In this document: positions 1 through 38,494 of the stretch, in pieces
Numbering within the stretch: position 1 is the stretch's first letter
How the letters are laid out: the number at the start of each line of letters is the position of its first letter
IMG/VR virus record: IMGVR_UViG_3300019784_000376
Span: 1-38,494 of that record
Strand: one strand, 5' to 3'
Origin: a virus
Lineage: Duplodnaviria > Caudoviricetes
Length of the DNA stretch: 38,494 bases
Translations under genes and position numbers: made by a program
Notes under the pieces: model-generated
Seen by the model: the letters and a program-made list of their open reading frames with translations, nothing else
Told to the model about the DNA's origin: nothing
Databases searched by the model: none

Positions 1-2
1 AG

Positions 3-128
3 GAGCGAGATTCTCGTAACCTTGATGTCCTTGCTGTACGCAAAGGAAAGATTGCTGAAGTATATCCTGACTTCTTTCCAGATGGCGTTGACGCTAACGT
101 AGTTGCTAACTTTATTGATATTGTTGCT
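3..128. repeat. Terminal direct repeat, left copy (circular assembly overlap)
   Basis: 3-128 (GAGCGAGATTCTCG...ATTGTTGCT) is identical to 38366-38491, giving a unit length of 38363 bp. Confidence 0.95.
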
Positions 129-1736
129 CGTGACCTATCAGAAGTAATGGCCCCTCTTCCTGCTGTTAACTGTTCTGCAGCCAACCAGGTATCTGACAGG
201 GCTCGTCAGTTTGCAGACAAGCGTACTCGTATCGCTTCGAACTACTTCTCACACTCTGACCTAGCAGTACAGATGTACTCGGGTGCAGATTGGTATATCA
301 CATATGGTTTCGTTCCTTTCATTATTGAATTGGACGAAGAAGCAAACCTGCCACGTATCCGCGTAGAAAATCCAATTGGGGCTTACCCAGAATTTGACCG
401 CTACGGACGTTGTGTGGCATTTGCAAAACGATACATAATGACATTGGGCGAACTCGTCACACAATTTCCTGAATACGATAGGGAACTCCTTGGTGGCTTT
501 GGCTACAAGCAGGACCTTAATGCTCAGGTTGAGATGATTCGTTATTATGACAAAGACCAATCAATCATTTATATCCCAAGCAAAGACAATCTAGTTTTAT
601 CAAAGGCTAAAAACCCTCTTGGTAAGATGATGGTAGTAATAGGACGTAAGCCATCTATTGATGGAGAACTTCGTGGACAATTTGATGATGTCCTAGGTAT
701 CCAACTACTACGCAATCGCTTCGCATTGCTTGCTATGGAGGCTGCAGAAAAATCTGTACAGGCTCCAATCGTACTTCCACAGGATGTACAAGAACTACAA
801 CTTGGTGGAGATGCGGTTATTCGTACCGCTAACCCAGCAGGTGTACGCCGCGTAGAACTTACTCTGCCACAAGGCGCGTTCACAGAACAGCAACTACTTA
901 GCCAAGAACTTCGCGTTGGTACTCGTTATCCTGAGGGACGTACAGGAAACATTGACGCATCAATCGTCACGGGTCAAGGTGTTCAGGCTCTTATGGGAGC
1001 CTTTGATACACAAGTTAAGTCTGCACAGGCAATTTTTGCATCAGCACTTCGTGATGTAATCCAGATTTGCTTTGAAGTAGACGAGATGATTTTCCCAGAA
1101 GAGAAGACCATTCGTGGCGTAGATTCAGGTTCGCCGTATGAAATTACTTACAAGCCTTCCAAGGATATCAAGAGCGACTACTCTGCTGACGTTCGCTATG
1201 GTATGCTTGCTGGTCTTAACCCAGCACAGGGTCTCATCTTTATGCTACAGGCTCTTGGTGGTAAACTAATTAGCCGAGATATGGCTATGAGAGAACTTCC
1301 ATTTACCGTTAATGTAACACAAGAATTAGAAAAGATTGAAATCGAGGATATGCGTGCAGCATTACTCGGTTCACTTACAGCCTACACTCAAGCGATTCCA
1401 CAGATGGCAACTCAAGGCCAGGACGCTTCTGAAGTAGTGCGTAAGATTGCTGCTGTGATTAAAGCACGCCAAAAGGGACAGGCACTTGAGGACGCAATTG
1501 AAGCGACCTTTGCTCCACAGCAGCAGACAGTTCCTCCTGCTGGTGCACCAGAAACGGTTGAGCAACCGTCCCCTGCTCCCGAAGGCGTTCCAGCAGGAGG
1601 CGCTACCCCTGAAGAAATGGGCGCTCCAGCAGCGCAAATGCAAGAGCAACCACCAGCAAGTCTACAAAGTTTATTATCATCTCTTAGCGGACAAGGTTCT
1701 GCAAACGCAAGCGTAAGAACTATTACTCGACGATAA
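3..1736 (+). CDS. Portal protein, 3' part. True start is ATG 38306 across the circular join (about 597 aa in total)
   Basis: The frame is open from 3 into the 147..1736 ORF. It lies downstream of terminase, has portal-like size and a Pro/Ala/Gln-rich C-terminal tail. Confidence 0.8.
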   Translation, partial: ERDSRNLDVLAVRKGKIAEVYPDFFPDGVDANVVANFIDIVARDLSEVMAPLPAVNCSAANQVSDRARQFADKRTRIASNYFSHSDLAVQMYSGADWYITYGFVPFIIELDEEANLPRIRVENPIGAYPEFDRYGRCVAFAKRYIMTLGELVTQFPEYDRELLGGFGYKQDLNAQVEMIRYYDKDQSIIYIPSKDNLVLSKAKNPLGKMMVVIGRKPSIDGELRGQFDDVLGIQLLRNRFALLAMEAAEKSVQAPIVLPQDVQELQLGGDAVIRTANPAGVRRVELTLPQGAFTEQQLLSQELRVGTRYPEGRTGNIDASIVTGQGVQALMGAFDTQVKSAQAIFASALRDVIQICFEVDEMIFPEEKTIRGVDSGSPYEITYKPSKDIKSDYSADVRYGMLAGLNPAQGLIFMLQALGGKLISRDMAMRELPFTVNVTQELEKIEIEDMRAALLGSLTAYTQAIPQMATQGQDASEVVRKIAAVIKARQKGQALEDAIEATFAPQQQTVPPAGAPETVEQPSPAPEGVPAGGATPEEMGAPAAQMQEQPPASLQSLLSSLSGQGSANASVRTITRR

Positions 1737-1750
1737 ATTAGGTGGGGACA

Positions 1751-2296
1751 ATGACAACAATCATAGGTGTGCAAAGCACAGAAGGTTGTGTCATTGTTAG
1801 TGATTCTCTTGTAGTAGCAGATGGAAAAATTTACAACCACCCTGACATGGTAAAGGCAGTTGAACGTGGAAGTTACATTATTGGTGGTGCTGGTGACTAT
1901 CGTGCTTTACAAGTGGTACTGCATGGGTGGGTTCCACCAGTAGTAACGGCAAAAGCAAAATTAAATCTTTATGAGTTTGTAATTAATAAAGTCGCTCCAT
2001 CGTTAAAGCAGACGCTAACTGAATCTGGAATTGAATTCAATAAGACAAATGATAACGAAGAGAGTAAGTTTGAACTCAGCCTTATCATTGGAATCAATGG
2101 AAGTTTGTTTGAAATTGATAGTGACTTTGCAGTAGCAATGAATAACACGGGTCTTTATGCAATTGGTTCTGGTGGCGATTATGCACTAGGTGCATTACAT
2201 GCAGGAGTATCTGCACTAGAAGCAATAAAAATTGCAGCAATTAATAACAATGAAACTTCGGCTCCATTTCACATTCTTGAACAATATATTAAGTAG
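1751..2296 (+). CDS. Proteasome-beta/HslV-like Ntn-hydrolase (threonine protease)
   Basis: N-terminus M-TTIIGV (Thr1 nucleophile), SDS at about residue 17, a conserved Lys, GGAGD and AIGSGGDYALGAL motifs; purine-rich GGTGGGGA immediately upstream of ATG 1751. Confidence 0.85.
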   Translation: MTTIIGVQSTEGCVIVSDSLVVADGKIYNHPDMVKAVERGSYIIGGAGDYRALQVVLHGWVPPVVTAKAKLNLYEFVINKVAPSLKQTLTESGIEFNKTNDNEESKFELSLIIGINGSLFEIDSDFAVAMNNTGLYAIGSGGDYALGALHAGVSALEAIKIAAINNNETSAPFHILEQYIK

Positions 2297-2304
2297 GAGG
2301 AATC

Positions 2305-2769
2305 ATGGTAGGAACACCAGGTAACAGCGGCGGTTATCGTCCAGATGCACCTCAGAATAATCCAGCAAATATTTCTGCTACAGGTGGCAATGGTCAAAGC
2401 GGAACACAGGCTGCAATGTATATGCCAGGACTTGGCTATGGACAGGGTGGCCAGAACATGGCTAACCAAACTGCTGCACCGTTGGCTGGTAATCCATCAG
2501 CAGCGGTAGCATCACAGTCTGCATCAGCAGCACCACAACTTCCACCAGTAATGGGCCTTGACCAACCGACTGAACGTCCTGACCAAGTGCTGACATACGG
2601 CGCAGATGCTGGACCAGGACCAGATTCTTCTATTTTAAATTTGCCAGCAATGTCTACGCCCGAGGTTGAAAACCCTATCCAGATTGTTCAGGCACTTTAT
2701 ATGCTTGACCCAACTAATCAAGACTTGCGATTTGTTTTGGAAGGTCTATCTAACCAGGGGCGTTTATAA
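2305..2769 (+). CDS. Hypothetical Pro/Gly/Gln-rich virion-associated protein
   Basis: Strong AGGAGG RBS; low-complexity N-terminus; sits in the head module. Confidence 0.6.
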   Translation: MVGTPGNSGGYRPDAPQNNPANISATGGNGQSGTQAAMYMPGLGYGQGGQNMANQTAAPLAGNPSAAVASQSASAAPQLPPVMGLDQPTERPDQVLTYGADAGPGPDSSILNLPAMSTPEVENPIQIVQALYMLDPTNQDLRFVLEGLSNQGRL

Positions 2770-2771
2770 GT

Positions 2772-5700
2772 ATGTCAAATTTCCCAAAGATAAAATTAGA
2801 TGCCAATGGCTTGCCAGTAATGGTTGGCGTAGAAGAACGCATCACTACACAGGACCAGGCAGACTATACTGACTTACAAAAGAGCATGTCTCTTGTCACA
2901 GGTATTGATGGCTATAACGCACGCAGAATGTTTGCTCAGAATCCTGAAGCATCTGCTGGTTTAATTACTGGACTTGCAAAGCAAGGTGCCCTTGCATCAA
3001 ATCCTATTGTTACAACTCTTGCACAAATTGACAGAATGACACAAGAAAAGCGCAAGACTGAGGCTGTCATTGCTAGCAATAAGATTTCAACTGAAAAGTT
3101 TAATAACACACTTATTGGTCAATTATGGTCAGGCCTTAAGGGTGCAACTAGAAATGTAACAGTTCTTGGTGGCACGATTGTTGAAGCGCTTGGAGCACCA
3201 TTGCGTTCTGCTATTGATGAGTTTAATCAAATTAAGAGCCAAGGTTCTTGGCAAGATGCATTCAAATGGGGTGGACCAACAGGAGAAACAAAACCTGGTG
3301 ACATTCTTAAAAGCATACCAGGACAACTTACAATATTTCAAGCCACAAAGCAACTTATCCAAGAAGGAAGAGTCGACCTTGGTGTAGGATTTTTTCCTAG
3401 TGAAGAGACAGGCGCAGCCGCTGCTGCTCGCAAAGAGCAGATAAAACTTGCAAAGGTTTCATTTAGGCAAGGTGACCAAACTTACTACCGTCCATATTCT
3501 TTGTTTGACCCTGCTGCATATGTACTGACAGGTGGTAATCCAGAATCTGGAGCAGCCCGTGTCATAGTTGCACTTGGTGAAATAGGCCTGTCTGTCTATA
3601 CTGACCCAGCCCTAGCGTATAGCAAACTTGCTAAGGCTACTGCTGACGCTAAGAAGGTTATGGAAGCCTCTACTGGAATTAAAGCAGCCAAGGCTGCTAA
3701 GCAATATTCAATTCTTGAATCACAACTCAAGGCTATGAAGGCTAAGACTGAAGCGTCTTTGGTTTCACTTAAAGGTGCTAAGACTGCAATTCAAACAGAA
3801 AAGCGTTCAGAAGCGTACCTAAAAAACTTTCAGAATCTAGCACGCATTGAAGATGAGTTTAAGAATATTAAAATTGACTATGATGGAATCTCAACATTCC
3901 TATCTGGTGAAAAAGGCTCACATATCATCGACGCAATTGCTAACGAAGATGACTGGCTTAAGATTCAGAAGATGGCTAAAGGACGCTTTACTGCTGACGA
4001 AGCAGTTGCATTGTCTAAGGCAAATACACGTGAGGAAGTTCTTCGCACAATTGCACCATTCATCGCAGATGGTGAACCATTACAGCGTGCACTAGAGACT
4101 GGTACGCGTACTGGTCGTGCCCTTAAGGGTGTAACTCGGAGCGCAGAAAACAGCGCGGCTGGTCGAGCACTTGCTGATGCATTTGAAACTGTGCTACCTA
4201 AAGGCGACCGTATCCGTGCAATGAATGCCATCCGTGGTGCATCCGCTCAGGCATTTACTCGCATGCCACTTCATGATAAGATTTTAAAGATTGCAAATGA
4301 AGTCCATATGTTTGGACGCAAGTACAACGCCCTATTGCCACAGACTGGTGGTACGCTTATCCACCTTGACAACAAGGATGAACTACTTGCTGCAGTCAAT
4401 AACGTAGGTCGCTCTATGAAACTTGACAAAGCAGTGCTAGATAACATTTTGACTGAGATTGCTACTGCAGCAGATAAGTCAAAGGCTGGTATTACTGCAA
4501 CATCTAAACTATTCAATGTAATTTTTGATAAGTATTCACCTGAATTTACAGGCGAACAACTTGATTTGTGGAAGCAAGCAACTCGAGTATTCGAAACTGA
4601 GCGCCTTAACATGTCTGCATACTGGGCAGAGCAACATGCTAAGGGTGCAGATATTACATTTGCAGTCATTGGTGGAGAAAAAATTAATCTTCATAGTGCT
4701 CATTTGGACTCAGAACTACTTAACACGTTTGTGTTCATTCCAGACCCTAAGGCAATGCAGGACTTTATTAGAACATCTAAAAAGTTTGCTGGATTAAAGT
4801 TAGGAAGAGGCGTAGTTCTTGCATCTGATGCATTGTCAGATATTAATAGTCTATGGAAGAAGTCAGTTCTCGTGCGTCCTGCGTACATTAGCCGCAATAT
4901 TATCGAAGAACAGATTCGTGTGTTTGGAACAGGACATATCTCCTTCCTAAATAGCCCACTTTCTGCTATTGGTATGTGGATTGGCCGCCCAGGTGGTGCA
5001 AAATGGAAGCAATTATTAAATCAATTTGATACTGTCAAGAATGATGTATACGGAAAGTCCTTTAAAATGGGCTCATCCGCAGAAGAATTTGCAGCAGCAG
5101 AGATTGCTGGTGAATTAGGTAATGACTATGTTGCTTTCATGTCTGATGCTATGTCAGGTATGGGTGGCGATGGTGAGATGAGTAAGATTGTCAAGTCTCT
5201 TGGCTATACAAAGGAAGTTTTTGGGCACCCTAACTGGTGGGCAGGTTTCTCAAGTCAAGTTCGTATCCTGCATAACTCAGAGTTTGTCCGCAAAGTAATT
5301 GGAACCAAGCCTGGCAAAGAACTTGACACAGTTAACTACTTCTTAAAGGGCGAAGGCCGCAAAACTCTTGACCGTTTCACAGCATCTAAGTCTGAAGAGT
5401 TTAGAAACTGGGTCAACACTGAAGACGGTTTAATGAATTTCCTATTTAAGGGAATCAATGACAAGGGTGAACAGGTATCTGTACTGGCTCGTGTAGAAGA
5501 AATGTCAGGTCGTGGTGCAGGTTCACAGTTAATCAAGGAACTTCTGGCTAAAGGTCAGGTAATGGTAGGACAAACCCTTGTTAAGATACCAACTGGCAAG
5601 GATATTGCGCAAGCAACACTAGAAGCCCAGAAGAAGGGCTTAAAGGGTAAGCGTGTAAAGATTGACCTGCATAAGGACTTTACTAAGACATTACAGCAAA

Positions 5701-7673
5701 CATTTGCTGATACTGGCAATTGGGACAACATTCTAATGACAGTACCTAAGACTGCTGTAGTCGGAGGCATGTCAAACGCAAAGATTGTAGAAGAGATATC
5801 ACAAAAATTCTTTGATGTTGCAGTAAGATTTGAAAAGACATCAACCATGGGACCTGAATGGCGTCAGTCATACTGGGATGCAATCCATGATTTGTCTAGT
5901 TCTATCAATGCCAAGGCATTAAAGGAACTTAGAGACAGTGCCCCTAAGAGTTTATCTTCATTGAGAAACCCAATTACTGGTGCAGAGATTGGCAAGCAAC
6001 ATAAAGCATGGCGTGCCCTGGATGTAGCAGACGGTAAAGGTCCTCTAACATTAGACGAAGCGCATGAATATGCGGTTAAGTATGCAAATAGAAACGTATC
6101 AGAACTATTCTATGACGCTTCAAAGCGTAACTTATTGTGGCATCAACTACGTTTGATTGCGCCATTCGGTCAAGCCTGGGAAAATACAATGAAGGCTTGG
6201 GGAAAGATTGCTTTAGATAACCCTACGGAAATCTATAAGGTTGCAAAGATTGGCGATTGGCTATCATCTACTGAGTCATCAGCCCTATATGAGTTGACAG
6301 ATGCTAAGGATTACTACGACCCGAATCAAGGATTCTTCTTTGGAGACCCAGTTACTGGTGAGCGTAAGTTCTTTGTACCGTTTGCAAGCAGTGCATTGAA
6401 TGCACTACAGGGTTTATTGCCTGGTGCATCTGAGGCTAGAGTCTCTGGTCCGTACACATTTACTGCACAACCACAGTCATTTAACTTCGCAATTGGTGCA
6501 GGAACATTCCTTCCAGGTGCAGGGTTTGGATTACTATGGGGAGTTGCAGCACTTGATGCTATCAACAAGAACCCTCTTAAGTTGCTACCTACTGAACTTG
6601 AAGAATATGTATTCAAAGTTGCATTTCCATACGGCACACCAGACATCAAGAACGCTGGCCTTCTAGAAGGTCCGCTCTTAACTGCAAACTGGGTTCGTGC
6701 ATTAAGCGGAGTATTTGGAGTTGAGTCAGGATATGCTGCAGCCTTTGCACCTAGCATGAACTACCTCGCATCTAGCGGAGAGTACGACTTACTAGACCCA
6801 AATGACCAGGCTCGCTTAACGCAAGATGGCGATAATCTTGCACGATACTTTACAATGTGGCGTGGTTTGTTTGGAGCGCTAACACCGATTCCATTTGCTA
6901 TGCGCCCTGAGGCGTTAGCAAAGAACAAGAATGGCGACACGGTACTTGCTACTGCATTATGGACTAACTTTAAGAACATTGAATCATCAGCAGGTGGAGA
7001 CAAGCCTAAGGCTTATGTTGACTTCCTAGATACATATGGACCTGAGCAGGTCTTTGCTATCATTAGGTCAACTACAGGATACGAACCAACTAACCTTCCC
7101 ACATACAATATGATTAAGAATGACCCTACAGTTGTTCAGAAGTATGCAGATGTGTATGGGTATCTATACCCTAATGGTGAACTATCAAAGGTTCTTTTCC
7201 AATACCAGAAGGAACGTGGTGCATTCGCTAGAATGTCAGCCAAAGAAGTAATGGATAAGGCAGTTAATATACTTTATACCGCATCAAAGGAACGTCTAAT
7301 GACACGCTCAGTTGGCGAGGGTTGGTCATCCACAGAGTACGATGATGCACTTAGCAACTTGACTAAGTCTTATAACCTTAGCGGTAGAGTTCAACCAGAG
7401 TATGATACTCAATGGAGAGAGCGTGCATTTGCACAAATTAGGCTAGCATCTGAAGACCCTAAGTTAGCAGACTCTAGTGCGTTGATTGCAGCACGTGCAT
7501 ACCTAGACCTGCGTGAAGATGCCATTGCTGCTAGTGGAATGAAGACACTTGCTAACAAGAAGTCTGCACCACAACGTGCATGGCTTGCTAATGAAGCATT
7601 AAGATTAATTACTAAATACCCAGACTTCCAAAAGATTTTCTATGGAGTCTTTAAGAAAGAATTGGAAGGGTAA
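2772..7673 (+). CDS. Large putative internal virion/DNA ejection protein (1633 aa)
   Basis: Very long, helix-rich ORF with hydrophobic Gly-rich segments near the C-terminus; podovirus-like context; function inferred from size and position. Confidence 0.6.
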   Translation: MSNFPKIKLDANGLPVMVGVEERITTQDQADYTDLQKSMSLVTGIDGYNARRMFAQNPEASAGLITGLAKQGALASNPIVTTLAQIDRMTQEKRKTEAVIASNKISTEKFNNTLIGQLWSGLKGATRNVTVLGGTIVEALGAPLRSAIDEFNQIKSQGSWQDAFKWGGPTGETKPGDILKSIPGQLTIFQATKQLIQEGRVDLGVGFFPSEETGAAAAARKEQIKLAKVSFRQGDQTYYRPYSLFDPAAYVLTGGNPESGAARVIVALGEIGLSVYTDPALAYSKLAKATADAKKVMEASTGIKAAKAAKQYSILESQLKAMKAKTEASLVSLKGAKTAIQTEKRSEAYLKNFQNLARIEDEFKNIKIDYDGISTFLSGEKGSHIIDAIANEDDWLKIQKMAKGRFTADEAVALSKANTREEVLRTIAPFIADGEPLQRALETGTRTGRALKGVTRSAENSAAGRALADAFETVLPKGDRIRAMNAIRGASAQAFTRMPLHDKILKIANEVHMFGRKYNALLPQTGGTLIHLDNKDELLAAVNNVGRSMKLDKAVLDNILTEIATAADKSKAGITATSKLFNVIFDKYSPEFTGEQLDLWKQATRVFETERLNMSAYWAEQHAKGADITFAVIGGEKINLHSAHLDSELLNTFVFIPDPKAMQDFIRTSKKFAGLKLGRGVVLASDALSDINSLWKKSVLVRPAYISRNIIEEQIRVFGTGHISFLNSPLSAIGMWIGRPGGAKWKQLLNQFDTVKNDVYGKSFKMGSSAEEFAAAEIAGELGNDYVAFMSDAMSGMGGDGEMSKIVKSLGYTKEVFGHPNWWAGFSSQVRILHNSEFVRKVIGTKPGKELDTVNYFLKGEGRKTLDRFTASKSEEFRNWVNTEDGLMNFLFKGINDKGEQVSVLARVEEMSGRGAGSQLIKELLAKGQVMVGQTLVKIPTGKDIAQATLEAQKKGLKGKRVKIDLHKDFTKTLQQTFADTGNWDNILMTVPKTAVVGGMSNAKIVEEISQKFFDVAVRFEKTSTMGPEWRQSYWDAIHDLSSSINAKALKELRDSAPKSLSSLRNPITGAEIGKQHKAWRALDVADGKGPLTLDEAHEYAVKYANRNVSELFYDASKRNLLWHQLRLIAPFGQAWENTMKAWGKIALDNPTEIYKVAKIGDWLSSTESSALYELTDAKDYYDPNQGFFFGDPVTGERKFFVPFASSALNALQGLLPGASEARVSGPYTFTAQPQSFNFAIGAGTFLPGAGFGLLWGVAALDAINKNPLKLLPTELEEYVFKVAFPYGTPDIKNAGLLEGPLLTANWVRALSGVFGVESGYAAAFAPSMNYLASSGEYDLLDPNDQARLTQDGDNLARYFTMWRGLFGALTPIPFAMRPEALAKNKNGDTVLATALWTNFKNIESSAGGDKPKAYVDFLDTYGPEQVFAIIRSTTGYEPTNLPTYNMIKNDPTVVQKYADVYGYLYPNGELSKVLFQYQKERGAFARMSAKEVMDKAVNILYTASKERLMTRSVGEGWSSTEYDDALSNLTKSYNLSGRVQPEYDTQWRERAFAQIRLASEDPKLADSSALIAARAYLDLREDAIAASGMKTLANKKSAPQRAWLANEALRLITKYPDFQKIFYGVFKKELEG

Positions 7674-7676
7674 ACA

Positions 7677-8939
7677 ATGCCAGTAGGACAAGCACAAGCA
7701 GAAGCCAAGCAGAAGGCTGCTAAGAAGAAAGCAGAACAATCCAAGACTGCTGCCTCACAGGCTCAACTTGAAAGAGAAGCCGCTAACAATCCTCCAACTA
7801 ATGCTGCTGGAAGTGGAACAAGCATCAGTGGTATCCCGCTAGGAACCTCTGTTATGACTGGTAAGACAGTCAGCCAGCCTCCTCAATTTGCTGGTGGTCT
7901 ACCAGTTCCTAATGCACCAGTCTTTAGCAAGGCAATCTACACAACTGATTCTCCATACTTGATTCCATCAACGATGAGCAATCAAGAGCGGGCTAATCTT
8001 CTTTTAGCATTGGGGCAGATTCCAAATCTTTACCCTAAGGGCCAGGCTCCTACGGTTGACTTTATTAAAGACATGGACAAGTCTGTAACTCTACGTCCAC
8101 TGGACTACGCAGCACTTGGCACAATGATGAAGCAGGCAGACCAGGTTGGTGAGACTTACTCACAGACAATCATGCGCTTTGTTAGTAACCCATCACTTGC
8201 AGAACAGGCATTTGGCAAGGTAACTGGTGGTGGCCCTAAGCCAATTCCAGTTACTAATCCCGAAGCACTCATTGCTGATATGACAAGCAAGTACCTTGAC
8301 CTATTCAATGTTGCACCAGATAAAAAGGTTGCTGCTGCTTATGCTAGTGAAATCAACAAGGCGCAAAAGGCTGCAGGAGTAAAGGGTTTTGCATTAAGCC
8401 AGCAACAACAAGAAGACATATTCTTGAAGTATGTGCAGAATGACGCTAACAGGCGCTATGCTGCTGCTAAGTTAACACCTGATACAGCAGATGATATGGC
8501 GCTAGAACAAGGAGCACTAGGTGCTGTTGTTCGTAGAATTCGTCAGGCTCATGCTGATAATGGTATCCCAACATCTGATAGACTTGTCTACTCAGAGGCG
8601 TTAAAGGGAATTAGAAGCGAGCAGGCTTTACAGACTGCATTAAATAATATCCAAATCCAGGCTACGACACAGTTCCCAGCATGGAAAGAAGATATTCTAA
8701 AGGGCACATCAGTTAAGACATTGCTTACTCCTTATGTAGCATCATATGAGAAGATTTATGGTAAGACACCTGCCACTACAGACCTATACGATGTTGCTTC
8801 AGGACAGACTGCTATGCCAGTACTAGCCTGGGAAAAGGCACAGTGGAAAAACCCTAAGATTAAAGAGACTCAATTCTACAAGGATACAGTCAACAATGAC
8901 CTGCGAGCCTTGGCCGATGCGTTTGGAGTTAATGTATAA
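7677..8939 (+). CDS. Putative internal virion protein
   Basis: 420 aa ORF tightly coupled to its neighbours; Ala/Gln/Lys-rich. Confidence 0.5.
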   Translation: MPVGQAQAEAKQKAAKKKAEQSKTAASQAQLEREAANNPPTNAAGSGTSISGIPLGTSVMTGKTVSQPPQFAGGLPVPNAPVFSKAIYTTDSPYLIPSTMSNQERANLLLALGQIPNLYPKGQAPTVDFIKDMDKSVTLRPLDYAALGTMMKQADQVGETYSQTIMRFVSNPSLAEQAFGKVTGGGPKPIPVTNPEALIADMTSKYLDLFNVAPDKKVAAAYASEINKAQKAAGVKGFALSQQQQEDIFLKYVQNDANRRYAAAKLTPDTADDMALEQGALGAVVRRIRQAHADNGIPTSDRLVYSEALKGIRSEQALQTALNNIQIQATTQFPAWKEDILKGTSVKTLLTPYVASYEKIYGKTPATTDLYDVASGQTAMPVLAWEKAQWKNPKIKETQFYKDTVNNDLRALADAFGVNV

Positions 8940-10081
8940 TGGCACGTAAAGATAGAGATATGCCAGATGGCGTTAACACTCCAGCATCTTTTTCAACCGT
9001 AGATGAACGAACTCAAATTCGAAAGAGACTTGGTCTTCCTCCATTAGATGTTGAACTATCTGAAACTCCAGTTGTTGAACCTGTTCCTGCTAAAACCAAA
9101 ACAGGTGAAGTTAAAAATGCAGATGGAAGCACAACTGTAATCTATAGTAATGGAACTTATGAGGTTATCCCTGCGTCACCTGCGAAGCCAGTACTTGCAA
9201 CCGAGAATCCAGTCTATGCAGCAGTACTTGCAGGCTTATCATCTTACAATATTTCAGGTCTTGCAAATACACTTACACAAATTCGTGGTGACTATCCTGA
9301 TATTTCATCAGAGGATATGCTTACACTACTACGCAGCGACCCTCGCTACAACAAGGAATACCTAAAGCGATTTGCTGGAAATGCAAAACTTGCTGCTGCT
9401 GGTAAGCCAATATTAGATGAGAAGAGTTACCTCGCTAACGAGGCTGCATATGCAAAGATTTTCAAGGCATATGATGTAGAACGATTTGCAAATACAGAAC
9501 AATACGCAACCCTGATTGGCAATGAACTAGCACCAGATGAAGTTAATGCCAGAGTATCAATGGCGTATAAGCGCATACTTAATGCCGACTCAAATGTTCT
9601 GCTAGCGTTAAGAAAGTTTGCCTCATCATTGTCTACTGGAGATTTAGTAGCAGCAATGCTTGACCCTAGAAACCAACTACCTGCACTTGAGAAGAAGATT
9701 ACATCTGCTGAAATTGGTGGCGCTGCTCTTAAGCAGGGACTACAAGCATTTGAAGCAGCAACATCTGTACAGTCAAGCATGTATTCAAATGTAATGGGTG
9801 GAACAATTGGAACCGAGGAAGCGATGCGCTCAGGTGCTACTGCTGCGACTGCTAATGTAGATTACAGAGCAATTGCAGCAGAACTTCCACGGATGGAATT
9901 CTTAAGTTCTATATCTCAAGGACTTCCACAGTACGGTCAGGTGGAAGCAGAGAAGGCTAGAATCCAAGGACTTGCATCAGAAGAAAGAAAGAAGCAAAAT
10001 TTAATTGCTCTTGAGGAAGCACGCTATGGTGGTTCTTCTGGAGTAGCAAGAACAAATTCCTCAGTCGCAGGAATTATTTAA
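8939..10081 (+). CDS. Putative internal virion protein
   Basis: 380 aa ORF with TAATG overlap to the upstream gene. Confidence 0.5.
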   Translation: MARKDRDMPDGVNTPASFSTVDERTQIRKRLGLPPLDVELSETPVVEPVPAKTKTGEVKNADGSTTVIYSNGTYEVIPASPAKPVLATENPVYAAVLAGLSSYNISGLANTLTQIRGDYPDISSEDMLTLLRSDPRYNKEYLKRFAGNAKLAAAGKPILDEKSYLANEAAYAKIFKAYDVERFANTEQYATLIGNELAPDEVNARVSMAYKRILNADSNVLLALRKFASSLSTGDLVAAMLDPRNQLPALEKKITSAEIGGAALKQGLQAFEAATSVQSSMYSNVMGGTIGTEEAMRSGATAATANVDYRAIAAELPRMEFLSSISQGLPQYGQVEAEKARIQGLASEERKKQNLIALEEARYGGSSGVARTNSSVAGII

Positions 10082-10090
10082 TAAAGAATC

Positions 10091-10173
10091 CTGAACGGAC
10101 CCATCGGCCCCGTCAGCGTAATAGACCGATAGCAAGAGCCAGCCTAGTTCCCCGACTAGATACTGAGGCTTGC
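10091..10173 (+). ncRNA. Candidate structured cis-regulatory RNA (pseudoknot plus hairpin) upstream of scaffold/capsid
   Basis: Stem CTG(A)ACGG/CCGTCAG; loop ATCGG is complementary to downstream CCGAT; second domain GCAAG..CTTGC encloses CTAGTT-CCCC-GACTAG. Confidence 0.5.
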
Positions 10174-10203
10174 GACTACAACGAATAGAAGGGTGGCGTT
10201 GCT

Positions 10204-10683
10204 ATGAGCAACAACTACTGGGACGACGAAGACGATGACCTCGATACCGAAATCGAGACGCAACCAGACGGAAGTGACTTACTTAAAAAGTTACGGAAGG
10301 CTAAGCGTTCTGATGAAAAGCGTATCAAGGAACTTACCGAGCAACTTGAGAATTATACCAAGGAGCAGCGTGAGCGAACTGTCAAAGAAGTCCTTCAGAA
10401 AAAGGGCGTTAATCTAAAAGCAGCACGGTTAATCATGAAAGACATTGAAGATTTTAGCGAAGAGTCAGTTAATAATTGGCTTGAAGATAACTCTGATTTG
10501 TTCGGATTAACACCTGCAGAGGAAGCACGAAAGACTACTGAGTTTGACCGCGCAGAATTGCGCCAGCAAGACTCATTAACTAGTAATGCTGTAAGCCCTG
10601 ATAGAGCAGAAGACTTAGATTATAAGTTAGGTGCTGCACAAAGTGCAGACGACATCTTGTCAATCCTCCGCTCGCAATCATAA
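10204..10683 (+). CDS. Capsid scaffolding protein
   Basis: Acidic, coiled-coil 159 aa protein immediately upstream of the major capsid gene. Confidence 0.75.
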   Translation: MSNNYWDDEDDDLDTEIETQPDGSDLLKKLRKAKRSDEKRIKELTEQLENYTKEQRERTVKEVLQKKGVNLKAARLIMKDIEDFSEESVNNWLEDNSDLFGLTPAEEARKTTEFDRAELRQQDSLTSNAVSPDRAEDLDYKLGAAQSADDILSILRSQS

Positions 10684-10717
10684 TGTCCGTTCATAGTCAC
10701 TTGGAGGTGACACACTA

Positions 10718-11926
10718 ATGCCTACATCATACACAGGCACAACATCAACAGGCGCTGCTTCCCTCGGAGGTACCGCAGGTGGTGCTGGTTTAGTACAGAA
10801 GGCGTATGACCGCCTTGTCGAATTCGCTCTCCGCGCCGAACCACTAATTCGTTCAGTTGCAGATAAGCGTCCAACTAACCAGTCAACACCAGGTTCAACA
10901 GTCGTTCTACAGAAGTACAACGACCTATCACAGGCAACAACTGCTCTCACAGAAACATCTGACCCAGATGCAGTTTCATTGACAACACCAAATACAGTTA
11001 CAATTACTCTTAACGAGTACGGTAACTCTGTATTGGTAACACGTGCTTTGGAACTATTCTCACTTGCAGATGTAGACCCAGCAGTTGCTAACATCATCGC
11101 ATTCAACCTTGCCGATTCTATCGACACAGTTGCAATGGCGACACTAGGTGCAGGAACTAACGTAATCTACTCAGGTTCAACTGCAACATCATCAGCGACA
11201 ATTACTGCTGCTGCAACACTAACTTCTGCTAACATCCGTAAGGCTGTTGCTAAGTTGCGTGCTAACAAGGCTGCATACCGCAAGGGTGCAATGTACTGGG
11301 CAGGTATTCACCCAGAAGTTTCACACGACCTTCGTGCTGAGACAGGTGCTGCTGCTTGGCGCGACCCACACAACTACCAGACAAATGAAAACATTTGGGC
11401 TGGTGAAATCGGTTCATACGAAGGTGCATACTTCATCGAGTCACCACGTATCAACTCTGAGAAGATTGGTGCTGACCAGACTGCACTAGCAACAACTACT
11501 GCAACAGTTGCAGGAACATCTGCTGGATTCACATTCGGCGTTGCTTCATCTGCTGTTATTGCAACACGTGCTGAAGTTGGTGACAAGATTGCAGGAACAG
11601 GTATCGCTTCAGGTGCTAAGATTACTGCTATTGCTACATCAGGTTCAACAACAACATTTACAGTTGACACAGCACACACTGCTGCAGTAACTGTATCAAC
11701 AACAATCACTGTAACTCCAGTAACACGTGTCTACGACACTATCCTTGCTGGACAGCAGGCAATGGCTGAGGCAGTTGCTGAAGAGCCACACGTAGTAATC
11801 GGACCAGTAGTTGACAAGTTGATGCGCTTCCGCCCAATGGGTTGGTACGGCGTACTTGGCTTTGCTCGCTACCGCGAAGAAGCACTATACCGAATCGAAT
11901 CAGGTTCATCAATCGGCGCTCTATAA
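10718..11926 (+). CDS. Major capsid protein (HK97 fold, N4-gp56-like) with a Thr/Ala-rich insertion
   Basis: Motifs TLNEYGN, IHPEVSHDLR, GEIGSYEG, DKLMRFRPMGWY; GGAGG RBS; strongly biased codon use. Confidence 0.9.
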   Translation: MPTSYTGTTSTGAASLGGTAGGAGLVQKAYDRLVEFALRAEPLIRSVADKRPTNQSTPGSTVVLQKYNDLSQATTALTETSDPDAVSLTTPNTVTITLNEYGNSVLVTRALELFSLADVDPAVANIIAFNLADSIDTVAMATLGAGTNVIYSGSTATSSATITAAATLTSANIRKAVAKLRANKAAYRKGAMYWAGIHPEVSHDLRAETGAAAWRDPHNYQTNENIWAGEIGSYEGAYFIESPRINSEKIGADQTALATTTATVAGTSAGFTFGVASSAVIATRAEVGDKIAGTGIASGAKITAIATSGSTTTFTVDTAHTAAVTVSTTITVTPVTRVYDTILAGQQAMAEAVAEEPHVVIGPVVDKLMRFRPMGWYGVLGFARYREEALYRIESGSSIGAL

Positions 11927-11939
11927 GAGTTGATTGACG

Positions 11940-11969
11940 GGTGGGCAGGGGAGCAATCCCCTGTCTATC
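11940..11969 (+). terminator. Strong GCAA-tetraloop hairpin after the capsid gene (terminator or mRNA stabiliser)
   Basis: GGTGGGCAGGGGA-GCAA-TCCCCTGTCTATC; no U-tract; imperfect pairing extends to about 11928-11981. Confidence 0.6.
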
Positions 11970-11991
11970 AGTAAGTTAACTAGGGAGAATA

Positions 11992-12261
11992 ATGACAACA
12001 TATACATTCAGAACACCAGTGGTTGCAGAAGGACCTTCTGGTGCTCATCGCCTATTTTCTTTCTACAAGATTGATAGGGGTATTACTATCGTACGTCAAG
12101 ATGGTGTCTACTATCAAGCACGTTACCTAGTAGATGGTGACTTGGCTACCTATCAAGAAGTTTATCGTGGTGGATACAACCACACAGTAAGTGAAGCAAC
12201 AAAGGCAGCACTAATTGCTGCAGATATAGATGTAACAGAGGCAAACTTCACAGCACAGTAG
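11992..12261 (+). CDS. Hypothetical virion protein
   Basis: 89 aa ORF with GGGAG RBS after the capsid gene. Confidence 0.6.
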   Translation: MTTYTFRTPVVAEGPSGAHRLFSFYKIDRGITIVRQDGVYYQARYLVDGDLATYQEVYRGGYNHTVSEATKAALIAADIDVTEANFTAQ

Positions 12262-12269
12262 GGGACACA

Positions 12270-12707
12270 ATGGAACACGAACACATCAGTAAAGTTCTTA
12301 AGTGGGGATACAAGTTAGAAGATGGGGACATGGTTCCTTATTGCGAGTTGTATGGTTGCACAGAATGTGATGCTACCTCAGAAGAACCATTCCCAACTAG
12401 CGAAGTATTTGTTGACCATACTAAATGTGGACCAGATTGTTTTGGTTGTAAGGCTAGGTCTTTGCAACTAAACGCAGGAGATGCGACCAGAGATATATCC
12501 GACAAGAAATGGACTGGTGAACTCCAAGCATATAGGGATGCACGTGCTCAAGGTATGCAACCAGGTGGTACAACAAGGCAACACGTGGAAGCAGCATACA
12601 ACGCTAGTGAGGTTCTTAACAAACCTTACAACGCTGAGAAGATGCCTCCTGCACAACACATCAATAAGAAAACAACCGAAGTACTAAGGGAAGTAGGAAC
12701 AATATAA
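12270..12707 (+). CDS. Hypothetical Cys-rich (metal-binding) protein
   Basis: CELYGCTEC and HTKCGPDCFGCK clusters; GGGGA RBS. Confidence 0.6.
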   Translation: MEHEHISKVLKWGYKLEDGDMVPYCELYGCTECDATSEEPFPTSEVFVDHTKCGPDCFGCKARSLQLNAGDATRDISDKKWTGELQAYRDARAQGMQPGGTTRQHVEAAYNASEVLNKPYNAEKMPPAQHINKKTTEVLREVGTI

Positions 12708-12856
12708 TGATGAACAAGGCATACAAAATGGGCGAGAAGATGGAATCTAAAAAAGAAAAAATGATGGAAATGAAGATGGGCAAGAAGAAGATGGTCAAGA
12801 AGGCTGTAGCCAAGAAGATTGCAAAGAAGTCTGTCGCTAAGAAGAAGATGAAGTAA
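12707..12856 (+). CDS. Small Lys/Met-rich basic protein (49 aa, not in ORF track)
   Basis: MMNKAYKMGEKMESKKEKMMEMKMGKKKMVKKAVAKKIAKKSVAKKKMK; TAATG overlaps at both ends. Confidence 0.7.
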   Translation: MMNKAYKMGEKMESKKEKMMEMKMGKKKMVKKAVAKKIAKKSVAKKKMK

Positions 12857-12996
12857 TGCCAAAGGTAAACGGAAAAGAATTTCCATATACCGCTAAGGGT
12901 ATGGCAATGGCTAAAGCAGAAGCAAAGAAGTCTGGCAAGAAGATGGTAAAAAAGACCGTAAAGAAAAAGAGTATGGTCCGTAAGAAGGGTATGTAA
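12856..12996 (+). CDS. Small basic protein (46 aa, not in ORF track)
   Basis: MPKVNGKEFPYTAKGMAMAKAEAKKSGKKMVKKTVKKKSMVRKKGM; translational coupling. Confidence 0.7.
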   Translation: MPKVNGKEFPYTAKGMAMAKAEAKKSGKKMVKKTVKKKSMVRKKGM

Positions 12997-12998
12997 TT

Positions 12999-13172
12999 AT
13001 GGGTAAAGGATTTGAAATTTCACTTCCAGGTGGTGGAAGCAAGAACAGTAAGACTGGTAAAATTACCCCACCAAAGCCAAAGAGTACTCCTGCTCCAGTT
13101 GTAATGACTCCAAGGCAGTATGATGCAATGCTTAAGAAAGTAATTGCAGATATGAAAAAGACTAAGCGATAA
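12999..13172 (+). CDS. Small basic protein (57 aa, not in ORF track)
   Basis: MGKGFEISLPGGGSKNSKTGKITPPKPK...DMKKTKR fills the gap between its neighbours. Confidence 0.65.
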   Translation: MGKGFEISLPGGGSKNSKTGKITPPKPKSTPAPVVMTPRQYDAMLKKVIADMKKTKR

Positions 13173-13173
13173 A

Positions 13174-13359
13174 ATGAAAAAGAAAGCAGCAAAGTCTAAA
13201 GTAAACGCTGCTGGGAACTATACCAAACCTGGTATGCGTGCCTCACTCTTCAAGAAGATTAAGGCTGGTTCCAAAGGTGGAGACCCTGGTGAATGGTCTG
13301 CACGTAAAGCACAGTTGCTTGCAGTTCAGTACAAAAAGGCAGGCGGAGGTTACAAGTAA
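13174..13359 (+). CDS. Small basic protein (YTKP...GEWSARKAQLL...KKAGGGY motif)
   Basis: 61 aa ORF coupled to the next gene. Confidence 0.7.
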   Translation: MKKKAAKSKVNAAGNYTKPGMRASLFKKIKAGSKGGDPGEWSARKAQLLAVQYKKAGGGYK

Positions 13360-13595
13360 TGGCACTGGCTAAATCACAGCAGTCACTTAAGAAGTGGACC
13401 GCACAAAAGTGGAAGACCTCTGATGGTAAACCCTCTAAGGGCAAGAAGAGATATTTACCATCTGCTGCATGGGCTGCGTTAAGCCCAGCAGAAAAAACTG
13501 CTACCAATAAAGCCAAGGCTCAAGGTAACGCTAAAGGTAAGCAGTTTGTTAAACAACCTAAATCTATTGCAAAGAAAACGGCTAAGTACAGATGA
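13359..13595 (+). CDS. Small basic protein (SLKKWT...RYLP..AW..LS motif)
   Basis: 78 aa ORF with TAATG overlap. Confidence 0.7.
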   Translation: MALAKSQQSLKKWTAQKWKTSDGKPSKGKKRYLPSAAWAALSPAEKTATNKAKAQGNAKGKQFVKQPKSIAKKTAKYR

Positions 13596-13849
13596 AAGAC
13601 TCAAGACTAAAACGGGCTGGTGTCGCAGGTTTTAACAAGCCAAAGCGTACACCTAGTCATCCAACTAAGTCACACGTTGTTGTAGCAAAAGAAGGCGATA
13701 AGGTCAAGACTATTCGCTTTGGTCAACAGGGTGTCACTGGCGACAAGAAGCCAACTGCAAGACAGAAATCTTTTAAGGCTCGTCACAAAGCCAATATCCA
13801 AAAAGGTAAAATGAGCGCAGCCTACTGGGCTGACAAAGTTAAATGGTAA
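13592..13849 (+). CDS. Small basic protein (KTIRFGQQG...SFKARH...SAAYWA motif)
   Basis: 85 aa ORF with ATGA overlap. Confidence 0.7.
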   Translation: MKDSRLKRAGVAGFNKPKRTPSHPTKSHVVVAKEGDKVKTIRFGQQGVTGDKKPTARQKSFKARHKANIQKGKMSAAYWADKVKW

Positions 13850-13882
13850 GTAATTTAATCGTACAACAAGGAAGGCAAAACA

Positions 13883-16800
13883 ATGGCTGGTAATACTGGT
13901 AGTCCATTATGTGCAGAACTCAACCGTATCGCAAACTATGGCGTATACCCAGATAGAGATGACTTCCTAGAAGAGCAAGGTGCTGCCAACGTTTGGGCAG
14001 GTACCACAGGTCAAGGGTTATTGGGTGCTCTAAATTATATTGTTGACCCTAACCGTACAGATAATAATTACAAGGGACTCACTGCAGTTTGTAATGAACT
14101 AGCAGGAACTACTGGACTGTCTGATGTTGATGCACTACGCACCATCAATCACCCAGCAGAGGTACTACTTAAGGGAACCACTGCACGCTCTGCTTCTTAC
14201 TATGTAGATGCTGCTACTCCACGCTACAACTATCCTGGGTATATTGAATATACTGGTTTGTCTGGTCAATATATTTCAGTTCCCGATGAGGCAGCATTAC
14301 GCATCACGGGAGATATTGACCTTCGTGCAAAAGTGACATTAAATAGTTGGACCACTAACACAGCATTCATAGCAAAACGCAATGCCACAACAGCATACAA
14401 TTTTTACTTAAATGCTAGTGGAACTTTATCAATGGGTTGGTCCACTGATGGAACTACATTATTTTCCATTGCTAGCACTGTTACTACTGGTTTATCTGAT
14501 GGTGCCACTAAATGGGTTAGAGCAACGTTTGACGTTGACAATGGAGCAGGTGGAAAAACTGTTACATTTTATTTATCCGATGACGGGGTTAACTGGACAC
14601 AGTTAGGAACTGCCACTACTCAGGCAGGTACAACAAGTATGTTTGCTAGCACCGTACCAGTTGAAATTGGTTCACTTGCAGGTGGAACAACATTCAATCT
14701 TAATGGAAAAATTTATCAAGCACAAATTTTTTCAAGCCTTAATGGAACGAATAAAGTACTTGATGTAGACCTAACAACTAATGTTACATCTGCTACCTTT
14801 AATCAGTTCACTGCTACTACTGGTCAGTTAGCAACAATTAACGGTCAAGATACTCTGACTAATGGTGGCACTGCTGGCTCACTACTACCAACTACTGTTG
14901 GCTCTAGCACCTCTGCAGACTCTAACGACCCTAAGTTCCTAGACCATACTGGCACTAACTATGTGTATCTGCCTGGGACTATTACAAATTATTTGGAAGT
15001 ACCAGATGCTGCTGCCCTTGACATTACAGGTGATATTGACCTACGCTGGTATGGAGCACTTGACGATTGGACTCCAGCCACTCAAAATGAATTACTTGCT
15101 AAGCAAACACTAAGCAATCGCAGTTACAAGATAGCAATTAACTCAACAGGTTTTGTTACTTTTCAATGGTCAACCGATGGTTCTACTATGATAACAGCAG
15201 CAAGCAGTGTTGCAACAGGCGTAACAGACGGCGCAGCAAAATGGGTCCGTGTGACTCTTGACGTAAACAATGGTGCCTCTGGCAACGATGTTAAGTTCTT
15301 TCTATCAGACAACGGAACAAGTTGGACACAGTTGGGCAGTACAGTAACAAATGCTGGTGTTACAAGCATTTATGTTGGTACGGCACCTGTGCGTATTGGA
15401 GCAATTCCTGATATCGGTACGACTCCACTTACAGGCAAAGTTTACCGCGCCCAAATCCTCAACGGCATTGACGGTACAACAGTCCTCGATGTGGACACCT
15501 CAGTTATTACTGCTGGTGCTGCTACATCCTTTACCGCAGTTACTGGTCAAACAGTTACCATCAACCGTGCAACCTCTGGACGCAAGACTGTTGCTGTAAC
15601 TCAACCTACTTGGCTCTTTGGTACTGATGACTATATGGAAGTCAACAACCGCTATATGGCTCATTCAACTGCAGCCGAGAACTATGTCTACCTCTCTGGT
15701 AACTCTGGCAACTATATGTCAGTTGCAGATAATCCACCGTTGGATATTACAGGTGACTTGGACCTAAGAGTTCAAGCAGCACTAGACGATTGGACTCCTG
15801 CAGCATCAACTGGTCTTGTTGCAAAATGGCTTACAACTGGAAACCAACGTTCATATAGATTAGATTTGAATACAAGTGGAAATCTAGTTTTATTTTGGTC
15901 AACAAATGGAACTGCAGTAAACTCGCAAACATCTACTGCAGCATTGTCGCTTACTGATGGAGCCGTAAAGTGGGTGAGAGCAACCATTGATATTGATAAT
16001 GGTGCTTCAGGTCACGATATTAAATTCTGGACTTCAGATAATGGAACTACTTGGACACAGTTGGGTACAACTATTGTCGGTGCTGGAACTACAAGCATTT
16101 ACTCTGGTACAGCAACCTTAGATATTGGAGCGATTGTTGGTGGTTCTCCAGCCAAGGGTAAGTTCTATCGTGCTCAAGTCCTTAACGGTATTGATGGCAC
16201 AATAGTCCTAGATGCTGATGCCTCAGTCATTACACTGCCATCTCAGACTACATTTGTAGACCGTTCAAGCAATGCCTACACAGTTACTATCAACAAGTCT
16301 GGCGTTGGTACATTCGTATCTACTGGCAACTATATGTATCTGCCTGGTATTTCAACCAACTATGCCTCAGTACCTGACAGTGCAGCGTTAGATATTACAG
16401 GTGACATTGATTTGCGTGTAAAGGTAGCAATGGACGACTGGACACCGAGTGCAATAAATGTATTGCTGGCAAAGCGACCAAATGGCTCAAGTCAGCAAAG
16501 TTATTTCTTCTACCTAAATACCGATGGAACAATTAGTATTGGTTGGACAACAGACGGAGCAACATTAGTTACAAAAGGTTCTACCGTAGCAACAGGAATT
16601 GCCGATGGTGTCACTAAGTGGGTTCGCGCAACTCTTGATGTTGATAATGGAGCATCAGGTAACTCTGTTCAATTCTTCACCTCAGATGATGGACTTACTT
16701 GGACCCAATTAGGTTCAACAGTAGTAACTGCTGGAGTTACAAGCATTTATTCTGGAACAGGAATCCTAGAAATAGGTTCACAATTTACTGGAGCAAGTGC

Positions 16801-17533
16801 CCCAGCCCGTGGCAAGTTCTTCCGCGCACAGGTTCTAAGCGGTATCGCTGGCACAGTAGCCTTCGATGCAAACTTTGAGAACAGCATTACCAGCCTATTG
16901 CAGACAACATTTACTGAATCCTCAACTAATGGTGCCACTGTAACAATCAACCGTTCTGGTAGCACATTCCGCAGTGCTGGTGTTATTGATGCTGGTTACC
17001 TCTACCCAGGAGCAACTAACACCTTTGCCCTGAGTACTACAGACTTCTTGAACTTTGGTGCTACTGATTCATTTAGCGTATTAGCAGTAGTACGTCAATG
17101 GAATACTCCTGTTAATGGTGGTTTATACATAAGTAAGCGTGATGGTGGCTCAGTGAATGTTGGTTATGAAGTGTATCCAACTACTTCAAATACTCAATTT
17201 CTTGCTCTTGATGATGGTCCTAATGCCCCACTCTCATCTTTTACAAATGCAACTATTGGAAGCCTACTCGCTGATGTTGGTGTAGTAAATAGAACTACAC
17301 AAACTACAACTTTTTATACAAATGCTACAACGAATAACTCACCTGCATCAATTTCCACTTTAGGTTCATTATCTAATATTGGCGCTTTAAGCATTGGTCG
17401 CAGACCTGCAGGAAGTTCAGGCGCTGGAGGTTTGTATCAAGACTTTGAACTTATTGGTGCAGCAGTATTCCGTACTGTGTTGACACCTAAGAACATTTCA
17501 GACATAACTAACTACTTTAATGGAAGAGACTAA
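13883..17533 (+). CDS. Fibre/adhesin with four tandem LamG/concanavalin-like repeats and a C-terminal LamG-like domain
   Basis: Four repeats of xITGD(I/L)DLR...KWVR.T.D..NGA.G...SD(D/N)G..WTQLG...GK.Y.AQ, starting near 14240, 14960, 15680 and 16330. Confidence 0.75.
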   Translation: MAGNTGSPLCAELNRIANYGVYPDRDDFLEEQGAANVWAGTTGQGLLGALNYIVDPNRTDNNYKGLTAVCNELAGTTGLSDVDALRTINHPAEVLLKGTTARSASYYVDAATPRYNYPGYIEYTGLSGQYISVPDEAALRITGDIDLRAKVTLNSWTTNTAFIAKRNATTAYNFYLNASGTLSMGWSTDGTTLFSIASTVTTGLSDGATKWVRATFDVDNGAGGKTVTFYLSDDGVNWTQLGTATTQAGTTSMFASTVPVEIGSLAGGTTFNLNGKIYQAQIFSSLNGTNKVLDVDLTTNVTSATFNQFTATTGQLATINGQDTLTNGGTAGSLLPTTVGSSTSADSNDPKFLDHTGTNYVYLPGTITNYLEVPDAAALDITGDIDLRWYGALDDWTPATQNELLAKQTLSNRSYKIAINSTGFVTFQWSTDGSTMITAASSVATGVTDGAAKWVRVTLDVNNGASGNDVKFFLSDNGTSWTQLGSTVTNAGVTSIYVGTAPVRIGAIPDIGTTPLTGKVYRAQILNGIDGTTVLDVDTSVITAGAATSFTAVTGQTVTINRATSGRKTVAVTQPTWLFGTDDYMEVNNRYMAHSTAAENYVYLSGNSGNYMSVADNPPLDITGDLDLRVQAALDDWTPAASTGLVAKWLTTGNQRSYRLDLNTSGNLVLFWSTNGTAVNSQTSTAALSLTDGAVKWVRATIDIDNGASGHDIKFWTSDNGTTWTQLGTTIVGAGTTSIYSGTATLDIGAIVGGSPAKGKFYRAQVLNGIDGTIVLDADASVITLPSQTTFVDRSSNAYTVTINKSGVGTFVSTGNYMYLPGISTNYASVPDSAALDITGDIDLRVKVAMDDWTPSAINVLLAKRPNGSSQQSYFFYLNTDGTISIGWTTDGATLVTKGSTVATGIADGVTKWVRATLDVDNGASGNSVQFFTSDDGLTWTQLGSTVVTAGVTSIYSGTGILEIGSQFTGASAPARGKFFRAQVLSGIAGTVAFDANFENSITSLLQTTFTESSTNGATVTINRSGSTFRSAGVIDAGYLYPGATNTFALSTTDFLNFGATDSFSVLAVVRQWNTPVNGGLYISKRDGGSVNVGYEVYPTTSNTQFLALDDGPNAPLSSFTNATIGSLLADVGVVNRTTQTTTFYTNATTNNSPASISTLGSLSNIGALSIGRRPAGSSGAGGLYQDFELIGAAVFRTVLTPKNISDITNYFNGRD

Positions 17534-17535
17534 TT

Positions 17536-17760
17536 ATGGGTACTTTACGCAGTTACGATATTGAAGTAGTAACAGATGAGTTTGGTAATGAAACCAAAGT
17601 CTACCTAGCCCAAGGACTTGTAGTCAATGGTGTGCTACTAGGTGAGCCTATTGAAATTGATGGTGACCCTAATACAGCAGAGTGGGACGACTCAGCCTTT
17701 CCTAATGGAACTATTGACAGAGCAGGAATCGTTACTCCAGATGAAGAAGAGGTTATCTAG
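17536..17760 (+). CDS. Small acidic protein, possible fibre chaperone
   Basis: 74 aa acidic ORF directly after the fibre gene. Confidence 0.5.
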   Translation: MGTLRSYDIEVVTDEFGNETKVYLAQGLVVNGVLLGEPIEIDGDPNTAEWDDSAFPNGTIDRAGIVTPDEEEVI

Positions 17761-18665
17761 TGGCTACACTATCAAATTTAATTGATGAAGTTAAGGCAAA
17801 CCTGCAAGGTTATACCCTTAACCAAGACCGTATTACCTATGTTGCAAACCCTAGCGGTATCACAGCATCTGATGTATCTATTAAGGTAGGCTCACAAGAA
17901 AACTTATCTAAAGGTATCGTTGAAATTGATGATGAACTCATCTATGTAGATTCATTTGATAAGACAACTAGCACACTCAACGTAATCCCTTCGGGCTTTG
18001 GTCGTGGATTCCAAGGAACTGAGGCTGCATCTCACGCACAGAATGCACCTGTAATCCTATCCCCAACCTTTCCACGTGCTTCAATTAAGAAGGCAATCAA
18101 CGATACAATCGGTTCATTGTTTCCTAAGTTGTGGGGTACAGCATCTACTACCTTTACATTCAATGGCGTAGTCAATACTTACACACTACCTGCTAATGCA
18201 GAAGAAGTACTATCTGTATCGTGGCAATCAGTTGGCTCATCTAAGGAATGGTATCCAGTAAAGCGTTGGCGACCAGACCCAATGGCAAACACTGGTGCAT
18301 TTACATCAGGTAACACAATCACTGTCTATGATGGCATCACTCCAGGTCGTACAGTTCAGGTCTACTACACTAAAGAACCATCACTACTTGTTAACAACTC
18401 AGATGAGTTTACAACAGTAACTGGCTTAACTGAATCTTGCAGAGATGTTGTAGCCCTTGGCGCAGCCTATCGTCTGCTTTCATACATTGACCCAGGCAGA
18501 ATCAACCTAGCCTCAGCAGAGTCAGACACAGCAGATTCTAAACTACCTTCTACTGCTGGTACATCTGCATCTCGTTACATCTTTGCTCTATACCAACAGC
18601 GTCTTAATGAAGAGGCTGGCAAGTTGCAAGGCAAGTTCCCAACCAAGATTCGTTACAACCGCTAA
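17760..18665 (+). CDS. Head-tail adaptor / tail tubular protein A-like
   Basis: MATLSNLIDEV start; IKKAIND and YTLPAN motifs typical of podovirus adaptors; GTG start overlaps the upstream stop. Confidence 0.6.
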   Translation: MATLSNLIDEVKANLQGYTLNQDRITYVANPSGITASDVSIKVGSQENLSKGIVEIDDELIYVDSFDKTTSTLNVIPSGFGRGFQGTEAASHAQNAPVILSPTFPRASIKKAINDTIGSLFPKLWGTASTTFTFNGVVNTYTLPANAEEVLSVSWQSVGSSKEWYPVKRWRPDPMANTGAFTSGNTITVYDGITPGRTVQVYYTKEPSLLVNNSDEFTTVTGLTESCRDVVALGAAYRLLSYIDPGRINLASAESDTADSKLPSTAGTSASRYIFALYQQRLNEEAGKLQGKFPTKIRYNR

Positions 18666-18674
18666 GGAAAATAA

Positions 18675-19505
18675 ATGACTAGAAAATTCAGTTCGACTTC
18701 TATCGAAACTACTCTTGCAGCAGGACTATCAACTTCTGCCACTAGCATTACTGTTGCTGCTGGAACAGGCTCTACCCTTATGGGTGGGGTTACCTTAGCA
18801 GGTGGTAACGTTGACCAGTTCACAATCGCACTTGACCCAGATACAGCACTTGAAGAGATTGTCTTTGTTACTGAAGTATCCTCAGATACACTAACAATCG
18901 TCCGTGGACGTGCTGGAACTTCTGCAATTGCCCACTCAGGTGGAGCAGCAGTCAAGCACGTACTAACGTCTAACGACTTGGACTACTTTAATACTGCAGC
19001 AGATACTGCAATAACATCAGCATCTACTTCAACTCTAACTAACAAAACAATCAGCCTTGCATCTAATACTGTGACAGGAAACATAACACAGTTTAATACC
19101 GCTTTGACAGGTGCAGATTTTGCCACCTTAGCAGGTTCGGAAACCCTTACTGGAAAGACTCTAACCTCTCCAACTATCACAACACCAGTCATCACTTTCC
19201 CAGTAATGTCTGTGGCAATTAACTCACAGACATCTGCTTACACACTAACAGCAACCGATAAGTCTAAGATGGTAATTGTTACATCATCATCTACTGCTAA
19301 CGTAACTGTCCCACCTGCCGTGTTTTCACAGGGAGATGTCGTATACATCTCACGTTCAGGCTCTGGCGCTCTATCGTTAACACAGGGTGCAGGAGTAACC
19401 ATTACTGGAACACCTGGACTTGCACTTCGTGCTCAGGCATCTGTAGCAGCAATCCTATGTACTGGTAGCAACACATTCATTGCTACTGGAGATTTGTCTG
19501 CCTAA
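18675..19505 (+). CDS. Tail fibre protein
   Basis: Thr/Ser-rich; TLTNKTI and TLTGKTLTSP repeats; C-terminal YTL...D...GDLSA domain. Confidence 0.75.
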   Translation: MTRKFSSTSIETTLAAGLSTSATSITVAAGTGSTLMGGVTLAGGNVDQFTIALDPDTALEEIVFVTEVSSDTLTIVRGRAGTSAIAHSGGAAVKHVLTSNDLDYFNTAADTAITSASTSTLTNKTISLASNTVTGNITQFNTALTGADFATLAGSETLTGKTLTSPTITTPVITFPVMSVAINSQTSAYTLTATDKSKMVIVTSSSTANVTVPPAVFSQGDVVYISRSGSGALSLTQGAGVTITGTPGLALRAQASVAAILCTGSNTFIATGDLSA

Positions 19506-19915
19506 TGAGTTTCTTATTCGGTGTAATCGCTGCATCATATGACACAACAACACCACCGCCTCCGCCCCCTCCACCACCGCCACCAACTTGTACACCTGTG
19601 TGTGGTGACTGGAGTTACACATATGGAGAATGGTCTGCTTACTCTGCCTGTGTAGATAGTATTCAAACCAGAACTCGTACTGTAAGTGGCACAAGAACTT
19701 GTACAGCATCTGACTGCTCTACATATACAGAGACTTCATCAACAACTGAAACAGAGTCTCAGGCTTGTTCTTCACCACCACCAACTACTACTTGGTACTG
19801 CACCACTTCATTTGGTGGGACCTTCACCTCAACCTCAGATGTATCTTTTACTGGTGAGTGTTCAGAGACAGTTGCCTGTTCAACAAGCGGGTATCCAAGC
19901 CCTCCACCTTGTTAA
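19505..19915 (+). CDS. Cys/Pro-rich tail-associated protein with a thrombospondin type-1-like motif
   Basis: Poly-Pro run; GDWSYTYGEWSAYSAC...QTRTRT...RTC...ESQAC. Confidence 0.6.
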   Translation: MSFLFGVIAASYDTTTPPPPPPPPPPPTCTPVCGDWSYTYGEWSAYSACVDSIQTRTRTVSGTRTCTASDCSTYTETSSTTETESQACSSPPPTTTWYCTTSFGGTFTSTSDVSFTGECSETVACSTSGYPSPPPC

Positions 19916-19935
19916 TGTAACAAAGAAAGGGACAA

Positions 19936-20133
19936 ATGAGTGACGATGTAAAGCCTTGGGATATGTTCAATGGCACTCCCAGGGCAACGCCAGAAGAGGC
20001 AGAACGCAGATTTAATACTTGCAAATCCTGCCCAGAATTGGTAGAATTAACCTCCACTTGTAAGAAGTGTGGATGCTTTATGTATATGAAAACTAAGTTA
20101 CAACCAGCAACTTGCCCGTTGGGCAAATGGTAG
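19936..20133 (+). CDS. Small Cys-rich metal-binding protein
   Basis: R...CKSC...CKKCGCF...K......CPLGKW. Confidence 0.7.
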   Translation: MSDDVKPWDMFNGTPRATPEEAERRFNTCKSCPELVELTSTCKKCGCFMYMKTKLQPATCPLGKW

Positions 20134-20148
20134 ACAATAGGGGACAAA

Positions 20149-20913
20149 ATGTCTAAGTATAACAAACCAGTAATAGGCAAACCAGCACCAGCACCTAAGG
20201 GTAAGGGAACACTTACTATCGCTTGGTGCGATAACGGTATGGTGGATGGAAAGTTTACAGAAGGATTGATGGCTATTGGCGTACAAGCACCAGCCAATGG
20301 AATCCCTATTAGTCACACACTACGTGTGCAGGGTAACCAGATTGGTCGTCAACGTCAAGCACTGACAGACCATTGGATTGACAACATTGAATCCGATTGG
20401 ATTCTATGGATTGACTCTGACATTGTAGTTGACATTCATATGATTGCCCAACTGTGGGACTTGGCAGATGCAGTGCATCGTCCAATCGTTAGTGGTGTTT
20501 ACTTTATCTCAAAGGAAAGAGAAGGAAGCCTTGCTTCCCCAGTTCCTTGTATCTTTAATCGCGTAACAGATAATGCTATCCAGCACATCCATCCACTACC
20601 CGAGAATCAACTTATCAAGATTGACTCAGCAGGTATGGGTCTAGTGATTATGCACCGTAGCGTATTTGTAAAACTACGCGAGATGTTCCCTAATCAGTCA
20701 CTCTTTGCAGAGCAAGAAGGATTGGGAGATAACTTTGTTGGTGAGGATATTGTCTTCTTCAACAAGGTTCATCGTGCTGGCATCCCTGTTCACGCACATA
20801 CAGGAATCATTGCAGCGCATATGAAAAGATTTGCTTTAGACCACGACTACTACAGCCTGTACTGGGGTATGGTTGAAATGAAAAAGAAGTTACAACAACA
20901 AACAAAGGAGTAG
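20149..20913 (+). CDS. Glycosyltransferase, GT-A fold (GT2-like)
   Basis: WILWIDSDI (DxD), IVSGVY, AGMGLVIMHRSVF, GEDIVF and a C-terminal His. Confidence 0.85.
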   Translation: MSKYNKPVIGKPAPAPKGKGTLTIAWCDNGMVDGKFTEGLMAIGVQAPANGIPISHTLRVQGNQIGRQRQALTDHWIDNIESDWILWIDSDIVVDIHMIAQLWDLADAVHRPIVSGVYFISKEREGSLASPVPCIFNRVTDNAIQHIHPLPENQLIKIDSAGMGLVIMHRSVFVKLREMFPNQSLFAEQEGLGDNFVGEDIVFFNKVHRAGIPVHAHTGIIAAHMKRFALDHDYYSLYWGMVEMKKKLQQQTKE

Positions 20914-20916
20914 TTA

Positions 20917-23115
20917 ATGCCATATGGTGATGATATTACGGAAGGTTTACCGTTTCCACTATCTAATCCTAATAGTGTAAAAACTTACACGGTTACGGGC
21001 GCAGCCTATGACCTATCGGTCAATGGACTTCCATTCTTTGTTTATGCTACAGATGAAACTCCTTATCGTCGTCAGACTGCTGAGTATCGCAAGCAACAGG
21101 TTGACCAATCCACAGAACCAGGTGAGCAAACGCTTACTGGTTGGTGGCTTCGTTCACAGTCATCATTCCATAATGGTACTGGCATTAACTTCTATGACCC
21201 ATCATCTGGCGAAGAGGTTGCTTACCGCTTCAATGACAGCAAGGGTGTAAACGTTTGGAATAAGGGCAATGCAACCTTGCTTAACTCCTGCATTGAGAAC
21301 CACGTTACAACTGGAGCAATCGCTAGCAATGGCAGACCTTTTCAGTTCTTGCGTTCTATCCAATTCAACAACACACCAGCAGCATTGCTGCATGATGAGT
21401 ATGATGTTGACAAGGTATACAACCCAATTACTTACTCAATCAACAACAAAGCATTAACATCTAACGTTGCTACACTGACAACCACAGTAAATCATACCTA
21501 TGTAGTTGGTACACAAGTAACAATATCTGGTGTAGATGCAACCTTTAATGGTGAATACAGTATTACTGCGGTAACAAGCAATACTTTCTCTTACGCTAAG
21601 ACAGCAACCAACGTTACATCTACCGCAGTGACTCCAGTAGGTACAGCGTCTAGTACTGTCACTCACTTTATTGATTACAATTCTGGTTCGGACCGACCAG
21701 TACACGCTATCTGCGATGATGGAACCACTGCATATTGGGTAACTAATAGACTACAAGGTGGCAATCAGCGTTTGACATTACTAAAGAAGGCGTTAACTGG
21801 TTCTTCTGCTACTGCAAATACTGAAATGTTTCATAGCACTAGCATTGAAGTTAACAACGCAACAATGGAATACATTAAAGACCGTCTTGTCATGGCTGCT
21901 AATAACGTGGTATATGAATTCTCTCCAGCATCAGTTGCTATGCCATCTGCATTGTATACACATCCATCATCTACGCATGTATACACAAGTATAACAGCAT
22001 CAGGTCCAGCAATCTACCTTGCAGGATACAATGGTATTCAATCCACAATTCAAAAGTTTACGCTGACAACCACAACTGGTGCCATGCCTGTGCTAACATC
22101 AGCAATTACCGCAGCAGAAATGCCAACTGGTGAAAGAATTTTTAAAATTTATTACTACCTTGGCAAGATGCTAATCGGAACCGACAAGGGTATTCGTGTT
22201 GCAACCGTTTCAGACCAAGATGGTTCCATTATATATGGCCCATTGATTGTTGAAACAACTCAACCATGTTATGATTTCACTGCCCGTGACCGCTATGTCT
22301 GGTGCGCTACCAGTGTTAATGGTGAGCCTGGCGTTATCAGAATTGACCTAGAGCAAGAAATCAAGCCATTTCGTTTTGCCTACGCAAATGACATTTATTA
22401 CCCAACTGGGGATACTACTCATCCAACAACTGCGTGTGCATTCCTTAATGGAACAGATGACTTGGTGTTCTCAACTGCTTATGCAAGTGGAGCCGATGGA
22501 CACGTGTACCGCGAGAACCCGTCTGCATTAATGGAGTCTGGATATATTACTACTGGCAAGATTCGCTACGCTACTCTTGAGCCTAAAGTGTTTAAGATTG
22601 TTAAGGCTCTAGTTGATAACACCAACGGTGGATTAACTATTGAGTCTATCGACACTACTGGTTTCCCACGCACCATCGGTAACTTTGCACAGGGTGATTT
22701 CGTGCCAGAGGTAAACGTATCCTATCCAGTAGGTGCTCAGGAATTCATGTCCTTTAAGTTCACCATCACTCGTAGTTCAACTAACTCAGCATTGGGCCCC
22801 ATCTTTGATGGCTACCAACTCAAGTCACTACCTGCAGTGCCACGCCAGCGCATCATTCAATATCCACTTGCTTGCTATGACAACGAGAAGGATAGATTCA
22901 ATGTTCAGACTGGTCACACTGGTTCTGCGTATGACCGTCTTGGGGATTTGGAGGCACTAGAAAATTTTGGTGACTCCATCCGTGTTGACGATTTCAGAAC
23001 TGGTGAATCATTTATCGGTCTGATTGAATCAATTAGTTTCAACAACCAAACCTCTGGAGATAAAAGATTCTCTGGGTTTGGTGGCATCGCTTATCTAACC
23101 ATCCGCACATTATAA
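20917..23115 (+). CDS. Tail nozzle / tail tubular protein B-like (beta-propeller) with an inserted Thr-rich domain
   Basis: 732 aa beta-rich protein, last in the tail module; insert NKALTSNVATLTT...FNGEYSITAVTSNTFSY. Confidence 0.6.
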   Translation: MPYGDDITEGLPFPLSNPNSVKTYTVTGAAYDLSVNGLPFFVYATDETPYRRQTAEYRKQQVDQSTEPGEQTLTGWWLRSQSSFHNGTGINFYDPSSGEEVAYRFNDSKGVNVWNKGNATLLNSCIENHVTTGAIASNGRPFQFLRSIQFNNTPAALLHDEYDVDKVYNPITYSINNKALTSNVATLTTTVNHTYVVGTQVTISGVDATFNGEYSITAVTSNTFSYAKTATNVTSTAVTPVGTASSTVTHFIDYNSGSDRPVHAICDDGTTAYWVTNRLQGGNQRLTLLKKALTGSSATANTEMFHSTSIEVNNATMEYIKDRLVMAANNVVYEFSPASVAMPSALYTHPSSTHVYTSITASGPAIYLAGYNGIQSTIQKFTLTTTTGAMPVLTSAITAAEMPTGERIFKIYYYLGKMLIGTDKGIRVATVSDQDGSIIYGPLIVETTQPCYDFTARDRYVWCATSVNGEPGVIRIDLEQEIKPFRFAYANDIYYPTGDTTHPTTACAFLNGTDDLVFSTAYASGADGHVYRENPSALMESGYITTGKIRYATLEPKVFKIVKALVDNTNGGLTIESIDTTGFPRTIGNFAQGDFVPEVNVSYPVGAQEFMSFKFTITRSSTNSALGPIFDGYQLKSLPAVPRQRIIQYPLACYDNEKDRFNVQTGHTGSAYDRLGDLEALENFGDSIRVDDFRTGESFIGLIESISFNNQTSGDKRFSGFGGIAYLTIRTL

Positions 23116-23133
23116 CTCCTAGGAGCGCAAAGA

Positions 23134-23337
23134 ATGACACTAGCCAATTGGGCAGGACTAATCGTATCTATCATCGCAATCGTTACTGCTTTCAGTGGCG
23201 TAGTTAGATGGTTAGTCAAGCACTACCTATACGAACTTAAGCCCAATGGTGGGTCAAGTCTCAAAGATTCTGTCTCTCGACTTGAGTCAAAGGTTGAAAT
23301 GTTACACGAATTAGTTATTGAATTAGTAAAGAAATGA
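23134..23337 (+). CDS. Membrane protein (one TM helix plus coiled coil), lysis-associated
   Basis: WAGLIVSIIAIVTAFSGVV TM helix; AGGAG RBS; directly upstream of the endolysin. Confidence 0.7.
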   Translation: MTLANWAGLIVSIIAIVTAFSGVVRWLVKHYLYELKPNGGSSLKDSVSRLESKVEMLHELVIELVKK

Positions 23338-23343
23338 GTCAGA

Positions 23344-23799
23344 ATGAAGCCCTTTGTTGCAAGAACGGCTGCCCCTGCAGCCAAGGCAGTACTACGGCAA
23401 GCGACAGCAATCAAGCCCAAGCGCGTGAAAGCCTCCGATGGACTCCTGCCATCCCCAGCCCATTTAAATCAGAATCCTAAGTCTGACCACAATACAGGCT
23501 TTGCAGTTGATTTAACCCATGACCCAAAGGGTGGAATTGACTGCGTTGATATCTACGAAAGACTTAAGGCTGACAAGCGTGTCAAGTACCTCATCTTCCA
23601 AGGCAGGATTTGGTCTGCCCAGAACGGTGAACTTAAGTACAAGGGTGTCAACCAGCATGACAAGCATCTTCATATATCAATCAAGGAAACCTGTGGGTAT
23701 GATATCTCACCTTGGTTCCCTTGGTTAGGAACACCCACCACCATCAACAAGGTAAAGGCAGCAATCAAGCCTAAGCCAAAGAAGAAGGAGAACAAATGA
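23344..23799 (+). CDS. Endolysin, Zn peptidase of the M15/DD-peptidase fold
   Basis: SDH-x4-AVD and HDKHLHIS zinc-ligand motifs; flanked by membrane proteins. Confidence 0.75.
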   Translation: MKPFVARTAAPAAKAVLRQATAIKPKRVKASDGLLPSPAHLNQNPKSDHNTGFAVDLTHDPKGGIDCVDIYERLKADKRVKYLIFQGRIWSAQNGELKYKGVNQHDKHLHISIKETCGYDISPWFPWLGTPTTINKVKAAIKPKPKKKENK

Positions 23800-24002
23800 A
23801 CAAGAAGTTAGAAGCAATCCTTGCTACATACCTACGTGCAGCAGTAGCATCAGTTCTAGCCCTATACCTATCTGGAGTCACTGACCCTAAGTCACTACTT
23901 ATGGCAGGAATTGCAGCAGTTGCAGGTCCAGTCCTAAAGGCTCTTGACCCAAAGGAAACAGCCTTTGGACGTGGTTCAGGCAAGGCAATGCAAGTCAAGT
24001 AG
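23796..24002 (+). CDS. Holin
   Basis: 68 aa, two hydrophobic helices, ...PVLKALDP...FGRG C-terminus. Confidence 0.75.
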   Translation: MNKKLEAILATYLRAAVASVLALYLSGVTDPKSLLMAGIAAVAGPVLKALDPKETAFGRGSGKAMQVK

Positions 24003-24035
24003 TACCCTTTTAAGGGCCCTAGCAGGCCCATAGAG

Positions 24036-24087
24036 ACAAGAAACCCCCCTTCCTAAGGTAATCACCCTAGGTTGGGGGGTCTTTTGT
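24036..24087. terminator. Intrinsic terminator between convergent units, probably bidirectional
   Basis: ACAAGAAACCCCCC...GGGGGGTCTTTTGT with an inner CCTAAGGT/ACCCTAGG stem. Confidence 0.8.
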
Positions 24088-24099
24088 TGTATCTTGAGG

Positions 24100-24258
24100 T
24101 TACTTAATGTCCTCGTCGTCAGCCTCAAAGTCCTCGGCTAAATCCCATAGGGCTTCTACGTCCTTGTTAAACTTGTATCTCTTGTATCGGTTGATTAACT
24201 CATAGAATACATCTTGGGTTGCCAGACCAAGCAAGACCATCAGAAATGTTTGCAACAT
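24100..24258 (-). CDS. Small protein with hydrophobic N-terminus and acidic tail (52 aa, not in ORF track)
   Basis: MLQTFLMVLLGLATQDVFYELINRYKRYKFNKDVEALWDLAEDFEADDEDIK; AGGAG RBS; its own promoter and terminator. Confidence 0.7.
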   Translation of the reverse strand: MLQTFLMVLLGLATQDVFYELINRYKRYKFNKDVEALWDLAEDFEADDEDIK

Positions 24259-24269
24259 AGTATTATCTC

Positions 24270-24345
24270 CTATAATATATATATTATTATATAATATATA
24301 GAAGCCCCTTAAGGGCTTCTTATATAGTATATATAATTAATTATA
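24270..24345. other. Very AT-rich tract with a central GC hairpin; candidate replication origin
   Basis: TATATAGAAGCCC-CTTAA-GGGCTTCTTATATA inside nearly pure A/T sequence, just upstream of the replication genes. Confidence 0.45.
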
Positions 24346-24367
24346 CACTGAACTGAAAGAATGTCAA
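24340..24367 (-). promoter_or_regulatory. Leftward sigma70/SigA-type promoter
   Basis: TTGACA-16 nt-TATAAT on the minus strand. Confidence 0.7.
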
Positions 24368-24380
24368 GGATAAAAAATAC

Positions 24381-24410
24381 TTGACAAGATGGACTGAGTG
24401 TGGTTAAATT
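24381..24410 (+). promoter_or_regulatory. Rightward SigA-type promoter for the replication module, probably leaderless
   Basis: TTGACA-18 nt-TAAATT, followed 5 nt later by ATG 24416 with no RBS. Confidence 0.65.
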
Positions 24411-24415
24411 ATCCT

Positions 24416-24610
24416 ATGAGCATACAACTTGGAGATTACGAACTACCTGAACACGTGAGTTATTCTGCGTTCAGCACATACATTGACTGTGGATATCAAT
24501 ACTACCTTGGGCGACTAATGCAGGTACCTGAGGAACCATCAGTCTGGTCAGTAGGTGGAAGCGCCTTTCATACGGCAACAGAATTGTGGGACTTAGAGCA
24601 TGCTGAATAA
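24416..24610 (+). CDS. Cas4/RecB-like PD-(D/E)XK exonuclease, N-terminal part
   Basis: HVSYSAFSTYIDCGYQYYL...GSAFH, the typical N-terminus of this family including the first cluster Cys. Confidence 0.75.
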   Translation: MSIQLGDYELPEHVSYSAFSTYIDCGYQYYLGRLMQVPEEPSVWSVGGSAFHTATELWDLEHAE

Positions 24611-25208
24611 CCAACTGTGGGATAAAGCCTGGGCTCTAGAGTCTGATGGTAAGGACCTAACCAACGCCCGTGTTGGTGGTCGTGCCACTAAGGCTAACCC
24701 GAATAAGGAAGATGTTAACTTCTGGCAATCGACTGGACCTCAATGGGTCCAAGCATATATCGATTGGCGTAAGGCTAACTCTGACTGGAAACTGTGGAAG
24801 ACACCACAGGGTGCACCAGCAATTGAGTTAGCGATGTTACCTGATTTTGCTGGCGTGCCAGTCAAGATGATTCTTGACAGGGTGTTTGAAGTCAATGGCG
24901 AACTTGTTATCGTCGACTTGAAAACCTCTCAGCAAACACCAACCAATACACTTCAACTTGGATTCTATAAGGTCGGAATGTTAAAGACCTTTGGTATTGA
25001 TGTTAAGTGGGGGACTTATTGGATGGCACGTCAGCACGGTGTGTCACCTCTTGTTAGCCTCGAGCAGTACACAGAGGATAAACTTGAGTACCTTGTTTCA
25101 GGATTTGACAAGGCTCGCAAAGCACAAATCTTTTTACCTAACACAAACAACTGCCAATATAAATGTGGATTGACAGCACACTGTCAGTTCTCAACGAAGA
25201 TAGGATAA
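24600..25208 (+). CDS. Cas4/RecB-like PD-(D/E)XK exonuclease, catalytic C-terminal part
   Basis: ILDRV, IVDLKT, LQLGFY and C-terminal CQYKCGLTAHC. Confidence 0.8.
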   Translation: MLNNQLWDKAWALESDGKDLTNARVGGRATKANPNKEDVNFWQSTGPQWVQAYIDWRKANSDWKLWKTPQGAPAIELAMLPDFAGVPVKMILDRVFEVNGELVIVDLKTSQQTPTNTLQLGFYKVGMLKTFGIDVKWGTYWMARQHGVSPLVSLEQYTEDKLEYLVSGFDKARKAQIFLPNTNNCQYKCGLTAHCQFSTKIG

Positions 25209-25211
25209 CAA

Positions 25212-25628
25212 ATGGAAGACTGGAAACTGCAAGTCAGTTACAAGACACCTGCTGGGGATATGATTAATATCCGTGCTAATACTGCTGATGAACTCAGCGT
25301 GTTACTAGAAGGCATTGGTGATTACTCAACACAAGTAGCAGCCGTACAACGATTGGTTGTTGGTGCATACAACGCTGCCCCTTTGGGGACCACGAGTTCA
25401 ACTCCAAGCACTACGCAATTCACGTCCTCCGTTCCCAGCCAGGGGCAGGGTCCGTCACTTACACCTCCACCAAGCGCGGTAACTCCATCAGGAACAGCGA
25501 GCCCGACGTGCGTACACGGAGCGAGAATCTTCCGACAGGGAGTGAGCAAAGCCAGTGGAAAGCCTTACGCTTTCTGGGCATGCCCAACCCCACAGGGGAC
25601 TCCCGACCAGTGCAAGCCAGTAAACTAA
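25212..25628 (+). CDS. Putative DNA-binding protein with a C-terminal GRF-like zinc finger
   Basis: Pro/Ser/Thr linker, then CVHG...KPYAFWACP...QC. Confidence 0.6.
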   Translation: MEDWKLQVSYKTPAGDMINIRANTADELSVLLEGIGDYSTQVAAVQRLVVGAYNAAPLGTTSSTPSTTQFTSSVPSQGQGPSLTPPPSAVTPSGTASPTCVHGARIFRQGVSKASGKPYAFWACPTPQGTPDQCKPVN

Positions 25629-25709
25629 AACGTTGATGAAGGAACGCAGTTACCGACGCACACCGCAGAGGTGGCTGCGTTCTTTCTACAAAGAAGGGAA
25701 TGATGAAGG

Positions 25710-26492
25710 ATGCGTACACTTGTCCGCTCAGTTGGTCGTTCCAGTATCGGTGGAGAACCGCTCCCTAGTTGCTTCAAGGCATTCGAAAGTAACAAGATTA
25801 TCATTAGGCGCTCTGAGGTTTCAATGTTCGCAGCCGCGCCTGGAGTCGGAAAGTCAACACTAGCACTGGCTTTAGCGTTGAAGATGAAAGTCCCAACACT
25901 GTACATCTCAGCAGATACCAATGCACACACAATGGCTATGCGATTAGCCTCAATGATTTCAGGTAAGTCACAGACTGATGTTGAAGCATTGATGAATACA
26001 GACCATGGTTGGACAAAGGCAACACTTGCAAAGGGTAGCCACATTGTATGGTCATTTGAATCAGCACCAACACTACAAGATATTGATGAAGAAGTGCAAG
26101 CCTTTGAAGAATTATGGGGTTGCCCACCTACATTAATTGTAGTAGATAATTTAATGGATGTAGCCACCGATGGTGGCGAAGAGTTTGCATCAATGCGTGC
26201 AATCATGAAGGAGTTGAAGTATCTTGCGAGAGCGACTAACGCTGCAGTGGTTGTACTACACCACACTTCGGAGGCTGTCCAAGGTAGCCCGTGTCAACCG
26301 CGCTCCGCTATTCAGGGTAAGGTTGCTCAACTTCCTGCTCTTATATGTACCCTCGGCGTTGTTGGTACTTCTATGGGTGTTGCACCTGTTAAGAATAGAT
26401 ACGGTAGGGCTGACGCAGGAGGAGGACTCATGACATGGGTTGCTTTCAATCCTGAGTACATGTTTATTGATGATATACCAGAGAATGTTTAA
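25710..26492 (+). CDS. DnaB/RecA-like (SF4) replicative helicase
   Basis: Walker A APGVGKST, Walker B IVVDNL, VVLHHT, KNRYG arginine finger. Confidence 0.85.
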   Translation: MRTLVRSVGRSSIGGEPLPSCFKAFESNKIIIRRSEVSMFAAAPGVGKSTLALALALKMKVPTLYISADTNAHTMAMRLASMISGKSQTDVEALMNTDHGWTKATLAKGSHIVWSFESAPTLQDIDEEVQAFEELWGCPPTLIVVDNLMDVATDGGEEFASMRAIMKELKYLARATNAAVVVLHHTSEAVQGSPCQPRSAIQGKVAQLPALICTLGVVGTSMGVAPVKNRYGRADAGGGLMTWVAFNPEYMFIDDIPENV

Positions 26493-26500
26493 GGATAAAA

Positions 26501-26650
26501 ATGGAAAAGACATTAGAGATTAATTTGCATGAACAAGCAGTAGAGTTTTCTCGCTTGCTTTCTAAGCATGCAGTACAAGTTTCAAAAGATGATTGGTATG
26601 TACCTGCACAGGTTGCATTAGATATAGTCAGCGGAAGAATCAAGGAATAA
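26501..26650 (+). CDS. Hypothetical protein (49 aa, not in ORF track)
   Basis: MEKTLEINLHEQ...SGRIKE; AAGGA RBS. Confidence 0.6.
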   Translation: MEKTLEINLHEQAVEFSRLLSKHAVQVSKDDWYVPAQVALDIVSGRIKE

Positions 26651-26659
26651 GGGGAAGCA

Positions 26660-26836
26660 ATGTTAATGGATAACACACTAAAGCAGTTAAAGCAAGATGC
26701 ATATGTGCAGGGCTGGCAGGATGCAGCAGATTCAATCACATCTAAGTTTGAACAGTCACTACGAAATGCAATTCAAAATGTAGAAGTACCTAACTTTGAG
26801 GATACTAATGACAACAAGGAAGAGTCACAAGGCTAG
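26660..26836 (+). CDS. Hypothetical protein (58 aa, not in ORF track)
   Basis: MLMDNTLKQLKQDAYVQGWQDAA...; AAGGGG RBS. Confidence 0.6.
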   Translation: MLMDNTLKQLKQDAYVQGWQDAADSITSKFEQSLRNAIQNVEVPNFEDTNDNKEESQG

Positions 26837-27176
26837 AGGAGCAACCTATGAAACCGACATACGAGACTGGTTTCGAGCAAATGGATACGATTCTGAGCGA
26901 CTTGCTCGAACAGGTGCAAAAGATGAGGGCGACGTTGTTGTCCGCTCAGACTTCCTTGGTAGCATTGGCGTTATCGAATGTAAAGCCCCAGGGGCAGGCA
27001 ACGCCATTGACCTTAGTGGTTGGACAAAAGAAGCACAGATTGAAGCAACGCATTATGCAGAAGCAAGGGGGCTCGACCGTAACGCCGTCCTCCCAGCAGT
27101 ACTTATCAAGGCTAGAGGAAAATCAATAGCAGATTCATATTTAGTATTACGATTAGGAGATGTATTCGGTGAATGA
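26808..27176 (+). CDS. Holliday junction resolvase (Hjc-like PD-(D/E)XK)
   Basis: KARGATYE, GDV and IECKA motifs; GAGG RBS before ATG 26808. Confidence 0.8.
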   Translation: MTTRKSHKARGATYETDIRDWFRANGYDSERLARTGAKDEGDVVVRSDFLGSIGVIECKAPGAGNAIDLSGWTKEAQIEATHYAEARGLDRNAVLPAVLIKARGKSIADSYLVLRLGDVFGE

Positions 27177-27534
27177 TTTGCCCAGCATCAAGGCTGTACT
27201 AGAACACTATGGTGCTAGTATGCGTCGTGACCATGGGCAAGTCAACCTCAAATGTCCGTTCCACGGTGACTCACATCAAAGCGGAACAGCAAACCTAGAC
27301 GATAATCTATTCGTATGTTTTGCCTGTGGTGTACAAGGAAACAGTTTACAAATCATCGCACAACAAGAAGGGTGTGACATACGTGGCGCAGCAAAATTCG
27401 CAGAAGGAACTCTTGGGCATAGCGTCCAAGCGGTATCAGGAAAGCATCTATCAGGCAGAAGATTACCTTCGAAGCAGGGGTATAACTCTGGAGGTAGCAC
27501 GGTTGGCACGATTAGGCGTAGTCGCGGAGCCTGA
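27169..27534 (+). CDS. DNA primase zinc-binding (CHC2) subunit
   Basis: CPFHGD...FVCFACG; AGGAG RBS fits GTG 27169 (ATG 27160 is an alternative). Confidence 0.8.
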   Translation: MNDLPSIKAVLEHYGASMRRDHGQVNLKCPFHGDSHQSGTANLDDNLFVCFACGVQGNSLQIIAQQEGCDIRGAAKFAEGTLGHSVQAVSGKHLSGRRLPSKQGYNSGGSTVGTIRRSRGA

Positions 27535-28012
27535 GCCAGGACATGAACAGTATACTGGAAGACTTAGTATACCTTATGTAACTAAGTCAGGCGTTGTAGA
27601 CATACGCTTTCGCTCACTCAACCCTGCTGTTGAACCCAAGTATATGGGTATGGTTGGTGCAGATACAAAGATGTACAACGTATTAGATATTGAACGAGCA
27701 GGTGATTGGATTGGAGTATGCGAAGGTGAACTCGATACCCTTACTATGTCACGATGTGTTGGAATCCCATGCGTCGGAGTACCAGGAGCAAACTCTTGGA
27801 AGAAACACTACACAAGATTACTTGCTGACTTCGAGCGAATCTTTGTATTCGCAGATGGTGACGGACCAGGACGAGAGTTTGCAAACAGTTTGGCAAGAGA
27901 GTTACCAGTCACTATCGTGGGATTCGGTGACGGGGAAGATGTTAATTCGGCATACACGAAGTACGGTGCGCATTTCATTAAAGAAAAGATGGGCTTAACA
28001 AATGAAGAATGA
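27383..28012 (+). CDS. DNA primase catalytic (Toprim) subunit
   Basis: YLRSRGI, RLSIPY, PKY, VCEGELD and FADGDGPG motifs; start estimated at GTG 27383. Confidence 0.85.
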   Translation: MAQQNSQKELLGIASKRYQESIYQAEDYLRSRGITLEVARLARLGVVAEPEPGHEQYTGRLSIPYVTKSGVVDIRFRSLNPAVEPKYMGMVGADTKMYNVLDIERAGDWIGVCEGELDTLTMSRCVGIPCVGVPGANSWKKHYTRLLADFERIFVFADGDGPGREFANSLARELPVTIVGFGDGEDVNSAYTKYGAHFIKEKMGLTNEE

Positions 28013-28340
28013 TATGAAGAAATGCCCTCAGTGTGGTGAATTGTTTGAGAATGTATTCGAAGCGATTGACCACTTGCTTGAAGAAGATGAAGACTTTGAC
28101 CCAGCACTTATACTTCCAAATGGTTATAGATTAATGATTGGTTCTTTGTTGAAATGTTTATATAAATATTCTAATGAACCAGAAAAGATTGAAGAGATAA
28201 CAGAGTCAACGTATCTTACTTTGTTTACAGCAGAGACTAACCCGCTTCAGATAATGAATGTGGTAGAAGATATGATAGTTGATTCAAGTATGATTGGAAT
28301 TGATGACGAACTTAGACACCTCTTGGGAAATGGAGAATGA
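28002..28340 (+). CDS. Hypothetical protein with an N-terminal CxxC...H zinc motif
   Basis: CPQCGELF...DH. Confidence 0.6.
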   Translation: MKNDMKKCPQCGELFENVFEAIDHLLEEDEDFDPALILPNGYRLMIGSLLKCLYKYSNEPEKIEEITESTYLTLFTAETNPLQIMNVVEDMIVDSSMIGIDDELRHLLGNGE

Positions 28341-28464
28341 AGAGATATGGCAGATTATCCAATACGTATCAGGACTGGGATTACAGATAGAGTCATATCA
28401 GAATCAAGACGGTCGGCTGAAGATAACCTTAACGATACCTCTATTAAGCGCGAAGTCCATCTAG
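28330..28464 (+). CDS. Possible 44 aa protein overlapping the next ORF
   Basis: MENEEIWQIIQYVSGLGLQIESYQNQDGRLKITLTIPLLSAKSI; starts within the end of the upstream gene. Confidence 0.4.
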   Translation: MENEEIWQIIQYVSGLGLQIESYQNQDGRLKITLTIPLLSAKSI

Positions 28465-28733
28465 AGGTGCACTTGAGCAACACAGTCAATGAGTTGTCTG
28501 ACTTGTTACTGAGTAAGCATAAGGACTATGGTCCTAGAAATATCTCACAAGCACCTGGCGGTGCAATTAATGGCTTACGTGTACGTATGCATGACAAGTT
28601 AGCACGAATCAATAACCTGATTGACAGTGGTGCAAACCCTGAGCACGAATCCTTAGAAGATTCCTTCAAGGACATGGCTAACTATGCAATCATTGGGTTG
28701 CTGGTTTTACGAAAGCAATGGGACAATGACTAA
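28347..28733 (+). CDS. Nucleotide-modification-associated domain 1 (DUF1599-like, MazG/dATP-PPase-like helical fold); start uncertain
   Basis: KHKDYG...RMHDKLARI...ESLEDSFKDMANYAII. Confidence 0.7.
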   Translation: MADYPIRIRTGITDRVISESRRSAEDNLNDTSIKREVHLEVHLSNTVNELSDLLLSKHKDYGPRNISQAPGGAINGLRVRMHDKLARINNLIDSGANPEHESLEDSFKDMANYAIIGLLVLRKQWDND

Positions 28734-29136
28734 TAAATCTTCATTCGATTTAGACTTTGGATACGGACGCAAGGGTGAGCAGTTAGTAGATGAGTTGCTT
28801 ACTGGTGGACGCACAGTAGAAGTAAAGCGTGACCGCAAGTGGGCTAAGACTAACAACCTATACATTGAAACTGAATGTTACTTCAAGAAGATTGAGGCAT
28901 GGGCTCCATCAGGATTGATGGTAACAGAAGCAGCATACTGGGCATTTGTGCTAGAAGAAAGCACATTGATTGTACCGATTGATGCACTTAAATATGCAGT
29001 AAAAGAATTCGGTAGAGAGATTGAATGTAACATACCACCTAATCTTTCTAAGGGTAAGTTAATAACTGTTGATGATTTAATGTCGGCAACACGACTATAT
29101 AAGAAAGCAAAGGCAGATGAACTGGCAACGCATTGA
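28726..29136 (+). CDS. Putative PD-(D/E)XK-type nuclease
   Basis: GEQLV...VEVKRD...NLYIE...SGL...AAYWAF. Confidence 0.55.
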   Translation: MTNKSSFDLDFGYGRKGEQLVDELLTGGRTVEVKRDRKWAKTNNLYIETECYFKKIEAWAPSGLMVTEAAYWAFVLEESTLIVPIDALKYAVKEFGREIECNIPPNLSKGKLITVDDLMSATRLYKKAKADELATH

Positions 29137-29812
29137 ACCTTGGGACTATGTCGTAGTGGCTGTAGCCTCTGAGTACCATAGGAAGTATGCTATGGTTGAG
29201 TTAGAGGATATCAAGCAATCACTATACGAATGGTTTATCGAGCACCCTAATAAGTTAGATGAGTGGGAAGCGATAGGTAAGAGAGATGCAAAGAACTTAA
29301 TCTATCGTAGCCTACGCAATCAGGCATTAGATTATTGTCAGAAGTGGAAAGCCAAGTCAGTCGGCTACGAAGTCTCTGATTTATTTTACTACGCACCTGA
29401 AGTTGTAGAGGCTATGTTGCCTGCTGTCTTGCGACATGACTTAACAATTACACCACAGTTAAATCTTGGTGGTAGTAGCACACCAACCGCACCATCTGAG
29501 GGCGGAAACTTAATGGCAATGATGATTGAAATTGACTGGGGTTACTGGAAGTTAAGCAAAGATGATAGGCGCATAATCTTTCTACGCCATGCTGAGTCAA
29601 TGGATTACAAGGAGATATCTAATACACTATCCTTGGGTTCAGAAGATGCAGCACGCATGAGAACTAAGCGTGCGCTTAATCGTTTGATTAGTAAAATAGG
29701 TGGGCATAAGCCCTATAGAGATGAAGACTCCACCCCTGCTGGCAAAGAGGTTGAACCAGCAGAGGCGGAATCTTTAGAGGAAGGCGACGAGCACAATAAC
29801 ACAGATGAATAG
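29117..29812 (+). CDS. RNA polymerase sigma-70-like (ECF-type) factor
   Basis: Region 2-like EDIKQ...LRNQALDY; region 4 HTH LS..DRRIIFLR...YKEIS..L...AAR.R..RALNRL. Confidence 0.75.
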   Translation: MNWQRIEPWDYVVVAVASEYHRKYAMVELEDIKQSLYEWFIEHPNKLDEWEAIGKRDAKNLIYRSLRNQALDYCQKWKAKSVGYEVSDLFYYAPEVVEAMLPAVLRHDLTITPQLNLGGSSTPTAPSEGGNLMAMMIEIDWGYWKLSKDDRRIIFLRHAESMDYKEISNTLSLGSEDAARMRTKRALNRLISKIGGHKPYRDEDSTPAGKEVEPAEAESLEEGDEHNNTDE

Positions 29813-29899
29813 TGCTATTGCTGATGTTATACTCGCGCCCCCAAGCACGATACCACCTATAAATAATGCAGTAAACTTAGTTGCTTTGAAACTATTCAT
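29774..29899 (-). CDS. Small hydrophobic membrane peptide (41 aa, not in ORF track)
   Basis: MNSFKATKFTALFIGGIVLGGASITSAIALFICVIVLVAFL; overlaps the upstream stop and the 3' end of the sigma gene. Confidence 0.5.
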   Translation of the reverse strand: MNSFKATKFTALFIGGIVLGGASITSAIALFICVIVLVAFL

Positions 29900-30065
29900 C
29901 AATGTATTGTTCCATATCTTCTAAGTCTAACTCTGCTGGGTCTACATACATATCTTCCCCATGTATGTCGTAGAACTCTTCTATCTCTTTCATGCTGGCG
30001 AATTGAAGCGTGTCATTGCTTGGCTCACAAGCAGAACAACCACCATCAATACATACATCACACAT
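29892..30065 (-). CDS. Small acidic Cys-rich protein
   Basis: MCDVCIDGGCSAC...; AGGAGG RBS before ATG 30065. Confidence 0.65.
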   Translation of the reverse strand: MCDVCIDGGCSACEPSNDTLQFASMKEIEEFYDIHGEDMYVDPAELDLEDMEQYIDE

Positions 30066-30066
30066 G

Positions 30067-30243
30067 TTACCCTCCTGTTGAATAGAAACCACTACCATTA
30101 AACTTAACTGGTGGTGCACTGTATACTCTAGACATTGGTTCATTACAGTTATCACAGTAAGGAACAATCTCTTCTTCTGTCATACCTCTAGTGATAGTGA
30201 TGACTGATGAGTCAGCATCACATTTGTATTCATAACTCGCCAT
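30067..30243 (-). CDS. FmdB-family zinc-ribbon protein (58 aa, not in ORF track)
   Basis: MASYEYKC...CDNCNEPMSRVYSAPPVKFNGSGFYSTGG matches the family pattern. Confidence 0.8.
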   Translation of the reverse strand: MASYEYKCDADSSVITITRGMTEEEIVPYCDNCNEPMSRVYSAPPVKFNGSGFYSTGG

Positions 30244-30331
30244 CTTGTTTCGCTTTCTCTATTACTTGTATCAATGCCAAGCCTGACTCAGTTAAGTTCC
30301 ACGCTTGGTCCCACTCATCAAACTCATCCAT
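30230..30331 (-). CDS. Hypothetical 33 aa peptide
   Basis: MDEFDEWDQAWNLTESGLALIQVIEKAKQDGEL; GGAGAGG RBS; fills the gap. Confidence 0.5.
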   Translation of the reverse strand: MDEFDEWDQAWNLTESGLALIQVIEKAKQDGEL

Positions 30332-30500
30332 TTGTTTCCTCTCCTGATTCCCATGGGTCCGTGTATTGTCTTGCCATATCACGATTGATTGCGTCTAGAA
30401 GAGCACTAGGTATCCTCATTGTTGGTGGGTCTATCATTAGTGTGCGATACTCTTCAGCACGTTCTTGCTTCTTAACTACGTGGTGTAGAAACTCACTCAT
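30324..30500 (-). CDS. Hypothetical 58 aa protein
   Basis: MSEFLHHVVKKQERAEEY...DPWESGEETNG; overlaps both neighbours. Confidence 0.55.
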   Translation of the reverse strand: MSEFLHHVVKKQERAEEYRTLMIDPPTMRIPSALLDAINRDMARQYTDPWESGEETNG

Positions 30501-30712
30501 CTTCTGTCCCTTCAGGTGTCGGTGCTGTTGCTAGTGTACCACACTCAGCACATTCCATGTCAAGAAAGTACATACCAATCTCACCATCTTCGTCGAACAT
30601 GGTCTTTAAGTTCCAAATTGCACAGCCACATGGACATACTGTGGTAGGTTCACCTCTAATATCCATAGCCTGAGTGTAGTCAGGCTTCATCTCTGTCACA
30701 TGCTTAGCCAAG
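30493..30712 (-). CDS. Zinc-ribbon protein (start uncertain)
   Basis: DIRGEPTTVCPCG...YFLDMECAECGTLATAPTP. Confidence 0.65.
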
Positions 30713-30913
30713 TTTGTCACCTCTGTGCTTAGCGTTACGCATGTGTATGTAGTGCGTCTCGGGTGCGTATGCACACTCAATACCTGAACTATGGAACATG
30801 TGCTCTGTTGCTGGTCTGTTACCTCTGGCTGGCACAGGTACGCGCAACGGGTTGCTAGTAATTGGTTTGTTACATGACATGCACATAACTTTATAGTCTT
30901 CTATTAGGCTCAT
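30704..30913 (-). CDS. Hypothetical protein with CxxC...HxxxxxC
   Basis: CMSC...HSSGIEC; ATG 30913 overlaps the SLT gene stop. Confidence 0.55.
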   Translation of the reverse strand: MSLIEDYKVMCMSCNKPITSNPLRVPVPARGNRPATEHMFHSSGIECAYAPETHYIHMRNAKHRGDKLG

Positions 30914-31305
30914 CAGTGCCAACCTTTCTGTTTAAAGTGTAGCCATGCTTCGCATGGTGTTCCGTATCTGTAGTAAATATAATCCAACCCACGCTCTATC
31001 TGTCGTGGTGCTGGTGTTGCAGGGTCAAGCCCCAACAGTTGAGGTATACCACCAGCATGCTTCCCCATAACCCTGATACTATTCCAAGCATCAGGATTCC
31101 ATGCTGATTCCTTACCCCATAATCTGTTGAGGCATGACCACTGTTCATCTTGCCACTCGCTGAGTTTGTCTCTAGCGTATGCCTTGCTATCTTCCTTACT
31201 CCAAGTAACTTGCACGCCTTTGTCTGTTGTGTCCGTGCTTTGTCTTGAGTTGTCCGATACAAACCATACTACTAATACAAGTAGCAAGAAACTTATTGCT
31301 TTCAC
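30913..31305 (-). CDS. Membrane-anchored lytic transglycosylase (SLT/lysozyme-like, actinobacterial type)
   Basis: N-terminal hydrophobic anchor; KESAWNP (catalytic Glu), GIPQ, QI..GL.YI..RYG.PC.AW......GW. Confidence 0.85.
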   Translation of the reverse strand: MKAISFLLLVLVVWFVSDNSRQSTDTTDKGVQVTWSKEDSKAYARDKLSEWQDEQWSCLNRLWGKESAWNPDAWNSIRVMGKHAGGIPQLLGLDPATPAPRQIERGLDYIYYRYGTPCEAWLHFKQKGWH

Positions 31306-31574
31306 AGGCTTACCTTCTCTCTAACTTTGTTAGCAAATGCTACCGCTGTACTTCTGTACTCGCTATCGATAGGTTCACCTGCTTCTAATAGTCGCTCACC
31401 TGATAGTGTGCCACCCCAAACTCCATAGTCTATGTTGTCTGGCTTCATACCTTCTGCCTTACATTCTACCACAGCAGGACAGTAAGAGCAAATCGTTAGT
31501 GCTCGTATTGCATTGTTAACTGTGTTAGAAAACCATAGGTCAGGGTTAACGTCACCTGTACATAGACCATTCAT
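31302..31574 (-). CDS. whiB: WhiB-family Fe-S transcription factor
   Basis: Four Cys (C...PDLWF...CxxC-x5-C) and GVWGG. Confidence 0.9.
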   Translation of the reverse strand: MNGLCTGDVNPDLWFSNTVNNAIRALTICSYCPAVVECKAEGMKPDNIDYGVWGGTLSGERLLEAGEPIDSEYRSTAVAFANKVREKVSL

Positions 31575-31582
31575 TGTTAACC

Positions 31583-31690
31583 TTATCTCTCTAGTGCTTC
31601 CTCAAGCATCTCGTCGAACTCTTCGTCAAGTTCCTCTTCTTCATCATACCCTAACGCTACGTCGTCGTCAAGTGGTGGCTCATAACTCAT
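31583..31690 (-). CDS. Highly acidic 35 aa peptide (not in ORF track)
   Basis: MSYEPPLDDDVALGYDEEEELDEEFDEMLEEALER; AAGGAG RBS. Confidence 0.6.
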   Translation of the reverse strand: MSYEPPLDDDVALGYDEEEELDEEFDEMLEEALER

Positions 31691-31832
31691 GCTTAAACTC
31701 CTTACCTACCTTGTATTCGGCAGCGATACTATCTACTGCCAACTCTAATCTACCCCTTAATTCTTGTTGCTGTGCTGATGTTAAATGAAACATCATCTCG
31801 TTAGTTAATTCTGCTTTCCATACTACTGTCAT
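31680..31832 (-). CDS. Hypothetical protein
   Basis: MTVVWKAEL...; GAGAGG RBS before ATG 31832. Confidence 0.6.
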   Translation of the reverse strand: MTVVWKAELTNEMMFHLTSAQQQELRGRLELAVDSIAAEYKVGKEFKHEL

Positions 31833-31855
31833 AATATATCCTCTCTTAATGTTAG

Positions 31856-31883
31856 TGAGTAGTTTAATGTCATACTCAGGACA
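31856..31883 (-). ncRNA. Compact H-type pseudoknot in an intergenic leader
   Basis: TGTC-CTGAGTAT-GACA-TTAAAC-TACTCA: stem TGTC/GACA, loop TGAGTA pairs with TACTCA. Confidence 0.5.
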
Positions 31884-31896
31884 GGGCGCGAAGTTC

Positions 31897-32163
31897 TTAC
31901 GCTTCGAACACCACTTCTGTGTAGCCATCTAGTCGCTCATGTGTTGTGACTAGACCCTTGCTACCAGTAAGGTGCTTGTATGTGCCGTTGCCTAGTGATA
32001 CCCACATAGACTTAGGCTTAAAGCGTGTCTGTGAGGCTGTCGCCTTCACGATAGTACCACGCTTAGGGAAGTCGCTCGAAGAGTCGAACGCGTTGTATGA
32101 AATCTCGTCTGCAATAATGCGTAATTCATCAGCAAGACCGAGAATAGTTTGGGTTGTGGACAT
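31897..32163 (-). CDS. Hypothetical protein
   Basis: 88 aa ORF with GAGAGG RBS. Confidence 0.65.
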   Translation of the reverse strand: MSTTQTILGLADELRIIADEISYNAFDSSSDFPKRGTIVKATASQTRFKPKSMWVSLGNGTYKHLTGSKGLVTTHERLDGYTEVVFEA

Positions 32164-32180
32164 TTGTTACCTCTCTGTTG

Positions 32181-33023
32181 TTAGTATAGGAATTGGCTTA
32201 GCGATTGTTTGCTTTGCCAGTTAGTGTTTGGTGTGTAACATAGACAGTCATCTATCATGATTGAACAATCAAAGCATGACTTGCACATGTTACAGTAGTA
32301 CGGGTTGTCTGTCAAGTCTGTGGCTGACTCGCAATAGGGGCAGACTTCTAAGTCTACCTCTACTTCATAGTCCCACATACCATGTTTAAGCATTGAGTAC
32401 TCACGTGGCTCGTAAGCATAAGGTTTGATTGCCATTGTGGGCTTAGGCTCTAGGTATGTTGTGCGTTTGTGGCTCTGATTAGACCACCAAATACCCTCAT
32501 TGTCCCATGAACCAGCCGACTCATTGAGTAGATACATAGGGTGCTTGGCTGCTGGGTCTACTGTTAGGATAGCAATCTTGCTACCCTTAGCCCAAGTCTC
32601 AGCCATTATCCATACGTTATCGTCATCAAGTGCAGACACACCACCAATTCTAGGTAGTGTATCCTCAGCGAAGACTCGCGTATCGCTACGCTTGTCTGAC
32701 TTGCCGATACTTATGTCAAGCACACCATTGTGTGCTAGGTAAGTACGCTCATCACCACCAACCATGAACGGGTGACAGTTCTGCTCGTTCTTAACACCAT
32801 GTGTGGCGTATCGTGCGTGCCACATGGCGTAGCCGTCTGGGAATTGCTTGCGTAATTCCAAGAAGCGTGCAATAGATTTTTTAGCAGACATGCTACGCTC
32901 GGAGATAATCCTATCGCCAGCATGTATAGCAAATCCAAATCCGTGTGGATTACTACACGCGCCAGCGTGTAAGTCTGCTTCGTTTGGTGTGGAGTTTGGC
33001 TCGCACACTATAAGTAAGCACAT
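32181..33023 (-). CDS. Class II glutamine amidotransferase (Ntn, N-terminal Cys) with a C-terminal Cys cluster
   Basis: M-CLL start, NPHGFG, HARYATHG, NCHPF, HNGV, SDT; GAGGGAG RBS before ATG 33023. Confidence 0.9.
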   Translation of the reverse strand: MCLLIVCEPNSTPNEADLHAGACSNPHGFGFAIHAGDRIISERSMSAKKSIARFLELRKQFPDGYAMWHARYATHGVKNEQNCHPFMVGGDERTYLAHNGVLDISIGKSDKRSDTRVFAEDTLPRIGGVSALDDDNVWIMAETWAKGSKIAILTVDPAAKHPMYLLNESAGSWDNEGIWWSNQSHKRTTYLEPKPTMAIKPYAYEPREYSMLKHGMWDYEVEVDLEVCPYCESATDLTDNPYYCNMCKSCFDCSIMIDDCLCYTPNTNWQSKQSLSQFLY

Positions 33024-33036
33024 GTTATCATCTCCC

Positions 33037-34320
33037 TCATGCGTTAGCAACTATCTTGTTGTTGATGTCTACTGATTGTATCTTGTCCAACCTAGAGTAC
33101 AGGTCGGGGTAGAGTCCATTGTTGGACACTACATAGTCAGCGAACCAGTCCCAAGATAATGCGCCAAGTTTGACGTCATCTAGGCGTAGGTCTCTAGTGT
33201 ATTCTACCATGGCTTGCGCTAAGTCTAGAGCACTTAGCACCCCACTTGTGTTCATTGTGCCCCTAAAGAAGCGCAATTCTATGGTGTGTGCGTTCTGAGT
33301 ATTGACCGCAGAGTATCTCTCTGAGGGTGTGAACGCGGGACTTGCTACCTTATGCTTGAGTGAGAACACAGGTCTGTCATACTCATCAAAGGTGTACACG
33401 TCATTAAACCTAGCGAACCTAGACTTACGACCTGCAAACTTCATCATGTGTGGTGCGTTGTGGTACACAAAGGCTATGAACCTATGCAAGTGTGCGCCAC
33501 TCTTAAATCCTTTGCGACTTAGGTGTATGTGTAAGCCACAGGTATCTGTATCCCATGACCTAGCACCATACTTAGTGCGCAACAATTCTATCGTATCCCA
33601 TAGTAACTTACTATTCTCTCGATACTCTTGATGAGTATGAGGGTGGGTTACAATCTCGAACCCGTTGCCAATACTTCCGTCATGCTTGAGGTATGCTATG
33701 CCGTCTAGATTACTAGAGGCGTACCTAGCACCACTATCAAGCGATTGTACCTCTGTCTCTAACTCGAAGCCTAGATACATGTTGTGCTTGCTTGTACCCT
33801 TAAACTTAGGGTTAGGCTTGCATGAGTAGTCGTGAATAGTACCGCTATTACGATACGCACGACAGCACCTATCGTTATCGTTGTCACGACAATCGCAAGA
33901 GTTATCATTGGTGAAACTCTCGTCACAATCCTCACACCAGTAACACTCTGACTCATAGCAACGCTCACAGTATGGCGTATCCTGTACATAAGTACAATCA
34001 CCTGAGTACGACTCAGAACATGAGTCGCAATAGTAACTGTAATTTTCCCAGCAATACTCACACCATGACTCGTCTCTGTCTACTGTGCGACTAGAGTCAT
34101 TGTCCATGCCGTCCTCGCAACGATTACAGTAACTAGCGCAATCATCACAGTAACTCATGACTCCAACGACTATGCGTTGTTCCATGTCTCTGACATCATC
34201 ACAATCCTCACACACAAACACACAATCTGTGCAATAAGCGTGCTCGTTCATTACTATCTCGTCCCCGTCATCTATTGTAGATGAACAGGTCGTACACTCT
34301 CTAGTGTTATCCTCGTCCAT
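33037..34320 (-). CDS. Putative amidoligase (COOH-NH2 ligase, glutamine-synthetase fold) with an N-terminal CxxC repeat array
   Basis: GFELE, DGS, FEIVTHP, CGLHIH, RYSAVN and TIELRFF motifs; about nine CxxC pairs in the first ~150 aa. Confidence 0.85.
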   Translation of the reverse strand: MDEDNTRECTTCSSTIDDGDEIVMNEHAYCTDCVFVCEDCDDVRDMEQRIVVGVMSYCDDCASYCNRCEDGMDNDSSRTVDRDESWCEYCWENYSYYCDSCSESYSGDCTYVQDTPYCERCYESECYWCEDCDESFTNDNSCDCRDNDNDRCCRAYRNSGTIHDYSCKPNPKFKGTSKHNMYLGFELETEVQSLDSGARYASSNLDGIAYLKHDGSIGNGFEIVTHPHTHQEYRENSKLLWDTIELLRTKYGARSWDTDTCGLHIHLSRKGFKSGAHLHRFIAFVYHNAPHMMKFAGRKSRFARFNDVYTFDEYDRPVFSLKHKVASPAFTPSERYSAVNTQNAHTIELRFFRGTMNTSGVLSALDLAQAMVEYTRDLRLDDVKLGALSWDWFADYVVSNNGLYPDLYSRLDKIQSVDINNKIVANA

Positions 34321-34353
34321 GTATCTCACCCCCTCTCGCTATCTTGTAGTTGT

Positions 34354-34382
34354 AGTGTAGCATAGTGCTACGCCTTTGTCAA
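34354..34382 (-). promoter_or_regulatory. SigA-type promoter P5 (amidoligase operon)
   Basis: TTGACA-17-TACACT with extended TG. Confidence 0.8.
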
Positions 34383-34556
34383 TTCTCTAGCGTTATCTAT
34401 AATCATGTCTGCAATCTTAGAGCGCAGGTCTTGTACCTCTAGCACTAGGCTAGGGAAATCGTTGCGCTTATGGGTATCCTCTTGCACTCTAAGTGCCATG
34501 CGGATTACCTCGACCTCACGTTGAGTAAGGTTCAATAGTAGGTTATCGTGCGTCAT
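34368..34556 (-). CDS. Hypothetical protein
   Basis: 62 aa ORF with GAGGG RBS. Confidence 0.6.
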   Translation of the reverse strand: MTHDNLLLNLTQREVEVIRMALRVQEDTHKRNDFPSLVLEVQDLRSKIADMIIDNARELTKA

Positions 34557-34683
34557 AGTAGCCCTCGTAACGCTTGAGTCTACGTTCTAAGACGTACACC
34601 CTGCGGAACGCTACCAATAGTACCATGTTCACCGATAGCAACGCTATCATCAACGCGAACATGTCACCTGTTGAAAGTGTCAT
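34543..34683 (-). CDS. Small membrane protein (46 aa, not in ORF track)
   Basis: MTLSTGDMFALMIALLSVNMVLLVAFRRVYVLERRLKRYEGYYDAR; GAGAGG RBS. Confidence 0.65.
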   Translation of the reverse strand: MTLSTGDMFALMIALLSVNMVLLVAFRRVYVLERRLKRYEGYYDAR

Positions 34684-34685
34684 GT

Positions 34686-34784
34686 CTAACCTCTCTCACA
34701 AGGACACCATGAGCCTAGATTAAGTTTGCCACACTTAGGACAAGTCCAAAACCTATCCTTGCGTGGGTCGCTTTCACTACTCAT
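34686..34784 (-). CDS. 32 aa zinc-finger microprotein (RanBP2-like spacing, not in ORF track)
   Basis: MSSESDPRKDRFWTCPKCGKLNLGSWCPCERG; starts just downstream of promoter P4. Confidence 0.6.
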   Translation of the reverse strand: MSSESDPRKDRFWTCPKCGKLNLGSWCPCERG

Positions 34785-34795
34785 GAAGTACCCTT

Positions 34796-34824
34796 ATCTT
34801 ATCATGGCTTGACCCTGTTGTCAA
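34796..34824 (-). promoter_or_regulatory. SigA-type promoter P4
   Basis: TTGACA-17-TAAGAT with extended TG. Confidence 0.8.
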
Positions 34825-34825
34825 G

Positions 34826-34877
34826 TCGTGCCACGCTAGGGCTTGAACCTAGACCTACCCCCACAATCGGGCGTGGC
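34826..34877 (-). ncRNA. tRNA-like element: acceptor stem plus T-arm, without full D or anticodon arms
   Basis: GCCACG...CTAGG-TTCAAGC-CCTAG-CGTGGC-A. Confidence 0.55.
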
Positions 34878-34882
34878 TAATC

Positions 34883-35194
34883 TTAGTCGTTCGCGTCTAT
34901 GTGGACGCTAGGTAGCGTGGCGCGGAACTCGCGTTCGCGTTCGCTAAGTGCTAGGGCGCGTGCTAGGCGTTCCTGTTCCTGTTCGCTAAGGGTCGGTAGT
35001 ACGCGCTCAACCTTAGGCATGTTCGACTTTACGGCGTGGCGTGGGCGTGTACGGCGTACAGCCTTGCCATGTGTAGTGTCGCTCAACCGCCAACCGCGTG
35101 AGCCCAAGCGTGTGCTAGTGACTCGCACGTTAAGTGCGGTTATGCCATGAAAGTTGGTGTCTATACTATCCCGACCCGCAAGGGTCGATTTCAT
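34883..35194 (-). CDS. Hypothetical basic protein, first gene of the leftward (early) module
   Basis: 103 aa Arg-rich ORF with GAGAGG RBS downstream of promoter P3. Confidence 0.65.
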   Translation of the reverse strand: MKSTLAGRDSIDTNFHGITALNVRVTSTRLGSRGWRLSDTTHGKAVRRTRPRHAVKSNMPKVERVLPTLSEQEQERLARALALSEREREFRATLPSVHIDAND

Positions 35195-35226
35195 GCGTTG
35201 TCCTCTCTCGTTAATTTGTAAATCAT

Positions 35227-35255
35227 ACTTTACATGCTTTGTCTTACTTTGTCAA
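35227..35255 (-). promoter_or_regulatory. SigA-type promoter P3
   Basis: TTGACA-17-TAAAGT; GACAC 9 nt upstream of the -35. Confidence 0.8.
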
Positions 35256-35261
35256 ATTGTC

Positions 35262-35410
35262 GGCGTGTCGTGTTGGTAAAGGGTGAGTCGTGCAACCAAC
35301 CCCATTGGGTCTGCTACTAGTGGCAATCAAGCCACCCTTTACCATGACACTATTTAGTTTGACTAGATAAGTGACGCTCCAACCTTTGCGGGCTAGGTCT
35401 GCTTATCTTG
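35262..35410 (-). ncRNA. Candidate ~150 nt structured RNA transcribed from P2
   Basis: 12 bp perfect stem (35274-35285 with 35333-35344), an AGATAAG/CTTATCT stem, and two copies of AGCAGACC...GGTTGG. Confidence 0.5.
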
Positions 35411-35415
35411 TGAGA

Positions 35416-35444
35416 ATTGTATCAAACAAAACTCACTTTGTAAA
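35416..35444 (-). promoter_or_regulatory. SigA-type promoter P2
   Basis: TTTACA-17-TACAAT with extended TG; GACAC 20 nt upstream of the -35. Confidence 0.75.
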
Positions 35445-35519
35445 GGTTACCCACGACCTTTGGCGTGTCGTACTTTGTGACCCTTTGGGGGGTGAGCCCC
35501 CTATCCGATTACAAGGCAA

Positions 35520-35548
35520 AGACTACACGCTCACCGACCCTTTGTCAA
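35520..35548 (-). promoter_or_regulatory. SigA-type promoter P1
   Basis: TTGACA-17-TAGTCT. Confidence 0.75.
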
Positions 35549-35557
35549 GTCGAAAAC

Positions 35558-35575
35558 GTGTGATGTCTGTCACAC
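35558..35575. promoter_or_regulatory. CRP/GlxR-type binding site
   Basis: GTGTGA-TGTCTG-TCACAC, a perfect TGTGA-N6-TCACA match. Confidence 0.7.
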
Positions 35576-35580
35576 CTAGT

Positions 35581-35665
35581 CTGAGAGTTTCCTGAGAATT
35601 ACCTGAGAGATACGGGCATGGATAACCTTAGAGTTTCCTGTGAACTTCCTGAGAATTAACTGAGC
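35581..35665. repeat. Array of seven 11 bp-period direct repeats (CTGAGA core)
   Basis: Units start at 35581, 35592, 35603, 35627, 35638, 35649 and 35660. Confidence 0.85.
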
Positions 35666-36138
35666 CCCCCTTAATGGTGGACACTTGGGGGATAGTCTGT
35701 CTAAGATTAAACCTTTAATTTATAGTTAGACAAAACAAGGCATAGTGTCTACCCATCAAATAGAGACAAATACACATGGAGACAAATCAATTTGTCGACA
35801 AATCGATAAGTCGATAAGTCTATTTGACCCTAGAGTCTTTTAACTGGGGCCCCTGTACATATTATGTATCCCATTAAAATTTTCTGTTATATGGGGCCCA
35901 TATGCCCTGTGACCAGGGCTTTTATATATATCAGTGGGGCTAATAAAAATATATTCAAACTGGTTGTTCGGTTTTAGCACTTTGAACAGGTTATCTATTA
36001 TGTATAATAATACATAACGGAGTCGCTCCGTTTAAGACTCCGCGACTCTTATATATAATAATATAATATATATATTGGGATAGTTATATCCGTTTACTGA
36101 CGGGTGTTTAATGTGGGTTTAGCAGGGGGATATAACTG

Positions 36139-38007
36139 ATGGGACGCAAGCCTGGAAAGATAGATATCTCCAAAAAGGAGGCCCAAGAGCGGGTTCTCCT
36201 GACCCTGGCCGAGGGTTCGACTATCGTGGCCGCTATGACCGCTGTAGGCCGCAATGAGGTTACTTTTCGCCAGTGGACAATGAATGACCCTGAGTTTAAA
36301 GAACGCGCCGAGAAGGCTCGCCTCGAGGGTAAGGGCATCAGGGCTGACCTAAAGAACATTAAAGAAATTTCATTCCCTGAATTCTCTGAGCAATTCCTAG
36401 ATACTAAACTTTTTGACCATCACCTTGACTGGGTAGATTTAATTGAGGGCCGCGAGCCTGGCTGGTTGGACCCAGCAATGACTTACGAGCCAGGGGCGGC
36501 TAACCGTGTACTGATTAACGTACCACCTGAGCACGCCAAATCTACAGTAATTACGACTAACTATGTCGTTTACAAGATTGTGACCAATCCTAACGCCCGA
36601 GTTATTATTGTTTCTAAAACTCAAGGTATGGCCCGTAAGTTCCTTGGGGCGATTAAAACTAGACTTTCCCACCCAGCCTACACCAAGTTACAGGTGGCCT
36701 TCGGCCCCAATGGTGGTTATAAGGCAGACTCAACACAATGGTCTGCTGACATGATTTATCTGGGAACAGGACGCGACTCTGGCGAGAAAGACCCTACGGT
36801 TCAAGCCCTAGGTATGGGCTCACAGATTTACGGTGCTCGCGCTGACCTGATTATTATCGACGATGCTGTGATGGGCTCAAACGCCCACGAGTGGGAAAAG
36901 CAACTCGAGTGGATTCAAAAGGAAGTTATTACCCGTCTTGGTAGACATGGTAAATTAATTATCGTTGGCACTCGAGTTGCACCAATTGACCTATATAAAA
37001 TGCTACGTGACCCTCAACAATGGTCTGGTGGCAAATCACCCTTTACTTACTTTGCAATGCCTGCCGTACTTCAGTTTGACGAGAAGCCTGAAAACTGGAA
37101 GACGTTGTGGCCTAAGACCACACTGCAGGAAAACGAGATTGATGAGCCTGACGAAAATGGACTTTATCCGAAATGGGATGGACCCTCTTTATTTACGCGC
37201 CGCTCTGAGGTTGCGGCATCTGTCTGGGCTATGGTCTACCAACAAGAAGACGTCCAGTCCGACTCTATATTCGCGCCAACAGCAATTGCAGGATGTGTTA
37301 ACGGTATGCGAAAGCGTGGACCGCTTAAACCTGGTACTCCAGGCCACCCCTCCAGAGCAGGCTCGACCTACACAGTAATTGGTTTTGACCCAGCCGTATC
37401 TGGTCGCTCTGCTTTTGTAGCCGTTTCTTATAACCGCGACGATGGTAGAATCTACGTACTTGACTGCGTCAACATGGCAGACCCTACTCCTCAAAAAGAG
37501 AACGCTCTGATTCGTGAGTGGGTGGAAAGATATAGCCCTCAGGAGTTTCGTGTAGAAATTAACGCACACCAGAAGTACTACGCTATGGACACTGACCTGC
37601 GTAACTACCTATCAACCTACGGTTGCCAGTTAAACTCACACTTTACTGGTAAGAATAAATGGGACACATCTTTTGGTGTAGCATCTATGGCTAGCCTTTT
37701 TGGAAGCATTCATGATGGTCGCTACCAAGACAATGGCTTAATTGAACTACCAAGTAACGAAGGCTCAGAAGGACTTAAGTCTCTTGTACAGCAACTCATC
37801 ACTTGGAAGCCAGATACTAAGAACCCAACTGACTGCGTGATGGCTCTATGGTTTGCCATCATTCGCATACGTGAGTTAATGCAACAGTCTTCACAAGTAG
37901 GTCAGTACCAAAATAATCGCTGGGCAACCAGAAGTCAAAAACAACAACGCATGTCACTCAACTTAGATGAGGCCTTCGCCGAGCAATGGGCTGACACTTA
38001 CGGATAA
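36139..38007 (+). CDS. terL: Terminase large subunit with an N-terminal HTH-like extension
   Basis: Walker A PPEHAKS, GARADLIIIDD Walker B, IVGTR coupling motif, YQQ, nuclease GFDPA and TDCVMAL. Confidence 0.93.
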   Translation: MGRKPGKIDISKKEAQERVLLTLAEGSTIVAAMTAVGRNEVTFRQWTMNDPEFKERAEKARLEGKGIRADLKNIKEISFPEFSEQFLDTKLFDHHLDWVDLIEGREPGWLDPAMTYEPGAANRVLINVPPEHAKSTVITTNYVVYKIVTNPNARVIIVSKTQGMARKFLGAIKTRLSHPAYTKLQVAFGPNGGYKADSTQWSADMIYLGTGRDSGEKDPTVQALGMGSQIYGARADLIIIDDAVMGSNAHEWEKQLEWIQKEVITRLGRHGKLIIVGTRVAPIDLYKMLRDPQQWSGGKSPFTYFAMPAVLQFDEKPENWKTLWPKTTLQENEIDEPDENGLYPKWDGPSLFTRRSEVAASVWAMVYQQEDVQSDSIFAPTAIAGCVNGMRKRGPLKPGTPGHPSRAGSTYTVIGFDPAVSGRSAFVAVSYNRDDGRIYVLDCVNMADPTPQKENALIREWVERYSPQEFRVEINAHQKYYAMDTDLRNYLSTYGCQLNSHFTGKNKWDTSFGVASMASLFGSIHDGRYQDNGLIELPSNEGSEGLKSLVQQLITWKPDTKNPTDCVMALWFAIIRIRELMQQSSQVGQYQNNRWATRSQKQQRMSLNLDEAFAEQWADTYG

Positions 38008-38017
38008 GGAAAATAAA

Positions 38018-38275
38018 ATGTCAAAAAAATCAGTTAAGATTGTAGCACCGACATCTGATGCCGCACGTGCTCAAGCAAACATTAAAGAATCTTTAAGACT
38101 TCATAATGTGCAATTTCCAGAAAAGCCTGCCAACCCGCCAAAGGGAAAAGTAGTAAAAATCAACAGCAACCCTGTACGTACCACTTCTGGCATCTCAGGT
38201 AAGGGTGGCTCAATGGTTGGTAGTGTATACCGTCCAATGGGTAGCGGCGGCGCAACAAACCAGTACAACAAATAA
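38018..38275 (+). CDS. Small basic hypothetical protein between terminase and portal
   Basis: MSKKSVKIV...; AAGGA RBS before ATG 38018. Confidence 0.6.
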   Translation: MSKKSVKIVAPTSDAARAQANIKESLRLHNVQFPEKPANPPKGKVVKINSNPVRTTSGISGKGGSMVGSVYRPMGSGGATNQYNK

Positions 38276-38305
38276 TTTTTTTTTTAAATCTACGTTAGGA
38301 CAACA

Positions 38306-38491
38306 ATGGCATTATCAATGGAACAAGTAGCAGCACGTGTTGACGCTCTGCGCTACCGCAACAGTGAGCGAGATTCTCGTAACCTTGATGTCCTTGCTGT
38401 ACGCAAAGGAAAGATTGCTGAAGTATATCCTGACTTCTTTCCAGATGGCGTTGACGCTAACGTAGTTGCTAACTTTATTGATATTGTTGCT
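38306..38491 (+). CDS. Portal protein, 5' part (continues across the join into 129..1736)
   Basis: MALSMEQVAARVDALRYRNSERDSRNLDV... is in frame with the ORF at the window start; AGGA RBS. Confidence 0.85.
38366..38491. repeat. Terminal direct repeat, right copy
   Basis: Identical to 3-128. Confidence 0.95.
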
Positions 38492-38494
38492 TCC

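Follow-up and report, generated by a model that had tools for sequence, protein, structure and literature searches.

Comparative sequence analysis indicates that a 48 nt element in the phage genome studied here is a genuine conserved fold of the top half of a tRNA, located after a stop codon in the early region. We lean towards the prediction that host RNase P cuts this element in cis at its first nucleotide (G1) and in this way punctuates the polycistronic early mRNA. The window, i.e., the whole stretch of DNA that was analysed (38,494 nt), is an entire virus record that is 97% complete, and the genome occurs in freshwater metagenomes. It encodes terminase, portal, major head, primase/helicase, a sigma factor and a WhiB-like gene, and from the latter we infer an actinobacterial host. 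The block of promoters and small genes on the minus strand that holds the element is read as the early region. Promoter-like sites number 13 in this block versus 5.5 expected, and the first sigma-70-like -35 box is found at 35548-35543 (minus strand). The features of the element and its surroundings are:

35290..35324, minus strand: second early-region RNA module, TAGTAG type; the window copy is imperfect
34883..35194, minus strand: first early ORF, 103 aa, from the ORF list; tblastn relatives with 62-100% identity
34877-34872, minus strand: acceptor 5' strand, read from the sequence
34871-34853, minus strand: connector, 19 nt, read from the sequence
34860..34871, minus strand: possible 4 bp side hairpin in the connector with a variable 4 nt loop (weak)
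34853..34859, minus strand: GG-containing linker, putatively corresponding to tRNA G18-G19 and to the GGCA motif in the 40 nt class described below
34852-34848 / 34840-34836, minus strand: T-stem, 5 bp, read from the sequence
34847-34841, minus strand: T-loop, 7 nt, UUCRANY type, from the sequence; in 19/40 slot-covering relatives
34835-34830, minus strand: acceptor 3' strand, 6 bp with the 5' strand, including G1-C72; read from the sequence
34829 and 34828, minus strand: discriminator A73 and C74, read from the sequence, then G-A
34796..34824, minus strand: sigma-70-like promoter, the fourth such, right after the element; context, not conserved with the element
34686..34784, minus strand: optional cysteine-rich mini-ORF, 32 aa; downstream context, no Pfam match

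The 103 aa ORF upstream of the element matches no PHROG or Pfam family. Its TAA is at 34885-34883, and five nt separate this stop codon from G1 at 34877, just as a preliminary description of this DNA had it. Downstream, the -35 box (TTGACA) of the fourth promoter is at 34824-34819, 5 nt behind the element, and no terminator-like site was called at the element. The 32 aa mini-ORF is present in some relatives and cleanly missing or replaced in others. In relatives the TAGTAG module forms a 6 bp helix with G1-C72, followed by A-C and lacking a T-loop; this helix covaries, with 13 distinct variants that keep 5-6 of 6 pairs each. The window copy was missed by the regular expression that finds the module in relatives, and folds differently. 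Further promoter-led RNA modules (TAGTAG, GAGCGTC, AATCGGATAG) were noticed at 35290-35530 (minus strand) and are exchanged among relatives; stem changes are visible in their alignment, and they have no Rfam match. Short direct repeats and an imperfect 36 nt inverted repeat at 35581-35665 and 35761-35832 lie where a gap separates terminase from the early promoters, and perhaps mark a genome end or an origin.

The element itself spans 34830-34877 on the minus strand. Its sequence, the helix of 11 bp in total, the 19 nt connector and the T-loop are as first described, and the lack of an encoded CCA was confirmed too, position 75 being a G. The acceptor/T helix can be partitioned into 6 + 5 or 7 + 4 bp. 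The possible side hairpin in the connector (34871-34860) had been overlooked; in an alignment of 20 rows 92% of its cells are paired, with a change on both sides in only one pair, and its predicted pair probability is 0.06-0.30. Within the window's own lineage no compensatory change was found inside the linker. A descriptor comprising a T-loop, 11-12 bp, G1-C and a connector of 6-25 nt, which was composed after the element had been seen, has the element as its single match in the window and matched in none of 200 shuffles. The folding energy of the single element is not unusual (z of -0.49 and -1.06). Its predicted minimum-energy fold lacks the T-arm, the proposed fold lies 1.8 kcal/mol above this minimum, and the predicted pair probability is about 0.19 for the T-stem versus 0.88-1.0 for the acceptor. 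Thermodynamic folding by itself thus does not pick out the window element.

We compared the element with known families. ARAGORN called 0 genes in the window (no tRNA, no tmRNA), in line with the earlier expectation that no full tRNA would be found, and Rfam gave no relevant match there (no tRNA, mascRNA, YrlA or c4). A tRNA gene was rejected, as there is no cloverleaf with an anticodon arm and the helix has 11 bp, not the 12 bp of an acceptor/T stack. A tmRNA or its tRNA-like domain was dismissed because of C3-G70 in place of G3-U70, the lack of a tag frame and the negative ARAGORN result, and a YrlA Y RNA because the genome has no match to Ro60 (TROVE) and none in Rfam. The mascRNA-menRNA family (RF01684) does not match the window; among 20 element-bearing loci run against Rfam, the only match was a sub-threshold one to mascRNA in L197 (26.5 bits versus a gathering threshold of 42.5). 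The preliminary description had considered an attP site unlikely, and rightly so: an attP in a tRNA 3' half was rejected on 0 matches for PF00589 and PF00239 in the 97% complete genome, in which searches for tyrosine integrase, resolvase and TROVE genes were negative. On 49 related loci ARAGORN called one ordinary tRNA-Trp, in L070. Three cultured-phage regions matched only GOLLD in Rfam, with c4 models unmatched; the GOLLD RNA lies in Mycobacterium phage Send513 (L217:23206-23666), scores above the Rfam threshold (180 bits) and is unannotated in the record. BLAST of the window element and of an allele without T-loop against cultured phages gave matches at chance level only, so the window lineage has no cultured member among the phages searched.

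Exact and degenerate sequence patterns retrieved 14 and 28 loci related to the window. As such patterns fix part of the sequence, 47 more loci were gathered via the neighbouring amidoligase; seven of them fall short of the slot of the element and 40 cover it. Some of the 40 are near-duplicates, and L043 is virtually identical to the window. A three-way fold ending in A-C is present in all 40, and G1-C72 in 37/40. The T-loop occurs in 19/40, including L051, L071 and L077/L078/L083 with wholly different stems. The remaining 21 have a YUCRYGA loop and another side hairpin on an unchanged acceptor end. Since these loci lack the T-loop on the same acceptor end, the T-loop would be dispensable in the window lineage. 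The YUCRYGA loop is, in our reading, more like an anticodon loop. Such alleles (L047:3459-3506 and 20 other relatives, as well as a module at L047:3057-3100) have 7 nt loops of YUCRYRA type, which resemble anticodon loops and sit on the acceptor end that the T-loop alleles also have. An anticodon that reads start codons was tried for them and rejected, since the triplet varies (CAC, CAT, CGC). A second module, which overlaps an upstream promoter, likewise exists with both loop types among relatives.

For covariation we aligned 20 rows, consisting of the T-loop copies of the window lineage and L026/L028 from an unrelated phage group (the strict descriptor had missed L077, L078, L083 and L028). 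In this alignment 97% of 297 cells are paired, compared with 27-62% in slid controls, and 10/15 pairs change on both sides; five rows supply most of these changes, and L077 is partly misaligned. The preliminary description had expected stems and T-loop to be conserved in relatives. The covarying stems and acceptor end bear this out, while the T-loop (19/40) does not. As far as these alignments go, stems and acceptor end are conserved in the window lineage and the T-loop is optional. Five loci (L045, L054, L064, L065, L068) carry an extra inserted ORF, and there the element sits after the stop codon of the new ORF; it thus tracks junctions and not one particular gene. The element had also been described as abutting a promoter (P4). 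This is true of the window but fails as part of a conserved unit, as no promoter follows the element in ten more distant loci (those with the slot among L074-L079 and L081-L085), which have a hairpin and a ribosome binding site (RBS) there.

Similar elements are found far beyond this lineage. A scan with a generic T-loop pattern covered 21 of 64 parts of the collection and a second pattern 22 of 64, so that counts for the class are lower bounds; both scans revealed 40 nt elements that are repeated ahead of small genes. The wider set of 380 sequences is made up of the window and 379 loci that overlap in part, and it may include a few chance or unrelated hits. BLAST with 40 nt elements (E up to 10) found 113 Streptomyces and 35 Mycobacterium phages among 176 records, and four cultured records were examined in detail. 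The descriptor finds 12 copies in Send513 (43.5 kb), six in Predator (45 kb), four in phiHau3 and, over 30 kb, none in Rabbitrun; shuffles of the cultured phages average at most 0.015 copies. With model R1, for which some cultured-phage copies were in the training set, the numbers are 14, 7, 6-7 and 1, respectively, and one complete uncultured phage has 15 matches, one of which is probably doubled by a terminal repeat. None of the elements is annotated in the GenBank records of Send513, Predator and phiHau3. Three Send513 copies (L217:14150-14194, 14612-14654 and 33295-33334) overlap the annotated hypothetical genes 54, 56 and 79, a sign that starts or ORFs may have been mis-called there. One strict pattern applied to 185,579 species genomes gave 18 matches, of which 16 carry actinobacterial titles; the descriptor confirms 16.

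Among 212 distinct cores of the wider set, 187 have 11 bp and 25 have 12 bp; G1-C72 and the stems are demanded by the descriptor. The layout 5 + 11 + 6 is shared by 142 cores, and in these we looked at contacts that the descriptor does not demand. Positions 7 and 13 are paired in 141/142, while position 14 pairs with T-loop position 60, and 15 with 59, in 140/142 each. For position 9/55 there are 132 cores with G/U and ten with A/G, with no exception. The four tertiary contacts are kept in 35 cores outside both search patterns and on a diverse subset of 49 rows. With 59/60 freed, A-U, G-C, C-G and U-A all occur at 14-60 (175/178 paired). Stem pairing is kept in 99.3% of 686 cells though the stem sequences differ between copies. 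The covariation and permutation tests ignore relatedness, yet changes occur between copies of a single genome. By analogy with tRNA structure, the four covarying contacts imply that G9-G10 play the part of tRNA G18-G19, and they would rebuild the tRNA elbow in the 40 nt class, with G18/U55 swapping with A18/G55. In long connectors, a GG/AG rule fits 42/42 and 9/9 cases, and it discriminates poorly, because 25 of the 42 also contain AG and six of the nine also GG.

At the 3' side, 168 cores are free of the search constraints; N73 is a purine in 157, C74 is present in 160 and C75 in only ten. N-1 is A in 118 of them. A stop codon on the same strand lies within 20 nt upstream in 111/156 elements, versus 25/156 on the other strand and 309/3120 random sites; the distance has its mode at 6-8 nt, and 45/156 elements have no near stop. 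In annotated genomes the stop is 7-15 nt away for 12/13 copies in Send513 and 5/6 in Predator, and 24-39 nt away for 5/6 in phiHau3. An RBS plus ORF within 120 nt downstream is found for 96/150 elements, versus 10/150 on the other strand and 722/3000 random sites. A search for a -10 box upstream of the copies that have no near stop gave no signal (4/43).

Several arrays differ from this arrangement. An AT-rich (28% GC) non-coding array at L293:2867-4400 (IMGVR_UViG_3300035517_000474) has at least ten mini-tRNA-like units, each preceded by TGTGAA and mostly with no 40 aa ORF in between; its appearance is that of an independent gene array and not of mRNA punctuation. At L227:3001-3370, L403:1077-1466 and L396:1091-1234, neighbouring copies are separated by about 100-230 nt of repetitive, GC-rich spacer in which no clear ORF is seen. 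Nine loci (L125, L127, L130, L177, L178, L191, L200, L211, L212) hold tRNA-like genes of 68-70 nt with a 6 bp acceptor, a 5 bp T-stem (again 11 bp) and odd anticodon regions.

The window element and the 40 nt class have in common the 11 bp helix, the T-loop, R73-C74 and the placement directly after a stop. They differ in the connector (19 nt in the window versus 11 nt with the lone pair 7-13) and in the partition of the helix (6 + 5 or 7 + 4 versus 5 + 6). The tertiary contacts are established for the 40 nt class only, and the 19 nt connector of the window lies outside that set. Model R1 was built without rows of the window type; the element is its best match in the window (20.6 bits, E 0.0045; runner-up 8.9), with class members scoring 42-68 bits and a plain true tRNA T-arm 17.8. 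Copies with a side hairpin alternate with 40 nt copies in one array (L398:537-1950), which supports a common function; the genome is titled as a Gemmatimonadota MAG and is possibly a misbinned actinophage. By its features, and not by descent, we call the window element a putative longer-connector variant of the 40 nt class.

The conserved features are those read by RNase P, and together with cited precedents this leads to our reading of a cis-acting punctuation signal. PMC11143913 names G+1/C72, pairing of N73-C74-C75 and the T-loop ruler as determinants, and reading of tRNA-like features by the enzyme is also treated in PMC4919913. The window element has G+1/C72, a purine at 73, C74 and the T-loop; C75 and a twelfth pair are absent. 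For B. subtilis, PMC1874595 describes that a compensatory swap of the C74 contact gives full rescue and that precursors lacking CCA are cut in vivo; as RNase Z is poor on long 5' leaders according to the same paper, RNase P would act first. In M. smegmatis YrlA is cut at the RNase P site in vivo (PMC4201824), and mycobacteria possess RNase Z and a CCA-adding enzyme (PMC10673834). That the element is an mRNA processing signal had been proposed before, and both its position and its end features fit this prediction.

We envisage the following course. Host RNA polymerase would transcribe through the gene junction, and the RNA would fold just beyond the footprint of the ribosome that terminates upstream. 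RNase P would then bind the elbow and the G1-C72/A73/C74 end and cleave 5' of G1. The upstream mRNA would retain its stop codon and a tail of 5-8 nt, while the 5' end of the downstream mRNA would be base-paired and tRNA-like, in many cases with a hairpin and an RBS behind it, and would shield the message from 5'-end-dependent decay. Cutting by RNase Z and the adding of CCA may follow as secondary events. The predicted outcome is a gene-by-gene punctuation of the polycistronic early message.

Some observations speak against cleavage by RNase P. The helix of 11 bp, the mostly absent C75 and the prevalence of A at N-1 are none of them optimal; the ruler of the enzyme is 12 bp, one more than here, and replacement of the T-loop lowers and shifts cleavage in model substrates (both according to PMC11143913). 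The T-loop is absent in 21/40 close relatives, and the predicted ensemble of the window element prefers another fold. RNA contigs X6 (34316-34814 and 34948-35494) and X9 (34615-34777 and 34931-35467) flank the element with a gap over it, and RNA contig X24 ends at 34820; the DNA run X3 spans the element, and a contig from the RNA library of a relative (X22, depth 2.1) crosses it, whereas X23 contributed no contig. Given a depth of 2-7, differing stops and other gaps, the RNA contigs neither support nor refute cutting. A more far-reaching version holds that in several unrelated groups of actinophages mimics of the elbow with 40-50 nt, smaller than any natural one found, both punctuate early genes via RNase P, giving capped, single-gene messages, and, with up to about 14 highly transcribed copies per genome, titrate RNase P, so that the host's tRNAs mature more slowly while the phage takes over. 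We put this forward only tentatively.

An alternative, which we consider unlikely, is that the element stays uncut and acts as a compact exonuclease barrier, either halting 3'-to-5' decay as the 3' end of the upstream mRNA or halting RNase J at G1; its 3' end would possibly be trimmed to C74 and completed to CCA. The tightest spacing is indeed that to the upstream stop (mode 6-8 nt), in the window a promoter follows immediately, as behind a 3' end, with no terminator-like site called, 11 bp deviates from the RNase P ruler, and alleles without T-loop occupy the same slot. For a barrier, however, G1-C72, a purine at 73, C74 and a constant helix length would be superfluous, yet these are kept across three architectures. 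The downstream hairpin and RBS at a regular distance (quartiles 38-50 nt), with hairpin z values below -1.5 in 112/211 cases, also argue against it.

Still less probable, in our view, is a released mini-tRNA that acts in trans by titrating RNase P or factors that bind elbow and acceptor, or as a decoy for toxins directed at tRNA ends. Points in favour of such a role are the exactness with which the 40 nt class mimics the elbow, the presence of up to about 14 copies in the strongly transcribed regions of a genome, and the copies with no near stop or in a non-coding array (L293), and an 11 bp helix might bind but turn over slowly. The decoy idea of the preliminary description is nevertheless weakened. 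The element has no anticodon, and an RNA of this kind gives anticodon nucleases no target and offers Rel no A-site binding that depends on a codon. Copies in one genome differ in their acceptors (nine different sequences among 11 Send513 copies), G3-U70 occurs in only 3/212 cores, and one copy per junction suits action in cis. The window has a single T-loop copy.

We give little credit to a signal coupled to translation or transcription, i.e., readthrough, reinitiation at the entry channel or a nascent-RNA antiterminator. Stimulators of readthrough and frameshifting sit about 6-8 nt from the stop, which matches the stop distance seen here, and repetition along long early operons fits antitermination, but all three stop codons are found upstream, several phiHau3 copies are 24-39 nt away, and the tRNA-end features would be left unexplained. 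It is highly improbable that the element is a functionless decayed tRNA gene or a repeat acting as DNA, such as an operator, an ssDNA hairpin or a site of integration or recombination, and covariation has, as far as sequence evidence goes, largely refuted this. T-arms are classic attP cores, units of the modular early region are swapped among relatives and one related module overlaps a promoter, but the genome has no integrase or resolvase, pairing persists in differing stems, and G-U pairs, strand bias and tertiary covariation point to an RNA under selection.

If RNase P punctuation is the function, the closest parallel would be the t-elements of plant mitochondria, which are described in PMC1920247 as non-coding tRNA-like folds that have a GGTTCRANYCC arm and serve RNase P or RNase Z as markers of mRNA ends. 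The window element shares their non-canonical tRNA-like fold with a T-arm motif but lies in a phage genome and not in a plant mitochondrial one. According to PMC1920247, t-elements have about 70-75 nt and coincide with mapped mRNA termini, whereas the phage elements have 40-50 nt, an 11 bp helix and predicted ends, and stand at successive gene junctions. The tRNA-like RNA of mascRNA and MEN beta (RF01684), named as RNase P substrates in PMC4919913, is also a small tRNA-like unit within a longer transcript; it belongs to animal lncRNAs and has a pair of D- and anticodon-like hairpins, which the phage elements lack. YrlA Y RNAs are likewise tRNA mimics of actinobacteria and phages, and that of M. 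smegmatis is cut by RNase P and receives CCA, but they are longer and linked to a Ro60 gene (PMC4201824). M3 RNA, C4 antisense RNA and T4 gene 32 mRNA are phage transcripts cut by host RNase P (PMC11143913); these are single loci or antisense regulators and not a repeated spacer that mimics the elbow. The tRNA-like domain of tmRNA has an acceptor, a T-arm and a reduced D region as well, while G3-U70, an encoded CCA and a tag frame are missing in the phage elements. In T7 and SPO1, RNase III sites lie between early genes behind strong host promoters. They too are a repeated signal for a host nuclease, but are long hairpins, and the signal here is tRNA-shaped. The phage elements would work like t-elements and mascRNA and, by analogy, like these RNase III sites; they belong to none of the named families.

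The literature searched turned up no account of these repeats, though an earlier listing in some large structured-RNA survey may exist. What is new is that the elements occur in cultured phages, that their tertiary contacts covary, and that alleles with and without T-loop are swapped. This swap, which occurs naturally within a single slot, offers a ready means to test which features count, and the presence of elements in cultured phages makes the prediction directly testable. If it is true, actinophages would have a natural 40 nt mimic of the tRNA elbow whose full 3D wiring (7-13, 14-60, 15-59, 9/55) is predicted by covariation, and which would be useful for understanding how RNase P measures substrates one pair short of tRNA. 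In mycobacteria and streptomycetes, the elements could also be used as compact processing cassettes when several genes are expressed together. For the phages themselves, such punctuation would represent a general, overlooked layer of early-gene control in actinophages, cultured ones included.

Follow-up and report, generated by a model that had tools for sequence, protein, structure and literature searches.

Conserved structured RNAs in a modular early leader of a phage clade, a candidate nut-like platform

Introduction

What kind of RNA lies in the gap between the rightward terminase gene and the leftward early genes of a phage, and what might it do there? We addressed this question in the window, the whole stretch of 38,494 nucleotides of IMG/VR record IMGVR_UViG_3300019784_000376 (Duplodnaviria; Caudoviricetes), a near-complete phage record (97%). 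A first-pass annotation of this DNA had proposed, at 35262 to 35410, a free-standing early RNA of about 150 nt with two copies of an internal motif. In cluster A-type actinophages, the early transcripts of highest abundance are non-coding; they are partly essential, toxic and of no known role (PMC5712189), and the locus would offer a testable role for such unexplained RNAs. The terminase of the window is 44% identical to terminases of Streptomyces Beephvirinae and the phage encodes a WhiB (PF02467 match above the cut-off), which together point to an actinobacterial host. The relatives and the RNA runs used here are of freshwater origin by record.

Results

The early leader has a common layout among relatives

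Related loci were collected via the terminase (80 kept), the amidoligase gene (47), an ORF1 alignment (73) and ORF1 in metagenomes (24). From the 73 loci, 3 without upstream DNA were left out, as were 2 more without flank, and identical leaders were merged, leaving 60 loci, one of which is identical to the window. The element lies between the terminase gene (36139) and the gene run beginning with ORF1, and it is read from the minus strand (Table 1). The loci share one layout, consisting of a CRP-like site, P1, hairpin A, GACAC, P2, a variable slot, domain 2 (D2), P3 and ORF1. Three or four promoter-like sites were found in 44 of 57 loci, a P3-like site in 52 of the 60, and an extra promoter-like site within D2 in 29 of the 60; other promoter-like sites of the window are at 34824, 34382, 32315 and 31671.

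The inverted repeat upstream of P1, which we take to be of the CRP type, recurs with the same pattern in 52 of the 57 loci with enough flank, and GACAC stands 10-26 nt 5' of the P2 -35 in 52/57. With these sites, the phage WhiB and a sigma-like gene, control of early transcription by host activators is possible; the WhiA motif is of the GACAC type according to an excerpt of PMC10243135. Hairpin A shows compensatory changes in its apical stem among relatives (judged by eye, uncounted) and keeps the internal loop AUCRGAUA/AAMRG.

Table 1 Features of the early leader in the window.
Feature	Position	Strand	Basis or remark
CRP-type inverted repeat, TGTGA-N6-TCACA	35559..35574	n/a	Upstream of P1; read from sequence
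Promoter-like P1, TTGACA-17-TAGTCT	35520..35548	-	Predicted start ~35513; sequence
Hairpin A, first module of the leader	35475..35514	-	Fold and relatives
GACAC, candidate WhiA box	35465..35469	-	Upstream of P2
Promoter-like P2, TTTACA-17-TACAAT, TG-extended	35416..35444	-	Predicted start ~35410
Domain 1 (D1) hairpin, accessory module	35365..35408	-	32 distinct sequences
Domain 2 (D2), ~110-nt irregular rod	35251..35363	-	Covariation, fold
rRNA-leader boxC-like 12-mer, unpaired AAUA (35354-35351), candidate NusA site	35348..35359	-	Sequence, column conservation
Promoter-like P3, TTGACA-17-TAAAGT	35227..35255	-	-35 doubles as 3' arm of the D2 basal stem
ORF1 (103 aa), N-terminal part basic and Arg-rich, helix at the C terminus, candidate N-like partner	34883..35194	-	
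tRNA-like element with an acceptor-like stem of 7 bp, a T-loop-like loop and an ACGA tail	34826..34877	-	Candidate RNase P site

The predicted fold is confirmed in part and extends further

All strings quoted in the first-pass annotation were found on the minus strand. The P2 hexamers at 35444/35416 agree with the RNA start near 35410 that it had predicted, D1 (35408-35365) folds as it had described, and the perfect 12-bp stem of D2 is present (35344-35333/35285-35274). The minus-strand fold has a minimum free energy (MFE) of -53.4 kcal/mol (z -4.30), which 0 of 200 shuffles equalled, and the plus-strand fold gave z -2.91. In line with the earlier statement that no convincing ORF is present, no minus-strand ORF of at least 40 aa overlaps 35262-35410. 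Rfam gave 0 gathering hits in the window, with chance miRNA-type hits only at E up to 10, and a search of 8 relatives returned only chance miRNA-type matches. The homologue collection proposed as a check showed that both hairpins are conserved and covary in relatives, in the early control region. The 3' boundary at 35262 was misplaced, with a basal stem carrying D2 to about 35251, into the -35 of the next promoter.

The idea of one internal motif present in two copies did not survive the comparison, in which the conserved cores of D1 and D2 differ. The pattern AGCAGACC-N-GGTTGG, picked post hoc, does occur twice in the window and in none of 100 shuffles; the single locus of the 60 with two copies is the one with a leader identical to the window, and in 8 of the 60 loci D2 alone carries AGCAGACC…GGTTGG. 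A scan of IMG/VR for the 14-base twin motif returned about 3100 stretches, approximately the chance number for 14 bases with 13 gap lengths. Type III antitoxin RNAs are tandem repeats of one pseudoknot unit. An antitoxin mimic, among the roles suggested earlier, was rejected, given the twin motif in 1/60 loci, the unlike cores of D1 and D2, and a single pseudoknot in place of D1 in 14/60. The alternative pairing said to compete with D1 exists on paper, at -2.8 versus -13.6 kcal/mol and a mean pair probability of 0.00-0.10 in the window; in 39 relatives its mean probability is 0.06-0.09, and it exceeds 0.25 in 5/39 nascent folds and 1/39 full-length folds. Because the competing pairing is weak and unconserved, a conformational switch is unlikely.

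D2 is the constant core of the leader and the slot before it is accessory

D2 is the constant core of the leader, and the slot before it, which holds D1, a pseudoknot or nothing, is accessory. Read from the base, D2 begins with stem P0 and the AAUA loop; the 12-bp stem is separated by C·C (35331/35287) from a stem of 3 bp, and after an AYU/A loop come a helix, a 7-nt bulge AGUAGCA (35318-35312) flanked by U·G and G·U, and an apical stem-loop. Among 53 distinct sequences, 93.8% of the cells were paired and 24 of 26 pairs showed two-sided changes. This pairing level was reached by 0 of 500 shuffles, and slid controls gave 37-44%. The shuffle test is inflated by relatedness, but the sequences were aligned with plain MAFFT and up to six pair types occur. 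The conserved positions are the unpaired ones: C43 (53/53) and C90 (52/53) of the C·C, the AYU/A loop, the AUA (50-53/53) of the AAUA, and the 7-nt bulge AGHARMA, that is AG(U/A/C)A(G/A)(C/A)A, of which AG-A--A is kept in 52-53/53. Conserved G·U pairs are U57·G79 (31/37) and G65·U78 (46/53). P0, which lies outside the coordinates first proposed, also covaries (G-C 33, U-A 11 and C-G 2 of 53). The window belongs to the 7 exceptions among these, its pairing here being in a shifted register. Its MFE fold also differs from the conserved inner fold of D2 with the 7-nt bulge.

The D2 model R1 found one copy in the window, as did a search of the phage's own genome, and it gave hits in 23 of the 80 loci collected via the terminase and in 28 of 31 additional ones. 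All 19 exact D2-pattern matches in IMG/VR are directly upstream of an ORF1 homologue. BLASTn of D2 against GenBank phages gave no match; D2 was not found in OX376640, two MAG-binned phage contigs, Percastrophe or a 302-kb Tsukamurella record, and R1 found nothing in the genomes of L5, Refuge, Partridge, Danzina and Percastrophe.

D1 was present in 39 of the 60 loci, missing from 21 and doubled in L316. Its AC/GU pairs, AGC bulge (35378-35376) and closing C-G are invariant in 32/32 sequences, the pairs next to this core swap U-A/C-G and A-U/C-G, and the variable apical stem ends in GNRA loops in 13/32. The conserved G·U pairs and GNRA loops indicate that the element fits a minus-strand RNA. The gap between D1 and D2 is 2 nt in the window and variable among relatives, and 15 of 16 D1-pattern hits fall within this phage family, the other being a coding-like chance hit. 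A covarying H-type pseudoknot replaces or joins D1 in 14 of the 60 loci, and the slot is empty in 8. It is well supported that D1 and D2 each define a new family of RNA structure within a modular early leader.

A hairpin together with a covarying H-type pseudoknot was seen upstream of D2 in L319, L324, L325, L328, L332-L335, L312 and L339.

The base of D2 carries a boxC-like segment

The D1-D2 linker at 35359 matches the boxC-like 12-mer of rRNA leaders at 11 of 12 positions, and no other site on the two strands of the window comes within one mismatch. With at most two mismatches, the 12-mer was found in 28 of the 60 loci versus 9 of 4916 background windows, and it is kept in 17 of 29 loci without an overlapping -35; it is off by at least 3 bases in 32 of the 60. 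A loose linker pattern allowing one mismatch occurred 13 times in the window, against 12 expected by chance, and only the 12-mer test discriminates. The first half of the 12-mer sits in the covarying stem P0 (46/53, three pair types), and the AAUA is open. Secondary descriptions in excerpts of PMC2724277 and PMC6614801 present mycobacterial boxC as a NusA site, with AUA critical, held in a stem that is opened by NusA, and the excerpt of PMC6614801 places rrn boxC in an RNase III duplex. The boxC of the two host rrn records is fully paired with the trailer, whereas the AAUA of D2 is unpaired. BoxA, the NusB/NusE half, was not found directly upstream, where the window has TATCTAGTCA and rrn leaders have TTCTT(T)GAG, and is not conserved in the alignment of this phage family.

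Cultured phages carry the rRNA-type motif itself. In Percastrophe, a Streptomyces phage, the equivalent genome end carries tandem TTGAC promoters together with two motif copies, and the motif also precedes 16S, by 104 and 206 nt, in records of Nonomuraea and Tsukamurella. A 35-nt probe with the full boxA-boxC matched 118 phage records, 105 of them of actinobacterial phages; the matches include phages of Streptomyces (96), Rhodococcus (5), Mycobacterium (2), Gordonia (2) and Nocardia (1). In the four examined in full (Percastrophe, Refuge, Partridge and Danzina), boxA-boxC follows tandem TTGAC promoters at a non-coding genome end, and no trailer partner was predicted for these boxC copies. In the L5 Pleft region the boxC-like motif was not found, and R1 gave non-significant matches to two rrn leaders (E 0.34 and 1.1). 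A literature search of incomplete coverage returned no description of these RNAs or of boxA-boxC in actinophage leaders; large catalogues of candidate RNAs may contain these motifs. Intact boxA-boxC copies were located in cultured Streptomyces, Mycobacterium and Rhodococcus phages at L367:4824-4858 (minus strand), L371:1038-1062, L372:1120-1136 and L373:686-705.

D2 co-occurs with the gene of a small basic protein, and no intrinsic terminator was found in the early run

ORF1 evolves as a coding sequence, with 1959 synonymous versus 614 nonsynonymous single-base codon differences, and its first 65 aa carry a net charge of +6 to +12. The structure model is confident in helix 71-93 only (pTM 0.27). 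No family match was found in Pfam, PHROGs, Atlas or profile searches (best Atlas score 0.78, below lead level), and the relatives found (329 and 20) include none that is named. Of 46 terminase loci with enough flank, 23 have both D2 and ORF1 and 23 have neither, with at least 4 gains or losses of the pair on the terminase tree; adjacency by itself could explain this co-occurrence. Among short-leader relatives, the first protein is near-neutral in 17/19.

The early regions of 15 loci with D2 (64.6 kb) and the early run of the window gave no intrinsic terminator, against 8 in those of 15 loci lacking D2 (60.7 kb). G exceeds C on the early strand in 13/19 windows, a skew that is not rut-like, in a scan that cannot exclude Rho sites.

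A small hairpin in the first codons of ORF1 (35178-35191, minus strand) is kept in both N-terminal variants. L128 and L160 have a different structured leader of about 300 nt, roughly 820-1140 nt upstream of the terminase on the minus strand, with long-range compensatory changes, followed by a different Lys/Arg-rich ORF of 100 aa (+14).

RNA libraries cover the leader continuously into ORF1

RNA-library contigs from two studies match the locus at 100% and modest depth (X1, 34948-35494; X2, 35116-35467), which shows presence and not level, strand or ends. Both run from ORF1 through D2 and D1 to P2 and end just short of the predicted P1 start, and the ends at 35494 and 35467 give a weak hint of a P1 leader. 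RNA-library cover is absent between 35495 and 36222, a stretch for which probable-DNA runs do have pieces. With no terminator found and contigs continuing from the leader into ORF1, the free-standing RNA of about 150 nt proposed at first gives way to a leader.

Gaps in RNA cover at 34815-34947 (X1) and 34778-34930 (X2) span the tRNA-like element downstream, although a gap proves nothing. In its MFE fold the 7-bp stem forms and the three-way junction does not, and ARAGORN found no tRNA or tmRNA. A T-loop-like string lies 40-200 nt downstream of D2 in 34 of the 60 loci. Elements with a tRNA-like acceptor stem and T-loop were also seen in other early leaders, namely L374 (L5, ~51190-51130) and L371, before its last promoter; the L5 element lies where the 3' end of the Pleft RNA has been reported, and both are candidate RNase P sites.

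Discussion

A nut-like platform, a decoy and other readings

The element is structured and probably protein-binding, as had been suggested, and an antitermination-type role and a decoy, both named at the outset, are the leading pair of explanations. We favour, at a probability of about 0.4, the reading of D1 and D2 as a cis-acting nut-like platform for NusA and an N-like phage protein. D1 and D2, flanked by tandem promoter-like sites and preceding the leftward genes, would act in cis: host NusA would be drawn to the boxC-like segment at the D2 base, where AAUA is exposed, the small and Arg-rich product of ORF1 would dock on the bulged helices, and host RNA polymerase from P1/P2 would gain processivity, as with lambda N-nut and rrn leaders. 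We infer the steps themselves, that is NusA binding, ORF1 binding, an effect on elongation and transcription from P1/P2, of which the RNA contigs give a weak hint. In its favour we count the covariation and the conserved unpaired bases, the boxC-like 12-mer with the rRNA-type copies in cultured phages, and the basic charge of ORF1, a trait shared by the first ORF of L128 and L160 behind their different long leader but not by that of 17/19 short-leader relatives. Against this platform stand the unconserved boxA, the 32/60 loci in which the 12-mer is off by 3 or more bases, the lack of the motif in L5, the non-significant R1 matches to rrn leaders, the lack of terminators found for read-through, a D2-ORF1 linkage that is expected of adjacent DNA, and an ORF1 without known-family homology. 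In addition, most genes need no read-through from P1/P2, because P3, the D2-internal and further promoter-like sites lie downstream. The missing terminators and the promoters bypassing D2 favour the decoy, in which processing of the leader, probably through RNase P cleavage at the tRNA-like element, would yield stable trans-acting RNAs that titrate host Nus factors or defence proteins and so aid takeover, as we also propose for the L5 Pleft RNAs. This account is the main rival and somewhat less probable than the platform. It fits the multiple promoter-like sites and the swappable modules (D1, pseudoknot, neither or doubled D1), but the contigs are continuous into ORF1 with no discrete species, in data where ends and level are invisible, and R1 finds nothing in L5 or four other cultured phages, so the link to L5 is positional only.

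The remaining explanations each account for part of the data. Hairpin A and D1 begin within 3 nt of predicted starts, the start of the internal promoter falls at the base of the D2 apical helix in 14/23 loci, and D2 is a long rod with a boxC-like stretch, as would suit 5'-end stabilisers or RNase III-type processing signals of the early mRNA, in keeping with the RNase III duplex of rrn boxC in the excerpt of PMC6614801; stabilisers do not need invariant bulges, however, and host boxC is fully trailer-paired where the AAUA of D2 is open, and we consider this unlikely. Equally improbable is that D2 serves as an operator bound by ORF1 for autoregulation, or as a ribonucleoprotein with another job such as DNA entry or replication priming: the joint presence and absence of D2 and ORF1 and the 19 matches upstream of ORF1 homologues speak for it, but P3 stands between D2 and the ORF1 ribosome-binding site in 52/60 loci, so that P3 transcripts escape D2. 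The earlier suggestion of a riboswitch or conformational switch found little backing and is very improbable. The conserved internal loops could make a ligand pocket and the alternative pairing exists on paper, but that pairing is improbable both in the window and in the 39 relatives, no U5 tract follows D2 in 60/60 loci, a constant link to the ribosome-binding site is missing and D1 is dispensable. Finally, promoter elements overlap the stems, as they would in DNA-level inverted repeats of promoters or operators, but the conserved G·U pairs and GNRA loops are strand-specific RNA features that make a DNA-level reading scarcely credible.

Comparison with known systems

The leader nut site of actinobacterial rrn operons (boxA-boxC; NusB/E and NusA) shares with the locus a boxC-like 12-mer with an exposed AUA, partly in a stem, shortly 3' of strong tandem promoters. 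The phage leader differs in having no boxA and no trailer duplex, and in the fusion to a 110-nt bulged rod without counterpart in the two rrn loci searched; membership in the rrn nut class was rejected on the boxA result. The likeness of ORF1 to lambda N is physical and positional, drawn against the N-nut features as we take them to be. As with lambda N-nut (nut as in an excerpt of PMC2724277), a structured RNA follows the early promoters and precedes a basic first product of about 100 aa that is largely of low confidence; in contrast to it, there is no N homology, no boxB hairpin with a GNRA pentaloop, no boxA and no downstream terminator found.

HK022 putL/putR, one of the models invoked in the first-pass annotation, resembles the leader in its bulged stem-loops at the start of early transcripts and in a -10-like hexamer inside the element, the latter present in about half of the loci here; the excerpt of PMC9378689 states that put binds the beta' zinc-binding domain and antiterminates without proteins. 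Put consists of two abutting stems acting together, whereas D2 is a single long rod, and no sequence similarity was seen. Put membership was rejected, since D1 is missing in 21/60 D2 loci and the gap is variable. Riboswitch membership was likewise rejected, with no conserved expression platform (no U tract in 60/60, P3 intervening in 52/60) and no Rfam match. The apical loops of D1 and D2 vary without complementarity, and a phi29 pRNA-like role was rejected. Likenesses to the hairpin ribozyme, T-box, sarcin-ricin and guanidine-II motifs were rejected by eye, as the required bases, which we presume from their reference features, are not conserved.

A positional parallel is with the Pleft non-coding RNAs of cluster A mycobacteriophages L5, D29 and StarStuff (PMC5712189) and with Rhodococcus phage WC1 (PMC10986025). 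In both settings an array of tandem TTGACA promoters at a non-coding genome end precedes a leftward early operon, with a T-loop-like element downstream; the difference is that no D2 match was found in L5 or four other cultured actinophages. A broader interpretation is doubtful: at the first-transcribed end of actinophages there would be a new RNA-scaffolded antitermination, in which cultured Streptomyces, Rhodococcus and Mycobacterium phages copy the host boxA-boxC and the freshwater clade swaps boxA for a new 110-nt bulged RNA bound by an N-like protein of its own, with an interchangeable decoy slot (D1 or pseudoknot) in front. The locus itself gives structures defined by covariation, a handful of invariant bases, NusA as a candidate target in the host and ORF1 as a candidate partner from the phage, and the idea can be tested in culturable phages of Streptomyces and M. 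smegmatis that carry rRNA-type boxA-boxC copies. If it is right, actinophages, among them those of abundant lake Actinobacteria, a host taken from the WhiB alone, would share an early strategy of antitermination or Nus-factor titration.

Other features of the region

Several further elements were observed around the leader. Adjoining genes for an amidoligase (PF12224) and a class II glutamine amidotransferase lie in the early run (32181-34329, minus strand), and the sigma-like gene is at 29117-29812. WhiA-type GACAC and CRP-type sites accompany early promoters at 35465-35469, 35559-35574 and 31302-31574. An inverted repeat surrounds the P2 -10 (35407-35436, minus strand), in which the spacer pairs with the start region, with compensatory changes in relatives. 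Upstream of P1, short direct repeats (CTGAGA-rich and GACAAAT) and an inverted repeat at 35581-35665 and 35761-35832 are perhaps genome-end or packaging signals, and an AT-rich inverted repeat directly 5' of the terminase start (36003-36065) is kept in relatives.
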